Below are positions 1 through 64,000 of a stretch of 64,000 nt of DNA, piece by piece. Under the pieces are notes generated by a model. That model made no database searches and was not told the origin of the DNA. It saw only the letters and a program-made list of their open reading frames with translations. A program made the translations under genes and the position numbers. The stretch is from positions 32,001 to 96,000 of the forward strand of contig JAZAMN010000071.1 of NCBI GenBank assembly GCA_036229005.1, given 5' to 3'. Origin of the DNA: Myxococcota bacterium. GTDB taxonomy: Bacteria; Myxococcota_A; UBA796; CAJQPC01. Numbering within the stretch: position 1 is the first letter of the stretch; every line of letters begins with the position of its first letter.

Positions 1-2022
1 GCCCGGGACTTCGAGGCCATCGAGGCCCGCGTCAAGGTCGATGCCCGCCCCATCCGCCTGCGCAAGTACATCCGCGCCCAGGTGCGCTCCCGGCTGACCT
101 TCGAAGCCCAGCGGGACGGCGCCCAGATCCTGGTCCTGAACATGCCCCGCTACGAGGGCCGCGAGAACACCTTCCAGATCCACCTGATCGCGGACCGGCG
201 CGGCAACGCCCTGTCCTGGACCGCCCTGAACTCCGACATCTTCGGCGGTCAGATGACCGGCGACCCCGCGTCGCTGGCCAGCGTGGACACCGACCCCGAC
301 AAGGGGAGCACCACCTCCAGCAGCAGCCAGAGCACCTCCAGCTCCGGCGTGGACTCCACCGCCGCGAACTCGACGGCCAGCGACGCCACCGACAACTCCG
401 AAGACGGCAGCGGCCTGAGCCTGAGCAGCGACCCCGGCTCCACCTTCACCGACGACACCGTGAACATGAGCGTGGACCGCGCGGGGCAGGACTACCCCAT
501 CCTGGTCCTGCTGCCCGAGCCCCTGGAGGCCGGCGAACAGGTGGACATCGTGATGGACTGGGAGACCCAGTGGAACTTCATCCAGATGGGCTCCCAGGGC
601 GCCGGCGGCGAGGTGCAGTCCCTGGGCCCGACCACCGGCTTCCGCAACCTGCTCCCCGAGCTGTGGCCCCAGGCCGCGGGCACCCGCTGGGACCACGAGA
701 CCACCGTCACCACCCCCAGCCTCTACAACTACAACGTGGCCATCTCCGGTGAGACCATCCGGGAGAACTGGGACCAGGAGGTGGAGCTGATGACCCTCAC
801 GGTCCGCGGCCAGGACGACCTCCGTCCGGGCGTGGCCATGGGCAAGTGGAACACCCACGAAGAGCCGCCCGCGTTCGGCTACCCCGGCGTGCGCATCCAC
901 CTCAACCCCGCCGAGGCCTACTCCCTGGAGGAGATCGCCCCCGAGCTCCGCCGCGTGCTGGGCTTCTACGCCCGCCTGATGCCCGAGCTCCCCGTCGACG
1001 AGTTCGAGATCTACCAGGGCCGCGATCTCACCTTCACCCGCGACCGCAACGAGCCCGGCGACGGCATGCTGGAGATCAACCAGCTCATCGGCCGCGGCGG
1101 CGGCACCGGCGCCAACACCCTCTACCGCGAGCTGGACCCCTTCACCGGCCAGACCATGCTCAGCCGGGAGCTCGCCCGCCGCTACTGGGACGGCCTGGTA
1201 CAGCCCGGCGGCGCCCGCGACGCGTGGCTGGCCTGGGTCATGCCCGAGGTCTACTCCGCCTTCTACGTGCGCGGCGTCCAGGGCACCCAGCCCTACTTTG
1301 AGTGGATGGAGACCCTGCGCGGCTACCTGGAGGACCCCCAGGAGCAGGTCGACCGCCTGGGCGTCCCCCAGAACATGCGGCCCGCCCTGGACCTGACCGA
1401 CACCGGCACCGAGGGCACCCGCGGCTGGTACGGCGGCCTCGCCCAGCGCTTCTACGGGCTCTACGTGATGGGCAACATGCTGCGCTACCGCGTCGGCGAG
1501 GACGTCTACTACAAGGCCCTGGACCGCGTCCTCACCGCCCGCAAGCACAACTTCATCACCACCGAGATGCTCCAGGAGGCCCTGGAGTACCACTCCGGCC
1601 AGGATCTGGACGACTTCTTCGACTTCTGGGTCTACCAGGGCATCATCCCCGGCGTGACGGTCGAAGTCCTCCACCAGGACGACGGCACCCTGCGCGGCTG
1701 CATCCAGTCCGACGTGCCCTTCGGCTCCTTCGATCTGCCCGTCACCGTCGACGATCAGGAGGGCTTTCGCCGCGTCGGCGCCCTGGTCGACGTGGACAAC
1801 GGCCACGGTCAGTTCGAGGTCCCCGGCCGCACCGCCGACTTCAACGTCATGGCCGACCCCGAGGGCCTCATCCTGCTCACCAGCCGGGAGGTCCGGGAGG
1901 TGAAGGATCTCAGCCACTGCTGGATCACGCCCCCACCCCCTCAGCCCGAGACCACCCCCGACACCTCCGAAGATCCGTCCACCGGCGAGGACACCGGGTC
2001 GCCGACCGCCCCCACGGAGTAG
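1..2022 (+). CDS. M1-family aminopeptidase-like (gluzincin-fold) protein, 5'-truncated by the window; Zn motif degenerate
   Basis: Frame open from base 1. 'MLSRELARRYWDGLV...DAWLAWVMPEVYSAFY' sits where HExxH...WLNEG(F)A..Y lies. Also 'MLRYRVGEDVYYKAL...ITTEMLQEALEYHSGQDLDDFFDFWV', typical of the M1 C-terminal part. Confidence 0.7.
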   Translation, partial: ARDFEAIEARVKVDARPIRLRKYIRAQVRSRLTFEAQRDGAQILVLNMPRYEGRENTFQIHLIADRRGNALSWTALNSDIFGGQMTGDPASLASVDTDPDKGSTTSSSSQSTSSSGVDSTAANSTASDATDNSEDGSGLSLSSDPGSTFTDDTVNMSVDRAGQDYPILVLLPEPLEAGEQVDIVMDWETQWNFIQMGSQGAGGEVQSLGPTTGFRNLLPELWPQAAGTRWDHETTVTTPSLYNYNVAISGETIRENWDQEVELMTLTVRGQDDLRPGVAMGKWNTHEEPPAFGYPGVRIHLNPAEAYSLEEIAPELRRVLGFYARLMPELPVDEFEIYQGRDLTFTRDRNEPGDGMLEINQLIGRGGGTGANTLYRELDPFTGQTMLSRELARRYWDGLVQPGGARDAWLAWVMPEVYSAFYVRGVQGTQPYFEWMETLRGYLEDPQEQVDRLGVPQNMRPALDLTDTGTEGTRGWYGGLAQRFYGLYVMGNMLRYRVGEDVYYKALDRVLTARKHNFITTEMLQEALEYHSGQDLDDFFDFWVYQGIIPGVTVEVLHQDDGTLRGCIQSDVPFGSFDLPVTVDDQEGFRRVGALVDVDNGHGQFEVPGRTADFNVMADPEGLILLTSREVREVKDLSHCWITPPPPQPETTPDTSEDPSTGEDTGSPTAPTE

Positions 2023-3689
2023 TTCGCGGCCAGCAGGTCGCGGGCGGTGCGCAGGAACTCCTGGATGTTCAGGGGCTTGTTCAGGAAGGCATCCATGCCC
2101 ACCTGCGCGGCCCTCTCCCGGTCTTCGGGCATCACGGAGGCGGTCAGCGCGATCACCGGCAGCTTGGGGGCGACGCCCTCGCGGAGCTTCAGGGTGGCCT
2201 CGAAGCCATCCATGACCGGCATCTGGCAGTCCATGAGCACAAGGTCAAAGGGGTGAGCCCGGACGGCGCGCACGCCCTCCAGCCCATTGTTCGCCACCGT
2301 CACCTGCGCGCCCAGGCGCCGCAGCGTCGCCTCCGCCACCTTCTGGTTGACCGGGTTGTCCTCGACGACGAGCACCCGCAGACCGGGGGGGAGGCTGGAG
2401 AGATCCGGGGCGTTGGGCCCAGGTGTCCCGTTGGACGGGGTCTCCTCCTCCTCCTCCTGGACCTGGGTGGCGAAGGCGCTGCGGGCCGGGGCCGGGAGGG
2501 TGATGGTGAACGTGGAGCCTTCCCCCAGGCAGGACTCGACCTCCAGGCGGCCTCCCATGCGCTCGACGATGCGGGAGACGATGCTCAGGCCCAGGCCCGC
2601 GCCGCCGTAGCGCCGCGTGTGGGAGAGATCCGCCTGGGTGAAGGGCTCGCAGAGGGTGGGCAGGGCCTGGGGCTCGATGCCGATGCCGGTGTCACGGACG
2701 ATGATGCGGAGCGCGTCGTCCCGGTGCTCGATGCGCAGCTCGATCTCGCCGTCGTGGGTGAACTTGACGGCGTTGGAGAGCATGCGCTCCAGGATCTGGG
2801 CCACCCGGCGGGGGTCGATGCGGACCTTGGGGGGCGCGTCGCTGCACACCGAGTAGCGCAGGCTCAGGCCCTTGGCCTCGGCCCGGTCGGCGGCGTCCCA
2901 GACCAGCTCGCCGGCCAGCCGGCGGGGGTCGATCCACACGGGCCGGAGCTCCAGCTTGCCGCTGTCGATCCGGGCGTAGCCCAGGATGTTGTCGACCAGG
3001 CTGAGGAGCTGGCTGCCGGAGCGGGTCAGGGCGTCCAGGAAGTCCTGCTGCTCGGGGTCCAGCTCGCTCTGCTCCAGCAGCCTGGCCATGCCCAGCACGC
3101 CGTTGATGGGGGTGCGCAGCTCGTGGGACATGGTGGCCAGGAAGCTGTGGCGGGCGGCGAACGCGCGCTCGGCGTGCTCCTGGGCGACCCGGGCCTCCTC
3201 CATGCTGGTCCGGAGGCGCTTGCGGCGGCGCTTGAGGCGGTCGGCGAGCTCCTGGGAGTCCTGCAGCGAGACGTCCAGGGTGTGGATCAGGGTGACCAGC
3301 TCGGCGGTGGCGTCGTGGGGGGCGAGGTCCTCCAGGGACAGGCCCAGCACGCTCATCAGGGAGAGGCTGCGGATCTCGGGCGAACACAACAGCAGCGCGC
3401 CCCCGTCCTGCACGACCCACTGGCCGCGCAGCTTGAGCGGCAGGCTGCGCAGGCGCAGGTGGAAGCCCTCGCGGCGGTAGGTGGGGATGTCGTGGGTGGT
3501 GATCTGGTCCCGCTGCGGCCAGAGCAGCTCGAAGCGCTCGTTGATGGGGCCAGCGGGGATGCCCCCCAGCTTGGACCACCCCTGGCCACCGCCGACCACG
3601 CGCAGCTCCGCGTCGATCAGCAGGTAGAAGGGGAAGGCAGCGCTCAGGGACGCGCCCTCCAGGCAAGGCCGGGGACCGGGTGAGGTCAT
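1941..3689 (-). CDS. Hybrid histidine kinase: HNOBA (H-NOX-associated) domain + HisKA + HATPase + receiver
   Basis: AFPFYLLID...DLAPHDAT (HNOBA-like); MSHELRTP H-box; NAVKFT, DTGIG, GAGLGL; receiver VEDN...LMDCQMP...KP. Confidence 0.9.
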   Translation of the reverse strand: MTSPGPRPCLEGASLSAAFPFYLLIDAELRVVGGGQGWSKLGGIPAGPINERFELLWPQRDQITTHDIPTYRREGFHLRLRSLPLKLRGQWVVQDGGALLLCSPEIRSLSLMSVLGLSLEDLAPHDATAELVTLIHTLDVSLQDSQELADRLKRRRKRLRTSMEEARVAQEHAERAFAARHSFLATMSHELRTPINGVLGMARLLEQSELDPEQQDFLDALTRSGSQLLSLVDNILGYARIDSGKLELRPVWIDPRRLAGELVWDAADRAEAKGLSLRYSVCSDAPPKVRIDPRRVAQILERMLSNAVKFTHDGEIELRIEHRDDALRIIVRDTGIGIEPQALPTLCEPFTQADLSHTRRYGGAGLGLSIVSRIVERMGGRLEVESCLGEGSTFTITLPAPARSAFATQVQEEEEETPSNGTPGPNAPDLSSLPPGLRVLVVEDNPVNQKVAEATLRRLGAQVTVANNGLEGVRAVRAHPFDLVLMDCQMPVMDGFEATLKLREGVAPKLPVIALTASVMPEDRERAAQVGMDAFLNKPLNIQEFLRTARDLLAANYSVGAVGDPVSSPVDGSSEVSGVVSG

Positions 3690-4246
3690 GCTGCCCGTTG
3701 TGAGGCGATGCGGAGTTCGAAGACATCCAGGGGGGCCCCCTCCGAGCGGCGCTCGCTCCAGACGACCTCGCCCTGGACCCCCTTGAGGCGCATCAGGGAG
3801 CGGAACACGCCGACCACGAAGCCGCCGAGGCCGTCGCGCTCGGAGTGGTACTCGATGCGGAACACCCCCTGCTCGGGCCCGTGGACCACAAAGCTGGGGG
3901 GGCGCATCTGGGGCATGGAGGTGCGGACCCGGCGGTGCATCTGGCCCAGGTTGCGGAGCACGTCCTCGAGGCTGCCCTGCTCCAGATTCAGGATGGGGCC
4001 GAAGCCGCGCATCCGGGTGTAGGTGGTCCAGTACTCCCCAAAGTGGATCAGCACCTCTTCGGCGCTCATCCCCTTGTACTCCGCGATCGCGACGACCAGC
4101 TTGACGGTGAGGGCGTCGGGGTAGCTCTGGAGGCTGACGAAACCGTCGATGTCGACGTCCGCCGACTCCAGGATGTCGAGCCAGACCTCCTCGCCGTGCT
4201 CCCGAAGGATGAGCTCCTCAAGCCCGCGATTGACGATGCCGTACAT
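3686..4246 (-). CDS. H-NOX (heme NO-binding) protein, copy 2
   Basis: Starts MYGIVN (sGC beta-like); proximal His in LGQMHRRV; YHSER (YxSxR); stop overlaps the kinase start (ATGA). Confidence 0.92.
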   Translation of the reverse strand: MYGIVNRGLEELILREHGEEVWLDILESADVDIDGFVSLQSYPDALTVKLVVAIAEYKGMSAEEVLIHFGEYWTTYTRMRGFGPILNLEQGSLEDVLRNLGQMHRRVRTSMPQMRPPSFVVHGPEQGVFRIEYHSERDGLGGFVVGVFRSLMRLKGVQGEVVWSERRSEGAPLDVFELRIASQRAA

Positions 4247-4328
4247 TCGTTCGACCTCCACCAACGGGGATCGACGCAGCCTGCCTCGGACTGAATCAAA
4301 GTAGGGACAAATCCCAAGGCGCGGGCGC

Positions 4329-6326
4329 TCACCCGAGCAGCGCCAGCCCCCGCGGGCGCAGGACCTGGGCCATGGTCCGCTCCAGCTCCTCCATCCGCAC
4401 CGGCTTGTGGAGCACCGCCGACATGCCCACTGCGAAGGCCCGCTCGCGGTCCTCGGGCATCACCGACGCGGTCATGGCGATGATCGGGGGCGCGCTCGCG
4501 CCCCGCTCCGCCAGGATCTGTTCAGTGGCCGTGAACCCGTCCATGACGGGCATCTGCACGTCCATCAGGATCAGGTCGAAGGGGAGCTCCGCGGAGAGCG
4601 CCACCGCGTGCAGACCATCCGGGGCCAAGGTCGCGTACACCTCCAGCCGCTTGAGCATGGCCAGGGCCACCCGCTGGTTGACCGGGTTGTCCTCGACCAG
4701 CAGCACCCGCAGGCCCGCGCAGGGGCTGGCGGACTGGGGCTCAGGGGCCTGGGGGATCACCCCGCCCAGCACGTCCCGGATCTGCTCCGGGCGGCAGGGG
4801 AAGCTCAGGTGGCCGCCCAAGCCCTCCGCGGCCTGGCGCGCCTGGGCCGCGTCCGCGAGGTCGGCGATCACAAAGCAGCGCTCCGGGGGGGCCTGGCCGG
4901 TGAGCTCCGCCAGCGGGTGCACCAACACCGCGGCCCAGCGGCGCTCCGGGAGGTTGCGCAGCGAGTCCACCGCGACCACCTCCGCGCCCATGTCCCGGAG
5001 CTGAGAGGCCCAGGCCAGCCGGGTGCGGGACCGGCGCTCGACGACAGCGACGGGGCCGTCCAGGAGCAGCCGCGGGCAGCGGTACTGGCCCTTGCCGGGG
5101 GCATTCAGGTGGAAGGAGAAGGTGGCCCCCTCTCCCAGGACGGAGCGCACCGAGATCCCGCCACCCATGGCCTCGCAGAGCTGCCGGGAGATGCTCAGCC
5201 CCAGCCCCGTGCCGCCGTAGCGGCGGGTGGTGGACAGGTCGGCCTGGGTGAAGGGCTCGAAGAGCCGCTCCTGGCGCTCCGGGTGCAGCCCGATCCCGGT
5301 GTCCCGGACCTGGCCGTGGAGCGCGCCGTCGATGTGGTCCAGCGAGACCTCGACGTAGCCCTTCCGGGTGAACTTGAGGGCGTTTCCGACCAGGTTGAGC
5401 AGCACCTGCCGCAGGCGGGTGGGGTCGGTGTGGATCTGGGCCGGGACCCGCGCCCGCACATCCAGGAGCAGCTCCAGCCCCTTGGCCTGGGCCTTGGGCG
5501 CCAGGAGCGTGACGACCTCCTCGGCCAGGGCCCGGGGATCCACATCCCGCAGCTCCAGGCCCAGCTTGCCGGAGTCGATCTTGGAGAAGTCCAGGATGTC
5601 GTTGATGATGTGCAGCAGCCAGGTGCCGGAGTCCCGCAGGGTGCCCAGGAGCTGCCGCTGTTCGCTGTCCAGGTCGGTGCCGTCGAGCAGCTCCCCCATG
5701 CCCAACACGCCGTTGAGGGGGGTGCGGATCTCATGGGACATGGCGGCCAGGAAGGCGTAGCGGGCGGCCGCGGAGCGCTCCGCCTCGATGCGGGCCTGCT
5801 CGGCGACCTGCAGGGCCTCTTCAGCCACCCGCTGCGCCTGCTCGGCCTCCTTTCGGGCCGCCTGGAGGCGCCGGCGGCGCTCGGAGAGCCGGGAGGCGAG
5901 CACCCGGGAGTCCTCCAGCGAAGCGTCCAGGCTCTGCACCAGCACCAGCAGCTCGGAGCTCGCGTCGTGGGGGGCGATGTCGCTGATCTGCAGGCCGCTC
6001 TGGCTGAGCTGCTCCAGGGAGCGGACCGCGGGCGAGAGCAGCAGCACCGCGTAGTCCTCGCGGGTGAGGATCTGTCCTCGCAGGCGCAGCTCCGTGTCGC
6101 GGAGCTGAAGGAGCACCGTGGTGTCGCGGAGGTGGGCCAGGGTGTCCCAGGAGAGCACAGCCCCCTCGGGCCTGAGGACCTCGAAGCGCTCCAGCAGGCC
6201 GCCCTGGGGGACCCCGAGACGATCCCACCCGGGCCCCGCGCGCAGGATCTCCAGCGCCGGATCCACCCGCAGGAAGAGCGGGAAGACCCTGCCGAGCTCG
6301 TCGTGGCCCAGACCGAGGGGGGTCAC
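4329..6326 (-). CDS. Hybrid histidine kinase: HNOBA + HisKA + HATPase + degenerate receiver + receiver
   Basis: VFPLFLRVD...SDIAPHDAS; MSHEIRTPLNG; NLVGNALKFT; GTGLGL; LMDVQMP. Confidence 0.9.
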   Translation of the reverse strand: MTPLGLGHDELGRVFPLFLRVDPALEILRAGPGWDRLGVPQGGLLERFEVLRPEGAVLSWDTLAHLRDTTVLLQLRDTELRLRGQILTREDYAVLLLSPAVRSLEQLSQSGLQISDIAPHDASSELLVLVQSLDASLEDSRVLASRLSERRRRLQAARKEAEQAQRVAEEALQVAEQARIEAERSAAARYAFLAAMSHEIRTPLNGVLGMGELLDGTDLDSEQRQLLGTLRDSGTWLLHIINDILDFSKIDSGKLGLELRDVDPRALAEEVVTLLAPKAQAKGLELLLDVRARVPAQIHTDPTRLRQVLLNLVGNALKFTRKGYVEVSLDHIDGALHGQVRDTGIGLHPERQERLFEPFTQADLSTTRRYGGTGLGLSISRQLCEAMGGGISVRSVLGEGATFSFHLNAPGKGQYRCPRLLLDGPVAVVERRSRTRLAWASQLRDMGAEVVAVDSLRNLPERRWAAVLVHPLAELTGQAPPERCFVIADLADAAQARQAAEGLGGHLSFPCRPEQIRDVLGGVIPQAPEPQSASPCAGLRVLLVEDNPVNQRVALAMLKRLEVYATLAPDGLHAVALSAELPFDLILMDVQMPVMDGFTATEQILAERGASAPPIIAMTASVMPEDRERAFAVGMSAVLHKPVRMEELERTMAQVLRPRGLALLG

Positions 6327-6868
6327 TGGAGGGTCACCTCGAAGATCTCGTGAGGGGCGCCCTCGCTGCGCTTGGCGGTCCAGCGGATCTCCCCCTCCAG
6401 CTCCTTGACCTGAAGGAGGCCGCGCAGCAGCCCGGCGACCATGGGGCCCAGGCCCGCCCGGTCGCTGTGGTAGTGCATGCGGAGCTGCTTGGGGCCCAGA
6501 CGCTCCGCGGTGAAGCGCGGCGGGCGCAGCTCCGGCATGGTGTCCGCGACCCGGCTGTGCATCTGGTCCAGATCCTCCAGGAACTCAAAGAGCTCCCGGT
6601 TCTCCAGGTTCATCAGGGGGCCGTAGCCGCGGCTGCCGACGTACTGGATCCAGTAGACGCCGAAGGCCTCCAGCAGGTCGTCCGCCGGGATGTCCAGGGT
6701 CTCCGACGCGGCCCCGACGAGCCGGTAGGTGATCTCATCCGGGTAGGGGTCCATGGAGATGAAGCTGTCGGCGTCGACGCCGGCCCGGTCCACGATCTGG
6801 AACCAGGTGTCCTCGCCGAATTGCTTGCAGACCAGACCCTCGATCGCTTTGTTCACCAGTCCGTACAT
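6323..6868 (-). CDS. H-NOX (heme NO-binding) protein, copy 1
   Basis: MYGLVN...YPDEIT...FG..W...LDQMHSRV...P.F...YHSDR; GTGA overlap with the kinase. Confidence 0.93.
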   Translation of the reverse strand: MYGLVNKAIEGLVCKQFGEDTWFQIVDRAGVDADSFISMDPYPDEITYRLVGAASETLDIPADDLLEAFGVYWIQYVGSRGYGPLMNLENRELFEFLEDLDQMHSRVADTMPELRPPRFTAERLGPKQLRMHYHSDRAGLGPMVAGLLRGLLQVKELEGEIRWTAKRSEGAPHEIFEVTLQ

Positions 6869-6934
6869 GGGACCTCCAGCCGCAAGATACGGCCGGACAT
6901 CTCTTCAGCCTGAGCGAAATCCGGCGAGCGGCCT

Positions 6935-8821
6935 TCAATCCCGCCGGCGGAGCAGCATCACACCAGCCAACAGCGCGAGCACGCCACCAAAGGCCCCCGC
7001 GGGCGCCTGGGTGCTGGAGCAGGTTGCGCCCGATCCGCCCGAGTAGAGGCCGTCGACGCCGCTCAGGGGGCTGGTGTCCTGGGTGGTCCCGCTGTCCTGG
7101 GGATCGCTGTCCTGGGGCTGGCCGGTGTCGCCCGAGTCCCCGGTGTCCTGGGGCTCGCCCGTGTCGCCAGTGTCCTGGGGCTCGCCCGTGTCGCCGGTGT
7201 CCTGGGGATCGGCGTCGTCGCTGGGGTCCAGGGGGTCGCTGCCGTCGCTGACCTCGTCGCCGTCGGACTTGCCGCCGCCATCCGTGTCGGCGTTCAGGGG
7301 ATCGGTGCCGTGGCTGTTGACCTCCTCGCCGTCGCTGAGGCCGTCGCCGTCGGAGTCCGGGTTGTCCAGGTCGGTGCCCAGCGCCCGCTCCTCGTCGTCG
7401 CTCAGGCCGTCGCCGTCACGGTCCCCGGAGCCGGGCAGGTCGTCGCTGCCGTCCAGGGGGTCCGTGCCGTCGCGCAGCACCTCGGTGCCGTCGGCCACGC
7501 CGCCGTCGTCGGTGTCGGTGTCCAGGGGGTCGGTGCCGTAGGTGTTGACCTCTTCCCCGTCGTCCAGGCCGTCGCCGTCCGTGTCCGCCGCGTTGGGATC
7601 GGTGCCGTGGGTCTTGACCTCGTCGCCGTCGCTCAGGCCGTCGTCGTCGCTGTCCGCGTCGTTGGGATCGGTGCCCTCGACGTTGACCTCGCGCCAGTCG
7701 TTCAGGCCGTCGTCGTCGGAGTTCTTGTCCAGGGGATCGGTCCCATGGGTGTTGACCTCCTCGCCGTCCGTGAGGCCCTCGCCGTCGGTGTCCTCATTCA
7801 GAGGGTCGGTGCCGTAGGTGTTGACCTCGTCGCCGTCGCTCAGGCCGTCGCCGTCGGTGTCGGGGGCGTCCGGGTCGGTCCCGTAGGTGTTGGCCTCGTC
7901 GTCGTCGTCCAGGCCGTCGCCGTCGCTGTCCACGCCGCCGTCGTAGCCATCACAGTCCTCGTCGATGCCGTTGGCGTCGATCTCCGTGGCGCCCGGGTAC
8001 ACAGTCGCGTCGGTGTCGTCACAGTCTCCGTCGTTCGGGGTCAGCCCGTCCTCGTCGAAGTCGTAGCAGGGGATGTCGCCGCCGCTGGAGACCGTCAGGC
8101 CAAAGCCGCTGGCCTCGAAGTCGGTGTCCTCCTCCAGGGTACCGGTCAGGCCGTTGGGGCCGCTGTCCGTGGCGGTGGTGGAGCCGGTGGCGTCGTCCAT
8201 GTTCCACAGGGCGTAGATGCCGGGCTCGCCGCCGGTCAGGGCGTAGTCCATCAGGCAGGAGACGGTGTCGGCGTCGTGGGCGCGCTCCCAGATCCGCACC
8301 TCGTCCAGCGCGCCGACCAGGTAGTCGGAGCTGTAGGAGCCGGCGGTGTCCATGTCCGTGCCCAGGCCCCACTCGTCGGTGCTGGACCAGGTGACCGCGC
8401 CGCTCAGGGTCAGGGTGTCCGTGGCGACGCCGTCCACGTAGAGCGTCACGTCGGTCCCATCGACCACCACGGCCAGGTGGGTCAGGTCGTAGTCGGCGTA
8501 GGAGGTGGCGTCGCAGATGGCCTCGGTCCCGTCCGTGCAGGAGCCGCCCTCGCTGGCGTTGACGTCGTTGAACTCGATCTGCCAGTTGCCGGAGACGTAG
8601 CCCACGTAGAACACGTTCTGGGCGGTGCTCGGGTCCACGACCTCCAGGATCGTGTCGTAGTTGGACTCGGCGTAGGTCTCGAAGGAGGCCCAGGCCTCCC
8701 ACGTGAAGCTGGTGCCCGGGTTCAAGCCGGTCCCCAGGTCGATGCGATCGGCGTCCCCGCCAAAGGCGGCCTGGTTTCCAGAGGCGTGGGCGGCGCCTGC
8801 GAAGAGGGCGAGCAGGAACAT
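6935..8821 (-). CDS. Cell-surface protein: LamG/concanavalin-like domain + MopE-type repeat + DTDGDGLSDGxE Ca-binding repeats + MYXO-CTERM-like anchor
   Basis: Signal peptide; SFTWEAW...HLAVV..G....LYVDG...GALDEVRIW (LamG); GDCDDTDATVYPGATEI...DEDCDG; C-terminus GATCSS...TM helix + RRRD. Confidence 0.85.
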   Translation of the reverse strand: MFLLALFAGAAHASGNQAAFGGDADRIDLGTGLNPGTSFTWEAWASFETYAESNYDTILEVVDPSTAQNVFYVGYVSGNWQIEFNDVNASEGGSCTDGTEAICDATSYADYDLTHLAVVVDGTDVTLYVDGVATDTLTLSGAVTWSSTDEWGLGTDMDTAGSYSSDYLVGALDEVRIWERAHDADTVSCLMDYALTGGEPGIYALWNMDDATGSTTATDSGPNGLTGTLEEDTDFEASGFGLTVSSGGDIPCYDFDEDGLTPNDGDCDDTDATVYPGATEIDANGIDEDCDGYDGGVDSDGDGLDDDDEANTYGTDPDAPDTDGDGLSDGDEVNTYGTDPLNEDTDGEGLTDGEEVNTHGTDPLDKNSDDDGLNDWREVNVEGTDPNDADSDDDGLSDGDEVKTHGTDPNAADTDGDGLDDGEEVNTYGTDPLDTDTDDGGVADGTEVLRDGTDPLDGSDDLPGSGDRDGDGLSDDEERALGTDLDNPDSDGDGLSDGEEVNSHGTDPLNADTDGGGKSDGDEVSDGSDPLDPSDDADPQDTGDTGEPQDTGDTGEPQDTGDSGDTGQPQDSDPQDSGTTQDTSPLSGVDGLYSGGSGATCSSTQAPAGAFGGVLALLAGVMLLRRRD

Positions 8822-8995
8822 GGGATCTCCTTGAGGGATCCCAGCCTATCCGCATCGTCGGTACACCCGCGAGTCCACTTGAGGCCTGCAAGGGACAGCG
8901 GAAGGAGTGTCGCCGACCTGACAGCCCCCGGTGCAGCCGTCCCAGATCGGCCTCAACTTCCGGCGATCGCGACCGATGCGCGGCCAGGAGTGCCC

Positions 8996-11900
8996 ATGCC
9001 CAAGCCGCCCGCCGTCTGCTACGTCCTGGCCGACTACCCCGTCCTCAGCCAGACCTTCGTCCACGCGGAGATGGTCGCGCTGCGGGCCGCCGGGGTGCGC
9101 GTGGGGGTGGTGTGCCACCGGGCGGGGGATCCCACGATCCGCTTCGGAGACGGGCCCGACGGGGCGCCCTTCCCCATCCTGCACAGCGACCTCTCCCAGA
9201 CCCAGGCCCTGGACGCCGTCCTGGCCGACTTCGACCACCTGCACGGGCACTTCGCCGACTTTGGCCTGCGGGTGCTGCAGGAGATCGCCGAGCGCACGCG
9301 GACTCCCTTCTCGTTCATGTGCCACGCCTACGACCTCTTCCGCCGAGACGCCGCCGTCACCATGGAGGACTGGCAGACCCTCAGCCCCCTGTGCACCAAG
9401 GTCGTCACCATCTCCCGCTTCCACCGGGACTTCATCGCCACCGCCGGCGTGGACCCCGAGCGCATCGCCATCGTCCCCAACGCCGCCCGCCTCAGCGGCC
9501 TGATCCACAGCGCGCCCCCCGCACCCACCCAGCTCAAGCGCATCCTCGCCGTGGGCCGGCCCACCCCCAAGAAGGGCTTCGGCGTGCTCCTGGAGGCCTG
9601 GAAGCGGGCCAAGAAGCACGCGCCGGAGCTGGAGCTGGAGATCATCGGGACCCAGGTCCCCAACAAGCCCCTCCCCAGCGGACTCCACCTGTCGGGACTG
9701 CGGCCCTACGGCGAGGTGCTGCGTGCCATGTCCCAAGCCGACCTCGTGGTCGCCCCCAGCGTCGCGGCGCCCAACGGCGACATGGACGGCATCCCCACCG
9801 TGCTCGCCGAAGCCGGCGCCCTCCGCCGCCCGGTGATCGCCTCCCGCATCGCCGGCATCCCTGACCTGGTCGCCCCAGGCGTCAACGGCCTGCTGGTCGA
9901 GCCCGGCGACCCCCACGCCCTGGCCATGGCCCTGGTGCGCCTCGCGCAGCGCCCCTCCGAGCTCACCCGCATGGGGGTCAGCGGTCCGCGCCTGGCGGCC
10001 TGCCACGACGCCGAGATCGCCGCGCAGAGGTTGATCCGCGACGTGTTCTCCTCGCCGGCACCCCGCAGCGCAAAGATCTTGGTGGCGGACAGCTTCTCGT
10101 CGGCGAACCGAGGTGACGCAGCCATCCTGGAGGGCATCCTCTCCGGCCTCAGAGAGCGCCTGCCGGACGCCCAGCTCCAGGTGATCTCCCACCAACCCCA
10201 GGTGGGCCGCAGCTTCCACCCCGGCGTCGAGTTCATCGGGGACAACGACCCCATCGCCATGGCCCGCGCCCTGGTCGACACCGACTTGGTGGTCTCCTGC
10301 GGGGGCAGCTTCCTCAACGACCTCTACGCGCTGAACCTGGGGCCCCGCCTGGCCTTCTACCAGGCCGCCCACCGCGCCGAGATCCCCGTGGTGTTCTTCG
10401 CCCAGTCCATCGGCCCCCTGGACAGCCCCCTCTCCCGCATGGCCACCCGCGAGGTGCTGGACCAGGCCGCCTGGATCGTCGCCCGCGACCCCGCCTCCGC
10501 CCGCATCGTGCGCGAGCTGGGCGTCGGAGCCCCCATCCACCAGGGCGTCGACGCCGCCATCCTCCACCCCCTGCCCCAGGAGAAGGAGGAGCGGACCCTG
10601 CCCACCCTGGGGGTCACGGTTCGCCACTGGCACTTCCCGGGCCACCCGGACCCCTCAGCGCTCCAGTCCGCCTACGAGGACAACGTCGCCCAGGCCTGCC
10701 AGCGCTGGCTGGACGCGACCGGCGGGCGGATCCGGCTGCTCTCCAACTGCACCGACCTGGGCGGCTACCGCCAGGACGACCGCCTGACCGCCCAGCGCGT
10801 GGCCGACCGGATCCGCGGGGACGTGCGCCTGGAGCGGGACCCCGCCATCTCCTTCCAGGCGCTGCGCGAGCAGGCCGGCGCGTGCGACTTCTTCCTGGGC
10901 ACGCGCATGCACTCGCTGATCTTCGCCACCACCGCCGGGGTGCCCGCGGTGGGGGTCGCCTACGAGTTCAAGACCCCGGAGTACCTGGGCATGTGCGGCC
11001 TGGAGGGGCTGTCCGTGGACATCGCGGACTGCGCGGGCCTGCCGGAGCTGCTGATGAAGGCCTGGGCCCACCGGGACAGCCACCGCGCCAACCTGTTGGC
11101 GGCCCTGCCCGAGCTCCAGGAGCGCGCCCACGAGCAGCTCGACACCCTGGCCGCGATCGCCAAGGGCAAGCGCATCGCCCGCCCCCGCTCGGGGACCAAC
11201 GGCCAGGCCGGCTGGCAGGGCGAGACCTTCAAGTACGACACCGCCCACCGGCGCCTGCGCAAGGTCGTCGACACCGTGCTGGGCGAGGGCGGCCGGCGCG
11301 TGCTGGACGTGGGCTGCTCGACCGGTCTGGTGGGCCGCATGCTGGGCAAGCCCTTCGACTACCAGGGCGTCGACATCTCCCACGCCGTGGTCACCGGCGA
11401 GCCCCGCTTCCGCATCCAGCAGGCCGACCTGAACCAGCAGCCACTCCCGGCGTTCAATGGGCGCTTTGACTCCGTCGTCTGCTCCGGAAGCCTGGAGTAC
11501 CTCGATGACCTCGCTGGCACCCTGCGGCAGCTCCGGGAGCGCGCACAGCCAGGGGCTCTGGGGGTGTTCACCCTCTACAACCTGAGCCACTTCGCCCGCG
11601 CGACCGGCCGCGCCAGCCGACACCCCACCTGGCGCTTCCAGGCCCGCCCCGACGAGCTCGTCCTGGCCCTCTACGAGGCCGGCTGGTCCCCCCAGCGCCT
11701 CAGCGCCAGCGCCGCTGGATATGGCCCCTCCCAGGCCGTCAACGCCGAGCACCCCACCGACTGGGACCGCTCCGGCAGCGCCCAGCTCCCCCCCCACCGG
11801 CTCGTGCGCCTGGGCCACCAGATCGTGGTCGTCGCCCGCGCCGTGGCCCCCCGCCCCGGCCCCCAGGCCATCGAGGATCTGGCCGGCCAGGGCAAGCTGC

Positions 11901-12265
11901 TCGAGGCCACCCACGTGGCCGTCTCCCTGGTCAAGCGCTTTGGCTGGTCGGCCCGCGCCTGGTCGGACCTGAGCGTGCTCTACCACCTGGCCGGCGACCC
12001 CCAGCTCGCCACCAAGAACCTGCTCAAGGCGCTCACCCGCGACCCCGCCAACGACACCATCCGGCAGAACCTGGAGGGCCTGGGGGTGGACCCGCGCATG
12101 GCCTTCCACGCCCACCCCGACACCGAGCTGCGGCTGATGCTGGACCCCAGCGACCCCGAGCGCTGGAAGGCCCTGATCGCCGAGCGCATCGCCGCCCACC
12201 GCCTGAGCGAGGCCGCCACCCTCCACGCGCTGATGCAGCGGGCGATGGCCCGACAGGCGGGCTGA
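8996..12265 (+). CDS. Multidomain fusion: GT4 glycosyltransferase (WcaL-like) + polysaccharide pyruvyltransferase (WcaK-like) + class I SAM methyltransferase + TPR
   Basis: AGGAG RBS before ATG 8996; YPVLSQTFV..E, HGHF, GRPTPKKG, DMDGIPTVLAEA (GT4); NRGDAAI, GGS, AQSIGP, ARD..S, GTRMHS (pyruvyltransferase); VLDVGCSTG, FDSVVC..SLEYL (MTase); ARAWSDL...AL..DP (TPR). Confidence 0.85.
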   Translation: MPKPPAVCYVLADYPVLSQTFVHAEMVALRAAGVRVGVVCHRAGDPTIRFGDGPDGAPFPILHSDLSQTQALDAVLADFDHLHGHFADFGLRVLQEIAERTRTPFSFMCHAYDLFRRDAAVTMEDWQTLSPLCTKVVTISRFHRDFIATAGVDPERIAIVPNAARLSGLIHSAPPAPTQLKRILAVGRPTPKKGFGVLLEAWKRAKKHAPELELEIIGTQVPNKPLPSGLHLSGLRPYGEVLRAMSQADLVVAPSVAAPNGDMDGIPTVLAEAGALRRPVIASRIAGIPDLVAPGVNGLLVEPGDPHALAMALVRLAQRPSELTRMGVSGPRLAACHDAEIAAQRLIRDVFSSPAPRSAKILVADSFSSANRGDAAILEGILSGLRERLPDAQLQVISHQPQVGRSFHPGVEFIGDNDPIAMARALVDTDLVVSCGGSFLNDLYALNLGPRLAFYQAAHRAEIPVVFFAQSIGPLDSPLSRMATREVLDQAAWIVARDPASARIVRELGVGAPIHQGVDAAILHPLPQEKEERTLPTLGVTVRHWHFPGHPDPSALQSAYEDNVAQACQRWLDATGGRIRLLSNCTDLGGYRQDDRLTAQRVADRIRGDVRLERDPAISFQALREQAGACDFFLGTRMHSLIFATTAGVPAVGVAYEFKTPEYLGMCGLEGLSVDIADCAGLPELLMKAWAHRDSHRANLLAALPELQERAHEQLDTLAAIAKGKRIARPRSGTNGQAGWQGETFKYDTAHRRLRKVVDTVLGEGGRRVLDVGCSTGLVGRMLGKPFDYQGVDISHAVVTGEPRFRIQQADLNQQPLPAFNGRFDSVVCSGSLEYLDDLAGTLRQLRERAQPGALGVFTLYNLSHFARATGRASRHPTWRFQARPDELVLALYEAGWSPQRLSASAAGYGPSQAVNAEHPTDWDRSGSAQLPPHRLVRLGHQIVVVARAVAPRPGPQAIEDLAGQGKLLEATHVAVSLVKRFGWSARAWSDLSVLYHLAGDPQLATKNLLKALTRDPANDTIRQNLEGLGVDPRMAFHAHPDTELRLMLDPSDPERWKALIAERIAAHRLSEAATLHALMQRAMARQAG

Positions 12266-14041
12266 ATGGGACTCTCCACCGGCCTCCGCCCCCGCAGCCA
12301 ACAGGAGCGCCTGGCGGTCGCCGCGCTGCTCCACAAGGCCCCCCTTCACCTGAGCGTGCCCCCCTCCGACGACGGCTGGCTGGCCGCGCAGCTCTGGATC
12401 GCCGGGCGCATCCCCCACTGGCCCCACCCGGGGGGAGAAGCGGTCGATGCGGCCCTCCAACGTCTGGGCCTACCGCCCCTGGATCGCAGCCCCTGCGCGG
12501 CCTCCGTAGACGCATCCTTCCGCCTGCGAGGTGCGGCTACCGCCGAGTCCCGCCCCCTCCCCCGGCTCCAGGGCAAGCCCACCGTCAGCCTGCTGATCTG
12601 CACCTACAACCGCGCCGAGCTGCTGCCCGCCGCCGTGGCCTCCGCCCGCGCCCAGGACTGGCCTTGCGAGATCGTGGTGGTCAACGACGGCTCCCAGGAC
12701 GAGACCCGGTCCTGGCTGGAAACCCAGGACGACCTGGTGGTCCTCCACCAGGACAACCAGGGCAAGCCCACCGCCCTGAACGCCGCGATCAACGCCGCAT
12801 CCGGCGACGCCCTCCTGGTCCTGGACGACGACGACCTGCTGCTCCCCGGCGCCATCCGCCTGCTCGCCACCGCTCTGTTCAGCCACCCCGAGCTGTCCAT
12901 GGTGTTCGGCGACAGCGTGGTGTTCGACGGCGCCACCGGAGAGCCCGGCGACTGGCTCCCCGCCTCCCGCGTGCCCCCCGCCCGCTGCGTCGAGGAGTGC
13001 GTGCAGCGCATCCCCGGCATGCCCGGCGCCTGCCTGATCCGCGCCGGCGCCCAGGCCCAGGCCGGCCCCTACGACCCCAGCATGGTGCGCGGCCAGGACA
13101 TGGACATGTACCTGCGCCTGTCCCAGGTCGCGCCCTTCGCCAGCCTGCCCTTCGCGACCTTCCTGTACCGCTCCCACGATGGCCTGCGCGGCTCCGCGGC
13201 CGGCCAGTGGCGCAAGTCGGACCAGAGCACCCACACCGCGCGCTTCCGCAGCTTCGTGCAGCCGGTGTTCACCCGCCGCCTGGAGGCCGCCCGCGCCACC
13301 CTGAGCCCCGATCAGGCCCACTCCTGGGCTCTGGGCGCGCAGCAGCGGGGTCTGCCGGAGCTGGGCCGTTCGCTGATCGTTGACCTCGCCGGGGCCCACA
13401 GTCCCAGGCAGCGTTGGATCCGCCAGCAGCTTGGGTTGGTGAGCCAGGATGCGCAGCCCACCCAGGACCTCCTCCTCCTCCACGACGGAGACGAGGGCGC
13501 TCTGGAGGCCGCACTGCAAGCCCACGCCTGGAGCGACGGGGAGCAGGGAGAAGAGCGGGAGCCGAGGGGGATCTGGGTGCACCTGCATCAGCCGGCAGAC
13601 CCCCTGAGCGCCGTCCGCCTGTACTGGGAAGGCAACTTCGGCGCCGGCGAGGACCTGCGTGGCTGGATCCAGGCCTCGGGGCCGATCCACGTGCGCTTGT
13701 CTTCGGCCCCCGCTTGGTCCCCGCCGCCCTTGCCGGACCCGGGCTTCCTGCTGCCCGGGGACGCGCGCGTGAGTGTGTATGCGACCGCTCTGGCGATGGG
13801 GTGGCCCCTGCCCAAGCGCACCCGACCGGGCATGGCGCCGCCCGCGAATCCGCTGCTGGGGCGGCTGGTGCGGGCGCGCAGATCGGAGCTGGGCGGTCAA
13901 CACGCCGAGGCCTTTGGTGCCCTGGAGCCCTTGCTGGCCAAGCTCCCCGACTGGAAGGCCGGCTGGGTGTTCGCGCAGCGCCTGATGGCGGGGCTGGGGC
14001 TGCAGGAGCAGGCCGCGCAGTGTGGGGCGCGGGCGCGCTGA
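12266..14041 (+). CDS. GT2 family glycosyltransferase with N- and C-terminal extensions
   Basis: VSLLICTYNRA, VVNDGSQD, NQGK..ALN, LDDDD, GQDMDM; ATG directly follows the upstream TGA. Confidence 0.85.
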   Translation: MGLSTGLRPRSQQERLAVAALLHKAPLHLSVPPSDDGWLAAQLWIAGRIPHWPHPGGEAVDAALQRLGLPPLDRSPCAASVDASFRLRGAATAESRPLPRLQGKPTVSLLICTYNRAELLPAAVASARAQDWPCEIVVVNDGSQDETRSWLETQDDLVVLHQDNQGKPTALNAAINAASGDALLVLDDDDLLLPGAIRLLATALFSHPELSMVFGDSVVFDGATGEPGDWLPASRVPPARCVEECVQRIPGMPGACLIRAGAQAQAGPYDPSMVRGQDMDMYLRLSQVAPFASLPFATFLYRSHDGLRGSAAGQWRKSDQSTHTARFRSFVQPVFTRRLEAARATLSPDQAHSWALGAQQRGLPELGRSLIVDLAGAHSPRQRWIRQQLGLVSQDAQPTQDLLLLHDGDEGALEAALQAHAWSDGEQGEEREPRGIWVHLHQPADPLSAVRLYWEGNFGAGEDLRGWIQASGPIHVRLSSAPAWSPPPLPDPGFLLPGDARVSVYATALAMGWPLPKRTRPGMAPPANPLLGRLVRARRSELGGQHAEAFGALEPLLAKLPDWKAGWVFAQRLMAGLGLQEQAAQCGARAR

Positions 14042-14083
14042 GCGGGGTCCCCCGGCCGGCGAATCCTGGGCTACCCTGGCGGC

Positions 14084-14620
14084 ATGAACGCCTTGTTGAT
14101 GCTGTGGATGGGCGCCGCCGAGCCGCCCGCTGAACTCCCCGCTGAGTCATTTATTGGGCTCCCCACCACCGTGCAGACCCAGGCCGTCCAGGACGAGCGC
14201 GGGGTGGGCGTGGAGATGTCCTTCGCGGTGGCCGCGGAGCCCGAGGTGGTGATCGCCGCGCTCTGGGCAGACGACAACTTCCAGGCCGTCTTTCCCTCGG
14301 TGGTCGCCAGCAGCGTGCTCAGCGAGACCGAGACCACCAAGACCCTGCAGCTCACTGAGCGCTACATGGGCATCGAGACCTCCTACGTGCTGGTGCTCAG
14401 CCGGGAGCCGGGCAAGCTCAGCTACGTGCAGGGGCCCGAGGAGCGCACCAAGATGGCGGGGGAGATCGTGGCGAGCCCCCTGGGTCAGGGCGCCAGCCGG
14501 GTGACCTACACGGGCACCGCGGACATGGGCTGGATGGTGCCCGACAAGATGATGATCCAGGCGATGCAGGACATGGCGCCGCAGATCGCGGCGAACCTGC
14601 GGGCGCTGGTCGCCTCCTGA
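14084..14620 (+). CDS. SRPBCC/START-like (polyketide cyclase-type) fold protein
   Basis: 'VAAEPEVVIAALW..DNF..VFP.V' pattern and a C-terminal helix typical of SRPBCC; hydrophobic N-terminus. Confidence 0.5.
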   Translation: MNALLMLWMGAAEPPAELPAESFIGLPTTVQTQAVQDERGVGVEMSFAVAAEPEVVIAALWADDNFQAVFPSVVASSVLSETETTKTLQLTERYMGIETSYVLVLSREPGKLSYVQGPEERTKMAGEIVASPLGQGASRVTYTGTADMGWMVPDKMMIQAMQDMAPQIAANLRALVAS

Positions 14621-14625
14621 AGCAG

Positions 14626-14659
14626 GCGCGGCCCGCCAGGAGCACCTGACGGACCGCGC
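14626..14659. terminator. Hairpin between convergent genes (probable terminator)
   Basis: gcgcggcccgccagg-agca-cctgacggaccgcgc; on the minus strand the two mismatches become G-U pairs (15-bp stem). Confidence 0.55.
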
Positions 14660-14676
14660 GCTTTCAGCTCGGAGTG

Positions 14677-17600
14677 TCAGCGCCGGCGGCGCACCACCAG
14701 ACCGAGCATGGCGAGCAGACCGAACACCAGGCCGCTGGGGGCCGCGGGGCTGGAGCTGCAGCCGAAGCCGCCGCCGCCCAGGTAGGTGCCCACATCGTCG
14801 GCGGGGTCCAGGGGATCCAGGCCGCGGGCGACCTCCTCGCCGTCGTCGATGCCGCCGCCGTCGGAGTCGGCCTTGATCGGCGAGGTGCCCAGCTCGACCT
14901 CGAAGCCATCGTCCAGACCGTCGCGGTCGGAGTCCATCACCATCGGATCGCTGCCGATCTCGTAGGCCTCGTCGCGGTCGCTCAGGCCGTCGCCGTCGCT
15001 GTCCTCGACCATGCCGCTGGTGCCCAGCTCGGCCTCGTAGCCGTCGTCCAGGCCGTCGCCGTCGGAGTCGGGGTCGATCGGCGAGGTGCCAGATTCGACC
15101 TCCTCGCCGTCGCTCAGGCCATCGCCGTCGCTGTCCACCGCCAGGGGATCACTGCCCAGCTCCTTCTCCTGCCCATCGTCCACGCCGTCGTCGTCACTGT
15201 CGGCGTCCAGGGGGTCGGTCTCGTCAACGTAGACCTCCTCGCCGTCGTCCACGCCGTCGCCGTCGCTGTCCGCGCTCAGGGGATCGGTGCCAAAGCTGTT
15301 CTCCTCCTCCCAGTCGGTGATCCCGTCGTCGTCCGTGTCGGCCAGGTCGTCGGAGACATCGAAGGGGTCGGTGCCGTCGACCAGCACCTCTTCGCCATCG
15401 CTGCGGCCGCCGCCGTCGCTGTCGGGGTTCCAGGGATCGGTCCCCCAGTCCACCCACTCGTCGTAGTCGTCCAGCCAGTCACCGTCGCTGTCCGCCGACA
15501 GGGGGTCGGTCTCGGACTCGTAGAGCTCCGCCCAGTCCCCCAGGCCGTCGTCGTCGGTGTCGGGCTCGTTGGGATCCGTGCCCAGCTCATAGGCCTCCTC
15601 GTAGTCGTCCAGGCCGTCCTCGTCGGTGTCCTGCGCGGTGGGGTCGGTGCCCAGCTCGTGGATCTCCGCGTAGTCGCCCACGCCGTCGTCATCGCTGTCC
15701 GGCTCGGTGGGGTCCGTGCCCCACTCGTTGACCTCGACGCCGTCGGAGATGCCGTCCTCGTCGCTGTCCTCGACCAGCGGGTCGGAGCCGTGGATCAGGA
15801 CCTCGTCCGCGTCGGAGACGCCGTCACCGTCGCTGTCGCCAGAGGCGTCGCTGGGATCGGTGCCGGCGCTGTCCTCCCAGTCATCGCTCAGGCCGTCGCC
15901 GTCGCTGTCGCTGCTGGTCGGGCTGGTCCCGATTCCGGCCTCGTAGCCGTCGGCCAGGCCATCGCCGTCGCTGTCCGTGCTGGCGGGATCGCTCTCCCAG
16001 ACGCTGACCTCATCGCCGTCGTCCAGGCCGTCCCCGTCGGTGTCGGGGTCGTAGGGGTCCGCGCCGTAGCTGGCCTCGCTGGCGTCGGAGAGGCCGTCGT
16101 CGTCGGAGTCCTCGTCCAGATAGTTGGCCGCGCCGTCGGCGTCCGCGTCGTCGTTGGTGGGGTCGCCGTCGCCGTCGACGTCCTCGTCGGCGGTGCTCAG
16201 GCCGTCGCCGTCGTCGTCGCTGTCCAGGTAGTCGGCGATGCCGTCACCGTCGGTGTCCTCGCCGGTGGGCGCGGAGGCGGTGTAGACCTCGCTGGCGGTG
16301 GGCACGCCGTCGCCGTCGTCATCGCTGTCCAGGTAGTCGGCGGTGCCGTCCCCGTCGCTGTCTTCCCCGGTGGGGCCGCTGGCGGTGTAGACCTCGTCCG
16401 CGGTGGCCACGCCGTCGCCGTCGTCGTCGGTGTCCAGGTAGTCGGCCCAGCCGTCCCCGTCGCTGTCCTGGGCGGTGGGATCGCTGGCGCCGTAGACCTC
16501 GTCGACCGTGGCCACGCCGTCGCCGTCGTCGTCGCTGTCCAGGTAGTCCGCCACACCATCCGCGTCGGAGTCCTGGTCGGCGGGCTTGGCGGCCGCCAGG
16601 CGCTCGTCCCAGGTGCTCACGCCGTCGCCGTCGTCGTCGCTGTCCAGGTAGTCCGGGGTGCCGTCCCCGTCGGAGTCCTGGTCCACGATGGCGCTGCCCG
16701 CGTAGGCCTCGCTGGCGGTGGGCACCCCGTCGCCGTCGTCGTCGTCGTCCAGGTAGTCCTCGAAGCCGTCCGCGTCGCTGTCCAGGCTGGCGATGGGGTC
16801 GAACTCAAAGGAGGTGAGCAGCCCGTCGCCGTCGTCGTCGTCGTCCAGGAAGTCCGGGGTCAGGTCGCCGTCCGAGTCGTCGGAGCCGGGGTCGCCGTCG
16901 CCATCCAGGTCCTCGTCGACCGTCTGAATCCCATCGCCGTCGTCGTCGGAGTCGGCGTAGTTGGGCACGCCGTCGCCGTCGGTGTCGTCGTTGGTGGGGT
17001 CACCGTCAAAGTCGAGGTCTTCGTCGGCCGTCTCGATGCCATCGCCGTCGTCGTCGGTGTCCAAGTGGTCGACCACGCCGTCGCCGTCGGTGTCGATGGA
17101 GCTGCCGCCGGAGACCTCGGCCGAGGTGGGCACGCCGTCGTCGTCGTCGTCGGTGTCCAGGTAGTCCGGGGTGCCGTCGCCGTCGGAGTCGTCGTTGCTG
17201 GGGTCGCCGTCGCCGTCGATGTCCTCGTCGTCGTTGGAGACCCCGTCCTTGTCGTTGTCCGTGGGTGCGTCGAGGTAGTCCGGGATGCCGTCACCATCCT
17301 CGTCCCCCGTCGTCCCCTCATCGATCGTCAGGGTGCCGTCGCCGTCGTCGTCGTCGTCCAGGAAGTTCGGGATCCCGTCGCCGTCGGTGTCGTCGTTGGT
17401 GGGATCGCCGTCGCCGTCCACGTCCTCGTCGGCGGAGGGGATGCCGTCGCCGTCATCGTCGTCGTCCTGGTAGTTCGGGGTGCCGTCGCCGTCGGTGTCG
17501 TCGTTGGTGTAGTCGCCGTCGCCGTCCGCGTCCTCGTAGGCGTCGATGACCAGGTCACCGTCCTCGTCCTCCGCCACGTCGGGGAAGCCGTCGCCGTCGG

Positions 17601-18522
17601 TGTCGTTGCAGAAGGCGGTGTACTCGGCCTCGTAGTTGGCCACCGCCTCGGACTGGCTGGTGCCGTAGACCACCAGCAGGCCAAAGCTCACCGAGTCGCC
17701 CGCCGCGATGGTGGCCTCGGTGTGCCGCCAGTGCATCGTGTCGTCCGCGCTGGCGCTGTTGGGGTCGCTCAGGGTCGCGTCTGCGTCCTGGTTCCAACCG
17801 GTGATGCCGAACTCATCCTTGTCCGGCTCGCAGGAGCCAAAGGCCCAGGTGTACCCGCTGGAGGAGCCCACGGCCTCGACGTAGTCGTCGGTCCCGTCGG
17901 AGTCCAGGTCGCGCACGTCGTTGTAGGTCGCGGTGACGCCAAAGGTCTCGGAGTCCACGTCCGGGTCCACGCCGAAGTTGATCCGGAAGTTCGTGGCGTC
18001 CGCCGTGCCGTTGTTCTCGACCAGAAAGCGCACGGACATCAGGATGCCGTCGACCGCCCACACCTCGGTCTTGGTGACGCTCAGGTCGCCGTAGTCCATC
18101 CCGTACTTCACGACCTTGTAGTCGCTGGTGGACTCGTCGGCCTCATAGGTGACCGTGTAGTTGTAGGTCCCCGCCGAGCTGTTGCCCGCGGCCGTGTACG
18201 CAGTGCCGCCCTGGTCCCACTCCCAGGTCAGGTTGTGCCAGGGGGAGCCCGCGCGGACCCAGTCGGTCCAGAGCCCATCGCCGTCCAGGTCCGTCTGGAT
18301 CCCGTTGTGGCTGGTGCTGTCGTACCAGAGCCCCGCGTCGTTGGTGTAGAGCTGGACGTAGGTGCCCGTGGTCTGCAGCGCGGCCTGCGCGGACGGCGAG
18401 AAGCCCAGGGTCAGGGAGAGGAGCGAGGCACCCAGGCCCACTCCAGCGGCGCGCCCACCGACCAGCTTGAGGGTGCGGGAGGCAGGCTTGGGCTTGCGGG
18501 CCGAGCGAGGAAAACGTTGCAT
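14677..18522 (-). CDS. Large acidic cell-surface protein: N-terminal beta domain + many TSP3-like DxDxDG repeats + MYXO-CTERM-like anchor
   Basis: Signal ending AQA; repeated DTDGDGxPDYLDxDDDGDG and DSDGDGLSDxxE..GTDP units; C-terminus GGGGFGCSS...TM helix + RRRR. Confidence 0.88.
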   Translation of the reverse strand: MQRFPRSARKPKPASRTLKLVGGRAAGVGLGASLLSLTLGFSPSAQAALQTTGTYVQLYTNDAGLWYDSTSHNGIQTDLDGDGLWTDWVRAGSPWHNLTWEWDQGGTAYTAAGNSSAGTYNYTVTYEADESTSDYKVVKYGMDYGDLSVTKTEVWAVDGILMSVRFLVENNGTADATNFRINFGVDPDVDSETFGVTATYNDVRDLDSDGTDDYVEAVGSSSGYTWAFGSCEPDKDEFGITGWNQDADATLSDPNSASADDTMHWRHTEATIAAGDSVSFGLLVVYGTSQSEAVANYEAEYTAFCNDTDGDGFPDVAEDEDGDLVIDAYEDADGDGDYTNDDTDGDGTPNYQDDDDDGDGIPSADEDVDGDGDPTNDDTDGDGIPNFLDDDDDGDGTLTIDEGTTGDEDGDGIPDYLDAPTDNDKDGVSNDDEDIDGDGDPSNDDSDGDGTPDYLDTDDDDDGVPTSAEVSGGSSIDTDGDGVVDHLDTDDDGDGIETADEDLDFDGDPTNDDTDGDGVPNYADSDDDGDGIQTVDEDLDGDGDPGSDDSDGDLTPDFLDDDDDGDGLLTSFEFDPIASLDSDADGFEDYLDDDDDGDGVPTASEAYAGSAIVDQDSDGDGTPDYLDSDDDGDGVSTWDERLAAAKPADQDSDADGVADYLDSDDDGDGVATVDEVYGASDPTAQDSDGDGWADYLDTDDDGDGVATADEVYTASGPTGEDSDGDGTADYLDSDDDGDGVPTASEVYTASAPTGEDTDGDGIADYLDSDDDGDGLSTADEDVDGDGDPTNDDADADGAANYLDEDSDDDGLSDASEASYGADPYDPDTDGDGLDDGDEVSVWESDPASTDSDGDGLADGYEAGIGTSPTSSDSDGDGLSDDWEDSAGTDPSDASGDSDGDGVSDADEVLIHGSDPLVEDSDEDGISDGVEVNEWGTDPTEPDSDDDGVGDYAEIHELGTDPTAQDTDEDGLDDYEEAYELGTDPNEPDTDDDGLGDWAELYESETDPLSADSDGDWLDDYDEWVDWGTDPWNPDSDGGGRSDGEEVLVDGTDPFDVSDDLADTDDDGITDWEEENSFGTDPLSADSDGDGVDDGEEVYVDETDPLDADSDDDGVDDGQEKELGSDPLAVDSDGDGLSDGEEVESGTSPIDPDSDGDGLDDGYEAELGTSGMVEDSDGDGLSDRDEAYEIGSDPMVMDSDRDGLDDGFEVELGTSPIKADSDGGGIDDGEEVARGLDPLDPADDVGTYLGGGGFGCSSSPAAPSGLVFGLLAMLGLVVRRRR

Positions 18523-18627
18523 GAAGGGGTCTCCTGTTCAGGACTCCGCGTCCCGGGAGTCGTCCCCGTTCCCCTCGGACCATCCGGCCCCCCGCTTAGC
18601 GATCAAGCGGGCAGGATCTGATCCCCC

Positions 18628-20442
18628 TCAGGCCGACTGGCGCTCCCCGCCCCAGCGACCCAGCTCCGCGCGCAGCTTCTCCATGGAGACCGGCTTGGCC
18701 AGGATCGCGTCCATGCCCGATGACCAGCACGCCTCCTGCTCCTCGGGGGTCAGCCCGGCGGTGAGGGCCACGATCGGGAGCGCGGGCTGGCTCTTGTGCA
18801 GCCGCCGCGTGGCCTCGTAGCCATCCATCTCGGGCATGTGGCAGTCCATGAGCACCAGATCGAACTGCGAGCGGCCCGCCCGCTCCAGGGCCTGCCGGCC
18901 GTGCTCGGCGACCTCGGAGTCCACCCCGAGCTGCTTGAGCATGCGCTGGACCACCATCACGTTGACCGGGTTGTCGTCCACCACCAACACCCGCGCCGGG
19001 AGCGCCACGCTGTCCGTCACCACCCGCACCGGCGAGGCCGCCGCCGCGATCGGCGCCGGGATCTCAAAGGAGAAGCAGCTCCCCACCCCCAGCGTGGACT
19101 GCAGCTCCAGGCGGCCCCCCATCAGATCCAGCAGCCGCTTGCAGATGGCCAGCCCCAGCCCCGTCCCCCCAAAGCGCCGGGAGGTCCCCATCTCCCCCTG
19201 CACAAAGGGCTCGAACAGCGCCCTCTGGGCCTCCTCCGAGATGCCGATGCCCGAGTCCCGGACCTCGACGCGCAGCCGATCTTGGGCCCACAGCGCCGTG
19301 ACCGAGACCTCCCCCTGCCGGGTGAACTTCACCGCGTTCCCGACCAGGTTCAGCAGCACCTGCCGGATGCGCTGGGGGTCCCCCTTGAGCTGCTTGGGCA
19401 GCGCCACCCCCTCCACCCGCAGCGTCACCTGGTCGCTCTTGAGCGCCCCCCGCATCAGCGCCCCCACGCCCTGCAGCAGCTCCTCCGGCGAGTAGGCGAT
19501 GTGCTCCAGCTCCATCCGGCCCGCGTCCAGCTTGGCCATGTCGAGGATGTCGTTGAGCACCCCCAGCAGTCCCTCACCGCTCTCCCGGATGACCCTCACC
19601 ATCTGGTACTGCTCTGCGTCCAGCGAGGTCTCCCCGAGCAGCTCCGCCATGCCCAGCACCGCGTTCAGCGGCGTCCGCACCTCGTGGGACATGGTCGCCA
19701 TGAACTCCTTGCGGGCCTTGAGCGCGAGCTGCGTGCGCTCCAGCAGCGCGGCGTTCTCCCGCTCCCGGGTCAGCAGCAGCTCCTGCTCTTGGGCCATCTT
19801 GACCAGGGAGCGCTCCAGGAGCTGGCTCGCGGGCCTGAAGATCAACAGCGCCTCCAGCGCCAGCAGCCCCAGGGTGAGCGCCAGCAGCCCCGCCTCCCCC
19901 CGACGCAGAGCCTCGGTCCGGGCCTCGCTCGCCTGCACGTTCAGCAGGACCGCCTGGTGCAGATCCGGGAGCAGGCTCCCCGCCGTGCTGCGGTTCAGCC
20001 GCTCCAGCGCGGCCGGATCCGAGGGCACCGCCGCCACGGCCCGCGCGTCGTCCAGGAAGGTCTCCACGTGGCGGTCCAGGGCCGCGGGCCCAAAGTAGAG
20101 GCGGTCCAGCTCGCTTCCCTGTTCCACCGCCGGCCACTCGCGGGCCGGGTCTCCGTACACCAACCCGTGGTGGTTGTAGTCCATCTCCCGGATGGCCCGC
20201 TGCAGCTCCTCCCGCGCCCGCTGCACCTCGCCGGGCCTCTGGCCCTGCACCACCAGGTTGGCCAGCGCCGGGATGCGCTGCGAGAGCATGCGTTGCCGGC
20301 CGGCCTCGTTGATCCGGGAGGCGTCGGCCTGCTGCAGGTGCAGCAGGTAGTTCAGCCCGATGAAGGCCGCGATGGCGAGCACAGCGACCAGGCCCAGAGC
20401 GAGCCGGTAGCGCGCGCGCAGCGAGTGCACTGGGGTCAACAT
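18628..20442 (-). CDS. Hybrid histidine kinase with NarX/PilJ-type periplasmic sensor (P-box)
   Basis: TM helix then INEAGRQRMLSQR (P-box-like), second TM, MSHEVRTPLNA, GNAVKFT, GTGLGL, receiver LMDCHMP. Confidence 0.88.
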   Translation of the reverse strand: MLTPVHSLRARYRLALGLVAVLAIAAFIGLNYLLHLQQADASRINEAGRQRMLSQRIPALANLVVQGQRPGEVQRAREELQRAIREMDYNHHGLVYGDPAREWPAVEQGSELDRLYFGPAALDRHVETFLDDARAVAAVPSDPAALERLNRSTAGSLLPDLHQAVLLNVQASEARTEALRRGEAGLLALTLGLLALEALLIFRPASQLLERSLVKMAQEQELLLTRERENAALLERTQLALKARKEFMATMSHEVRTPLNAVLGMAELLGETSLDAEQYQMVRVIRESGEGLLGVLNDILDMAKLDAGRMELEHIAYSPEELLQGVGALMRGALKSDQVTLRVEGVALPKQLKGDPQRIRQVLLNLVGNAVKFTRQGEVSVTALWAQDRLRVEVRDSGIGISEEAQRALFEPFVQGEMGTSRRFGGTGLGLAICKRLLDLMGGRLELQSTLGVGSCFSFEIPAPIAAAASPVRVVTDSVALPARVLVVDDNPVNVMVVQRMLKQLGVDSEVAEHGRQALERAGRSQFDLVLMDCHMPEMDGYEATRRLHKSQPALPIVALTAGLTPEEQEACWSSGMDAILAKPVSMEKLRAELGRWGGERQSA

Positions 20443-20583
20443 GGTGGGGTCCGTCACCCGCAGTTCTACGGGAGGCGATCGCGCGCTCTGGACGCTTTCT
20501 GCGGCCAGAGAGAGCCGCCCGCGCAGAGGCAAGAGCCCGCCCGCTGCCAACAACCAGCGGTATCCACGCGATCACGCCGACTC

Positions 20584-20919
20584 TCAGGGGGTCAGGACCA
20601 GCTCAAGCACCGCTGAAGGCCGCGCCCCGTACTCCCGCACGGTGGCGTCTTCATCCAACACGAGCACCCAGCCCTCGGCGTACGCAGGGTCCAGCTCCTG
20701 CCGCCGGATCCGGTCCGCGGTCTCCTTGGCCTTGCGGCCGTCCGGGTCCACCACCGCCACGGCCCCCTGCCAGCTTGTCTGCTGGTGCACCAGGCGGCCC
20801 CCGTCCAGGGTCAGCGTCGCCCAAGACTGCTCGGCGTACTTGGGGTGCGGGAGCTGCACCTGACAGGGGGTGCGGCAGTTCTGGCCCGGGGTGCAGGCCA
20901 GCGCGAGCAGCAGAAGCAC
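20584..20919 (-). CDS. Small hypothetical lipoprotein
   Basis: GGAGG RBS, GTG start, (M)LLLLALAC lipobox. Confidence 0.5.
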   Translation of the reverse strand: MLLLLALACTPGQNCRTPCQVQLPHPKYAEQSWATLTLDGGRLVHQQTSWQGAVAVVDPDGRKAKETADRIRRQELDPAYAEGWVLVLDEDATVREYGARPSAVLELVLTP

Positions 20920-20986
20920 GGGGTCCTCCCGACGAACGGCGGCTCCTCTATCCCAGGGCCCCCGTCTCCACGACCCCAGGCCGGCT

Positions 20987-22987
20987 TCACGGCCCCGCCT
21001 GCACGACCGCGCCCGTGCGCACCGCCTGCTCGGGGACCTGGACCGCAAAGACCTGCCCCCCGACCTGCAAGGCTGCGGTCGGCGCCGTGGTGACCTCGCC
21101 GATGGATCCGGTGGCGTAGGGCACGCGCAGAGACCAGGTCCCGTCGGGGTGGACCTGGGTGAAAGCACGCCACGGCCACCGCTCCTCCCCCCAGGCCAGC
21201 TCCTGCAGGTAGCCGACCTTCTGCCCCGGCTGTCCGTGGCCCTGGAGCACCGCGCCCGGCACCCGCTCGTAGACCCAGGCCCCAGGCAGACCCGGAGCCC
21301 GTAGATCCTGCGCCTGCGCGGCGAACACCAGCCGCAGCCCGTCCACATGCCCGGCCCCCTCTGCGCTGCTTCCGGCCTGCAGGAGCGGGTGCCCGGGGGG
21401 GAGCTCGTGGGACTCGACCAGCAGGTAGCGGTAGGGGCCGCCGTCCATCAGCGCCAAGAGCTCGGGGACGCCGCCCGCGTACATGTCCTGGGTGGCCTGC
21501 CAGCGCTCGACCCCGCCCGCGTAGCTCCCAAAGTGACCGATCGCGGCGGGCTTTTGGCCGATCACCGTGATCCAGTGCCCGTGGTCCCAGAGCCCCAGCA
21601 CGCCGTACTCCGGGGCCTGGGGGTCCACCGGGGGCGTCCCGCGGGCCAGGAAGTGGTAGGCCTCGAAGCTCCAGGGGACCTGGTACTGGCGCGCCTTGGG
21701 GCGCAGGTAGAAGAAGCTCAGGGCGTTGGGGCTGAACAGCAGCAGGCTGAGGCTCGCCAGGGGCAGGAAGCGATGGAGGGAGGGCTTGACGGCGCGTCCC
21801 AGGGCTGCGGCCAACACCCACGCAAGCAGGGGGGCAAAGCTCCAACCAAAGCGGTTCTGGATGCAGGCGAGGACACCGGCTCCCAGGCTGGCCAGCAGCA
21901 ATCCCAGGTGCTCACGTCCCGCCTTGTACGCCAAAAATCCCCACGCAAACGGGAAGGCGTAGAGCCCCCAGCCCAGCATGCGCGCGGGCTGCACCCAGGG
22001 CTGTTGGCTGTGGGAGAACAGGGGCTGCATCTCGGGGATGGAGGCCAGCCAGGGGTCGCCGGTCAGCAGCCACTCCCGCAGCCCGGTCCAGACGAAAGGA
22101 CCCAGCGCCACGCTCCCCACCACGAGGGCGATTCCGCCCCCGCCCAGCAGCAGCCGCCGACGCTCCGGGAGGGTGCGCAGCGCCACCGCCCAGGCCACCG
22201 CCGCCGCCCCCGCGAGCAGCGCCGTGGGGTGGAACGCCGACATCTGCGCGTAGGTGAAGGGTGTGCCCTGGGCGATGCCCATGGCCGTCGCTATCGGGAA
22301 CACCAGCGCGCTGCCCAGAAGCATCCCGCGCACCGGCGCCCAGTCGCCATCCAGCACCGCCCGCAGCCCCAGCGCCGCCATGCCCAGGCCCGCATAGAGC
22401 AGGCCGCCCACCCAGCCCAGGCAGGCCATGGCCAGGCCCCCGGCGACCTCCCAGGGGCGCACCTTGGGGCGCAGCGCCGCCACCGTCAGCCAGAGCAGCG
22501 CGAAGCCCTCCACCGCGTTGTGGTCCAGGCGCGCGAACTGCGTGGCCGCGACGTGCTGGGGGGTGCCCGCGAGCAGCAGCCCGGCCAGCAGCGCCACCCA
22601 GGCTCCGCCGCGCTCCCGGGCCGCCGAGAGCAGCAGCGCGACCGCCCCCACCCCGGCGACCAGGGGGGCCAGCGCCACCGTGAATTCGCCGAGGCCGAAG
22701 GGGCGGCCCAGCGCCATCCACAAGGCCAGCCAGGCGTCCCACCCCGGCGCCCAAGGCACCGGCGCCCCCTCGGGGAAGCCCAGGAAGGGATCCTGCACCG
22801 ACGGGATCCCGTAGGGGGGCGAGAAGAAGCTCGCTGCGCGCCGCAGGTGGTAGGCAGAGTCGGCGTCGGCGGGGACCAATCTCCCCGCGGCAAAGTGCGC
22901 GGCGGGGCTGGCCAGCCGGACCGCAGCGGCCAAGGTGAGCACCGCCCCACAGAGCAGGGGCCATCGCTGGGGCGGGGTCGGAGGCAT
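20987..22987 (-). CDS. STT3/AglB/PglB-family oligosaccharyltransferase (archaeal AglB-like)
   Basis: DADSAYHLRR (EL1 acidic motif), D.FL.FPEG..V.W.PG.D, LDHNAVE, SIPEMQPL (TIxE-like), QNRF, WDHGHWI (WWDxG), C-terminal DGTWSLRVPYAT; many TM helices. Confidence 0.82.
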   Translation of the reverse strand: MPPTPPQRWPLLCGAVLTLAAAVRLASPAAHFAAGRLVPADADSAYHLRRAASFFSPPYGIPSVQDPFLGFPEGAPVPWAPGWDAWLALWMALGRPFGLGEFTVALAPLVAGVGAVALLLSAARERGGAWVALLAGLLLAGTPQHVAATQFARLDHNAVEGFALLWLTVAALRPKVRPWEVAGGLAMACLGWVGGLLYAGLGMAALGLRAVLDGDWAPVRGMLLGSALVFPIATAMGIAQGTPFTYAQMSAFHPTALLAGAAAVAWAVALRTLPERRRLLLGGGGIALVVGSVALGPFVWTGLREWLLTGDPWLASIPEMQPLFSHSQQPWVQPARMLGWGLYAFPFAWGFLAYKAGREHLGLLLASLGAGVLACIQNRFGWSFAPLLAWVLAAALGRAVKPSLHRFLPLASLSLLLFSPNALSFFYLRPKARQYQVPWSFEAYHFLARGTPPVDPQAPEYGVLGLWDHGHWITVIGQKPAAIGHFGSYAGGVERWQATQDMYAGGVPELLALMDGGPYRYLLVESHELPPGHPLLQAGSSAEGAGHVDGLRLVFAAQAQDLRAPGLPGAWVYERVPGAVLQGHGQPGQKVGYLQELAWGEERWPWRAFTQVHPDGTWSLRVPYATGSIGEVTTAPTAALQVGGQVFAVQVPEQAVRTGAVVQAGP

Positions 22988-23020
22988 CGGCGTGGCATCA
23001 TACGCGCCGTGCACCCCCCC

Positions 23021-23728
23021 ATGACCGATCCCCTCCTCTCGGTGGTCATCCCCGTCTACAACGAGGCCGCCACCCTGCGCGAGCTCGTGGAGCGCGTGGC
23101 CGACACCCCCTACCGCCTGCAGATCATCTGCGTGGACGACGGCAGCAGCGACGGGAGCTGGGAGATCCTGCAGCAGCTCCAGGACGAGCTGCCCATGCTG
23201 GAGGCCCACCGCCAGCCCGAGAACGCCGGCAAGGGCGCTGCGCTGCGGGCGGGCTTCTCCCACGCCCAGGGCGACCTGGTGCTCATCCAGGACGCCGACC
23301 TGGAGTACGACCCCGTGGACTACCCCGTGCTCCTGGAGCCGCTGCTGGACGGCCGCGCGGATGTGTGCTTTGGAAGCCGCTTTCTTGGCGGCCCACACCG
23401 CGTGCTCAACTTCCACCACTACCTGGGCAACCGGGCGCTGACGGCCCTGAGCAACCTGGCCACCAACCTGAACCTGACGGACATGGAGACCTGCTACAAG
23501 GTCTTCCGCCGCGAGGTGCTGGACGGCATGGTGCTCACCGAAGACCGCTTCGGCTTCGAGCCCGAGTTCACCGCCCGCGTCGCGGCCGGGGGCTTCGCCG
23601 TCTACGAGGTCCCCATCTCCTACTCGGGCCGCACCTACGACGAGGGCAAGAAGATCACCTGGAAGGACGGCGTGCGCGCTCTGCGGGTGATTGTCTCCAC
23701 CCAGGTCCGGCTGCGCCTGGGGCGCTGA
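23021..23728 (+). CDS. GT2 glycosyltransferase, polyprenol-phosphate glycosyltransferase (DPM1-like)
   Basis: LSVVIPVYNE, VDDGSSDGS, NAGKGAAL..GF, IQDADLEYDP, GSRF, TDMETCYK, FGFEPE, EVPISY.GR...EGKKI.W.DG. Confidence 0.92.
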   Translation: MTDPLLSVVIPVYNEAATLRELVERVADTPYRLQIICVDDGSSDGSWEILQQLQDELPMLEAHRQPENAGKGAALRAGFSHAQGDLVLIQDADLEYDPVDYPVLLEPLLDGRADVCFGSRFLGGPHRVLNFHHYLGNRALTALSNLATNLNLTDMETCYKVFRREVLDGMVLTEDRFGFEPEFTARVAAGGFAVYEVPISYSGRTYDEGKKITWKDGVRALRVIVSTQVRLRLGR

Positions 23729-23808
23729 ACCCCCGCCCGGCTGGGCCCTGGCCTGTAAAAGAGAGGGCTGACCCCCTATACTCCCCCGGTTCCCCGCCCG
23801 GAGAGTGA

Positions 23809-26241
23809 ATGCACCTGCTCGCGCCGCTGCTGCTGGCCGCCCCCGCCTTCGCCCAGGAGACCGCCCCAGAGGCGCCCGCTCCCGAGGCCACCCAGGCCGC
23901 CGAGGCGCCACCCCCTGAGGCCCCCGCCTCCTTCGGGGACCGCGCAGACGCCGCCTTCGGCAAGTGGGTCGTGGGCCCCCTCGCGAGCGTGATGTTCTTC
24001 GACCTCTACCGGGGCGACGAGACCCTGGACGTGGACCCCAAGCACGTCGGCAAGGTCGTGGATGGGCGCCAGATCCTGGGCATCGAGGGCGAGCACTTCG
24101 TCCTGGCCCCCGTGGTCGAGCTGGAGCTCCCCCAGGCCTTCCCCATGTACCCGGAGCTCGAACTCCAGGGCGACGGCCCCGCCCGCTGGGGCTACCTCTC
24201 CCGCGAGGCCGACCACGTCCCCTACACCCTGCTGGTGGTCCAGGAGACCGAGATCTCCGCGGAGCAGGCCGGCGAGCTGGTCCCCCTGTCGGCGTTCGAC
24301 GGCGCCCTCAAGGCAGAGCCGCGGCTGAGTGATGAAGACGCACACTTCGTCTCCACCGCTCTGGCCCCCTTCCCCCTCGTGCTCGCCCAGACCCGCTCCA
24401 CCAGCGAGGACACCGGTGCGGAGACCAGCCCGGACACCGTGGACCCCAGCCGCCCCCTGCGGGTGCTCCCCCTGGAGCTCCCCGCCCCCGAGCAGCGCCC
24501 GGAGCTGTCCATCGGCGGCAGCATCCTCACCCTCCAGGGCCCCGCCAAGGTCCTGAGCATCGACGGCGACCAGGTCATCGCCCAGACCGGCCCCGCCGCC
24601 GTCGAGACCGAGCCCGTCGCCAACACCCGCGCCATCACCCTGCCGGTGGTCGTGGTCTGGCTGGTGCTGGGCGCCATCTTCTTCACCCTGCGCATGAACT
24701 TCATCAACCTGCGCGGCGTGGGGCACGCCATCTCCGTCACCAAGGGCGACTACGACAACGAGGAGGATGAGGGCGAGATCTCCCACTTCCAGGCCCTCAG
24801 CTCCGCCCTGTCCGCCACCGTCGGCCTGGGCAACATCGCCGGCGTGGCCGTGGCCGTGGCCGCCGGCGGTCCCGGCGCCATCTTCTGGATGATCGTGGCC
24901 GGCTTCCTGGGCATGTCCAGCAAGTTCGCCGAGTGCACCCTGGGCCAGATGTACCGGGTGACCGACGCCAACGGGAACGTCAGCGGCGGCCCCATGCGCT
25001 ACCTGAGCGCCGGCCTGCAGGAGAAGGGCATGGGGGGCCTGGGCAAGGTCCTGGCCGTGATGTTCGCGCTGATGTGCGTGGGCGGCAGCTTCGGCGGCGG
25101 CAACATGTTCCAGTCCAACCAGAGCTACCAGGCCGTGGCCGACGTGGTCCCCGTGCTGGCCCCCAAGGCCGAGGGCGAGGTCCGCTTCGAGCGCACCCGC
25201 GCCGAGGTCGATGTGGTCGTGCCCAAGAAGACCGCCCTGACGGTCGGCGACCACAGCTACGTGACCCTCAAGGAGGTCACCGTCCCCGCCGGCGAGCTCA
25301 GCTCTCCCCCCGTCAAGGTCCGGGCCCTCCAGGCCAGCGAGGCCAGCAACCTGGCCGACGGCGCCGCGCTCTCCGTGAGCGTCGTGGGCGTCAGCGGCGC
25401 GGTGGCCACCGGCGAGATCGACGGCGGGGCCGCTCCCCGCGCCTGGCTCTACGGCCTGATCATCAGCTTCGTGGTCGGCCTGGTCATCATCGGCGGCATC
25501 AAGTCCATCGGCAAGGTCGCGGGCGTCATCGTGCCCGTGATGACCGGCGTCTACGTGCTGGCGGCCATCTGGATCCTGGTGGCCAACGCCGACCAGATCG
25601 GAGCCGCCTTCGGCACCATCGTGGGCGGCGCCTTCACCATGAAGGCCGGCTTCGGCGGCCTGCTGGGCACCCTGATCCAGGGCTTCCGCCGCGCCGCCTT
25701 CTCCAACGAGGCCGGCGTGGGCTCCGCGTCCATCGCCCACTCGGCGGCCAGCACCGACGAGCCCGTACGCGAGGGCATCGTCGCCCTGCTCGAGCCCCTG
25801 ATCGACACCATCATCGTGTGCACCATGACCGGCCTGGTGGTGGTCATCACCGGGGTCTACGAGTCGGACGTGGGCGACGGCGTGCTGATGACCTCGGCGG
25901 CGTTCGAGAGTGTCCTGGACTGGTTCCCGCTCATCCTGTCCCTGGCGGTGGTCCTGTTCGCGTTCAGCACCATGATCAGCTGGTCCTACTACGGAGAGCG
26001 GAGCTGGACCTTCCTCTTTGGGGCGCGCAGCTCCATGGTCTACAAGCTGCTCTTCCTCTTCTTCGCCTTCCTGGGCTCGGTCATCAAGCTGCAGTCCGTG
26101 CTGGACTTCTCGGACCTGATGATCCTGGGCATGGCCTTCCCCAACATCCTGGGCGTCGCCCTGCTCTCCGGCAAGGTCCGGGCCGCCCTGGACGACTACT
26201 GGGGCCGCCTCAAGCGCGGCGAGATGAAGCCGGTGAACTGA
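23809..26241 (+). CDS. Alanine/glycine:cation symporter (AGCS/AlsT family) with large N-terminal extension and internal beta-rich insert
   Basis: ISHFQALSSALSATVGLGNIAGVA, GGPGAIFWM, KFAECTL, GGPM.Y, GN..Q.N, RAAFSNEAG.GS, FAFSTMISWSYYG, PN. Confidence 0.92.
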   Translation: MHLLAPLLLAAPAFAQETAPEAPAPEATQAAEAPPPEAPASFGDRADAAFGKWVVGPLASVMFFDLYRGDETLDVDPKHVGKVVDGRQILGIEGEHFVLAPVVELELPQAFPMYPELELQGDGPARWGYLSREADHVPYTLLVVQETEISAEQAGELVPLSAFDGALKAEPRLSDEDAHFVSTALAPFPLVLAQTRSTSEDTGAETSPDTVDPSRPLRVLPLELPAPEQRPELSIGGSILTLQGPAKVLSIDGDQVIAQTGPAAVETEPVANTRAITLPVVVVWLVLGAIFFTLRMNFINLRGVGHAISVTKGDYDNEEDEGEISHFQALSSALSATVGLGNIAGVAVAVAAGGPGAIFWMIVAGFLGMSSKFAECTLGQMYRVTDANGNVSGGPMRYLSAGLQEKGMGGLGKVLAVMFALMCVGGSFGGGNMFQSNQSYQAVADVVPVLAPKAEGEVRFERTRAEVDVVVPKKTALTVGDHSYVTLKEVTVPAGELSSPPVKVRALQASEASNLADGAALSVSVVGVSGAVATGEIDGGAAPRAWLYGLIISFVVGLVIIGGIKSIGKVAGVIVPVMTGVYVLAAIWILVANADQIGAAFGTIVGGAFTMKAGFGGLLGTLIQGFRRAAFSNEAGVGSASIAHSAASTDEPVREGIVALLEPLIDTIIVCTMTGLVVVITGVYESDVGDGVLMTSAAFESVLDWFPLILSLAVVLFAFSTMISWSYYGERSWTFLFGARSSMVYKLLFLFFAFLGSVIKLQSVLDFSDLMILGMAFPNILGVALLSGKVRAALDDYWGRLKRGEMKPVN

Positions 26242-27753
26242 GTGGAAGGGACCGTCTGGGCGCTGCTGCCCGCCCTGGCCGCCGTGGCGCTCGCCCTGAG
26301 CACCCGCAACGTCATCCTCAGCCTCTTCTCGGCCTGCTGGCTGGCGGGGGTCCTGCTCACCAAGAGCCTCTTTGGCGGGCTCTACCAGGTGGTGGACCCC
26401 TGGCTGCTGGACGCCATCGCCGACCGCGACCACGTCAAGGTCACCCTCTTCTCGCTCTTCGTGGCCGCCATGGTGGGCATCCTGGGCAAGTCCGGGGGCA
26501 CCACCGCGCTGGTCCAGCAGCTCATCCGCATCGCCACCACCCGGCGCCGGGGCATGGTCGCCACCTGGCTGGCCGGCATGGTCGTGTTCTTTGACGACTA
26601 CGCCAACTGCCTGATCGTGGGCAGCTCCATGCAGGCCCTGTCGGATCGGCTGGGGATCAGCAGAGAGAAGCTCTCCTACCTTGTGGACTCCACCGCTGCG
26701 CCCATCGCGTCGGTCGCGCTCGTCAGCACCTGGATTGGCTACGAGGTCGGGCTGATGGGGGACGGCTTGTTGGCGGCCGGGGTCACGGACGTGGAGCCCT
26801 ACGGCTTCTTCGTGGAGGGCATCCCCTACCGCTTCTACTCGCTGTTCACCATCGTGTTCGTGGGGGCCATCGCCTTCTCCGGCCGGGACTTCGGGCCCAT
26901 GCTGGAGGCCGAGCGCCGCCAGGCCCAGCGCAGCGACAGCGCCGAGCTCCCCGAGCCCGAGCCCGCGTGGAAGGCCCTGCTGGCCGTGGTCCCCATCCTG
27001 ACCCTGCTGGCGGTGACCGGCGTGATCCTGTGGATCGACGGCAGCGCGGGGGCCCCCCAAGGCGCCCGGCTCTTCGAGATCCTGGGCGGCGCGGACGGCT
27101 ACGACGCGATGCTCAAGGGCTCCCTGGCCGGCATGCTGGTCGCCGCCCTGATGGCCCTGGCCACCCGCGCCATGGACCTCAAGGCCACCTTCGACGCCGG
27201 CCTGGAGGGCATGGGCCAGCTCTTCGAGGCCCTGGCCGTGCTCTTCCTGGCCTGGAGCCTGGGCACCGCCATGGGCGAGCTGGAGGCCGCCGCCTTCCTG
27301 GTGGACCTGCTCCAGGGCAGCCTGCCCGCCGCGTGGCTGCCCACCGCCGTGTTCGTCGTGAGCGCCGCGACCGCCTTCGCCACCGGCACCAGCTTCGGCA
27401 CCATGGGCATCGTCATGCCCATCGCCCTGCCCCTGTCCTTCGCCCTCTCGGACGACCCCATCATCGCCCTGGCCGCCAGCGGCGCGGTGCTCTCCGGGGC
27501 CTGCTGGGGCGACCACTGCAGCCCCATCTCGGACACCACCATCCTCTCCAGCGTGGGCGCCGGCTGCGAGGTCGACAAGCACGTCAAGACCCAGCTCCCC
27601 TACGCCATCGCCTCCGGGCTTATCGCGGTGGCCCTGGGCACCATCCCCGTGGGCTTCGGCGTCCCGGTGTGGGTGGTCGTGCCCCTGGGCTGCGTGGCCT
27701 GTGTGGCGCTCGTGCTGCTGGTGGGACGCAAGCCCGCCGCTGCGCGCGCATGA
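26242..27753 (+). CDS. Na+/H+ antiporter NhaC family protein
   Basis: FFDDYAN, ISREKLSYLVDSTAAP, FATGTSFGTMGI, GDHCSPISDTTILSS, HVKTQLPYA. Confidence 0.92.
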   Translation: MEGTVWALLPALAAVALALSTRNVILSLFSACWLAGVLLTKSLFGGLYQVVDPWLLDAIADRDHVKVTLFSLFVAAMVGILGKSGGTTALVQQLIRIATTRRRGMVATWLAGMVVFFDDYANCLIVGSSMQALSDRLGISREKLSYLVDSTAAPIASVALVSTWIGYEVGLMGDGLLAAGVTDVEPYGFFVEGIPYRFYSLFTIVFVGAIAFSGRDFGPMLEAERRQAQRSDSAELPEPEPAWKALLAVVPILTLLAVTGVILWIDGSAGAPQGARLFEILGGADGYDAMLKGSLAGMLVAALMALATRAMDLKATFDAGLEGMGQLFEALAVLFLAWSLGTAMGELEAAAFLVDLLQGSLPAAWLPTAVFVVSAATAFATGTSFGTMGIVMPIALPLSFALSDDPIIALAASGAVLSGACWGDHCSPISDTTILSSVGAGCEVDKHVKTQLPYAIASGLIAVALGTIPVGFGVPVWVVVPLGCVACVALVLLVGRKPAAARA

Positions 27754-27830
27754 GGGGAATCCGCAAGGCCAAACGAAAGATCCAGGCCCCATCGCCGTTG
27801 TAGAGTGGACAGGCACCGGGGACTCCCACC

Positions 27831-29300
27831 ATGGCCCAGCAGTACCGTCAGACCCAGACCCCCGCCGCGGCCCCCGAGGCGGCGCACGCCGGTCACGACC
27901 ACGGCCACGACCACGGCCACACCCACGGGAACGCGGCGGCGCAGGAAGACCTCCTGGGCGGCGCCCGCAGCAACGCCCCGGCCAGCCGGGAGGCCGCTCT
28001 TCGGCGTCACGCTGACAACCGCGCGCGCATGAACAGCGTGCTGGGCCGAATGCTCGCGCGGAACCCCGGCTCGGACGATCATGACGAGCTGATGGAGCGC
28101 AACAGCGCGGAGTGGATCAACAACGGCGAGGCCCGGGCCGTCGTCCTCACCCCCATCCACGACGCCCACGAGCGCCCCGGGGTCCCCGCCGGCAAGGACG
28201 CCTTCTTCGATGGGCGCAAGGCCTTCCACGAAGACGGCGCCACCTACTCGACCAACGTCAACGACATGAGCGGCATCGAGCTCAAGAACCCGGGGGCGGG
28301 CGGCACCATGTCCAACGACGGGCGCACCCTGACCGTCATCGACCCCGAGCAGTGGAACAGCGACACCACCCTGATCGACGTGATCGTCCACGAGGTCCAG
28401 CACGACGCCGACCAGCACGGCCAGGGTCAGGTCTGGGAGTTCGACCGCCCCGCTGCCGTGGCCGGGCAGGCCGACCGAGCCCCGGACTGGTGCTACAACA
28501 GCTACGCCTCCGAGTTCCGCGCCTACTGGACCATGAACGAGGAGGGCTCTCGCGGGGACGCCTTCGCCCGCTCCAGCAACACGCGGGTCTCCAACTTCAA
28601 CGTGACCGCGGTCCATGGCGGCCAGAGCCACACCGTGCAGACGAACTTCTCCAACAAGCGCCAGCAGGAGATCTTCGAGCACATGTACAAGGAGATCGTC
28701 GGCCACCAGTACAAGGTCAACGGCCAGTGGGTCGCGGTCAACTACGCCTACCTGCCGCACTACTACGCCACCGATCCCGCCTTCAAGGCCTTCATCGACG
28801 GCCTCACCCAGCCCACCGGCGGCAACCTCATCAACTCGGTGCGCATCCAGAACCTCTCCGAGCGCATCCAGCGCGGCAGCCTGGAGCCCGAGCTCTCCCA
28901 GCTCGACGCCCACGACCGCCGCTTCTTGGCCGACCAGACCGCCTCCGCCGAGTTCTGGTCCCACGCCAGTGGGCGCCTGAGCCGCTCTGAGCAGGCCACC
29001 CTCCAGGCCGCCGTGTTCGGCACCGCGACCCCCGCCGCCGCCACCAGCACCGCAGCCGCCGCGCCGCAGATGAGCACCGCCGAGCTCGAGGCCGCCACCC
29101 GCGCCTCCGCCGGTGGTGGCGCCACCCCCCAGCAGAGCGGCGTACAGATCAGCGTCGGCGCCGGAGACACCCTGGGCAGCCTCGCCGCGCGCCACCTGGG
29201 CAGCAGCAGCCGCTGGCAGGAGCTCTACGCCGCGAACACCGACATCATCGGCAGCGACCCCAACCGCCTCCAGGTGGGCATGCGCCTGCGCCTGCCGTGA
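27831..29300 (+). CDS. LysM-domain protein with central HEXXH (zincin-like) motif and His-rich N-terminus
   Basis: VIVHEVQH...Y.SEFRAY; C-terminal VGAGDTLGSLAARHLG....W.ELY.AN..I...P..L.VG..LRLP (LysM); HAGHDHGHDHGHTH. Confidence 0.8.
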   Translation: MAQQYRQTQTPAAAPEAAHAGHDHGHDHGHTHGNAAAQEDLLGGARSNAPASREAALRRHADNRARMNSVLGRMLARNPGSDDHDELMERNSAEWINNGEARAVVLTPIHDAHERPGVPAGKDAFFDGRKAFHEDGATYSTNVNDMSGIELKNPGAGGTMSNDGRTLTVIDPEQWNSDTTLIDVIVHEVQHDADQHGQGQVWEFDRPAAVAGQADRAPDWCYNSYASEFRAYWTMNEEGSRGDAFARSSNTRVSNFNVTAVHGGQSHTVQTNFSNKRQQEIFEHMYKEIVGHQYKVNGQWVAVNYAYLPHYYATDPAFKAFIDGLTQPTGGNLINSVRIQNLSERIQRGSLEPELSQLDAHDRRFLADQTASAEFWSHASGRLSRSEQATLQAAVFGTATPAAATSTAAAAPQMSTAELEAATRASAGGGATPQQSGVQISVGAGDTLGSLAARHLGSSSRWQELYAANTDIIGSDPNRLQVGMRLRLP

Positions 29301-29650
29301 GCTGGCTGCTGCTGCTGGCCTGCCACCGCCAGGACCCGCCCATGATGCAGCCCAAGCCCCTGGACCCCGCCCCGGTGACCTCGCCGGCGGAGCAGAGCCT
29401 CACGCTCGTGCGCGGGGAGCCCCAGGCCCTGCTCGGTGGGCAAGTGATCCTGGAGCAGGCCACAGCCTCCTCCACCTTCGTCCACGACTGGGAGGAGGTC
29501 ACCACCCCCGCCTTCGGCACTCTGCGCTTTGAGCGCGACGGAAAGGTCGAAACCGTCGACTTCGAGCAGGACGCCACCCTCCACGTCTGGGGACGACAGA
29601 TGGTGGTGCGGGGACCCCAGGGCGATCAGCTCGTCGTGCTGAGCGACTGA
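29297..29650 (+). CDS. Small lipoprotein coupled to the LysM gene
   Basis: GTGA overlap; (M)SWLLLLAC lipobox. Confidence 0.65.
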   Translation: MSWLLLLACHRQDPPMMQPKPLDPAPVTSPAEQSLTLVRGEPQALLGGQVILEQATASSTFVHDWEEVTTPAFGTLRFERDGKVETVDFEQDATLHVWGRQMVVRGPQGDQLVVLSD

Positions 29651-30819
29651 GCCCGCCAGGCCCGCCACAGCGCGGCCTCATCCCAGGGCGTGCTCGCCGT
29701 CATCGGGACCTCCCGGTGGTAGCGGGCCATCTCCACTGCGAAGCCCGCGTCGTCCCGCTCGAACCACTGGGCCGCCTGAACGTCTCCGTGGATCAGGCGC
29801 TCGAAGCGGAGGCGGAGGACCAGGCGACATGCGATCCCAAACCCCTGGGGATCCAGGCCCGCCGGGACCTCTCTGCACCTGTAGGCCCGCGCGAGGTGCG
29901 GCTCGGTCAGCCCGACCTCGTTCTCGTCCAGGAGTTCAAGTGCGGCGTTCAAGCTGCCTTGTTGTGGCTGCCCCAGGGGCAGCCCATGGTGGACCGAGAG
30001 CTCCCGGGCGCGCTGCAGCTCCTCCCTCAAGCGGGGGATCTCGGGGGCGCCGAAGCTGCCCTCCACGCGCTCCAAGGTGACGCCGCGCAGGCCAGGACAG
30101 CGGGGCAGGACCTGCTCCAGCAGCGCCCAGACGGGCTCGGGGATGGCGTCGTCGTGGGAGTCCAGGCGGCGGCGGCGGTCGGGGCTCCAGGCGGGGGGCG
30201 CGTCCTTGCCGCCGGAGATGTGGATCTCGATCACGCGGTCCAGGGGGGCGGCGTCGAGCCAGGCCTGGGGGGACTCGCCGGCGTTGATGGCGCCGGTCCA
30301 GAGGTTGTGGACGTCCAGCAGCAGGTGGTGCTCCTGGCCCAGGGACTCGCCCAGAGCGCGGGCCTCGTCGGCCATGGGGCCGGGCCAGGCGTAGACGGCG
30401 GAGTTCTCCACGGCGGCGGTCCCGACCAGGGCCCGCAGGTAGCCCAGGCGGCGGCGGAGTCGGGCGGGGGGTGCGTCGATGGGGACGGGCAGGCCCACGT
30501 GCTCGCTGCCCAGCTTGACGGCGCCCAGGTGGTCGGAGGCCCACAGGAAGCGGAAGATGGCGTGGTCGCGGGCCAGGGCGCGCAGGTGTTCGGGCCAGTG
30601 GCCGCCCTCGGCCCCGCAGAGGTTGGCGGCGACCCCGTGGGCCACGAAGGGCAGCGCCCCGGCGAGCTGCGCCAGGATGCCGTGGAAGGCGTTGGGCGCC
30701 CGGCCCGGCCCCCACAGGGTCTCCGGGGTCACCCCGCCGTAGTCGATGTCGTCCAGCAGGGGCTCCAGCAGGGCCAGGGCCTGCCGGTCCGGGGGGAACA
30801 TCAGGCCGACGGCGGCCAC
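29626..30819 (-). CDS. DUF692-family multinuclear non-heme iron oxidative enzyme (MNIO) with C-terminal extension
   Basis: Ordered motifs VGL, TPET, AHGV, ASDHLG, AVEN, LLLDVHN, EIHISGG, LDSHDD, VW.LL, VTLER; ~110 extra C-terminal residues. Confidence 0.9.
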   Translation of the reverse strand: MAAVGLMFPPDRQALALLEPLLDDIDYGGVTPETLWGPGRAPNAFHGILAQLAGALPFVAHGVAANLCGAEGGHWPEHLRALARDHAIFRFLWASDHLGAVKLGSEHVGLPVPIDAPPARLRRRLGYLRALVGTAAVENSAVYAWPGPMADEARALGESLGQEHHLLLDVHNLWTGAINAGESPQAWLDAAPLDRVIEIHISGGKDAPPAWSPDRRRRLDSHDDAIPEPVWALLEQVLPRCPGLRGVTLERVEGSFGAPEIPRLREELQRARELSVHHGLPLGQPQQGSLNAALELLDENEVGLTEPHLARAYRCREVPAGLDPQGFGIACRLVLRLRFERLIHGDVQAAQWFERDDAGFAVEMARYHREVPMTASTPWDEAALWRAWRAQSLSTTS

Positions 30820-31572
30820 TCAGATGCCCTGGAAGTCGGCGACGTCGTGCAGGTAGAGGAAGCGGCGGCTGCCCTCGGGCACGTGGCCCATGCCGCAGTC
30901 GATCGCGTATTGGCTCTCCACGCCCTCGATGTCGGTGCCGCAGCCCCAGGAGCTGGCCCAGTGCGCGCCCGCGGGGGCCTTGGTGACCAGCGCGGCGCGG
31001 ACCTTGGCGCCGTCTCCGGTGGGCGCGGGGCCCAGGCGCTGGAGCACCGGGTAGAGCGCGCCCTGGATGGCCTGGCCCTCGGCGGCGATGCGGGCCTTGT
31101 TCCAGGCCTCGTGCTTGGGCGTGCCGTAGTCCGGGTCGCCAAAGTTGGGATCCTGGTCGGGGTCGACCTTGGGGAGGGTGACGGCCACGCCCTCGGCGGT
31201 CAGCGGGTCCAGGCGAACGACCACGAACCAGTCGTCCTCGCTGACCTGCAGGTCGGGCACCAGCTTGCGCACATCGGAGGCCAGGGCGAACACCACCTCG
31301 GCCGCGCTCAGGGGCGCCAGATCCGCGTCGCTGGCGTTGTTGAGCCACTGCCCGAGCTGGTTGCCGCGGGTCCACTTTGCGCCGTCGTCGGCGGGGATGA
31401 GCATGACGAGCACCGCCTTCTTGGCGCGGGCGGCGCTCTGCCAGGCCTTGGAGAGGGCGGCGCGCTGCTCGGCGGGCGAGCCGCTGGCCAGGGCCACGCC
31501 GGACCAGATCGGCGCGGACAGGGCGCCGGCGGACAGGCCCAAGGCGGCGCGGAGGAGCATGCGGCGGTTCAT
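30820..31572 (-). CDS. Tat-exported protein, paralog 3 (C-terminal GCG-x13-CGMGH motif)
   Basis: MNRRMLL...ALA|SGSP; GAHWASSWGCGTDIEGVESQYAIDCGMGHVPEGSRRFL; stop abuts the DUF692 start. Confidence 0.85.
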   Translation of the reverse strand: MNRRMLLRAALGLSAGALSAPIWSGVALASGSPAEQRAALSKAWQSAARAKKAVLVMLIPADDGAKWTRGNQLGQWLNNASDADLAPLSAAEVVFALASDVRKLVPDLQVSEDDWFVVVRLDPLTAEGVAVTLPKVDPDQDPNFGDPDYGTPKHEAWNKARIAAEGQAIQGALYPVLQRLGPAPTGDGAKVRAALVTKAPAGAHWASSWGCGTDIEGVESQYAIDCGMGHVPEGSRRFLYLHDVADFQGI

Positions 31573-31633
31573 GGAGTCTCCAGCTTGGATCGCGCTGTGG
31601 AATCAACGCGGGGATCGACACGGTACACCGGCG

Positions 31634-32365
31634 TCATCCGGTGAACTCCGAGACGTCGTGCAGGAAGAGGAAGCGCTGGCTCGCGGCGGGCACGTGGCCC
31701 ATGCCGCACTTGACCCGGTACTGCGGCTCCACGCCCTCGATGTCGGTGCCACAGCCGGAAGACCGGGCCCAGTGTGCGCCCGCGGGGGCCTGCTCGACGA
31801 CCTGGGCGCGCACCTGGGGACCGCAGCCGGCGGGGGCGGGCGCCAAGCGCTGGAGCACCGGGGACAGGGCCCCCTGGATGGCCGCGTTGTTGGCCTGGAT
31901 GCGCTCCAGCAGCACCGCCTCCTCCACCGCGTCGAAGGCCCGGAACTGGGCGCGCTCGGCGTGGGGCAGGCTGGGCCGCAGCAGCTCACCGCGGGCCCGG
32001 GCGGGCTGCACCACCGCGAACCAGTCGGCGTCCTGGGCGCGCAGCGAGGGCAGCAGCTTCTGCAGATCCGCGGGCGTCGCGCACACCACCTCCACCCCGC
32101 CCAGAGCCTCGAGCTGCGCGTCCGTCGCGTGGTTCAGCCACTCGCCCAGGAGCTGCCCGCGGGCGTCGCGGGCCTCCGACTGGTCCTCGCCGGGCATGAG
32201 CAGCACCAGCAGGCCCCGCTCCCCCTCCGCCGCCCGCCGCCAGGCCTCCGAGAGGGCCGCCCGCTGCTGGGTGGGGCTGCCCGAGGCCAAGCCCAGGCGC
32301 GGAGCCAGGACACTCAAAGCACCCATTGAAAGCGCAGCTTGGAGGATCGCTCGCCGCTTGATCAT
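31634..32365 (-). CDS. Tat-exported protein, paralog 2
   Basis: MIKRRAIL...GLA|SGSP; GAHWARSSGCGTDIEGVEPQYRVKCGMGHVPAASQRFL; ATG overlaps the upstream TGA (TGATG). Confidence 0.85.
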   Translation of the reverse strand: MIKRRAILQAALSMGALSVLAPRLGLASGSPTQQRAALSEAWRRAAEGERGLLVLLMPGEDQSEARDARGQLLGEWLNHATDAQLEALGGVEVVCATPADLQKLLPSLRAQDADWFAVVQPARARGELLRPSLPHAERAQFRAFDAVEEAVLLERIQANNAAIQGALSPVLQRLAPAPAGCGPQVRAQVVEQAPAGAHWARSSGCGTDIEGVEPQYRVKCGMGHVPAASQRFLFLHDVSEFTG

Positions 32366-33105
32366 CAGAAGCCCTGGAAGCTGGCGACGTCGTTCAGGTA
32401 CAGGAAGCGGCGGCTGGCGGCGGGCACGTGGCCCATCCCGCAGCCGATGGCCACGCTGGTCTCCACGCCCTCCACGTGGGTCCCGCAGCCCCCGGCGATG
32501 GCCCAGTGGGCGCCGGGGGGCGGCTCGTCGATCAGCTTCGCGCGGACGGCCTGCGCCGCGGTGACCTCGACGGGGCCCAGATCTGCCAGCAGGGGTCCGA
32601 GCACCCCCTCGATCGCGATGGTGTTCCCCGCGATCTTCAGACGCACCCACTCCTCGTGCTTCTCCCCATAGAAGCCCTCATCGCCGTAGTCGGGCCGGTT
32701 CGGGGGCGGCGCGGGCAGGGTGACGTTCAGGACCTTGGCGGCCTCGGGGGCCTGGGGGTCCACCCACACGAACCACGCGTCGTCGGCGGCCTTGATCCCG
32801 GGCACCAGCTTCCGCAGGTCCGCGACCGTCGCGCACACGACCTCCACCTGGGACAGGGGCGCGAGCTGGGCGTCGCTGGCGTTGTTCAGCCACTCGCCCA
32901 GCACCTGCCCGCGGGGCCACTTGTCGCCGTCGTCGGGGGGGATCACCAGCACCAGCAGGGGCACCTTGCGCTCGGCAGCGCTGCGCCAGGCGTTGGAGAG
33001 GGCGGCGCGCTGCTCTTTGGGGGAGCCGGAGGCCCAGGCCGTCGGGGCGAGCGCGGGCAGCGCGGCCAGGCCCAGAGCGCTGCGGAGGAGCTGTCGGCGG
33101 TTCAT
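32365..33105 (-). CDS. Tat-exported protein, paralog 1
   Basis: MNRRQLL...AWA|SGSP; GAHWAIAGGCGTHVEGVETSVAIGCGMGHVPAASRRFL; ATGA overlap with the upstream gene. Confidence 0.85.
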   Translation of the reverse strand: MNRRQLLRSALGLAALPALAPTAWASGSPKEQRAALSNAWRSAAERKVPLLVLVIPPDDGDKWPRGQVLGEWLNNASDAQLAPLSQVEVVCATVADLRKLVPGIKAADDAWFVWVDPQAPEAAKVLNVTLPAPPPNRPDYGDEGFYGEKHEEWVRLKIAGNTIAIEGVLGPLLADLGPVEVTAAQAVRAKLIDEPPPGAHWAIAGGCGTHVEGVETSVAIGCGMGHVPAASRRFLYLNDVASFQGF

Positions 33106-34034
33106 CGGATCTCCAGGTCCATCAGGTCTTCCAGGCGGCGCAGGGTGTGCTCCGGGGACTCCAGGCTACCCGCGACCGAGCGCCGCAGGCTCATCACCGG
33201 CCCCTCGGCCCCCGCGTAGAAGTGCACCTGCCCGGCCTCGTCTTCCACAAAGAAGCCGCGCAGGCTGGTGCCGTCGCTCCAGATCAGGCGCAGGCTCCCG
33301 TCGGCGGCCAGCTCGTAGCGGTGTCCCTCTCCGTCCTGGTAGAAGCCCACCAGCAACGGATCCACGCCCAGGCTGCCCGAGCGGATGCTCAGGGTGTCGC
33401 CGCTCAGGGTCAGCGAGTGGGAGGAGGAGGCAGTGCTGGCGGCCCCCGAACCCGTCGTCCTCAACGTCTCCAACTGGATCTGAGCCCCCACCTCCAGCGC
33501 CCGCGGCGACGGCGAGGACACACTGGCGCGCTCCGCGAGCAGCCCCTGGGGCGTCTGGGCGAGCTCCAGGGGGAACAGCGCCTCGACCTCGGGCAGGGCG
33601 GGGTCGGTGAGCAGCTCCCACAGGCCGGGGGTGCGCAGCCACAGGCCGTCGTCGTCGGGGCTGCCCTGGATGCCCAGCTCGGCGGCCAGCGCTTGGGCCT
33701 GATCCCCCTGGACCAGGGCGGCGTCGGGGTCCAGATCCAGCCCGAAGGTGCCGGTCTCGGCCAGCAGCTCCTCGCCGTCGAGGTAGATCTGCAGGAGCTC
33801 GTCGGGGTCGGGGGTGAAGCGGTGATCCTGGCCATCTGGGCCCACCACCCAGGCCTCCTCGTCCCCAAAGACCTGAACGGGCAGGCTGGAGTCCACGAGG
33901 ACATCGCCCAGCTCCAGGACCACCCCCCGCTCCACGGCCTCGGGGCCCAGGATCACCACGCCGGGGGCGTCCTCGGGGGGCGCGCAGGCGGCGAGCGCGA
34001 GGGTCAGGGGGGCGGCGATCCAGGCTCGGGACAT
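33102..34034 (-). CDS. Hypothetical lipoprotein, first gene of the MNIO operon
   Basis: GGAG RBS, MSRAWIAAPLTLALAAC lipobox; stop overlaps the next start. Confidence 0.7.
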   Translation of the reverse strand: MSRAWIAAPLTLALAACAPPEDAPGVVILGPEAVERGVVLELGDVLVDSSLPVQVFGDEEAWVVGPDGQDHRFTPDPDELLQIYLDGEELLAETGTFGLDLDPDAALVQGDQAQALAAELGIQGSPDDDGLWLRTPGLWELLTDPALPEVEALFPLELAQTPQGLLAERASVSSPSPRALEVGAQIQLETLRTTGSGAASTASSSHSLTLSGDTLSIRSGSLGVDPLLVGFYQDGEGHRYELAADGSLRLIWSDGTSLRGFFVEDEAGQVHFYAGAEGPVMSLRRSVAGSLESPEHTLRRLEDLMDLEIR

Positions 34035-34164
34035 GGGGGCTCCAGGCTGCCTTCGGGAAGACAACGGGGGCGCGCGGGTGTTCCTTACACAAGGTCCAAG
34101 GGGCGCTCCCGAATTCTGCGGGAGAGCCGCCCCACCCCGGCGCGATGCGCGATACTCCAGGCCC

Positions 34165-34836
34165 ATGCGACACGCCCTCATCACCGGCGCCTCTGGCGGC
34201 ATCGGATCGGCTCTGGCCCAGGCCCTCCTGGAGCAGGGCTGGTCGGTCACCGGAGTCAGCCGCGACAGCACCGCCCCCCACCTGGTCGACGCCGGGGCCC
34301 AGTGGGTCCACGCGGACGTCTCCAAGCCCGCCGCCTGCGCCGCGCTGGCCCTGCGAAAGCCCGTGGACGCCTTGATCGTGGCCTCGGGGGGCTTCCACCG
34401 GGTCAAGCTGATGGAGGAGACCCCCGCCGGGTGGCGGCGGGCCTTTGAGACCGGCCTGGATCCTCTGCTTTGGCTCGCCCAGGGCGTGATGCCCGGCATG
34501 ATGGAGCGGGGCTTTGGGCGCATCCTGGCCTTCTCCATGGCCGGGCCCAGCCAGGCCCCCATGGTCACCGCGGAGCGCATCGCGCGGCTGGGGGTCGAGG
34601 CGCTGGTCAAGGACCTCTGCGCGCTGGGTGCCCCCCACGGCGTGACCGCCAACGCGCTGGCCCTGGGCTACATCGACTCGGGCTCCAAGCACGCCCCCAA
34701 GCACCTGCCCGCGCTGCCCGCCGGGCGCCAGGGTCGCGTGGACGAGGTCGTGTCCGCGGCGATGCTGCTGCTCTCGGATCAGGGCGCCTACATCAACGGC
34801 AGCGTGGTGCCGGTCGCGGGTGGCTACGGTGCTTGA
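34165..34836 (+). CDS. SDR family oxidoreductase (atypical active site)
   Basis: ALITGASGGIG, ADVS, GRI, GVTANALALGYID, GR.G...EV, YING..V.V.GG; YxxxK not visible. Confidence 0.85.
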   Translation: MRHALITGASGGIGSALAQALLEQGWSVTGVSRDSTAPHLVDAGAQWVHADVSKPAACAALALRKPVDALIVASGGFHRVKLMEETPAGWRRAFETGLDPLLWLAQGVMPGMMERGFGRILAFSMAGPSQAPMVTAERIARLGVEALVKDLCALGAPHGVTANALALGYIDSGSKHAPKHLPALPAGRQGRVDEVVSAAMLLLSDQGAYINGSVVPVAGGYGA

Positions 34837-36745
34837 GCTGCTGCTCTGGCTGGTGCTGCTGCCCGGGGAGCTCCCCGCCGCGGACAGCCTGCCGCAGCCC
34901 ACGCTCCAGTGGTCGGTCTCGGGTCGACACGCCCGAGCGACCCACCCCATGGGCGTCGCGCTCACCCAGTCGGGCGCCGAGCCCCAGACGATGCGGGCCA
35001 TGGACCCCGAGACCGGGGCGCTGGGCTGGTCCCTGCGGGAGGAGGCCGCCGCCATCCGCGAGGTGCAGGTCACCCCGGCGGGCTGGCTGATCCTGTCCGA
35101 CAACGCCGTGCGCGAGGTGCGCGCCCGAGACGGGGCCGAGCTGTGGCGGCTGCTGGGCGGCGCGGACTCCGTGGGCATGGCCCTGCACAGCGTGGCCTTC
35201 TGCAAGCAGGGCGTGCTGCGGGCCTACGCGCCCCCCTCCCCCGAGCAGCTCTGGGAGGAGGCCTGCGTCAGCGTGGACGGCAACGGCTCGGAGCTGGTGG
35301 CCGACACCCTCCAGGGGCTCACCCGCCTGGACCCGGCCAGCGGGGCCATCCTCTGGCAGCTCCCCGGCCTGCGCGGCACCCCTCTGGTGCGCAGCGACCG
35401 CGTGCTGGTGTCCTCCGGCGACGAGCTGATCTCCCTGGACCTGGAGATGGGCGAGCTGCAGTGGTCGCGCATCTTCACGGGCACCCTGCAGGAGCTCCCC
35501 GGCGGCGAGCTGCTGGCGCTGAGCCCCGGCCAGCTCATGCGCCTGGACCCCAGCACCGGCGAGCCCCTCTGGACCGCTGAGCTCCCCGCCGGCACCGGCG
35601 CCGCAACCCTCAGCGACGGCGACGACCAGTACGCGCTGCTGCTGCTGGAGCCCGAACAGCTCGGGGCGCCCCCCCTGGCCGCGCGCGTGTCCCTGGACAG
35701 CGGCGAGGGCAGCCTCATCCCCCTGCTGACCCGCCCCCAGACCGCCACCCTGCTCTCCGACGGAGACCTTCTGGTCTCCAGCCCCCAGGGCGTGGGCCGC
35801 CTGGACCTGGATCAGCCCACCGGCGCCTGGGAGTCCCTGAGCGCCACCCAGCAGCTCGCCCTGGTCCGCGCCTGGCCCCTGGGGCACCCCGCGGAGCTCT
35901 CCGCCCGCCTGATCGGCCTCCTGGACGCCGACCCCAGCCCCTGGCCCGAGCTGCTGGCGGGCCTGCCCAAGGCCTCCGAGCGCGAGCTGCTCATGCTCCT
36001 GGACGCCATCGACGCCCTGCGCCCGGAAGGCGCCCTTCCCCCCTTGGTCGAGCGCGCCGCCGCCGAGCCCCCTGGCCCCCTGCGCCGCCGCCTGACGGAC
36101 ACCCTGTTCGCCTACGGAGATCAGGCCCTGCTGGAGGCCATGTCCGCGGCGCTCCAGGTCCCCAGCCAGCGCGTGCTCGCCCGCGAGGTCCTGCTCTCCC
36201 AGGCCACCCCCGGGTCCCGCGCCCTGCTGGCCGACGCCCTGGCCGCCCAGACCGCCGCCCCCTACGCCTGGGACTGCGCCGGCGAGTTCTTCTGCGAGAG
36301 CGGCCCCGACGCGGACAGTGACGGTTGGCCCGATGCTTTCGAGCAGACGATCGGCACCGATCCCGCCAGCGCGGACAGCGACGGCGACGGCCTGCCCGAC
36401 GCCCAGGACCCCTGCCCTTCCCTGGCGGAGCACGCCGCCCCGGACGCCCGCCACCAGGCCGCGCTGGAGGCCCTGCTCTTTGGCCAGCAGCCCGGCCCCC
36501 TGCTGATCACCGAGCCCGTGTGCTTCGCCGGCGTCCCCGGCCCCCAGGTGCGCAGCGGCCAGGGCCTGGTCGCGGTCGGCTTTGGCTTCCCCGGCCCCGC
36601 CGAGGACCCCCAGGAGGGCGCCACCACCACCGTCGAGGTCAACTTCGTCACCGGCCCGCGCGCAGCCTCCGGCTACGAGGTCGGCCTGCTCTTCGAAGGC
36701 GGCCGCTGGGTCCCCACCCGCGTCCGGCAGGCCTGGAAGAGCTGA
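34829..36745 (+). CDS. PQQ-like beta-propeller repeat protein with helical region and TSP3-like motif
   Basis: Repeated A.D..TG...W / LDPASG.ILW units; DSDGDGLPDAQDPCP. Confidence 0.7.
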   Translation: MLELLLWLVLLPGELPAADSLPQPTLQWSVSGRHARATHPMGVALTQSGAEPQTMRAMDPETGALGWSLREEAAAIREVQVTPAGWLILSDNAVREVRARDGAELWRLLGGADSVGMALHSVAFCKQGVLRAYAPPSPEQLWEEACVSVDGNGSELVADTLQGLTRLDPASGAILWQLPGLRGTPLVRSDRVLVSSGDELISLDLEMGELQWSRIFTGTLQELPGGELLALSPGQLMRLDPSTGEPLWTAELPAGTGAATLSDGDDQYALLLLEPEQLGAPPLAARVSLDSGEGSLIPLLTRPQTATLLSDGDLLVSSPQGVGRLDLDQPTGAWESLSATQQLALVRAWPLGHPAELSARLIGLLDADPSPWPELLAGLPKASERELLMLLDAIDALRPEGALPPLVERAAAEPPGPLRRRLTDTLFAYGDQALLEAMSAALQVPSQRVLAREVLLSQATPGSRALLADALAAQTAAPYAWDCAGEFFCESGPDADSDGWPDAFEQTIGTDPASADSDGDGLPDAQDPCPSLAEHAAPDARHQAALEALLFGQQPGPLLITEPVCFAGVPGPQVRSGQGLVAVGFGFPGPAEDPQEGATTTVEVNFVTGPRAASGYEVGLLFEGGRWVPTRVRQAWKS

Positions 36746-36755
36746 GGAGCCCCCC

Positions 36756-37226
36756 ATGAACGCCTGGATCCTGACCGTGGGCCTCGCGCTGGCCCAGGAC
36801 CAAAGCGACCGCGCCGCTCAGACCGCCTCCTACGAGGACGGCTACCGCCTGGGCTGGAGCTACGCCGCCACGGTCCCCACCCTGGAGTGGGCCGCCTACG
36901 GCGCCGCCGGGAGCTGCCTCTTCGGCGGAGCGGGCTGCGTCGGGGTCACCGCCCTGGGCTACTACGTCGACCCCGAGGACCTCCCGCCCCTGCAGCTCGA
37001 CGCGGACTACAACATCCCCCAGGCCTACATGGGCAGCACCCACCCCGCCCCAGAGGGCACCCTCTACCCCGAGCACTTCGCCGAGGGCTACGAGGACGGC
37101 TGGGACGCCCGGGTGCGCCGCTCTCGGGCGCGCTGGGCCTTCGCGGGGGGCGCCGCGGTCCCCGTGGTGATCACCGGCGCCTACGTGGGCCTGTTCGCCG
37201 GCAGCCTGGTGTGGAGCACCCTGTGA
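36756..37226 (+). CDS. Hypothetical membrane protein
   Basis: GAGGAG RBS; signal peptide; two hydrophobic segments; repeated YxxGY motifs. Confidence 0.6.
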   Translation: MNAWILTVGLALAQDQSDRAAQTASYEDGYRLGWSYAATVPTLEWAAYGAAGSCLFGGAGCVGVTALGYYVDPEDLPPLQLDADYNIPQAYMGSTHPAPEGTLYPEHFAEGYEDGWDARVRRSRARWAFAGGAAVPVVITGAYVGLFAGSLVWSTL

Positions 37227-37816
37227 GCGTCACCCTGGTCTCCGCCGTCCAGGCCGAGCTCGGCGACCTGCCCGGTCACGCCGTCGGCATCGGCCCGCTG
37301 CGGGCGGCTCTGGGCGCCTGGTCTGTCCTCGCTGGGGGGACCGGTCCCGTCATCCTGCTGGGCAGCGCCGGGGTGTATCCGGGGTGTGCCCTGCCCATTG
37401 GACAGGCCGTGGTCTCCTCCTCCCTGGGCCTCTCCGGGGGCATCGCCGAGCTGGGCCTGGGCTACCAGCCCGTCCCCGATCCGGTCCTGGAGGGAGCGGT
37501 GGGTTGGTTCCCCGCGCTGCCCGCCTGCACCGTCCTGACCGTGCCGGCCATCACCAGCGACCCCGATCTCGCCCGCCAGCGAGGACAGGCGTGGCAGATC
37601 GAGCACATGGAGTCCTACGGCGTGGCCGCTGCCTGCGCGCGCCTGGGCCGCCCCTTCGTCGCCGTGCTCGGGATCAGCAACGAGGTGGGGCCCCTGGCAC
37701 ACGAACAATGGAAGGCCCACCGCCACCAGGCCGAGGCCGCCGCGCAGGCCGCAGTGAGATCCTTCCTGCAGGCGAGGACAGGCGGGCGGACAGATTCTGG
37801 CCCCCAGGACGGTTAG
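37223..37816 (+). CDS. Nucleoside phosphorylase-fold protein, futalosine hydrolase (MqnB)/MTAN-like
   Basis: GIGP..AA, LLGSAG.Y, V..IT, EHMESYGVA.AC, ISNEVG....W; GTGA overlap. Confidence 0.7.
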   Translation: MSVTLVSAVQAELGDLPGHAVGIGPLRAALGAWSVLAGGTGPVILLGSAGVYPGCALPIGQAVVSSSLGLSGGIAELGLGYQPVPDPVLEGAVGWFPALPACTVLTVPAITSDPDLARQRGQAWQIEHMESYGVAAACARLGRPFVAVLGISNEVGPLAHEQWKAHRHQAEAAAQAAVRSFLQARTGGRTDSGPQDG

Positions 37817-37825
37817 ACGCTCCCC

Positions 37826-38719
37826 ATGCAGTGGAACTCCCTCCCCATCATCGCCTTCGACACCGAGACCACGGGCCTGAGCCCCTTCGCGGGGGACCGC
37901 GTCATCGAGTTCGGCGCCGTGGTCCTGCACGTGGGTCGGGACGGCCGGGTGGCCAAGGTCGAGAAGCACGACTTCCTGTTCAACCCGGGGATCCCCATCC
38001 CCCCCAAGGTCGTGCAGCTCACAGGCATCGACGACGCGATGGTCGCCAACAAGCCCCCCTTCGAGGACCTCGCCATGAAGGTGCGGCAGCTCCTCACCGG
38101 CGGGATCTGCGTGGCCCACAACTACGCCTTCGACCGCAACTTCATCTCCGAGGAGTTCCGCCGCGCCGGCCTGGCCTGGCCCGACCCCATCGGAGAGGTC
38201 GACACGGTGGACCTCTCCATGCGCATGTTCCCCGAGGCCCGCTCGCACAAGCTCTCCGAGCTGTGCAAGCGCCTGGACGTGGACCTGGACAACGCCCACC
38301 GCGCCACCGACGACGCCGAGGCCTGCGGCCGCTGCTTCGTCGAGCTCACCCGCCGCCGCGAGGCCCCCGGGGAGCTCCACGGCATGCTGGACTGGGCCGA
38401 CGCTCTGGGCCACCCCCCGGAGAACGAGTGGATGGGCCTGGGTCCCCGGGGTCAGGTGATCTTCCTCAAGGGCGACTACGAGGGCCAGCCGGTGGAGCAC
38501 CACCCCAAGCACCTGCACTGGATGACCATGGCGCGCGTCCGCGAGGGCGGCCGCTGGGCCTGGCGCTACCCGGAGTCCCTGCGGCGCTGGGCGGAGCGCT
38601 GCCTGCGGGTGCGCTCCTCTGGCCGGGCGCGGCAGAACCCCAAGAGCTTCGGACCGGGCGACTGGACCATCGACAGCAACGCCCTGCTGATCACCCAGGA
38701 CCGCGGGCGCGCCTCCTGA
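37826..38719 (+). CDS. DEDDh 3'-5' exonuclease (DnaQ/Pol III epsilon-like) with C-terminal extension
   Basis: AFDTETTG, VAHNYAFD, DT..L, HKL..LC, HRATDDA. Confidence 0.9.
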   Translation: MQWNSLPIIAFDTETTGLSPFAGDRVIEFGAVVLHVGRDGRVAKVEKHDFLFNPGIPIPPKVVQLTGIDDAMVANKPPFEDLAMKVRQLLTGGICVAHNYAFDRNFISEEFRRAGLAWPDPIGEVDTVDLSMRMFPEARSHKLSELCKRLDVDLDNAHRATDDAEACGRCFVELTRRREAPGELHGMLDWADALGHPPENEWMGLGPRGQVIFLKGDYEGQPVEHHPKHLHWMTMARVREGGRWAWRYPESLRRWAERCLRVRSSGRARQNPKSFGPGDWTIDSNALLITQDRGRAS

Positions 38720-38759
38720 CCCCCGCCTGACACCTCGCCGGGTATCCTAGGCGGCCCGA

Positions 38760-39404
38760 ATGTCCGAGACTCCCCACCGCCGCGCGCTCTTGCTGGGCCT
38801 CCCCGCCCTGGCGGTGGGCTGCGCACCCCGGGCGGCCCGCCAGGACGCCCTGGTCTACAGCCTGGACAAAGAGGTCATCGCGCTGCGCTACCAGATCGAG
38901 CTGCTCCAGCAGCAGCTCGAGACCTGCAGCTCGGCGTCGGCGCCACCGCCCGCCATCTACACGGACCTCAACCAGATCCTGCCGGACCTGGGCGTCAAGG
39001 TCTGGCGGGAGCAGTCCCTGGTCAAACTGCGCGTCCCCGTGGACAAGCTCTTTGCCAGCGGCAGCATGCGGGTGCGCGCCGAGGCCGATCCGATCATGGA
39101 CCTGCTGGCCACCGCCTTGCGCCTGCACGAGAGCGTGATCGCGGCGGTCGTGGGCCACAGCGACGACGAGCCGGTGCGCGGTCGAATGGCCAAGCTCTAC
39201 CCCAGCAACTGGGAGCTCTCGACCGCCCGCGCTGTGGCGGTGGTGCGCTCCCTGGTGGAAGAGTGGGGGGTGGGCCCGCAGCGCCTGACGCCCAGCGGGC
39301 AGGCCGAGTGGCACCCCATCGCCGAGAACGACACGCCCGAGGGGCGCGCACAGAACCGCAGGGTGGAGATCATCCTGCGGGAATCCAAGGAGGAGTCCTC
39401 ATGA
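38760..39404 (+). CDS. OmpA/MotB-like peptidoglycan-binding lipoprotein
   Basis: RR...LAVGC signal; LF.SGS, VGHSD, YPSNWELSTARA..V, P..ENDTPEGRAQNRRVEI. Confidence 0.88.
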   Translation: MSETPHRRALLLGLPALAVGCAPRAARQDALVYSLDKEVIALRYQIELLQQQLETCSSASAPPPAIYTDLNQILPDLGVKVWREQSLVKLRVPVDKLFASGSMRVRAEADPIMDLLATALRLHESVIAAVVGHSDDEPVRGRMAKLYPSNWELSTARAVAVVRSLVEEWGVGPQRLTPSGQAEWHPIAENDTPEGRAQNRRVEIILRESKEESS

Positions 39405-39940
39405 GAAGCACCCAGAGCCTGTGCATCCTGGGCCTGTTGGCCCTGGTGGCCTGCAAGCGGGGGGACGACACCGCAGACAGCAGCGGCGGCAGCGACGAGT
39501 GTGGGGACGTCGACGGCCCCGAGGGCCCCGTCCCCAACGTGCTGGGGGACTGGACCGCGGACTTCGGCAAGAACCAGTTCGACGAGAACTGCGGCTTCAA
39601 CGGCATGACCGCAGGCTCCCACTACCTGCTGGACGGCGCGATGGAGATCGACGGCCGCCTCCCGGACCAGCTTCGGGTGACCTTCAACGAGTCCCCCGAG
39701 AGCGAGTTCTGGGGGGTGATCTCACCCACCGGCGCGGTGTCCTTCGCGGGCACCCATGAGCACCGCGAGGGCACCATGGACATGGCCTTCGGCGGGAAGG
39801 CCTACTACGACCAGTACCGCACCCGCTACTACATCGAGGGCTGGGCCTGGGTGGGCGTGGACACCGACGGCGACCCCGACTCCTACGAGTGCACCGCGCG
39901 CGGTGAGTGGACGGCCAGCAAGTCTGGCCTGGCAAGGTGA
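39401..39940 (+). CDS. Hypothetical lipoprotein
   Basis: AGGAGG RBS, ATGA overlap, LLALVAC lipobox. Confidence 0.7.
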   Translation: MRSTQSLCILGLLALVACKRGDDTADSSGGSDECGDVDGPEGPVPNVLGDWTADFGKNQFDENCGFNGMTAGSHYLLDGAMEIDGRLPDQLRVTFNESPESEFWGVISPTGAVSFAGTHEHREGTMDMAFGGKAYYDQYRTRYYIEGWAWVGVDTDGDPDSYECTARGEWTASKSGLAR

Positions 39941-41721
39941 GCTTCGACCCCGCCGCAATCCTGAGCTCCTACGGCGCCGCCTTCCAGGCGCGCATGCAGG
40001 TGGACCCCAAGCGACTGGCCAAGCGGGTCGAGGTCCTCCAGATCGCCCGCGAGCTGCCCGAGCCGCTGCGCGACACGCTGGACACCCTGCTGCTGGCCCA
40101 CCCCGAGGCCGGCCACATCGACCTGCGCTTCCGCGCCCTGCTCGAAGAGGGCCCCGGCGCCGAGCTCTGGCTCTACGGCCTGGTGCTCCCCCGCGGCCTG
40201 CCCAAGGGCGCGCGCGGCGTGGACCCCACCAACTTCGCGGGCGCAGCGCGCCTGCACCCCGCCCTCAAGCGGCGGCGTCCGCTCCGCGAGCGGCTGCGTG
40301 AGGATGTCCTCGCCGAGGACCTGTCCCCTACGCATCCTCCCAGCGACGCCCGATTTGACGCGGTGGTGGTCGCAGTGGCGATCGAGGCGAACCCTCCTCG
40401 CCTCAAGCAGGACCTGGGGCTGAGAAAGGACACCCTGCAGCGGCTCATGCGCAGCCTGGGCGACGACCCCGATCGCTGGTCGCTCGCGCTGTCCCTGGCC
40501 ATGGCCTCCGGCCTCTGTCGCCCCGCCGGTGGGCGCCTGCGCGGCTACCCCGAGTCCAAGGCGCGCTCCCTGGACGACCCCGCCGCCCTGCTGCCCGAAG
40601 ACCTCCAGACCGCCGGCCGCCTGCTGCTGCGCCTGGTGGGCCAGGACTGGATCTCCCTGGACACCCTGCTCTCGACCCTACGCACCCGCTGCCGGCAGGT
40701 GCTGCACTCCCCCAACGAGCAGGGCGCCTACGACACCCGGCCGGGCACCCACTTTGACGAGCAGGGCTTCGACCACATCGAGCTCCCGCTGTTCAAGGCG
40801 GCCGCCACCGCGCTCTACCGCGCCCGGCAGCTCGATGGACGCGCCGGGAGCGAGGGCGTCGAGGCGCTCCGGCAGCCCCAGCCCGGCCCCGAGTACCCCC
40901 CGGGCTTCCTGCTGACGCCGGATCTGGAGATCCTGGTCGCCCCCGAAGAGCTGCCCGCGCACATCTACGGCCGCCTGGCGCGCCTGGCCCCCTTCGTGGA
41001 GGGCACCCGCGTCCACCGCCACCGCATCACCAGCGACGGCGTGGCCCGGGACCTGACCGCCGGACACAGCGACCCCGCCGAGTTCCTGGCCAGGTACAGC
41101 CGCACCGGCGTCCCCCCCACCGTGGCCCAGTCCCTGGCCGCCTGGTCCCAGTCCGCCGAGCGCATCAGCCTGCTCTCCGGCGTGGACATCCTGGAGCAGG
41201 ACGGGCGCTTCACCGTGGTGGAGAGCCCCCCCGAGCACGCCCGGGAGCTGCAATACGGCCTGCGGGACGCCCCGGTCCCCGCCAGCTTCCAGGCCGAGGG
41301 GGCCGACCACCTGCTGGTCCCCACCGAGCACGAGGCCCTCACCGTGCGCGCCGCCCTGGAGCGCGTCGCCGTCCTGGAGCGCTGGGACGACGCCGGCCTG
41401 CACTACCGCCTGCGCCCCACCGCCGCCGAGGAGCCCGAGGCCCTGCTGGACAGCCTGCGCAGCTTCCACGACGGCCCCCTGCCGGGCCAGCTCGAGGTCA
41501 GCGTGCTCGCCGCCAGTCAGCCCCACCCCGCCCCCCGCCAGGAAGAAGCCGTGGTGCTCCACCTGCCCGAGAGCCTCTCGCCGGCGCTGGTGCGGGACCC
41601 CGTAGCGGGCCCACTGCTGGGTCGGGTCGTGGCCCCCGGGCAGCACCTGGTGGACCGGGAGCACCTGCCCGAGCTGCTGGCCCGCCTGGAGCGCCTGGGG
41701 CTGTCCACCAAGGCGCCCTGA
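39937..41721 (+). CDS. Protein with XPB/Ssl2 N-terminal-like helicase-associated domain (Helicase_C_3)
   Basis: PDLEILV...LARLA...HRIT...VAR....G....FL..YSRTGVP.TV...L..W; no Walker motifs. Confidence 0.7.
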   Translation: MSFDPAAILSSYGAAFQARMQVDPKRLAKRVEVLQIARELPEPLRDTLDTLLLAHPEAGHIDLRFRALLEEGPGAELWLYGLVLPRGLPKGARGVDPTNFAGAARLHPALKRRRPLRERLREDVLAEDLSPTHPPSDARFDAVVVAVAIEANPPRLKQDLGLRKDTLQRLMRSLGDDPDRWSLALSLAMASGLCRPAGGRLRGYPESKARSLDDPAALLPEDLQTAGRLLLRLVGQDWISLDTLLSTLRTRCRQVLHSPNEQGAYDTRPGTHFDEQGFDHIELPLFKAAATALYRARQLDGRAGSEGVEALRQPQPGPEYPPGFLLTPDLEILVAPEELPAHIYGRLARLAPFVEGTRVHRHRITSDGVARDLTAGHSDPAEFLARYSRTGVPPTVAQSLAAWSQSAERISLLSGVDILEQDGRFTVVESPPEHARELQYGLRDAPVPASFQAEGADHLLVPTEHEALTVRAALERVAVLERWDDAGLHYRLRPTAAEEPEALLDSLRSFHDGPLPGQLEVSVLAASQPHPAPRQEEAVVLHLPESLSPALVRDPVAGPLLGRVVAPGQHLVDREHLPELLARLERLGLSTKAP

Positions 41722-41727
41722 GAGCGG

Positions 41728-42300
41728 CTACTCGCAGTCGTCGACCAGGCCCGTGTCGACATCGGCCTGGTCGGGCCAGACCTCCCAGGTCTCCTCGCCG
41801 CACAGGCTGCGCCCGGCGGAGTCCTCCGCGCAGATCTCCACCTTCAGGGATTCGCAGGAGAGCGCCTGCGCCACGTTCTGGTCCTCGTAGACCGGGTCGT
41901 CCGTGAACAGGAAGAGCGTGATGCCCGGGAAGCTGCCCTGGCAGGTGTCCTCGTCCACGAGCTGCACGTAGTGGGTCTGCTCAGGGCCCACCTCGACCCC
42001 CGTGACCGGGTGGACCACCCGCGAGACCAGATTCACCACGGAGCGCGTATTCCACAGGCGGACAGCGCCCTCGACGTGCCAGCCCCCCTGATCGCCGTGG
42101 ACCATGCGCAGCTTGTCGTCCACCGACGCAAAGACGGCGACCGCGCGGCCCTCTTGCTCGTCAATCACCGTGGTCCCCACCTCGATCTCGGGGGTCTCAC
42201 AGGCGCACTCGGGCTCGATTGTCCCGATCTGGTCCCCAGTCTCCACCAGACACTCCCCAGTGTCGGTTTCGCCGGTACAAGCAAGCAAGAGCAACAGCAC
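41728..42300 (-). CDS. Hypothetical Cys-containing lipoprotein
   Basis: GAGG RBS, (M)LLLLLAC lipobox; MVHG.QGGWH motif. Confidence 0.65.
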   Translation of the reverse strand: MLLLLLACTGETDTGECLVETGDQIGTIEPECACETPEIEVGTTVIDEQEGRAVAVFASVDDKLRMVHGDQGGWHVEGAVRLWNTRSVVNLVSRVVHPVTGVEVGPEQTHYVQLVDEDTCQGSFPGITLFLFTDDPVYEDQNVAQALSCESLKVEICAEDSAGRSLCGEETWEVWPDQADVDTGLVDDCE

Positions 42301-42328
42301 GTCCACCTCTGAAAGAAGTCTAGCACTC

Positions 42329-42344
42329 TGGCACGCCCTTTGCG
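42329..42344 (+). promoter_or_regulatory. Putative sigma-54 (-24/-12) promoter
   Basis: TGGCACGcccTTTGCG = TGGCACG-N4-TTGC with exact GG-N10-GC spacing, ~78 nt upstream of ATG 42422. Confidence 0.65.
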
Positions 42345-42421
42345 CCGGGATCTCCATATCTGCTTGACAGGCGCCGGAAGATCGGGCATTTCGCCGCTTC
42401 GCACCCCCCCGGAGGTCTCCC

Positions 42422-43987
42422 ATGTCCCAGCCCATCCTGCTCCTGCTCTCCACCCTGGCCTGCTCCAGCGGTCTCTTCGGCGGCGGCAAGGACCCCGAGC
42501 TCGACACCGCCATCGAGGCGGACGCCGACGCGGACGCGGACACCGACTCCGACACCGACGCCGACTCGGACTCCGACACCGACGCCGACGCGGACACCGA
42601 CGTCGACCCCGACAAGATCGACGACGACGGCGACGGCTACACCGAAGATGACGGCGACTGCGACGACACCAGCGCCGACGTCAGCCCCGACGCGCTCGAG
42701 GTGCCCTACGACGGCATCGACAACGACTGCAACCCCGACACCGCCGACGACGACATCGACGGCGACGGCTACGACGCCGACGAGGACTGCGACGACACCG
42801 AGGCCGACATCTACCCCGGCGCCGAAGAGGACTACACCGACGGCGTGGACAACGACTGCGACGGCCAGACCGACGAGCGCTTCGACCTGGAGAGCGCCGA
42901 CTCCACCTGCGACTGCGGCTACACCAGCGCCGTGGGCGTCGACAGCCTGAACAACGTCCACGTGGCCTACACCGACGGCGACACCGGCTACCTGATGTAC
43001 AAGGAGCGCAGCGGCACCACCTGGAGCAGCAGCACCACCGTCGACGACTACGCCTACTTCGCGGGCCTGTACATCGACGCCAAGGTCGACAAGAAGGACC
43101 GCTTCCAGGTCGCCTACAGCTTCGACGACTGGAGCGGTGAGAACTCCGTGGCCTTCTCCTACATGGAGAGCAGCGGCACCTGGTACAGCAGCTACGTGGT
43201 CAACGACTACGCGCAGTCCGGCTCCACCGACCTGGGCAACTTCGTCGGCCTGGCGGTGGACAGCGGCAACCTGCCCAGCTTCATCTACCAGGACCAGGAC
43301 GGCGTCTACGACCCCGACCTCTTCGGCTCCGGCGGCTTCGCGGTGCCCGTCGTGGACAGCTACCTGGACCTGGCCCTGGCCAGCCTGAGCCTGCGCGGCG
43401 CCGTGGACTACACCACCTCCGCGTTCGGCTACGGCTACGACAACGGCTGGTTCGCCGACATCACGATCGACAGCAACGACAACCTGCACACCGCCTGGTT
43501 CGACCAGGGCACCGAGATCCTGTCCGGTGGTGGCGTGCGCTACTACAAGCCCTCCTCGATCCTGAGCGCCGAGCTTGCCGAGACCATCTACACCGGCACC
43601 GTCGGCGGCCTGAGCATCGCCCTCAAGTCCGACGACACCCCCTGCCTGGCCCTCTACACCACCGACTCCAACGACGTGGAGTACGGCTGCATGGGCAGCG
43701 ACGGCGGCTTCACCTGGAGCACCATCGACAGCGCCGGCTCCGTCGGCCAGGGCGTCCAGCTCGCCTTCAACTCCTCCGACGAGCCCTACATCGTCTACTA
43801 CAACGAGACCAGCGGCGCGCTGCGCATGTCCCACCACGACGGCAGCGCCTGGAGCTCCTTCCAGGTGGACGGCGCGGGCGACGACGTCGGCCAGTACCCC
43901 TCCATCGCCATCGACAGCAGCGACACCGTGCACGTCACCTACTACGACGTCACCAACGGCGCCCTGCTCTACGCCTACGGCCGCTAG
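42422..43987 (+). CDS. Lipoprotein: (DA/DS/DT)n linker + MopE-type putative metal-binding repeats + beta-propeller-like domain
   Basis: LSTLAC lipobox; DCDD....V.P.A.E..YDG.DNDC repeats; repeated S.A.DS....H..Y.D units. Confidence 0.8.
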   Translation: MSQPILLLLSTLACSSGLFGGGKDPELDTAIEADADADADTDSDTDADSDSDTDADADTDVDPDKIDDDGDGYTEDDGDCDDTSADVSPDALEVPYDGIDNDCNPDTADDDIDGDGYDADEDCDDTEADIYPGAEEDYTDGVDNDCDGQTDERFDLESADSTCDCGYTSAVGVDSLNNVHVAYTDGDTGYLMYKERSGTTWSSSTTVDDYAYFAGLYIDAKVDKKDRFQVAYSFDDWSGENSVAFSYMESSGTWYSSYVVNDYAQSGSTDLGNFVGLAVDSGNLPSFIYQDQDGVYDPDLFGSGGFAVPVVDSYLDLALASLSLRGAVDYTTSAFGYGYDNGWFADITIDSNDNLHTAWFDQGTEILSGGGVRYYKPSSILSAELAETIYTGTVGGLSIALKSDDTPCLALYTTDSNDVEYGCMGSDGGFTWSTIDSAGSVGQGVQLAFNSSDEPYIVYYNETSGALRMSHHDGSAWSSFQVDGAGDDVGQYPSIAIDSSDTVHVTYYDVTNGALLYAYGR

Positions 43988-44049
43988 GCCCCCCCAAGGG
44001 ACCCAGCCCCCATGGGACCCAGCCCGCGCCCCTGAGCCACAGACCGCGC

Positions 44050-44361
44050 TCAGGGGCGCAGGGTCTGGCAGCTCCAGCAGGACCCGAAGCTCCCCTCGTT
44101 CTCCTCCCCGCAGCCGGGACAGGTCCAGGGAGAGGAGGGCAGGGACTCCGCGCGCCAGCCGGCCAAGGCCAGCCTGGCCAACCCCAGGTCCACCGCCTCC
44201 ACCCACAGGCTGGGCTGCGCCTCTGTGACCGGGATGGCGCCGGCGAGGCCAGTGAGGTGCACACCACGCAGCGACACCCGCAGCCCCCGCTGCGTCAGGT
44301 AGTCGCGGATCAAGTAGGCCTCGGTGGGATCCGTTGCCTGGTAGAGCAGGGTCTGAGCCAT
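44050..44361 (-). CDS. DUF2007-like protein with C-terminal RanBP2-type Zn finger
   Basis: DPTEAYLIRDYL...G; L.G.IP; WTCPGCGEENEGSFGSCWSC. Confidence 0.8.
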   Translation of the reverse strand: MAQTLLYQATDPTEAYLIRDYLTQRGLRVSLRGVHLTGLAGAIPVTEAQPSLWVEAVDLGLARLALAGWRAESLPSSPWTCPGCGEENEGSFGSCWSCQTLRP

Positions 44362-44422
44362 GTGGACATCCTCCCACGCCGGGCCCGCCACCGCAGCCCC
44401 CGAAAGTGATAGCGTGGCCTCC

Positions 44423-45439
44423 GTGAGCGAACTGGCAGCAATCCAAGCGCGCATCCAGGCGGCCCGGGCCGAGGGCCAGCCCGCGACCGAGGCGGAGCTC
44501 CGCGCCCACCTGGCCCGACACCACTCCTCCCAGGGGCAGTGGCGCGATGCGGCGCAAGAGCTGCACTGGGCGGCCGAGCTCGCCGCCCAGGCCGGAGACC
44601 CCGCCGCCCAGGCCGAGTACCTCTTTGGCAAGGGCAGCGCCCTGATCTCGGCCCCCGGCATGGAGCAGGCCGCGGCCCGCGCGCTCCGACGGGCCAGCGC
44701 CGCCGCCAAGGTCGGGGGCCGCCCCGCCATCGCCCTGGAGGCCGCCCGCCAGCTCCTCAAGCTGCACGCCGCCGCCCAGCGCTGGGACGAGGCCGCCGAG
44801 GCCGCCGCCCGCATCGTCGAGCAGCTCGACTGGAACGGCAGCCGCCCCGAGCTGCTCGCCGGCCTGGAGCAGCAGGCCTTCTACCTGCACCGCCTGGACC
44901 AGGCCTCCCCCCACGAGCGCCACAAGGCCGCCGCCCTCAAGGCCCTGGACACCGCCATCACCACGGCCGAGGCCATCGGGGATCTGCGCCGCGCCATCGA
45001 GCTCCGGGTCCTGCGCCGCGCCATGCGCGACTTCTCCTGGGAGGAGGGCGCCCCCCTCTCCGCCCTGAACGAGGAGCTGGACGCCGACCTCCAGGGCTCC
45101 CCCTTCGCCGAGGAGCTGCTGGGCCAGGCCATGGACGCCCTGCGCGCCGGCATGTCCGACACGGGCACCAAGCGCGCCCTGAACGCGCGGGACGCCGCGG
45201 AGCAGGCGGGTGACCCGCTGCGCTACCTGATCGCCGGCCTCCTGGTCGCCGAGGGCCGCGAGCTCGCCGCGGACCCCAACGCCGCCATCCACGCCCTGCT
45301 GGAGTGCCGCGCCACCCTGGAGCGCTTCCAGAACCCCGTCGCCCTGCGCGCCGTGCGCCTGGTGCTCGAGGCCCAGCGCAGCCGCTGGGGTGAGGCCGCG
45401 ATGGAAGAGGCCCTGGCCGCCTGGACCCAGCGCCGCTGA
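44423..45439 (+). CDS. All-alpha TPR-like hypothetical protein (start uncertain)
   Basis: Ala/Leu/Glu-rich helical repeats (A.E...GD...); host-like codon usage. Confidence 0.6.
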   Translation: MSELAAIQARIQAARAEGQPATEAELRAHLARHHSSQGQWRDAAQELHWAAELAAQAGDPAAQAEYLFGKGSALISAPGMEQAAARALRRASAAAKVGGRPAIALEAARQLLKLHAAAQRWDEAAEAAARIVEQLDWNGSRPELLAGLEQQAFYLHRLDQASPHERHKAAALKALDTAITTAEAIGDLRRAIELRVLRRAMRDFSWEEGAPLSALNEELDADLQGSPFAEELLGQAMDALRAGMSDTGTKRALNARDAAEQAGDPLRYLIAGLLVAEGRELAADPNAAIHALLECRATLERFQNPVALRAVRLVLEAQRSRWGEAAMEEALAAWTQRR

Positions 45440-45449
45440 GGCGCCCCCT

Positions 45450-46136
45450 TCAGCGGCGGACCCAGCGCCAGTCCACGCTGGGGTTGTCCACCTCCAGCCC
45501 CTTGCGCTCGTAGCGGGACGGCACGCGCCACGCCGGCCGCTCCCCCACCGCCTCCAGCGCAAAGCGCGCGTCCCCGGCGAACACCGCCTCCGCGTGCGCC
45601 CCGTATTCGGGCGCGTCCGTGGCCAGGTGGAAGCTCCCGCCCGCCGGCAGGTGCAGCGCCAGCAGCTCCAGCAGCAGCGGGCGGACCAGGCGCTTGTCGG
45701 CCTCGGTGGGGCGGGGGAAGGGATCCGGGTGGAGCACACAGACCTGGTCCACCCCTCCGGGCTCCAGGTGCTCGTTCATCAGCCGCAGCCCATCGGCCCG
45801 AACGAGGAGGACGTTGGTCAACCCCCGCTCCGCGATCTCGGCGAGCACGTGCCCCACGGCCGGCTTGTGCACCTCGACACCCAGAAAGTCGCGCTCCGGC
45901 TCCGATGCGGCCCGCGCCAGCAGCACCTCGCCGAACCCGAATCCCAGCTCCAGGGTGCAGGGGGCCTGGCGGCCAAAGAGGTGGGCCACGGAGTGTCGCA
46001 CGCCAAAGGGCAGCTCGACCCCAAAGCGCTCCCAGTGCTCCGCCAGAGCCCGGCGCTGCCGGCGGGTGAGGTTGCCCTGACGGCGACGGTAGCTGCGCGG
46101 CCAGCGGTCGCGGCCTCCGGGTCCCGGTCGTTCCAT
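45450..46136 (-). CDS. trmB: tRNA (guanine-N7)-methyltransferase
   Basis: RSY.RRQG.LT; LELGFGFG; FLGVEVHKP; PDPFP; LATD...Y; SRYERKG. Confidence 0.9.
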   Translation of the reverse strand: MERPGPGGRDRWPRSYRRRQGNLTRRQRRALAEHWERFGVELPFGVRHSVAHLFGRQAPCTLELGFGFGEVLLARAASEPERDFLGVEVHKPAVGHVLAEIAERGLTNVLLVRADGLRLMNEHLEPGGVDQVCVLHPDPFPRPTEADKRLVRPLLLELLALHLPAGGSFHLATDAPEYGAHAEAVFAGDARFALEAVGERPAWRVPSRYERKGLEVDNPSVDWRWVRR

Positions 46137-46155
46137 GGCCCGGGGATATCCCCCC

Positions 46156-46194
46156 AAACGACAAAGGGCCGCCCCCCCGAAGGAGGACGGCCCC
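46156..46194 (-). terminator. Rho-independent terminator after the TMEM43 gene
   Basis: Minus strand GGGCCGTCCTCC-TTCG-GGGGGGCGGCCC followed by TTTGTCGTTT. Confidence 0.75.
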
Positions 46195-46214
46195 TGGTGA
46201 CCCCGAGGGAGCGA

Positions 46215-47369
46215 CTACGCGGCTTCGGGAGCGGGCGTGGCGTCGCCCTTGGCCTTCTTGGCCTTCATCGCGAGCATGACGATGCCCACGATGCCGCCGA
46301 TGCCGACCAGCAGGAGCAGGACGCCCAGCAGGGGGCGGGCCACGATCCAGGCCAGCGCGATGACGAAGAAGGTCACGACCACCGCCAGCAGGAAGCTGAG
46401 CAGGCCGATGCCGCCCTCCAGGATGCCGCCCACCAGGGGGATGCGGTCGGCGATGACCTTGAGGGGGCCGAAGATGGCGCCGAAGCCGGCCGCGATCAGC
46501 ATGAAGCCGAAGAAGCGCAGGCCCCAGGTCATGGCGATGTTGGCGTTCTTCGCGTCCTCGAACATCTGCTCGGCGGACTTGAGGGTGGGGGTGACCATCA
46601 GCAGGGCGTCGCCGGCCTGGGTCTGGTAGGGCGCGAAGCCCGAGCCCACCTGCTTGCCGACGATGCTCATGGGGCCGACCGGGACCACCTCGAAGGTGAT
46701 GCGGACGTCGCCCACACTGGGGTTGCTGGGGTCCGCGCCGATGTAGATGCGGCCCTGGTGCTCCTTGGCGGCGCCCCCGGAGAGGGCGGCCTGCTCAGCG
46801 GACACGGGAAGCTGCTCGAAGTTGCTGAGCTTGGAGATCTCGTCGTCGTCCAGGGTGAAGGCGCCCAGGGAGCCCTGGGTGACCTGGTACTCCTTGCCCT
46901 CGTAGGGGATCGACGAGGGGTTGAGGTGCCCGCTGATCTCCTCGAAGTCGTCGGAGTCGTGCAGGCTGCTGTCCCAGCGCTTCTCGTAGGTGAAGGTGGT
47001 GATCTTCTTGTCGTTCTCAGTGCGCGTGGACTCGTTCTCCACCCACTGGTACATCTCCACCTCGCGGCGCATGCGGAAGCCCTGCGCCATGATCTGGAAC
47101 TCGCTGTCGCGCAAGGTCTCCGCGGTGGTGGCCTCGCCGCTGGTGTGGACCAGCTTGCCGTCGAGCTTGCCGTCCACGGACGCGGACTCCACGGAGACCA
47201 CCGTGCCGGCGCCCTCTTCCAGGCTCTTGGCGGTCTGGACCGAGCGGCACTCGTTCCAGAACAGCATCAGCGGTGCGAGCATCAGCAGGCCAAAGCCAGT
47301 GGCGACGCGCTTGATGGACTCCTTGAGGGTCCCGAAGAACCCCAGGTGCGTGACTTTTTCGACGGCCAT
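46215..47369 (-). CDS. TMEM43 (DUF1625/LUMA) family membrane protein
   Basis: LFWNE.R; GKLVH.SG; R.VEMYQW.E; Y.K.W; F....GH.NP; P.VGDVRI.F; TW.LR; C-terminal TMs. Confidence 0.88.
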   Translation of the reverse strand: MAVEKVTHLGFFGTLKESIKRVATGFGLLMLAPLMLFWNECRSVQTAKSLEEGAGTVVSVESASVDGKLDGKLVHTSGEATTAETLRDSEFQIMAQGFRMRREVEMYQWVENESTRTENDKKITTFTYEKRWDSSLHDSDDFEEISGHLNPSSIPYEGKEYQVTQGSLGAFTLDDDEISKLSNFEQLPVSAEQAALSGGAAKEHQGRIYIGADPSNPSVGDVRITFEVVPVGPMSIVGKQVGSGFAPYQTQAGDALLMVTPTLKSAEQMFEDAKNANIAMTWGLRFFGFMLIAAGFGAIFGPLKVIADRIPLVGGILEGGIGLLSFLLAVVVTFFVIALAWIVARPLLGVLLLLVGIGGIVGIVMLAMKAKKAKGDATPAPEAA

Positions 47370-47494
47370 GGACAGCCCTCCTGAAAGGCGCGACTGTCCG
47401 CAACTATCGCGGGCCGACGCCGGTGCACCCGCCTGATAGCGCAGCGGGGGCTGTCATGCACCTGTCTCGGCCCGTCTCGGGGTTTCGCCCCAGG

Positions 47495-47971
47495 CTATTC
47501 GGCGTCCGTCCCGTCCTGACGGAGCTTGATGTTGGGCACCGTCGCGGTCTGGTCCGCGGTCACGGTCACCATCACGGGGCTGCCCGCCTCCAGGGCCACG
47601 CCGCGGGGATCGCCGTCGCCGGGCGCCGCGTCGCTGTCGCTGCCCGCATCCACCCAGGCGCCCACGTAGTAGTCGCCGGGCTCCAGGCTCAGGGTGAAGG
47701 GCTGGTTGTCCGGGAAGCTGGGGACCGGGACGACCTCCTTGCTGACCACGTTCGCGAACACCTCGGGGGCGCTGGCGGCGACGATGATCAGGGGGCCGAC
47801 GGGGGGCTTGACCGGGAACTCGATCTCGCCGGTGATCTGCCCCTGTTGGGACTGGGTGTCGTCCGTCCCGCTGTCATCCGTCGTCTCGGTGTCGTCCGAG
47901 GTGGTGTCGCCGCCCTTCTTGCAGGCGGTCAGAGAGAGTGCGAGTCCGAGCAGCAGGGTCCAGCGGGACAT
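47495..47971 (-). CDS. Hypothetical lipoprotein
   Basis: GGAGG RBS; LSLTAC lipobox; F.L.LEPGDYYV.A..D. Confidence 0.7.
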   Translation of the reverse strand: MSRWTLLLGLALSLTACKKGGDTTSDDTETTDDSGTDDTQSQQGQITGEIEFPVKPPVGPLIIVAASAPEVFANVVSKEVVPVPSFPDNQPFTLSLEPGDYYVGAWVDAGSDSDAAPGDGDPRGVALEAGSPVMVTVTADQTATVPNIKLRQDGTDAE

Positions 47972-48031
47972 GATTCCTCCAGGTGGCCGGATCCTAGCCC
48001 CACTTCCAGGGCCCCCGCCACCGCCAGTTGC

Positions 48032-49378
48032 TCAATCCATGTAGCCGGCCGCCCGCAGCGCCTCCAAGAGGGCAGGATCGACCTCCCCTGTGGGCACGCC
48101 GCTGGCCTGCACGGCCTGCACGAAGGGCTCCAGGTGGGGATCGGGCGGGGAGGAGGAGAGCGGTCCCCCGCGCGCCCCCGTGGTCCACCCCTGCTCATCG
48201 GACCACAGCACCTTCTGGTCTGCACTCCAGCCCGCCGCCGAGGTGCGGGTGAACCAGCGCTCCTCAGCCCACTCGGCGCGCTGGGCGTGGGGATAGGCCG
48301 CCGCGCGGGTGGGCGGCAGGGGGTCCGGGAGCGCGCCATCCAGCACCAGCCCGTGGGCGGCCAGCGCGGAGACGGGCGTGGGGAAGGGGCCGCCCTGGTT
48401 GGCCATCAGGAAGACGCGGTTGTTGGGCTCGCCCAGGTAGTGGCCATGGTCGATCAGGTCGTCTTCGCCCAGGTATTCGCCGTGGTCGGAGGTGATGACC
48501 AGGCGGCTGCCCGGCCCCAGGCGGTTCCAGGCGCTCAGCTTCCCGATGACCTCGCCGAGGGCCTGATCCGCGCGGTGCACGCCGTAGTCGTATAGGTCCG
48601 AGAGGTGGGCCAGGAAGTCCTGGCGGGCCACAGAGCCCATCCTCCCCCCCAGGAAGTCGGCCCAGAGGGTGCCCTCGCTCCAGTCCAGGCCGGGCCGCGC
48701 GGGGACCCAGCCCACGCCTTCGGGGATGGCGGTCCAGGGGACGTGGGCGTCGGCGATGTTGACGAACACAAAGAGGGGGCGATCGGCGTGGGAGGCGCTC
48801 TCCAGGCCGTGCTGGAGCTGGCGCACGAGATCCTGGCCGTACCAGCTCCCGAAGCGCCCGGGGGCGCGCTGGTGGTCGAAGCCACGGGTGAGCCCGGAGG
48901 CCTCGGAGACCACGGGATTGCCGCTGACGGAGAGGGTGTCGTAGCCGCGGGCGGAGAAGGCCTCGGCCAGGGTCTGGGGCTCGGGGCCCAGGGGGCGCAC
49001 CTGCTCGGAGGTGTTGTGGCCCAGCACCTCGCCGCCCTGGGCCAGGCTGTGGGCGCCGTGCTCGGGGACCTCCAGGCCGGTGAAGTAGGAGGCGTGGGAG
49101 GGCAGGGTCCAGGAGCCGGGGGCGTAGGCATCGCAGGAGAGCGGGTGGTCGGCCGCCAGGGCCTCGAGCACGGGGGTGGTCGGGCGCTCGTAGCCGCAGG
49201 CGCTCATGCGGTCCGCGCGCACGGTGTCCAGGACGATGAACACGACGGTGTCATCGGCGGGGGTGGCGGGGGCCTTGAGCAGCCGCACCGGGTCGATCCA
49301 GGCCTTCTGCCACGCGATGGTGCACAGGCCGGTAGACAGCAGCGCGGCGAGCAGGCCGCTGCGGAGGCGGGGGCTCAC
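48032..49378 (-). CDS. Sulfatase-like hydrolase/transferase
   Basis: FIVLDTVRAD, YER.TTP, SWTLPSHAS.FTG, H.P, LYD..V...D, ITSDHGE, DHG; GTGA overlap. Confidence 0.85.
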   Translation of the reverse strand: MSPRLRSGLLAALLSTGLCTIAWQKAWIDPVRLLKAPATPADDTVVFIVLDTVRADRMSACGYERPTTPVLEALAADHPLSCDAYAPGSWTLPSHASYFTGLEVPEHGAHSLAQGGEVLGHNTSEQVRPLGPEPQTLAEAFSARGYDTLSVSGNPVVSEASGLTRGFDHQRAPGRFGSWYGQDLVRQLQHGLESASHADRPLFVFVNIADAHVPWTAIPEGVGWVPARPGLDWSEGTLWADFLGGRMGSVARQDFLAHLSDLYDYGVHRADQALGEVIGKLSAWNRLGPGSRLVITSDHGEYLGEDDLIDHGHYLGEPNNRVFLMANQGGPFPTPVSALAAHGLVLDGALPDPLPPTRAAAYPHAQRAEWAEERWFTRTSAAGWSADQKVLWSDEQGWTTGARGGPLSSSPPDPHLEPFVQAVQASGVPTGEVDPALLEALRAAGYMD

Positions 49379-50466
49379 TCGGAGGGCACCACGGTCACGC
49401 GGATCACCTGGGCGGGGCTGGGGGCCTGGTCGTCCTCCACCTTGCGCACGGCGGACTCGTCGTCGGCGGCGCCGCTGTTGCCGGAGGCCTGTCGGGGGGC
49501 CTGGTCGGGGCCCTTGCCCAGGGGCTGGTCGACCTCTGTGCCCAGGTTCCACAGCAGGAGCTGGTCCTGGATCTCGCCGCTGATGGGGGTGCCGTCGTCC
49601 TCAAAGAGCGGGACGCCGCCGTCGCCATGGCCGATGAACAGGTCGTTGGACTGGGCCAGCATGGTGGCGAAGTGCAGGACCTCTCCGGTGCTGGCCTCCA
49701 GGGTGAAGGTGGTCTGGGAGCCCGGCAGCAGCGGCTCGTAGCCCCCACCCTCCTGGTCCGCGAACACGCTGCCGTCGTGCACGCGCTCGGCCGCGCTGGC
49801 CAGGATGGGGAGGGGATCGCCGTCCTCGGCCAGCGCCTCCATGCCCATGCCCTCGTCGGGCTCGCCATCGATCCAGAGCACCGAGGGCTCCAGCGACGAG
49901 GCCGCATAGCCAGCCCCCGCCACGTGGGTCACGCCGACCAGGGCCTCCAGGGCGCTCTCGGCGGCCGCCACATCTCCGGCCACCAGGCTCTGCAGCCACG
50001 CGGCCGGCTCGCTGCCGTCCAGCGCCGCGCCGTCCCCGATGTGGTGGGCGATCCCGTAGAGCTGCAGGGTCTCGCCCCCGCTGATCGAGAAGCCCACACC
50101 CTCGGCCTGGGAGTTGACCTGCGCCGAGGACTTGGCCGCCCGGAGCTGGATCAGCCCCTCGACCACCCGCAGCTCCTTGAGCTCCACGGCGCCCGGGGCG
50201 ATCGCGGCGCGGCTCTCGTCCCAGCAGGTGACGGGCGCGCTGGCCAGCACATCGCCCTCGTCGGTCACCGCGATCAGGGTGAGCTCCGAGTCCACGGGCA
50301 CGTCCACGGCGTCATCCCCAGGCAGCGCCGCGTCGATGTAGGGGTAGGCCACCCCCACGTTCTCCACCGTGATGGTGAAGGTGACGAGCTCACCGGCGAT
50401 GCCGGAGTCCAGGGGCTCACCGTCTTTGTTGCAGGCGAGCAGGGAGAGGAGCAGCAGGGAGTTCAT
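49375..50466 (-). CDS. Spondin-domain lipoprotein
   Basis: LSLLAC lipobox; F.ITVEN; MEALAEDGD; FATMLAQSNDLF; LWN.GTEVDQ..G.GPDQAPRQ. Confidence 0.8.
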   Translation of the reverse strand: MNSLLLLSLLACNKDGEPLDSGIAGELVTFTITVENVGVAYPYIDAALPGDDAVDVPVDSELTLIAVTDEGDVLASAPVTCWDESRAAIAPGAVELKELRVVEGLIQLRAAKSSAQVNSQAEGVGFSISGGETLQLYGIAHHIGDGAALDGSEPAAWLQSLVAGDVAAAESALEALVGVTHVAGAGYAASSLEPSVLWIDGEPDEGMGMEALAEDGDPLPILASAAERVHDGSVFADQEGGGYEPLLPGSQTTFTLEASTGEVLHFATMLAQSNDLFIGHGDGGVPLFEDDGTPISGEIQDQLLLWNLGTEVDQPLGKGPDQAPRQASGNSGAADDESAVRKVEDDQAPSPAQVIRVTVVPSE

Positions 50467-50548
50467 GGGCGGAGTCTACCTGAGTGGGAGGGTGGCCTTG
50501 CCTGGATGCTGACGGGCCTCCGCGGTCGCTCACACGGCGCAAAGGCGG

Positions 50549-50827
50549 GCTCTGGCCGAGCTACGGGCGCTCAATGCACGCTCTGGCCGAGCTACGGGTG
50601 CTCAATGCACGCTCTCGCCGAGCTACGGGCGCTCAATGCGCGCTCTGGCCGAGCTACGGCCGCTCAATGCACGCAGATGGCCCCAATCTGGCCCGATTCA
50701 GGCCCCAAAAGGCGCACTGACAGCCCCAAGCTCCAGGATCCCGCGCACTGACACCCCGTAGCTCCGCAAAGCCGCGCACTCACAGCCCCTAGCTCCGCAA
50801 AGCCGCGCACTCACACCCCGTAGCTCC
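50549..50827. repeat. Inverted-array element 1: 4 x 31-bp repeats, spacer, 4 x 31-bp inverted related repeats
   Basis: GAGCTACGG at 50558/50589/50620/50651; GCGCACT at 50712/50743/50774/50805; right-arm units contain TAGCTC, the reverse complement of GAGCTA. Confidence 0.9.
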
Positions 50828-50829
50828 TC

Positions 50830-52023
50830 TCAGCGCGCCACCGCCTCCACCGCCGCCAGCACGTCCTTGGCCGGCACGACCTCCTTGAAGGCCACGACCT
50901 GCCCGGAGAAGGCGCCCAGCCCCTCCTTGGCGCCCTCCATCTTGGTGGACACCGCCAGCACCAGGTTGCCCGGCCCGTGCTTGGCCACCGCCTGCAGGTG
51001 CTTCTTCAACCACGCCTTGCGCCAGAAGCCCAGGATCTCCAGGTGCGCCACGCGCCCATCCTTGGAGAGCCGGTAGCTCGGCGCCAGCACGGCCTGCCCG
51101 CCCAAATGCACCAGCTCCACGCTGCGCTCCAGGGTCCAGTCGCTGCCCAGCCGCTCCCAGCGCTCCTCGAACCACTGCTCGGTGCGCGTCCGGTAGCCGC
51201 CCTGATCGCGGTAGTGGGACACCAGCCCAAGCTCGCTGGACAGGGTCATGGTCTTGCGCAGCCGCCGCGTGCCCCAGCGCAGCATGGCCGTGGCCTCCCA
51301 GTCGCCGGGCTGAAGCAGCAGCGCCGGGAAGAAGTTCGCCAGCGCCATCCCATAGCGCGTGGACTGCCGCAGCAGGCTGGTCGGGCCGTCCAGGGTGAGC
51401 CTCAGATCCCCCTTGTCCATCTTGGCGCGGTGCATGAGCTGGTGGAACCGCACCGCCCGCAGAAGCTGCCGGACCCGCTCGGGCGCCGGCTTGCTCAGGA
51501 TCAGCTCCATCGACTCGCAGCGCAGCAGGCAGGCCTGGACCAGCGCCACGTTGTAGCGGTGCAGCAGCCAGTCCGCGTCCGGGACCTTGAGCGACAGGAT
51601 CTGCTGCTCCTCCTTGCGGTCGGCAAAGAGGGAGGAGCGGATCTCAGCCACCGAGCACCCCAGCTCACCGGCCAACTCCTCGTATGCCCGCGCAGCCTCA
51701 GCACGTCCTGGCGCCTGCGAGGTGCGGCTGAACAGCTTGCTCCGCAGCTCCTTGGGATCCAGCGGCGCCTGGGTCGCGAACTCAGCGCGGTCCTCCAGGA
51801 TGCGCGCCAGCCCGCGGGTCAGCTTGTGGTCCGTCCCATCGCCGATGACCTCGCCCACCGCATCGTCCAGCTCACCGCGCGAGAGGCTCTGGGCCACCCC
51901 GCGCTCGTAGAGCTCCAAGAGCTCCTGGGCGCGCTCCTGCAGCGAGGGCTTGTCCGCCTTGATCAAGCTGGGGGACAGGTCCTTCTGTTGGACGCGGACA
52001 CGGAGGAGGTCGCCGGTGAGCAT
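50830..52023 (-). CDS. DUF790 family protein (Bax1-like predicted endonuclease)
   Basis: MLT.DLL; KL.RGL..ILE; LL.RYN.AL.Q; LDGP.SL....TRYG..LA.F.PAL; E..F...W; LEILGFW. Confidence 0.85.
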   Translation of the reverse strand: MLTGDLLRVRVQQKDLSPSLIKADKPSLQERAQELLELYERGVAQSLSRGELDDAVGEVIGDGTDHKLTRGLARILEDRAEFATQAPLDPKELRSKLFSRTSQAPGRAEAARAYEELAGELGCSVAEIRSSLFADRKEEQQILSLKVPDADWLLHRYNVALVQACLLRCESMELILSKPAPERVRQLLRAVRFHQLMHRAKMDKGDLRLTLDGPTSLLRQSTRYGMALANFFPALLLQPGDWEATAMLRWGTRRLRKTMTLSSELGLVSHYRDQGGYRTRTEQWFEERWERLGSDWTLERSVELVHLGGQAVLAPSYRLSKDGRVAHLEILGFWRKAWLKKHLQAVAKHGPGNLVLAVSTKMEGAKEGLGAFSGQVVAFKEVVPAKDVLAAVEAVAR

Positions 52024-52041
52024 GGGGTGGGGCTATCCGAT

Positions 52042-52650
52042 TCAGGAGCGGCCAACCCGGTCCATGCCCAGCCGCCGCTGCAGCCCGTCGGGCACTGTGT
52101 ACGCCCGCTCCGGCGGCAGCAGCCGCTTGGCCTCCTTGTGCTTGCCCGCATCGCGCAGCGCCCGGATCTTGCGCACCGTCGGCGTCAGATCCCGCAGGTC
52201 CACGATCCAGTCCTCCACCAGGTCGTGGATGCGGTGCCGGCTGATCCCCACCTGGATGCTGCGGTGGGACAGCTTGGCCCCCGCCAGGCTGCGCTCGGGG
52301 TCCCACTGCACGTGCACCGTCGCCTGCGAGAAGGCCTGCTCCCAGGCCGTCCGCGTGCCGTGCACCTGGGGCTCGAAGGCCGTCAGCACCGCCTCGGACA
52401 GCGCCTGCTCCCACCCACTGCGCCGCAGCCGCAGCGCCAGGATGCGCTCCTGCCCCCGCTTGGTCCCCCAGTTGGAGCGGGCCATCAGCCACAGGAAGCT
52501 CGGCTTGATCCAGGTCATCCGCGTCATCGAGAAGGGCGGCACAAAGCGCCCCGCCGCCAGCGCCGGATCCGCGATGGCGTCGGAGTAGGCCTGGTAGACG
52601 ACCAGGGTGTCGCGGGTGTGGTCGGCGCGGATGGCGCGGTGGGCGGGCAT
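52042..52650 (-). CDS. DUF4291 family protein
   Basis: IRA......VYQAY...[37 protein letters not shown]. Confidence 0.9.
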
Positions 52651-52702
52651 GCGGGGTGTGTAGGCACGGGGGACGGGGCGGCTACCGCTCTTCCCGCATC
52701 GA

Positions 52703-54328
52703 TCACTCCGGGACGCAGCCAGGGTAGATCACAGCTTGGTCGGCGGGTTGGTCCAGGCAGGCGTTCCGCTCTACGAGCAGATCGGTCGGCGGCCCCCCAA
52801 CAGCATCCGACCAGTGCCCATAGACGAACCCGCTCGCCCCTCCCTCACACTCCCTGGCCGTGTTGAAGGTCGCGACGGAATCCCAGCCATCCTCAGACAC
52901 CCCAAGCTCGGGGTAGCTCCAGGCCTCAGCAGCCCCGAAGCCGCCGGAAGACCCCCGAAAGAGAGTGAGCTCCCCCAGCGGGGACGCGACGCACTGATTC
53001 ACCGTCACCATGATGTCGGTCGCGCCGTCCCCGGTGAAGTCCCTCAGGGTGTAGCTGAACCGGCCCGTGCTGCCGTCCAGGCAGGAATGCGCCGTCCCCC
53101 GGTTCGGGTAGATCCAGGGCGTGGCGCTCGGGCTGGCGCCCACATCGGGCATCGTCCAGTCCACCGCGCTTCCGTAGCCGCTGCCGGTCCCGGGGTAGAC
53201 GCGGACCTCGGCGGAGTCCAAACCGGAGCAGGTGTTCTTGGCCACCACCAGATCGACGATCCCGTCTGCGGTCACATCCTCACTCAGGATGCACCGGGCG
53301 GATCCCTCTACACCTGACTCACAGGTCCCCGAGGATGGACAGCTCCAGTAGCCGCGCTGGTGCTGAAAGGACAGCGACGGCATCGCCCAGTCCTGCCCCG
53401 TCGAGAAGCCGCTGCCGCTCCCGACGAAGACCCGGATCGAGTCCTCGCCCAGAGTCCCGCAGTCGTTCCGACTGACCCGGATGTCCGGGATCCCGTCCCC
53501 CGTGAGGTCCAGCACCTCGTAATCGACCGTCCCCTGCTCGCCGGAGTCGCACACGAAGCCGAGTGCGGAGAGCTGCTCACCCAGGCTGTTCCAGGGCGTT
53601 CCATCCACACCGAGGTCCGGCATCGCCCAGGTCTCCGCCGAGCCGAAGCCGGAGCCGTCCCCCGGATACACACGGATGGCGTCCTCACCGACCGGGTCAC
53701 AGCCGTTCTCGGTGACCACAAAGTCCAGCACGCCGTCCCCGGTCAGGTCGACGAAGCCATAGCTCAGCACACCGCTCCCGCCGGACAAGCAGCTCCACTC
53801 GATGGTCTCCTGGCCGACGGACCACTTCCACTCGACCCTTTGATGCGGGATGGCCCAGGTCTCCCGGGCCCCAAACGCCCCATCCGACTGTCGGTAGACG
53901 AACAGTCCATCCTCCGGCACCGGGTCGCAACTGTTCTCCTCCACAACCAGCTCCACAGCCCCGTCTGCGTCCAGGTCCAGCCAGTCCAACCGAACGTACC
54001 CGGAGCTTCCCGAGGCACACTCCACGAACCCACCCTCCGAGCTCCAGGCCACGGCCCCGGAAGCCAACCCGAGCTCCGGCAGATCGAGCTCGATCCGCTC
54101 CCCGGTGAACCCCAACTCCGTGCACTCGACATCGGTGTCCGCGTCGGTATCGGTGTCGCTGTCACTGTCGCCGTCTGCGTCTCCATCCCCATCGGAGTCG
54201 GCGTCACTGTCTGTGTCCGCGTCCCCCTCCTCAACCCGGCCATCTGCCGAGTCCTCCTCGCCGGCACCAAGCGAGCCGCCCGACCAGATCCGGCAAGCAG
54301 CGAGCAGAAGAAGCAGATGAAGCGACAC
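52703..54328 (-). CDS. Lipoprotein with FG-GAP/VCBS-like beta-propeller repeats, Cys-rich
   Basis: LLAAC lipobox; DADTDSD linker; about 5-6 units of DLTGDG..D..V..N.C......VY.G.GSGFG....W.MP; visibly less GC3-biased than its neighbours. Confidence 0.78.
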
Positions 54329-54357
54329 TGGACCCCCAGTCTTCGAAGTGCCTCAGT

Positions 54358-55722
54358 CTACCCCTCGCTCATCGCCTCATGCTCATTCCGCCGCTCACTG
54401 GCGCGCTCCTCGCTGGTGCCGAGCGACACCACCTCGTAGAGCACGGCCTGCTTGCCCTCCTTGGGGCGCAGGATTCGGCCCAGGCGCTGGACGTGCTCGC
54501 GGACCGTGCTGGTGCCCGACAACACCACCCCGACCTCGGCTGCGGGAATATCCACGCCCTCATTGAGCACACGGGAGGTGACCACGGCGGTGTACCTGCC
54601 CTCTCCGAAGCCCTCCAGAACCTCCCTCCTCTCCGCGGCCCCGGTCTGGTGGGTGATGCAGGGGATGCCGAAGTCGCGGCTGATGGTGTAGACGGTGGCG
54701 TTGTCGTTGGTGAACACGATGCAGCGCTGGCCCCGGTGCTCGGCCAGGATCTCGTCCAGCGCGTCGAGCTTGGCGCCGGTGGCGTGCATGAGGCGGCGGG
54801 ACTCCAGGTGGGCCTTGAAGGCGGCCCGGCCGGCCTTGGAGCGGGCGGCCTCGCGCAGGAAGTGCCCCCAGCCCGACTGGCCCCCGAGTCGGATGCCCCG
54901 CGAGGCGATGAAGCCCCGGAAGGTGGCCCGGCACTCCAGGTAGCGCTGGTGCTCCTGGTCGGTGAGGCAGACGCCGATGCGCTCGATGCGGTAGTCGGCG
55001 AGCACGCGGCCGCTCAGCTCGGAGATCGACTTCTCGTAGACGCGGGGCCCGACCAGGCGGTCCAGGCGCTCGTGCAGGCCGTCGGGGCGCTCGATGGTGG
55101 CGCTCAGCCCCAGGCGGAAGGGGGCCAGCATGAGCTCGGCGATCTGGGCATAGGCGTCGGCGGGGAGGTGGTGGACCTCGTCAAAGACGACCAGCCCGAA
55201 GCGGTCCCCGTAGCGCTCCATGTGCAGGTACGCGGAGTCGTAGGTGGAGACCGTGATGGGCCCCAGCTCGTGCTGCCCGCCACCCAGCACGCCGATGGGC
55301 CCGCCGAACGCCGCCTGCAGGTTCATCGCCCACTGGTTGACCAGGTCGATGGTCGGCGCGACCACCAGGGTCGGCCGCTGACAGGCCGCGATGCACAGCT
55401 CCGCGACGAAGGACTTGCCCGAGCCCGTAGGCAGCGAGACCACCCCGCGTCGACCCGCCTGCTGCCAGGCCTGGAGCGCCCCCGCCTGGTAGTCCCGGGG
55501 GGTCTTGGGGGTGTCGTGTGTCAGGGGCAGCGTGTCCCACCCCTTGGCCTGATCGGCGTAGCGCACCTTTGAGCGATGCAGCCCCAAGACGAGGTCATGG
55601 TAGGCCTGCGCAGGCCCTCGCAGCCGCTGCACCCGCCCGTCCCAGACGAACTCCGGCGGCGCGTCGTCGCGGGGGACGCCGTCGAGAAGGAGGGTGCCGC
55701 GGTCGAAGCGGAGGGTGATCAT
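54358..55722 (-). CDS. SF2 DEAD/DEAH helicase, XPB/Rad25-like
   Basis: PRDYQ..A; LPTGSGKS; FDEVHHL; LGLSAT.ERPDG; VLNEGVDIP; QRLGRILR; LYE.V...T.E. Confidence 0.9.
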   Translation of the reverse strand: MITLRFDRGTLLLDGVPRDDAPPEFVWDGRVQRLRGPAQAYHDLVLGLHRSKVRYADQAKGWDTLPLTHDTPKTPRDYQAGALQAWQQAGRRGVVSLPTGSGKSFVAELCIAACQRPTLVVAPTIDLVNQWAMNLQAAFGGPIGVLGGGQHELGPITVSTYDSAYLHMERYGDRFGLVVFDEVHHLPADAYAQIAELMLAPFRLGLSATIERPDGLHERLDRLVGPRVYEKSISELSGRVLADYRIERIGVCLTDQEHQRYLECRATFRGFIASRGIRLGGQSGWGHFLREAARSKAGRAAFKAHLESRRLMHATGAKLDALDEILAEHRGQRCIVFTNDNATVYTISRDFGIPCITHQTGAAERREVLEGFGEGRYTAVVTSRVLNEGVDIPAAEVGVVLSGTSTVREHVQRLGRILRPKEGKQAVLYEVVSLGTSEERASERRNEHEAMSEG

Positions 55723-55766
55723 GGACAGGAGGTAGCCGATCGACGGGGGGAGGGCAGGTCCGGAGC

Positions 55767-56043
55767 GGGCATCCGCAGGTGAACGCCCGCCATCCAGGGG
55801 CATCCCCCCCTGAACGCCCGGCTCTCGGGGGCATCCCGCCCTGAACGCCCGGCTCTCGGGGGCATCCCACCCTGAACGCCCGGAATCGGGGCCCAGAGCG
55901 CGCGCTCACCCCCAAATCCCCATCAAAACCGGGCATTCGGCCCCGAATTCCCCGAATCAGCGGGCGTTCGACCCTGGATGCCCCGAATCCGCGGGCGTTC
56001 GACCCCGGATGCCCTGAATCAGCGGGCGTTCGACCCCGGATGT
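55767..56043. repeat. Inverted-array element 2: 4 x 31-bp repeats, spacer, 4 x 31-bp inverted repeats
   Basis: TGAACGCCC at 55780/55811/55842/55873; GGGC(G/A)TTCG at 55931/55962/55993/56024; GGCATCC versus GGATGCC; last unit contains the lysR stop. Confidence 0.9.
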
Positions 56044-56918
56044 CCGCCCAGCCGCTCCACCAACGCCCCCCGCAGCCGCTCCCCCACCGGGCCCAGCGGC
56101 CGATCTTCGCGCCAGCACAGGCTCAGGGGGAAGCGCTTGGGGCCCACCCCCGCCAGCTCCACCAGGCGCCTGGCCTCCAGCTCGCTCCGCACCAGATGCT
56201 GCGGCATCCAGCCCAGCCCCAGCCCGCGCACCAGGCCCTCGCGCTTGGCGGCGAAGTCCCCCACATAGAAGACCCGAGCGCCGGGGTTCAGGTTGGTGTC
56301 GCGGCTCCAGGTCTCCGGGTCGGAGTCGTGGACGGAGAGCTCCAGGTGGTGGGCGAGCTCGCTGGGAGACAGCGGAGCCTGGGCCACGGCGGGGTGCTCG
56401 GGGCAGGCCATCAGGCGGAAGTCCAGCTCCTGCAGAGGAACGACCTGCCAGCCCGGCCCGCTCACGGGGACCAGGGAGAGCATGAGGTCAGCGCCCAGCT
56501 CGTCAAAGCGGACGGGCACACCGCCCAGGTACTCGGTGCGGAGCTGGATGTGGGTGGGCAGGTCCTCGGCGCCCAGGGCATCGAGGGCCTCCAGCAGCGG
56601 GGCCATGGGGACCGCGCCGTCCACGACGACCTGCAGACGGGGCTCGAAGCCCTGGCCCAGGCGCGCGCCCAGAGCCTCCATGCGCCGGGCTCTGGACAGC
56701 AGCAGACGTGCCTCACCCAAGATCACCCGTCCTGCCGATGTGAGCTGTGCCCGGTGGCCCGAGCGGTCGAACAACGCGACCCCGAGCGCACCCTCGAGCT
56801 GCTTGACGTTGTAGCTGACGGCCGACTGGACCTTGCCCAGACGCCGCGCCGCCGCCGAGAAGCTGCCCGCCTCCGCAATGGCCACCAGGGCCTGCGCGCC
56901 CTCCAGGGTCACATCCAT
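56019..56918 (-). CDS. LysR-type transcriptional regulator, divergent from hmgA-hppD
   Basis: IAEAGSFSAAARRL...QSAVSY.VKQLE..LG..LFDR....LT.AG. Confidence 0.95.
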   Translation of the reverse strand: MDVTLEGAQALVAIAEAGSFSAAARRLGKVQSAVSYNVKQLEGALGVALFDRSGHRAQLTSAGRVILGEARLLLSRARRMEALGARLGQGFEPRLQVVVDGAVPMAPLLEALDALGAEDLPTHIQLRTEYLGGVPVRFDELGADLMLSLVPVSGPGWQVVPLQELDFRLMACPEHPAVAQAPLSPSELAHHLELSVHDSDPETWSRDTNLNPGARVFYVGDFAAKREGLVRGLGLGWMPQHLVRSELEARRLVELAGVGPKRFPLSLCWREDRPLGPVGERLRGALVERLGGHPGSNAR

Positions 56919-56931
56919 CTATTTTCCTGAT
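56917..56931. promoter_or_regulatory. Putative LysR-type binding box (ATC-N9-GAT, T-N11-A)
   Basis: ATCtattttcctGAT in the AT-rich lysR/hmgA divergent region, overlapping the lysR start codon. Confidence 0.55.
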
Positions 56932-57000
56932 TGAGTCCAGCAGAATGTATCGCTTTTCATCAGGAGGCGGGGGGCGTATTGCAGGGGTCCTGGAGGCCCC

Positions 57001-58101
57001 ATGTACTTCTCCCAAGGGCGCGTCACGCGGCAGGCCCACGTGGACATCCCCGATGGCACGGTCGAAGAGGAATACGCCCGCAAGGGCTTCTTTGGCCGCA
57101 CCAGCCACATCTACCGCTCCAAGCCCCCCGTGGACTGGGTCAAGATCGACGGCCCCCTGCGCCCCCACGCGCTGATGACCGACAAGCTCCCCGGCGTCGG
57201 CGGCGACTGGCTCAGCGGCCGCGTCCCCTTCCTCTACAACGACGAGGTCGTGCTGGCCTGGGCGGAGCTCTCCGAGCCCATGCCCTACTACTTCCGGAAC
57301 GCCGACGGCGACGAGGTCCTGTTCATCCACCGCGGCGCCGGCCGCCTGGAGACCGACTTCGGCAACCTGGAGTACGAGAAGGGCGACTACCTGGTGATCC
57401 CGCGGGGGACGGTCTACCGCCTGGACCCCTCGGCCCTCACCAAGGTCCTGGTCATCGTGTCCCGAGACGAGGTGCGGATCCCCGACCGCGGCATCGCTGG
57501 CGCCCACGCGCTCTTCGACCCCAATGTCCTCGACGTGCCCAAGCTGGGTCCGGTGCCTGAGCCGGATCGGTCCTGGGAGTTGAAGATCCAGCGTCTGGGG
57601 CAGATCACCACCCTCACCTACCCCCACAACCCCATCACGACCGTGGGCTGGCGGGGGGACCTGACGGTGTGGCGCTTGAACGTTCGCGACATCCGCCCGA
57701 TGATGAGCGAGCGCTACCACCTGCCGCCGACCGCGCACATCACCTGGATCATGGACAGCGTCGTGATCTGCAGCTTCCTGCCGCGCGGCCTGGAGACTGG
57801 GGACCCGGGCGCCCTCAAGGTGCCCTTCTTCCACTCGAACATCGACTTTGACGAGGTGCTCTTCTACCACGACGGCAGCTTCTTCTCGCGCGAGGGGATC
57901 GACGCCGGGATGGTGACCTTCCACCCCCAGGGCATCCACCACGGCCCCCAGCCGGGTGCGGTCAAGGCTGCAGTGGATAAGGAGCGCACCGACGAGCAGG
58001 CCGTGATGGTCGACACCCGACACCCCTTGCACCTGACCGAGGCCGGAGAGCTCGCTGAGCGCCCGGACTACTGGCAATCCTGGATGGAGAACAGAAAGTG
58101 A
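57001..58101 (+). CDS. hmgA: Homogentisate 1,2-dioxygenase
   Basis: EE...GFFG..S.IY; RNADGDE.LF.H.G.G...T.FG; GDY.VIPRG; GW.G; PFFHSNID.DE.LFY; T.HP.GI.HGP.P; AVM.DT. Confidence 0.92.
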   Translation: MYFSQGRVTRQAHVDIPDGTVEEEYARKGFFGRTSHIYRSKPPVDWVKIDGPLRPHALMTDKLPGVGGDWLSGRVPFLYNDEVVLAWAELSEPMPYYFRNADGDEVLFIHRGAGRLETDFGNLEYEKGDYLVIPRGTVYRLDPSALTKVLVIVSRDEVRIPDRGIAGAHALFDPNVLDVPKLGPVPEPDRSWELKIQRLGQITTLTYPHNPITTVGWRGDLTVWRLNVRDIRPMMSERYHLPPTAHITWIMDSVVICSFLPRGLETGDPGALKVPFFHSNIDFDEVLFYHDGSFFSREGIDAGMVTFHPQGIHHGPQPGAVKAAVDKERTDEQAVMVDTRHPLHLTEAGELAERPDYWQSWMENRK

Positions 58102-59147
58102 GCGAGCTGTACACCGAGAGCAACCCCCTGGGCATGCTGGGCATCGACTTCATCGAGTTCACCAGCCCCGACCCCAAGTGGCTGGACGAGCTGTGGACCG
58201 CCTTCGGCTTCTCCCGCATTCTGCAGTCCGAGGACGGCAAGCTGGAGGCCTACGCCCAGAACGACATCCAGATCCTGGTCAACCAGCGCGACGGCGAGTT
58301 CACCGCCGAGTTCCGCAAGGCACACGGCCCCAGCTGCTCGGCCATGGGCTGGCGCGTCCAGGACCCCCAGCGCTCCTTTGACGAGGCCCTCAAGCGCGGC
58401 GCCAAGAGCGCCATGGACGTCAAGCGCGCCTTCGGCGATGTCCCCGCCATCTACGGCATCGGCGAGAGCCTGATCTACTTCATCGGCCCCGACGACGCGG
58501 CCGGCGGGCTGTTCAAGCGCACCCTCAAGCCCCACGACGACCCCCGCCTGGTGCCGGAGAAGGGCTTTTTGGCCGTCGACCACCTGACCAACAACGTCTA
58601 CAAGGGGACCATGGCCAAGTGGTCGGACTTCTACAAGGACGTGTTCGGCTTCACCGAGGTCCGCTACTTCGACATCCGCGGCGCCAAGACCGGCCTGACC
58701 AGCTACGCGCTGCGCAGCCCCGACGGCAGCTTCTGCATCCCCATCAACGAGGGCACCGAGGCCGCCTCCCAGATCGACGAGTACCTGCGCGAGTACAAGG
58801 GCCCGGGCGTGCAGCACATCGCCTTCCTGACCCGCGACCTGCTGGCCAGCCTGGACACGATGGAGGGCGGCCCCATCCAGACCCTGGACATCGACGACGA
58901 GTACTACGCCGAGGTCTTCGACCGGGTGCCCGGAGTCCGCGAGAACCCCGCCCGCATCAAGCACCACAACGTGCTCGTGGACGGGGACGAGGAGGGCTAC
59001 CTGCTGCAGATCTTCACGAAGAACCTCATCGGGCCCATCTTCATCGAGATGATCCAGCGCGAGAACCACCTGGCCTTCGGCGAGGGCAACTTCGGCGCGC
59101 TGTTCCGCAGCATCGAGCGCGACCAGGAGCGCCGCGGCGTCCTCTGA
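58098..59147 (+). CDS. hppD: 4-hydroxyphenylpyruvate dioxygenase
   Basis: NPLG..G.DFIEF; DHLTNNV; IPINE; SQIDEYL..Y.GPGVQHIA; LLQIFT; PIF.E.IQR....FGEGNF.ALF.SIE.DQ.RRG. Confidence 0.97.
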   Translation: MSELYTESNPLGMLGIDFIEFTSPDPKWLDELWTAFGFSRILQSEDGKLEAYAQNDIQILVNQRDGEFTAEFRKAHGPSCSAMGWRVQDPQRSFDEALKRGAKSAMDVKRAFGDVPAIYGIGESLIYFIGPDDAAGGLFKRTLKPHDDPRLVPEKGFLAVDHLTNNVYKGTMAKWSDFYKDVFGFTEVRYFDIRGAKTGLTSYALRSPDGSFCIPINEGTEAASQIDEYLREYKGPGVQHIAFLTRDLLASLDTMEGGPIQTLDIDDEYYAEVFDRVPGVRENPARIKHHNVLVDGDEEGYLLQIFTKNLIGPIFIEMIQRENHLAFGEGNFGALFRSIERDQERRGVL

Positions 59148-59164
59148 GCCTGAACGCGTGACCG

Positions 59165-59203
59165 AACGGCCCGCTCCAGGGAGACCTGGGGTGGGCCGTT
59201 TTC
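59165..59203 (+). terminator. Rho-independent terminator after hppD
   Basis: AACGGCCCGCTCCAGG-GAGA-CCTGGGGTGGGCCGTT then TTC. Confidence 0.75.
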
Positions 59204-59221
59204 GCTCTGCCCCCTTGCCGC

Positions 59222-59486
59222 GAGCGAGCGTGGCTACGGGACCTGAATGAGCGACCCGCCGAGGCTACGGGACCTGAATGAGCGGCCTGTGGAGGCTACG
59301 CCCCACCGGTGAGCGATCGGCTCACCGATCCCGCCCGAAAAGGGCCAGAATCGCCCGATTCGGGCCCAAAACCCCCGGAAACCCCTCCGAACGGTCTCCG
59401 ATTCGCTCACTGAGTCCCCGTAGCCTCGAGGAACCGCTCACTCACCCCTCGTAGCCTCACCCCATCGCTCATTCACAGCCGGTAGC
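59222..59486. repeat. Inverted-array element 3: 3 x 31-bp repeats, spacer, 3 x 31-bp inverted repeats
   Basis: GGCTACG at 59232/59263/59294 (each followed by TGAGCG); CGCTCA at 59404/59435/59466 (each followed by GTAGCC); last unit overlaps the stop at 59469. Confidence 0.85.
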
Positions 59487-60410
59487 CCCCCAGCAGCCCT
59501 CCCCGTCCTCCACCAGCTCCGGCACGCTCGTCCACACCACGTTGCCCTGCTCCACGTGGTGGTCGATCTCCCCCAGCCACTGGGAGAGCAGCCCTCGGTG
59601 GGGCGTCTGCCCGTAGGACCACACGATGCCCAAGTGGTTGGGCTGTCCGGGCTGCGCGTGCTCCATCGCGGCGGCCAGGGTGTAGCGGAAGGCCTCCAGA
59701 TCGGCCTCGTTGAAGTCGCAGGCGCCGGCGGTTTCGTCCTCGCGGAGCTGCTCGTCCAGGCAGCTCAGGTTGCCGGCGGCGGGCAGGATCCACAACCCTT
59801 CGTCCGCCGGTTCCAGCCAGGTGCCACCATCCGCCGCCCGCCAGGGGTCGAGCTGCTCGGCGATGTGCCCCGGGAAGGGCCGATGGCACTCCGAAGGGGT
59901 GGTGCACGCGTCGATGTACGGCGGCGGCGACTCCAGCGACTTGAGGCAGTACTCGACGGTGTCCGTGGCCGCCAAAAAGCCCGCCTCCTGCACCCCGGAG
60001 ACCCAGTCCAGCTCCGAGCACACCCCGGAGACATGCACCGCATCGACCCCCTGAGCGGCCAGGGCCTCCCGCAGGCGCACCAGGTCGCCCACGAACTCCT
60101 CCTCCGTCAGGTCGGGCTGCCCGCCCCGGTCCGCGTGGATCCCGATGGCGTGCCCCTGCTCCTGCAGCTCCAGCAGCACCGGGTCCTCCCAGCGCGTCAT
60201 CGCCCCGATCAGGTCCTTCGCGTCCAGGGTCAGCACCGCGCCGTGCGCCGCGAACTGCTCGCCCGTCAGCCGCAGGTTGTGGGCCTGCGTCTCGAAGGCC
60301 TCCTGGTCCGTCAGGACCGGGATCCCCTCCAGGTGCATCGCCAGCGTGAGCTTCACCACCGGCTCCGTCCCTCGCCTCGCGGGCGCGCAAGCCAACAGCA
60401 GCCAGATCAA
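59469..60410 (-). CDS. Lipoprotein, possibly polysaccharide-deacetylase (NodB)-like barrel
   Basis: (M)IWLLLAC lipobox; MHLE, GH.IGIH motifs; C-terminal V.W....E. Confidence 0.5.
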   Translation of the reverse strand: MIWLLLACAPARRGTEPVVKLTLAMHLEGIPVLTDQEAFETQAHNLRLTGEQFAAHGAVLTLDAKDLIGAMTRWEDPVLLELQEQGHAIGIHADRGGQPDLTEEEFVGDLVRLREALAAQGVDAVHVSGVCSELDWVSGVQEAGFLAATDTVEYCLKSLESPPPYIDACTTPSECHRPFPGHIAEQLDPWRAADGGTWLEPADEGLWILPAAGNLSCLDEQLREDETAGACDFNEADLEAFRYTLAAAMEHAQPGQPNHLGIVWSYGQTPHRGLLSQWLGEIDHHVEQGNVVWTSVPELVEDGEGCWGATGCE

Positions 60411-60506
60411 GGGACCCTCCAGGTCAGCCCCGCCAGTCTCTCACGCCGGCCCAACAAGCCTGTCGGATAATGAAGGGGACGTTTTGGCCCTTGGGGGGAC
60501 AGCACC

Positions 60507-60956
60507 ATGACCAACCCACTCCACACTCGCGCACCCGCCGCTGGCGTACTCGCCGCCCTCGCCCTCGCCTGTGGCGCACCGGAGCTCAAGCGCGCCGGGC
60601 CCTTCCCCCCCGACGACGCCCACGCCTTCGAGATCGCCCACACCACGCTCCCAGTCGACGCAACCGGGATCCGCTACGAGGGCTCGCAAGGCATCGACTG
60701 GGTGCTGGAGCTGGAGTTCCGACTGCCAAGCCCGGAGCGCGCGCGAGCCTGGGTGGGGCAGGACCTGTGCACGCCAAACCCTGTGGCCACAGACTTCGCA
60801 CACACGAGCGTCTCGACCTCCCCCGACTGGTTCGGCGAACCCCTCCCCGACGGCTGGGGCTGCACCTTCGGAGAGCGCCCAGGGTTCTGGGGAACCGCCC
60901 GGATCGACACCCTGGACAGCGGAGAGGCGCGCATCCAGCTCTCCCTGGTCGACTGA
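60507..60956 (+). CDS. Lipoprotein family paralog A (putative immunity protein)
   Basis: LALAC lipobox; AF.....LP.DA..I.YEG..G.D....LEF......A..WV...L.C...DW...GC...RID.L.SG..R.Q.S. Confidence 0.75.
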   Translation: MTNPLHTRAPAAGVLAALALACGAPELKRAGPFPPDDAHAFEIAHTTLPVDATGIRYEGSQGIDWVLELEFRLPSPERARAWVGQDLCTPNPVATDFAHTSVSTSPDWFGEPLPDGWGCTFGERPGFWGTARIDTLDSGEARIQLSLVD

Positions 60957-61017
60957 GGCGGCCCCGGCGCCTGTCTCTGCTACTGTCGAGGGGACTCTTT
61001 GGCCCTTGGGGGGGCAC

Positions 61018-62001
61018 ATGGCACAACAACAGGACCGCAAGGGCACCCACACACCCGCGACACCGTCGCCCGCCAGCGAGGACACGCTGGTGCAGGCCGG
61101 GCTGGATCCCGCCCTGGCGGCGGCCTTGTTGCAGCAGAACCCGCTGGCCGTCCAAGCGGTCGCAGGGCTGGTGGACAACAGCCTCATCGCGGAATCGCTC
61201 GGCCTGAATCGGGATCAAGCTCCCGATGCGGCCACCAATCAATCGACCCCCTCGCCGTCCAGTGACGGCGAGATCGCAGGCGAGCAAGAAACCGAGGAAA
61301 AAGACCCGGCCCAGGAGCGCCCAGGTCAGGGCTCCGGAGAGCATGGGCGCCTGGACCCGACGGCGGCGGACTACGCCAACAAGCAATTCTGGCGCTACGT
61401 GGCCAACCACGCGTTCGCGATGGGACTGCCAAACGCCTCCGCGCACATGCATCACTACCTGGACAATACGGGCGCAGAGAAGGAGGTGGATCTGGATGCG
61501 ATCGAGCGGTGGGTGCCCCTCTTTCGCGAGAACCTGGCCAAGATTGAAAGCGAGGTGCTCATCAACGCGTTCTGGAACATCGCTGACTACGATGGATCAA
61601 GGCAGGTTCATTGGAGCATTTCGAGCTGGAAATCCGGCAAGGACTCCTACATCGACTTGGCTGACTCACCGGATTGGTTCTTCGCGATGGGTGGGAACAG
61701 TCATGGTCTTGAAGCCACAGCCTTCTTCACTCCCTACGTCGGAGCTTCTCCTGCGGGCCTACTCGAAATCGAGGGCCGATGGCACTTGGAGGATGTCTAC
61801 GACTGGGACGCTGGGAAGAGCACCGAGATCCTTGGGGTCGAGGTCAATGACGAGACTCTTGGCAGGTTGCATGAGGTGGGCTTGGCCAAGGAGTTCGCGA
61901 TCTGGGGAAGCCGCCCTTTCTCCGTCGCTATGGAGACCTCCGACAATCAACGCCAGTCCATGCTGCAGCTCCGAACCAGACTGGACAGTGAGGAGGGTTG
62001 A
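61018..62001 (+). CDS. Hypothetical effector/toxin-like protein
   Basis: ATG 61018; low-complexity N-terminus; globular C-terminal domain (PNASAHMHHYLDNTG...DWFFAMG...DVYDWD.GK...LHEVGLAKEF); visibly more AT-rich than its neighbours. Confidence 0.7.
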   Translation: MAQQQDRKGTHTPATPSPASEDTLVQAGLDPALAAALLQQNPLAVQAVAGLVDNSLIAESLGLNRDQAPDAATNQSTPSPSSDGEIAGEQETEEKDPAQERPGQGSGEHGRLDPTAADYANKQFWRYVANHAFAMGLPNASAHMHHYLDNTGAEKEVDLDAIERWVPLFRENLAKIESEVLINAFWNIADYDGSRQVHWSISSWKSGKDSYIDLADSPDWFFAMGGNSHGLEATAFFTPYVGASPAGLLEIEGRWHLEDVYDWDAGKSTEILGVEVNDETLGRLHEVGLAKEFAIWGSRPFSVAMETSDNQRQSMLQLRTRLDSEEG

Positions 62002-62063
62002 ATGACTTCCAACATCGTGCCCATTTCTGCCATCCGCTGCATCCAAGAGCCAGCGAGGACTCC

Positions 62064-62492
62064 ATGATCTCCCTCCTCGGTCTCCTGGGTCTCCTCCTGG
62101 TTGGAGGCTTCATCGCAAGCCAGGTCCGCTGCGCCGGGCCCTTCCCCCGCGACGACGCCCACGCCTTCGAGATCGCCCACACCACGCTCCCAGCCGACGC
62201 GACGCAGATCCAGTACGAAGGCTCCCAGGGGATCGACTGGCTGCTCCTGTTGGAGTTCCAGCAGCCCAGCATGGAGCGAAGCCGGGCGTGGGTTGAGGCT
62301 GAACTGGGCTGCTCCCCCGACGCGGTGGATCTCCGCTTTGGAGACGGCGGGGGCTCTCCGGAGTGGTGGGGAGACCCGCGGCCAGGAGGGATTGGCTGCA
62401 CGGTCCGCGAGCCGCCTGGCTTCGATCTCAAAGTCCGTATCGACGCCCTGGAGAGTGGACGGTCCCGCGTTCAGATCTCCGTGGTCGACTGA
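62064..62492 (+). CDS. Lipoprotein family paralog B
   Basis: GAGG RBS; shares AGPFPxDDAHAFEIAHTTLPxDATxIxYEGSQGIDW with paralog A. Confidence 0.8.
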   Translation: MISLLGLLGLLLVGGFIASQVRCAGPFPRDDAHAFEIAHTTLPADATQIQYEGSQGIDWLLLLEFQQPSMERSRAWVEAELGCSPDAVDLRFGDGGGSPEWWGDPRPGGIGCTVREPPGFDLKVRIDALESGRSRVQISVVD

Positions 62493-62565
62493 CTGCGAGC
62501 CTGTCCTCGCTGGCGGGCTCAGGTGCAAGGATGGCCGAGGGCCAAGGGGTGGCAAGGTGAACCGC

Positions 62566-63009
62566 ATGATCCGCTGCGTACTGGCCACCGGCGCGCTCCT
62601 GGCGCTGGCCTGCGGCCCCTACCCCTCCTACGTCTCCTGTGGAGACCCCTACGACACCCAACAGGAGGCCTTCGCGTTTCTTGGCGTCCAGCAACCGCCC
62701 AGCATCCGCGAAGCCCAGTGGGAGGTGGACAGCCGCTCTCAGGACCCCACCCTGGCGATGGGGTTCCTGCTGGACAGCCCAGAGCAGGCCCAAGAATGGG
62801 TCCGCGCCGAGCTGGGCTGCGAGCCGCTCGCGGAGCTGGCGCACAGCGCCTCACCGACCGTCCGCGGGGTGGACTGGTGGGTCCCGGCTGCCCCCGAAGG
62901 GTCCACAGGCTGCAGCTTCGGCGACCCCCAAGCCCTGGGCGGCAGCGTCCGCGTAGACCCGCTCCCCAGCGGCGAGGCCCGGGTCCAGATCCGCGCGATG
63001 TGGCGATAG
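62566..63009 (+). CDS. Lipoprotein family paralog C
   Basis: LLALAC lipobox; AF...WVRAELGCEP...DWW.P..P....GC...VRVDPLPSGEARVQI. Confidence 0.75.
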   Translation: MIRCVLATGALLALACGPYPSYVSCGDPYDTQQEAFAFLGVQQPPSIREAQWEVDSRSQDPTLAMGFLLDSPEQAQEWVRAELGCEPLAELAHSASPTVRGVDWWVPAAPEGSTGCSFGDPQALGGSVRVDPLPSGEARVQIRAMWR

Positions 63010-63025
63010 CGGCCCCTCGCCGGCG

Positions 63026-63433
63026 CTAGGACGCCCTCGCAAAGGGGGCCCGATCCGGCGGCAGGATCGCCTCCCGCGCCTGTCGGGTGTCCAGCAGCTC
63101 CGGGCTGTAGTGACGATGGACCTGCCCCAGGAAGTCCTGCACGAGCTCGGGGTTGTCCGCCAGGAAGGCGTCGAAGTCCTGGCCCGGCTCCATCCCCGCG
63201 TACACCCGGTCCACGCCAGCGGCCGTGAGGCTGTGGTGGAACATCTCCGGCAGCCCCGCCGCGCAGGTGTAGCCGCGCAGCAGAGAACAGCACTCGGCGA
63301 GCGCGCCATCGTAGCCATGCCGCCGAAGCAGCAGCCAGGTCAGGCGCAGGTGGCTGCGGTGGCTGAAGTCCACCAGGGGGAGGGTGGCGTCGCGCAGGCT
63401 CTGGAGGAAGGTGTCGTCGTCCATCCCCGCCAT
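63026..63433 (-). CDS. Conserved-looking His-rich hypothetical protein
   Basis: FL......LP..DF.H..HLR..W; FHHSLT; HYSPELL....AR.....PD. Confidence 0.65.
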   Translation of the reverse strand: MAGMDDDTFLQSLRDATLPLVDFSHRSHLRLTWLLLRRHGYDGALAECCSLLRGYTCAAGLPEMFHHSLTAAGVDRVYAGMEPGQDFDAFLADNPELVQDFLGQVHRHYSPELLDTRQAREAILPPDRAPFARAS

Positions 63434-63574
63434 CCTATCCAAGCGCAGCGCCACCCGAAGGGTGGTCCAGGTCAGGTTCAGGTGTCGGTCGCGCTGCTGG
63501 TGTCCTCGCTGGCGGGCGCAGGTGCAAGGATGGAGGAGGGCCCCGCGTTCAGAAGGTGGACCCAAGGAGCTCTC

Positions 63575-64000
63575 GTGAAGTCCAGCCTCCTCTCCTCAAC
63601 CCTCCTGGCTCTGGCTTGCGGCGGGCCTCTGGTGACCTTCCCCGCAGACGAGGACAGCGCGTTCAAGGACGCGCGGGTGCCCAAGCCGGCGCAGGCGCAG
63701 GAGATCCACTACGCGGGGGAGGCGGGCCTTGACCACGCCATCGACCTGCAGTTCCTGATGCCCGACCGGGCGGGTCTGGAGGGCTGGCTGGCCGAGATCG
63801 ACTGCGTCCCCACCGCCCTGGAGTCCGGGGACAACGCGCCATTCTCGGATCGCACCTTCCCCGAGGCGAAGGACTGGTGGGTGCCTGCAGCGCCGGCCGA
63901 CGCGCAGGTCTGCCCGCACCTGGAGGCCCCCGGCTACGTGCGCGATGTGCGCCTGGATCCGCTGCCCGGCGGGGTGTGGCGGGTGCAGGTCTCGATGTTC
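63575..64000 (+). CDS. Lipoprotein family paralog D (runs off the window end)
   Basis: AGGAG RBS, GTG; my translation: MKSSLLSSTLLALAC...FPADEDSAF...IHYAGEAGLD...WLAEIDC...DWWVPAAP...C...VRLDPLPGG.WRVQVSMF. Confidence 0.75.
   Translation, partial: MKSSLLSSTLLALACGGPLVTFPADEDSAFKDARVPKPAQAQEIHYAGEAGLDHAIDLQFLMPDRAGLEGWLAEIDCVPTALESGDNAPFSDRTFPEAKDWWVPAAPADAQVCPHLEAPGYVRDVRLDPLPGGVWRVQVSMF

Follow-up and report, generated by a model that had tools for sequence, protein, structure and literature searches.

A family of predicted Tat-exported, thioredoxin-like proteins encoded with a dedicated MNIO (DUF692) enzyme sister to ChrH/DybH

In the window, which is the whole stretch of 64,000 nucleotides that was analysed, five minus-strand open reading frames (ORFs) with a third-position GC content of 0.93 to 0.96 form a compact operon. 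Their order from 5' to 3' is lipoprotein, paralog 1, paralog 2, paralog 3 and MNIO. The ORFs and all four junctions agreed with the original prediction: ATGA joins the lipoprotein gene to paralog 1, TGATG joins paralogs 1 and 2, a 61-nt gap separates paralogs 2 and 3, and TGA abuts GTG between paralog 3 and the MNIO gene. Neither a sigma-70 promoter nor a minus-strand terminator was found when these were sought for the operon. The features are as follows.

33102..34034, minus strand: predicted lipoprotein of 310 aa with a LAAC lipobox, the first gene of the operon (ORF translation)
32365..33105, minus strand: substrate paralog 1, 246 aa, with an RR signal, a thioredoxin-like domain and C207-x14-C222GMGH (ORF translation)
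32428..32487, minus strand: two-cysteine core of paralog 1, from the first Cys to His (read from the translation)
31634..32365, minus strand: substrate paralog 2, 243 aa, with C205-x14-C220GMGH (ORF translation)
31694..31753, minus strand: two-cysteine core of paralog 2 (read from the translation)
30820..31572, minus strand: substrate paralog 3, 250 aa, with a predicted thioredoxin-like fold without CxxC (residues 29-180), then a small beta subdomain with C211 and C226 (translation and predicted structure)
30883..30942, minus strand: two-cysteine core of paralog 3, C211 to H230 (translation and homolog alignment)
29986..30819, minus strand: MNIO TIM barrel, residues 1-278, with H61, H97, E138, D169, H200, D220, H222 and E250 (Pfam, alignment and predicted structure)
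29626..29967, minus strand: helical helper domain, residues ~285-397, fused at the MNIO C-terminus and encoded by a separate next gene elsewhere (alignment and predicted structure)

In RNA data from a Sorangium relative (three runs of one study), a single contig of 1.8-1.9 kb comprised a substrate gene and most of the MNIO gene, with a depth of 35-69 and patchy cover around it. Since RNA contigs neither prove a transcript nor rule out DNA, this is a weak hint of expression in that relative.

The three paralogs share the conserved C-terminal motif with C-x14-C spacing that had been proposed for them, and they lack the CP of CPxCGxG. Among 147 aligned homologs, C211, C226 and G227 (paralog 3 numbering) were invariant. 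The proposed combination of Cys with Met/His was found as CGMGH in the window paralogs, but His was not invariant across the wider family: it was present at this position in 235 of 288 motifs and replaced in 50, and Tyr or Phe occurred in 28 CGMG motifs. A profile built from 43 homologs retrieved 917 clusters at 50% identity (E ≤ 0.001), indicating that the paralog family is not a chance grouping. The core CG[MLTIF][GA] was present in 288 of 297 family ORFs, with a spacer of 2 to 46 residues between the two cysteines and a median C-terminal tail of 18 residues beyond the core. Every motif inspected read Cys and none selenocysteine. The literal CPxCG[M/L]G occurred in 6 of the 288 motifs, five of them within MNIO cassettes. 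The middles of the paralogs, previously described as divergent, are less so: paralogs 1 and 2 share 53-57% identity with paralog 3, conservation is high over residues ~29-120, and the variation is confined to ~120-165. Neither Pfam nor NCBIfam has a name for the substrate proteins.

Each paralog starts with RR-x-(L/I)-L and has A/G-x-A just before SGSP, in line with the proposed twin-arginine signals and their cleavage site. Across the family, RR was present in 271 of 275 intact N-termini and RR-x-hydrophobic-hydrophobic in 261 of them. The Pfam TAT_signal model matched paralog 1 only, at 18 bits, below its cut-off of 22.7. Given the RR motif, the AxA site and the presence of tatC in the genome, the paralogs are predicted to be Tat substrates.

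The AlphaFold model of paralog 3 had a pLDDT of 86, falling to 59 over residues 221-230, the region of the second Cys. The best structural match of residues 29-180 was 3fk8 (Z 8.2, rmsd 3.0, 112 aligned). This Z score equals the level that the tool takes to mark a shared arrangement, and the best 50 rows were nearly all thioredoxin-fold proteins; a Foldseek search with the substrate model gave no match at E ≤ 0.001. The substrates are thus predicted to adopt a thioredoxin-like fold without CxxC, which is absent from the fold in the three paralogs and present in 2 of 297 members. The predicted fold (residues 29-180 of paralog 3) is common to periplasmic thioredoxin-fold proteins such as 3fk8, DsbH and SoxS, compared to which the window family lacks the CxxC and has an extra C-terminal cysteine subdomain. 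A CuA-like reading of CGxxH was dropped because the His is variable and a cupredoxin fold is absent.

The original prediction had named as decisive whether homologs mostly occur without a DUF692 neighbour, and they mostly occur with one. Of 66 family contigs, 60 carried a same-strand MNIO gene downstream, at a distance within 300 nt in 58 cases, and among 401 genomes of the phylum the family adjoined the MNIO in all 11 that carried this MNIO type (E ≤ 1e-60); owing to relatedness among the genomes and overlap between the sets of loci, these counts overstate independence. The 66 loci are the 68 contigs of a DNA pattern scan minus two chance matches (L056 and L091), and G333 (E 6e-4, 43 positions) was left out of the family count. 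Of the six family contigs without a downstream MNIO, three end within 70 nt; the other three are true orphan loci, and each of their genomes carries the same MNIO type elsewhere. In a twelfth family genome among the 401, the MNIO gene was cut by the contig end. The linkage between the family and a single MNIO clade is therefore tight and reciprocal. A search for a further conserved neighbour around the 66 loci found none (no DoxX, sigma factor, metal gene or protease). The RR-signal paralogs are the only plausible MNIO substrates in the cassette, and we regard them as candidate substrates.

The lipoprotein, by comparison, did not hold up as a core part of the operon. It was present in 3 of 61 genomes, the window's genome among them, and homologs immediately upstream of the cassette were found only in G001 (E 2e-64), G046 (E 4e-4) and L079 (E 8e-6). 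It had no Pfam or NCBIfam match. The lipoprotein is an occasional accessory.

The last gene encodes a DUF692 (MNIO) protein as proposed, matching PF05114 at 102 bits (gathering cut-off 25). Its model (pLDDT 96) could be superimposed on MbnB (7fc0) with a Z score of 25.6 and an rmsd of 2.8 over 256 aligned residues, and its best PDB match was TglH. PDB fold searches with this model returned no ChrH-type structure, their matches being filled by the barrel. H61, H97, E138, D169, H200, D220, H222 and E250 were invariant in 45 MNIO rows. The enzyme has no signal peptide and retains all six iron ligands named for DybH, in which H65, H102, D179, H210, D228 and H230 correspond by motif and order to H61, H97, D169, H200, D220 and H222 (PMC13733907). 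Position 29 of the window MNIO is Gly, as opposed to Glu in all ChrH-type and other MNIOs and in 85% of cassette MNIOs; together with its long branch, this suggests that the window's copy may be impaired.

A helper domain of ~115 residues at the MNIO C-terminus had been missed in the earlier reading. Of the 54 loci with room for it, 22 had it fused and 32 had it as a separate gene. Its look-alikes by predicted structure were DUF2063, SCO6045_C and MbnC-like proteins (TM 0.58-0.62 by query), which we take as a lead only. The first half of the helper aligns by eye with the ChrH C-terminal bundle, and hhalign comparisons with ChrH C-termini and with DUF2063 were not significant. Four helper sequences had no Pfam match, and NCBIfam names no helper either. 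The locus is a three-part cassette, composed of export-tagged proteins with the predicted thioredoxin-like fold, a dedicated MNIO, and a helper domain that is fused here.

In two trees, both of them quick searches without bootstrap and with no TglH or MbnB row, the cassette MNIOs formed one group (SH-aLRT 97), sister to the enzymes of the CPACGMG clade (99, 98), and the joint support for the two groups was 99 and 96. For the second tree, 27 redundant rows were dropped and new outgroups added. Ten alignment columns are common to the cassette and CPACGMG-clade MNIOs and rare in 44 other MNIOs. One row of the sister clade (L160) is a true ChrH, with 706 bits against the ChrH equivalog NF050165 (cut-off 600); the window MNIO reached 61 bits on this model, and two homologs 114 and 101. 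Against the bufferin/oxazolin models NF050167 (cut-off 310) and NF003818 (cut-off 360), the window MNIO scored 76 and 66 bits, respectively. By sequence, the window enzyme is placed as sister to ChrH/DybH and not to the makers of copper chelators. Nevertheless, the cassette MNIOs fall outside the ChrH clade, from which four conserved columns set them apart (P32/F, E33/D, D96/E and L219/R), so their chemistry may differ.

The closest known system is MelA1/MelH/MelHc from Melainabacteria, of the ChrH/DybH subfamily (PMC13056109). As described in the accessible part of that paper, published in PNAS in 2026, MelA1 is a 34 kDa protein modified by MelH, which requires MelHc for this; the ArlA motif is embedded. 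Protein-sized MNIO substrates, which the original prediction had put forward as a new kind, are thus known already. The two systems resemble each other in a protein-sized substrate, a candidate one in the cassette, with an export signal and a CGMG core near the C-terminus, and in the arrangement of an MNIO with a small helical domain, fused or separate depending on the lineage. However, MelA1 belongs to the TPR proteins and combines a Sec/SPI signal with CPACGMG at its terminus, whereas the window family has an RR signal, a predicted thioredoxin-like fold, a first Cys usually 14 residues upstream and a conserved R-F-L tail. The window enzyme belongs to a sister clade of MelH, and its helper is longer (~115 aa versus ~7.8 kDa). 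The CGMG core is also common to the chryseobasins ChrA/ChrH, DybA/DybH and ArlA/ArlH (PMC10214503, PMC13733907). ArlA shows that an embedded core is accepted, whereas the chryseobasin substrates in the accessible descriptions are short peptides or lipopeptides with CPxC spacing, and a 14-residue spacer is not among them.

The bufferins and oxazolins (BufABC, HvfABC; PMC12452194) resemble the cassette in the order substrate, MNIO, partner, in their Cys-Gly targets and exported products, both predicted for the cassette, and in occasional tandem precursors. They differ in their Sec signals, a partner with DUF2063 and RRE, DoxX, copper-binding products of the thiooxazole type, and a separate MNIO clade. 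The signal-peptide screen of that survey was limited to proteins of <200 aa; its accessible text does not mention Tat, names no new family matching ours by length or motif, and covers the MNIO accessions of So ce56 only through tabulated counts. The literature searched, including that from 2025 on (0 occurrences of 'cgmgh'), held no paper on the family and no MNIO substrate family described as Tat-exported, though these MNIOs could be among the enzymes listed in PMC13056109 or shown in the figure supplement to PMC12452194.

Because the core is CGMG and the enzyme falls in the sister clade, we infer ChrH/DybH-type chemistry for the cassette. In DybH catalysis, the second Cys is the starting point, the amide nitrogens of Gly and Met take part, and ring closure is the final step; glutathione is able to take the place of the first Cys (PMC13733907). 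The ChrH/DybH-type product is lighter by 4 Da and has no UV feature. The genes are co-oriented, overlapping and reciprocally linked across genomes, and the MNIO carries the six DybH-type ligands and no signal peptide. In the pathway that we propose, the second Cys would be converted to a thioaldehyde and then to a hydantoin with the backbone of the following Gly and Met. The upstream Cys would close the ring. The product would show a net change of -4 Da, retain one free thiol, lack a near-UV band and contain a loop of ~16 residues, compared to the 4-residue ring of ChrA/DybA. The folded product would leave by Tat and be cut by signal peptidase I before SGSP. In the most speculative step, the stapled loop and free thiol might serve, in the periplasm or extracellularly, as a soft-metal or redox site borne by the thioredoxin-like scaffold. 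We rate this -4 Da stapling at CGMG followed by Tat export at slightly better than even.

The original prediction leaned towards copper. In a rival reading of that kind, chemistry of the bufferin and oxazolin type would turn each Cys-Gly separately into a 5-thiooxazole or an oxazolone-thioamide and make a copper-chelating protein. Both cysteines indeed precede Gly, the pattern seen in EGKCG (254 of 288 motifs read GCG at the first Cys), Met and His follow the Cys, the helper is similar in predicted structure to DUF2063-type partners, and the BufB model gives the window MNIO a slightly better score (76 bits) than the ChrH model does (61). However, the enzyme groups with ChrH/DybH, apart from bufferin and oxazolin MNIOs, the His is replaceable, DoxX, sigma factor and metal genes are not conserved nearby, and a separate bufferin-type locus lies elsewhere in the same genome. 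We consider this reading unlikely. The expected copper-type chromophore finds no backing in the sister enzymes or the neighbouring genes, and copper binding by the paralogs is unsupported.

A little less probable still, the proteins are unmodified: they would be exported proteins that form disulfides or bind metal and share regulation with an MNIO whose substrate lies elsewhere, or they would be accessories of the MNIO. The AlphaFold tail is a small beta subdomain whose two cysteines could form a plain disulfide, some members stand alone (L037, L048, L054 and L139, the last a CPACGMG member with no MNIO within 2.5 kb), and two cassette paralogs (L247 and L107) lack the CGMG core. Against this stand the reciprocal linkage, a core identical to the known ChrH-subfamily target, the low pLDDT over the second Cys, as expected for an accessible loop, and the loss of the cysteines in two stand-alone members with no MNIO alongside (L019 and L028).

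It is improbable that the thioredoxin-like domain does no more than carry the core or offer a scaffold for recognition, with the modified C-terminal segment being excised after export as a small chryseobasin-like peptide. The modular core near the C-terminus, its variable spacer and the up to six paralogs per single MNIO would suit such a scheme. However, no protease was conserved in the 66 loci, and the N-terminal domain is conserved family-wide and kept in members without the Cys core. Moreover, Tat transports folded cargo, and Tat export implies a folded protein here. Least probable of all is that the MNIO oxidises the CGMG Cys only and that the reaction halts at an intermediate or branches off from it (for example to formylglycine, or through capture by another thiol), leaving a protein-derived catalytic group without a ring: DybH variants give formylglycine and glutathione captures the intermediate without the first Cys (PMC13733907), four conserved columns distinguish the cassette clade from ChrH, and 180 of 297 members have a third Cys in the thioredoxin-like domain, but the first Cys is invariant in the 147 homologs, and D220 and H222 are intact, the loss of equivalent third-iron ligands being the cause of formylglycine in DybH.

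If -4 Da stapling at CGMG is correct, a protein modification first published in 2026 would extend to a large protein family that has no name yet. According to the accessible part of PMC13056109, what the chryseobasin ring does is unknown. Several hundred clusters with the same core in a conserved fold, including natural short-ring, long-ring and cysteine-less versions, offer a direct test of it. More tentatively, and with the odds against it, this MNIO clade may be a protein stapler that sets a hydantoin-thioaminal link over a variable loop of 10-46 residues in a folded thioredoxin-like protein, giving a new protein-derived cofactor, with Tat as the checkpoint that allows the modification to be completed before export. 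An enzyme closing rings over 10-46 residues would be a new cross-linking tool for folded proteins, and the family would be the first folded scaffold for testing chryseobasin ring function. The rare CPxCGMG members would then be an evolutionary bridge to the chryseobasin peptides.

The cassette spans window positions 29626-34034 on the minus strand and comprises five genes, in the following order:
minus strand: lipoprotein, 310 aa, first in the operon
minus strand: substrate paralogs 1, 2 and 3, of 246, 243 and 250 aa
minus strand: MNIO (DUF692/PF05114), 397 aa, last in the operon

Re-reading of the operon bore out the gene junctions and codon bias of the original prediction. Paralogs 1 and 2 share 53-57% identity with paralog 3. 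Their middles had been described as divergent, which holds mainly for residues ~120-165; conservation extends over ~29-120 and the C-terminal 60 residues. Searches of Pfam and NCBIfam returned no family for the three paralogs, save a sub-threshold Tat signal match on one. A genome search identified them as the sole family members in the window's genome, in which tatC is present. The lipoprotein has a homolog upstream of the cassette in only three other loci. Genes for a 489-aa LysM protein and a small predicted lipoprotein (window 27831-29650) run towards the MNIO gene and overlap its end by 25 nt. Upstream of the operon, a divergent SDR gene begins after ~130 nt.

We searched for the family with the DNA pattern W-A-x3-G-C-G-x(12-22)-C-G-M-G-H, which ignores the neighbours and the remainder of the protein. 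It matched at 80 loci on 68 contigs, two of which were chance matches, leaving 66 family contigs. The named records were mostly from Myxococcota (Sorangium, Minicystis, Chondromyces, Nannocystis, Sandaracinaceae), with several from Planctomycetota. Family and MNIO proved to be linked in both directions, contrary to the refuting condition of the original prediction (homologs mostly lacking a DUF692 neighbour). A same-strand MNIO lay downstream on 60 of the 66 contigs (≤300 nt away in 58), as counted with a profile derived partly from those same loci. Three further contigs ended within 70 nt, and three were true orphans, with the same MNIO type elsewhere in all three genomes. Pfam independently placed an MNIO next to the family gene in 10 of 10 related genomes. 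In the reverse test, which scored only 4-6 candidates per genome in related genomes and a set overlapping the forward one, this MNIO type was found at E≤1e-60 in 11 of 401 genomes of the phylum. All 11 were among the 12 genomes with a clear family match, at adjacent coordinates; in the twelfth, the MNIO was broken by a contig end. A rough gene-calling screen of the 66 loci revealed no other conserved neighbour (no protease, transporter, DoxX or regulator). The three paralogs are very probably MNIO substrates.

The MNIO barrel was modeled with a pLDDT of 96 and superposed on MbnB and TglH. H61, H97, D169, H200, D220 and H222, the counterparts of ligands mutated in DybH (PMC13733907), were invariant in 45 aligned rows. 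For phylogenetic placement, MNIOs found beside CPACGMG peptides, one of them a true ChrH, were combined with further MNIOs of related genomes and plasmids in two quick IQ-TREE runs (88 and 71 rows, both without TglH and MbnB). The cassette MNIOs formed one group (support 97 and 97), sister to the group of the chryseobasin-making ChrH and DybH (99 and 98), with joint support of 99 and 96. Ten columns common to both groups occurred in <30% of 44 other MNIOs, and four conserved columns distinguished the cassette MNIOs from the ChrH/DybH group. The window MNIO lay on a long branch and has Gly in place of an otherwise conserved Glu29. It also carries a helical extension of ~115 residues, for which Pfam gave no match. 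A homolog of this helper was present in 54 of 54 loci with enough sequence, fused in 22 and a separate downstream gene in 32. Its predicted structure resembles DUF2063, SCO6045_C and MbnC-like partners (TM 0.58-0.62 by query), which is a lead only.

A homolog search yielded 48 proteins related to the paralogs. The profile built from 43 of them matched 917 clusters (50% identity) at E≤0.001 and 433 at E≤1e-30. Only G74, W205, C211, C226, G227 and R237 (paralog 3 numbering) were invariant across 147 aligned members. The pool of family ORFs, 297 distinct sequences drawn from fetched proteins and from the loci and including fragments, contained 288 with a CG[MLTIF][GA] core and 235 with CGMGH. The gap between the cysteines was 14 in 156 ORFs (range 2 to 46), and the median tail beyond the core was 18 residues. 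RR was present in 271 of 275 intact N-termini. AlphaFold2 with 43 sequences (pLDDT 86) predicted an alpha/beta domain at 29-180 followed by a small beta subdomain. Confidence within the mature chain was lowest (pLDDT 59) at 221-230, around the second cysteine. The 29-180 domain gave weak but consistent matches to thioredoxin folds (best Z 8.2, rmsd 3.0, 112 aligned) and contains no CxxC. Three Planctomycetota cassettes (L045, L107, L040) have 4-6 tandem paralogs followed by one MNIO and mix long-loop, CPxCG and degenerate cores; in several of these paralogs a Cys immediately follows the signal region, a feature also of Tat lipoproteins.

CPxCGxG is the target of ChrH-subfamily enzymes, according to two reports (PMC10214503, PMC13056109). 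Judged by sequence, the family's CGMG matches the chryseobasin core. In six members, five of which belong to MNIO cassettes, the short CPxCGxG form replaces the long loop. The remaining one (L139:1688-2569), recovered by an independent CPACGMG scan, is divergent, with an RR signal and a literal CPACGMG, and aligned with the family at 96.6% probability. It has no MNIO within 2.5 kb or in its 5-kb locus, and from ORF reading it sits between dnaJ and a dUTPase-like gene. Two stand-alone members (L281:3310-4185, G023:C146; L028, G229:C87) have retained the RR signal and thioredoxin-like domain but not the two cysteines or the R-F-L tail; neither adjoins an MNIO, and both serve as a natural negative control. 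A same-family genome encodes a ChrH-clade MNIO with a short precursor ending in CPPCGMG (L272:959-1339, G015:C234), and thus the peptide and protein systems coexist in one genome.

The DybH reaction begins at the second Cys and uses up the Gly and Met amide nitrogens, with ring closure last; glutathione adds when the first Cys is removed (PMC13733907). This order of steps and the glutathione stand-in suggest that a distant first cysteine could close a larger ring. The predicted hairpin (strands 212-215 and 219-223) could hold the first cysteine near the second and enable such closure, as its secondary structure suggests. C226 would undergo a cytoplasmic -4 Da rearrangement and be cross-linked to C211, and the folded product would be exported by Tat; we consider this whole chain somewhat favored. 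The observed base comprises the operon, the reciprocal linkage of family and MNIO, an MNIO that keeps the named iron ligands, carries a helper and is sister to ChrH/DybH, the shared CGMG core, RR signals on the paralogs, and tatC in the genome. The weakest step would be a metal or redox function for the product: the His varies across the family, and no linked metal gene was found.

The cassette would work like MelA1/MelH/MelHc, and protein-sized MNIO substrates are therefore not the new kind originally proposed. In contrast, its clade, model score and motif spacing all place it outside the ChrH subfamily. For the Tat route, thioredoxin-like scaffold, long variable loop and sister enzyme clade, the literature searched gave no description.

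The window's genome has two further MNIO loci, unrelated to the cassette. At L316 (G000:C7:3801-6700), a second MNIO type is flanked by an AurF-like di-iron gene and a 276-aa gene with no Pfam match, with no obvious Cys precursor at the locus; its homologs in eight related genomes formed their own long-branch clade. L317 (G000:C48:18801-21500) is a bufferin-type locus with an MNIO (342 bits), a DUF2063 partner and a Cys-rich precursor that carries a signal peptide and ends in a long Thr/Gly-rich tail. Two MNIOs from other genomes (L275, G012:C33; L278, G046:C141) formed a further long-branch pair. Elsewhere in the window, positions 23809-26241 encode an 810-aa sodium:alanine symporter that has a long extension at its N-terminus and a soluble insertion. 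The gene at 20987-23911 (minus strand) encodes a multi-pass, possibly oligosaccharyltransferase-like membrane protein with a C-terminal AglB_L1 domain, back to back with a glycosyltransferase-like ORF.
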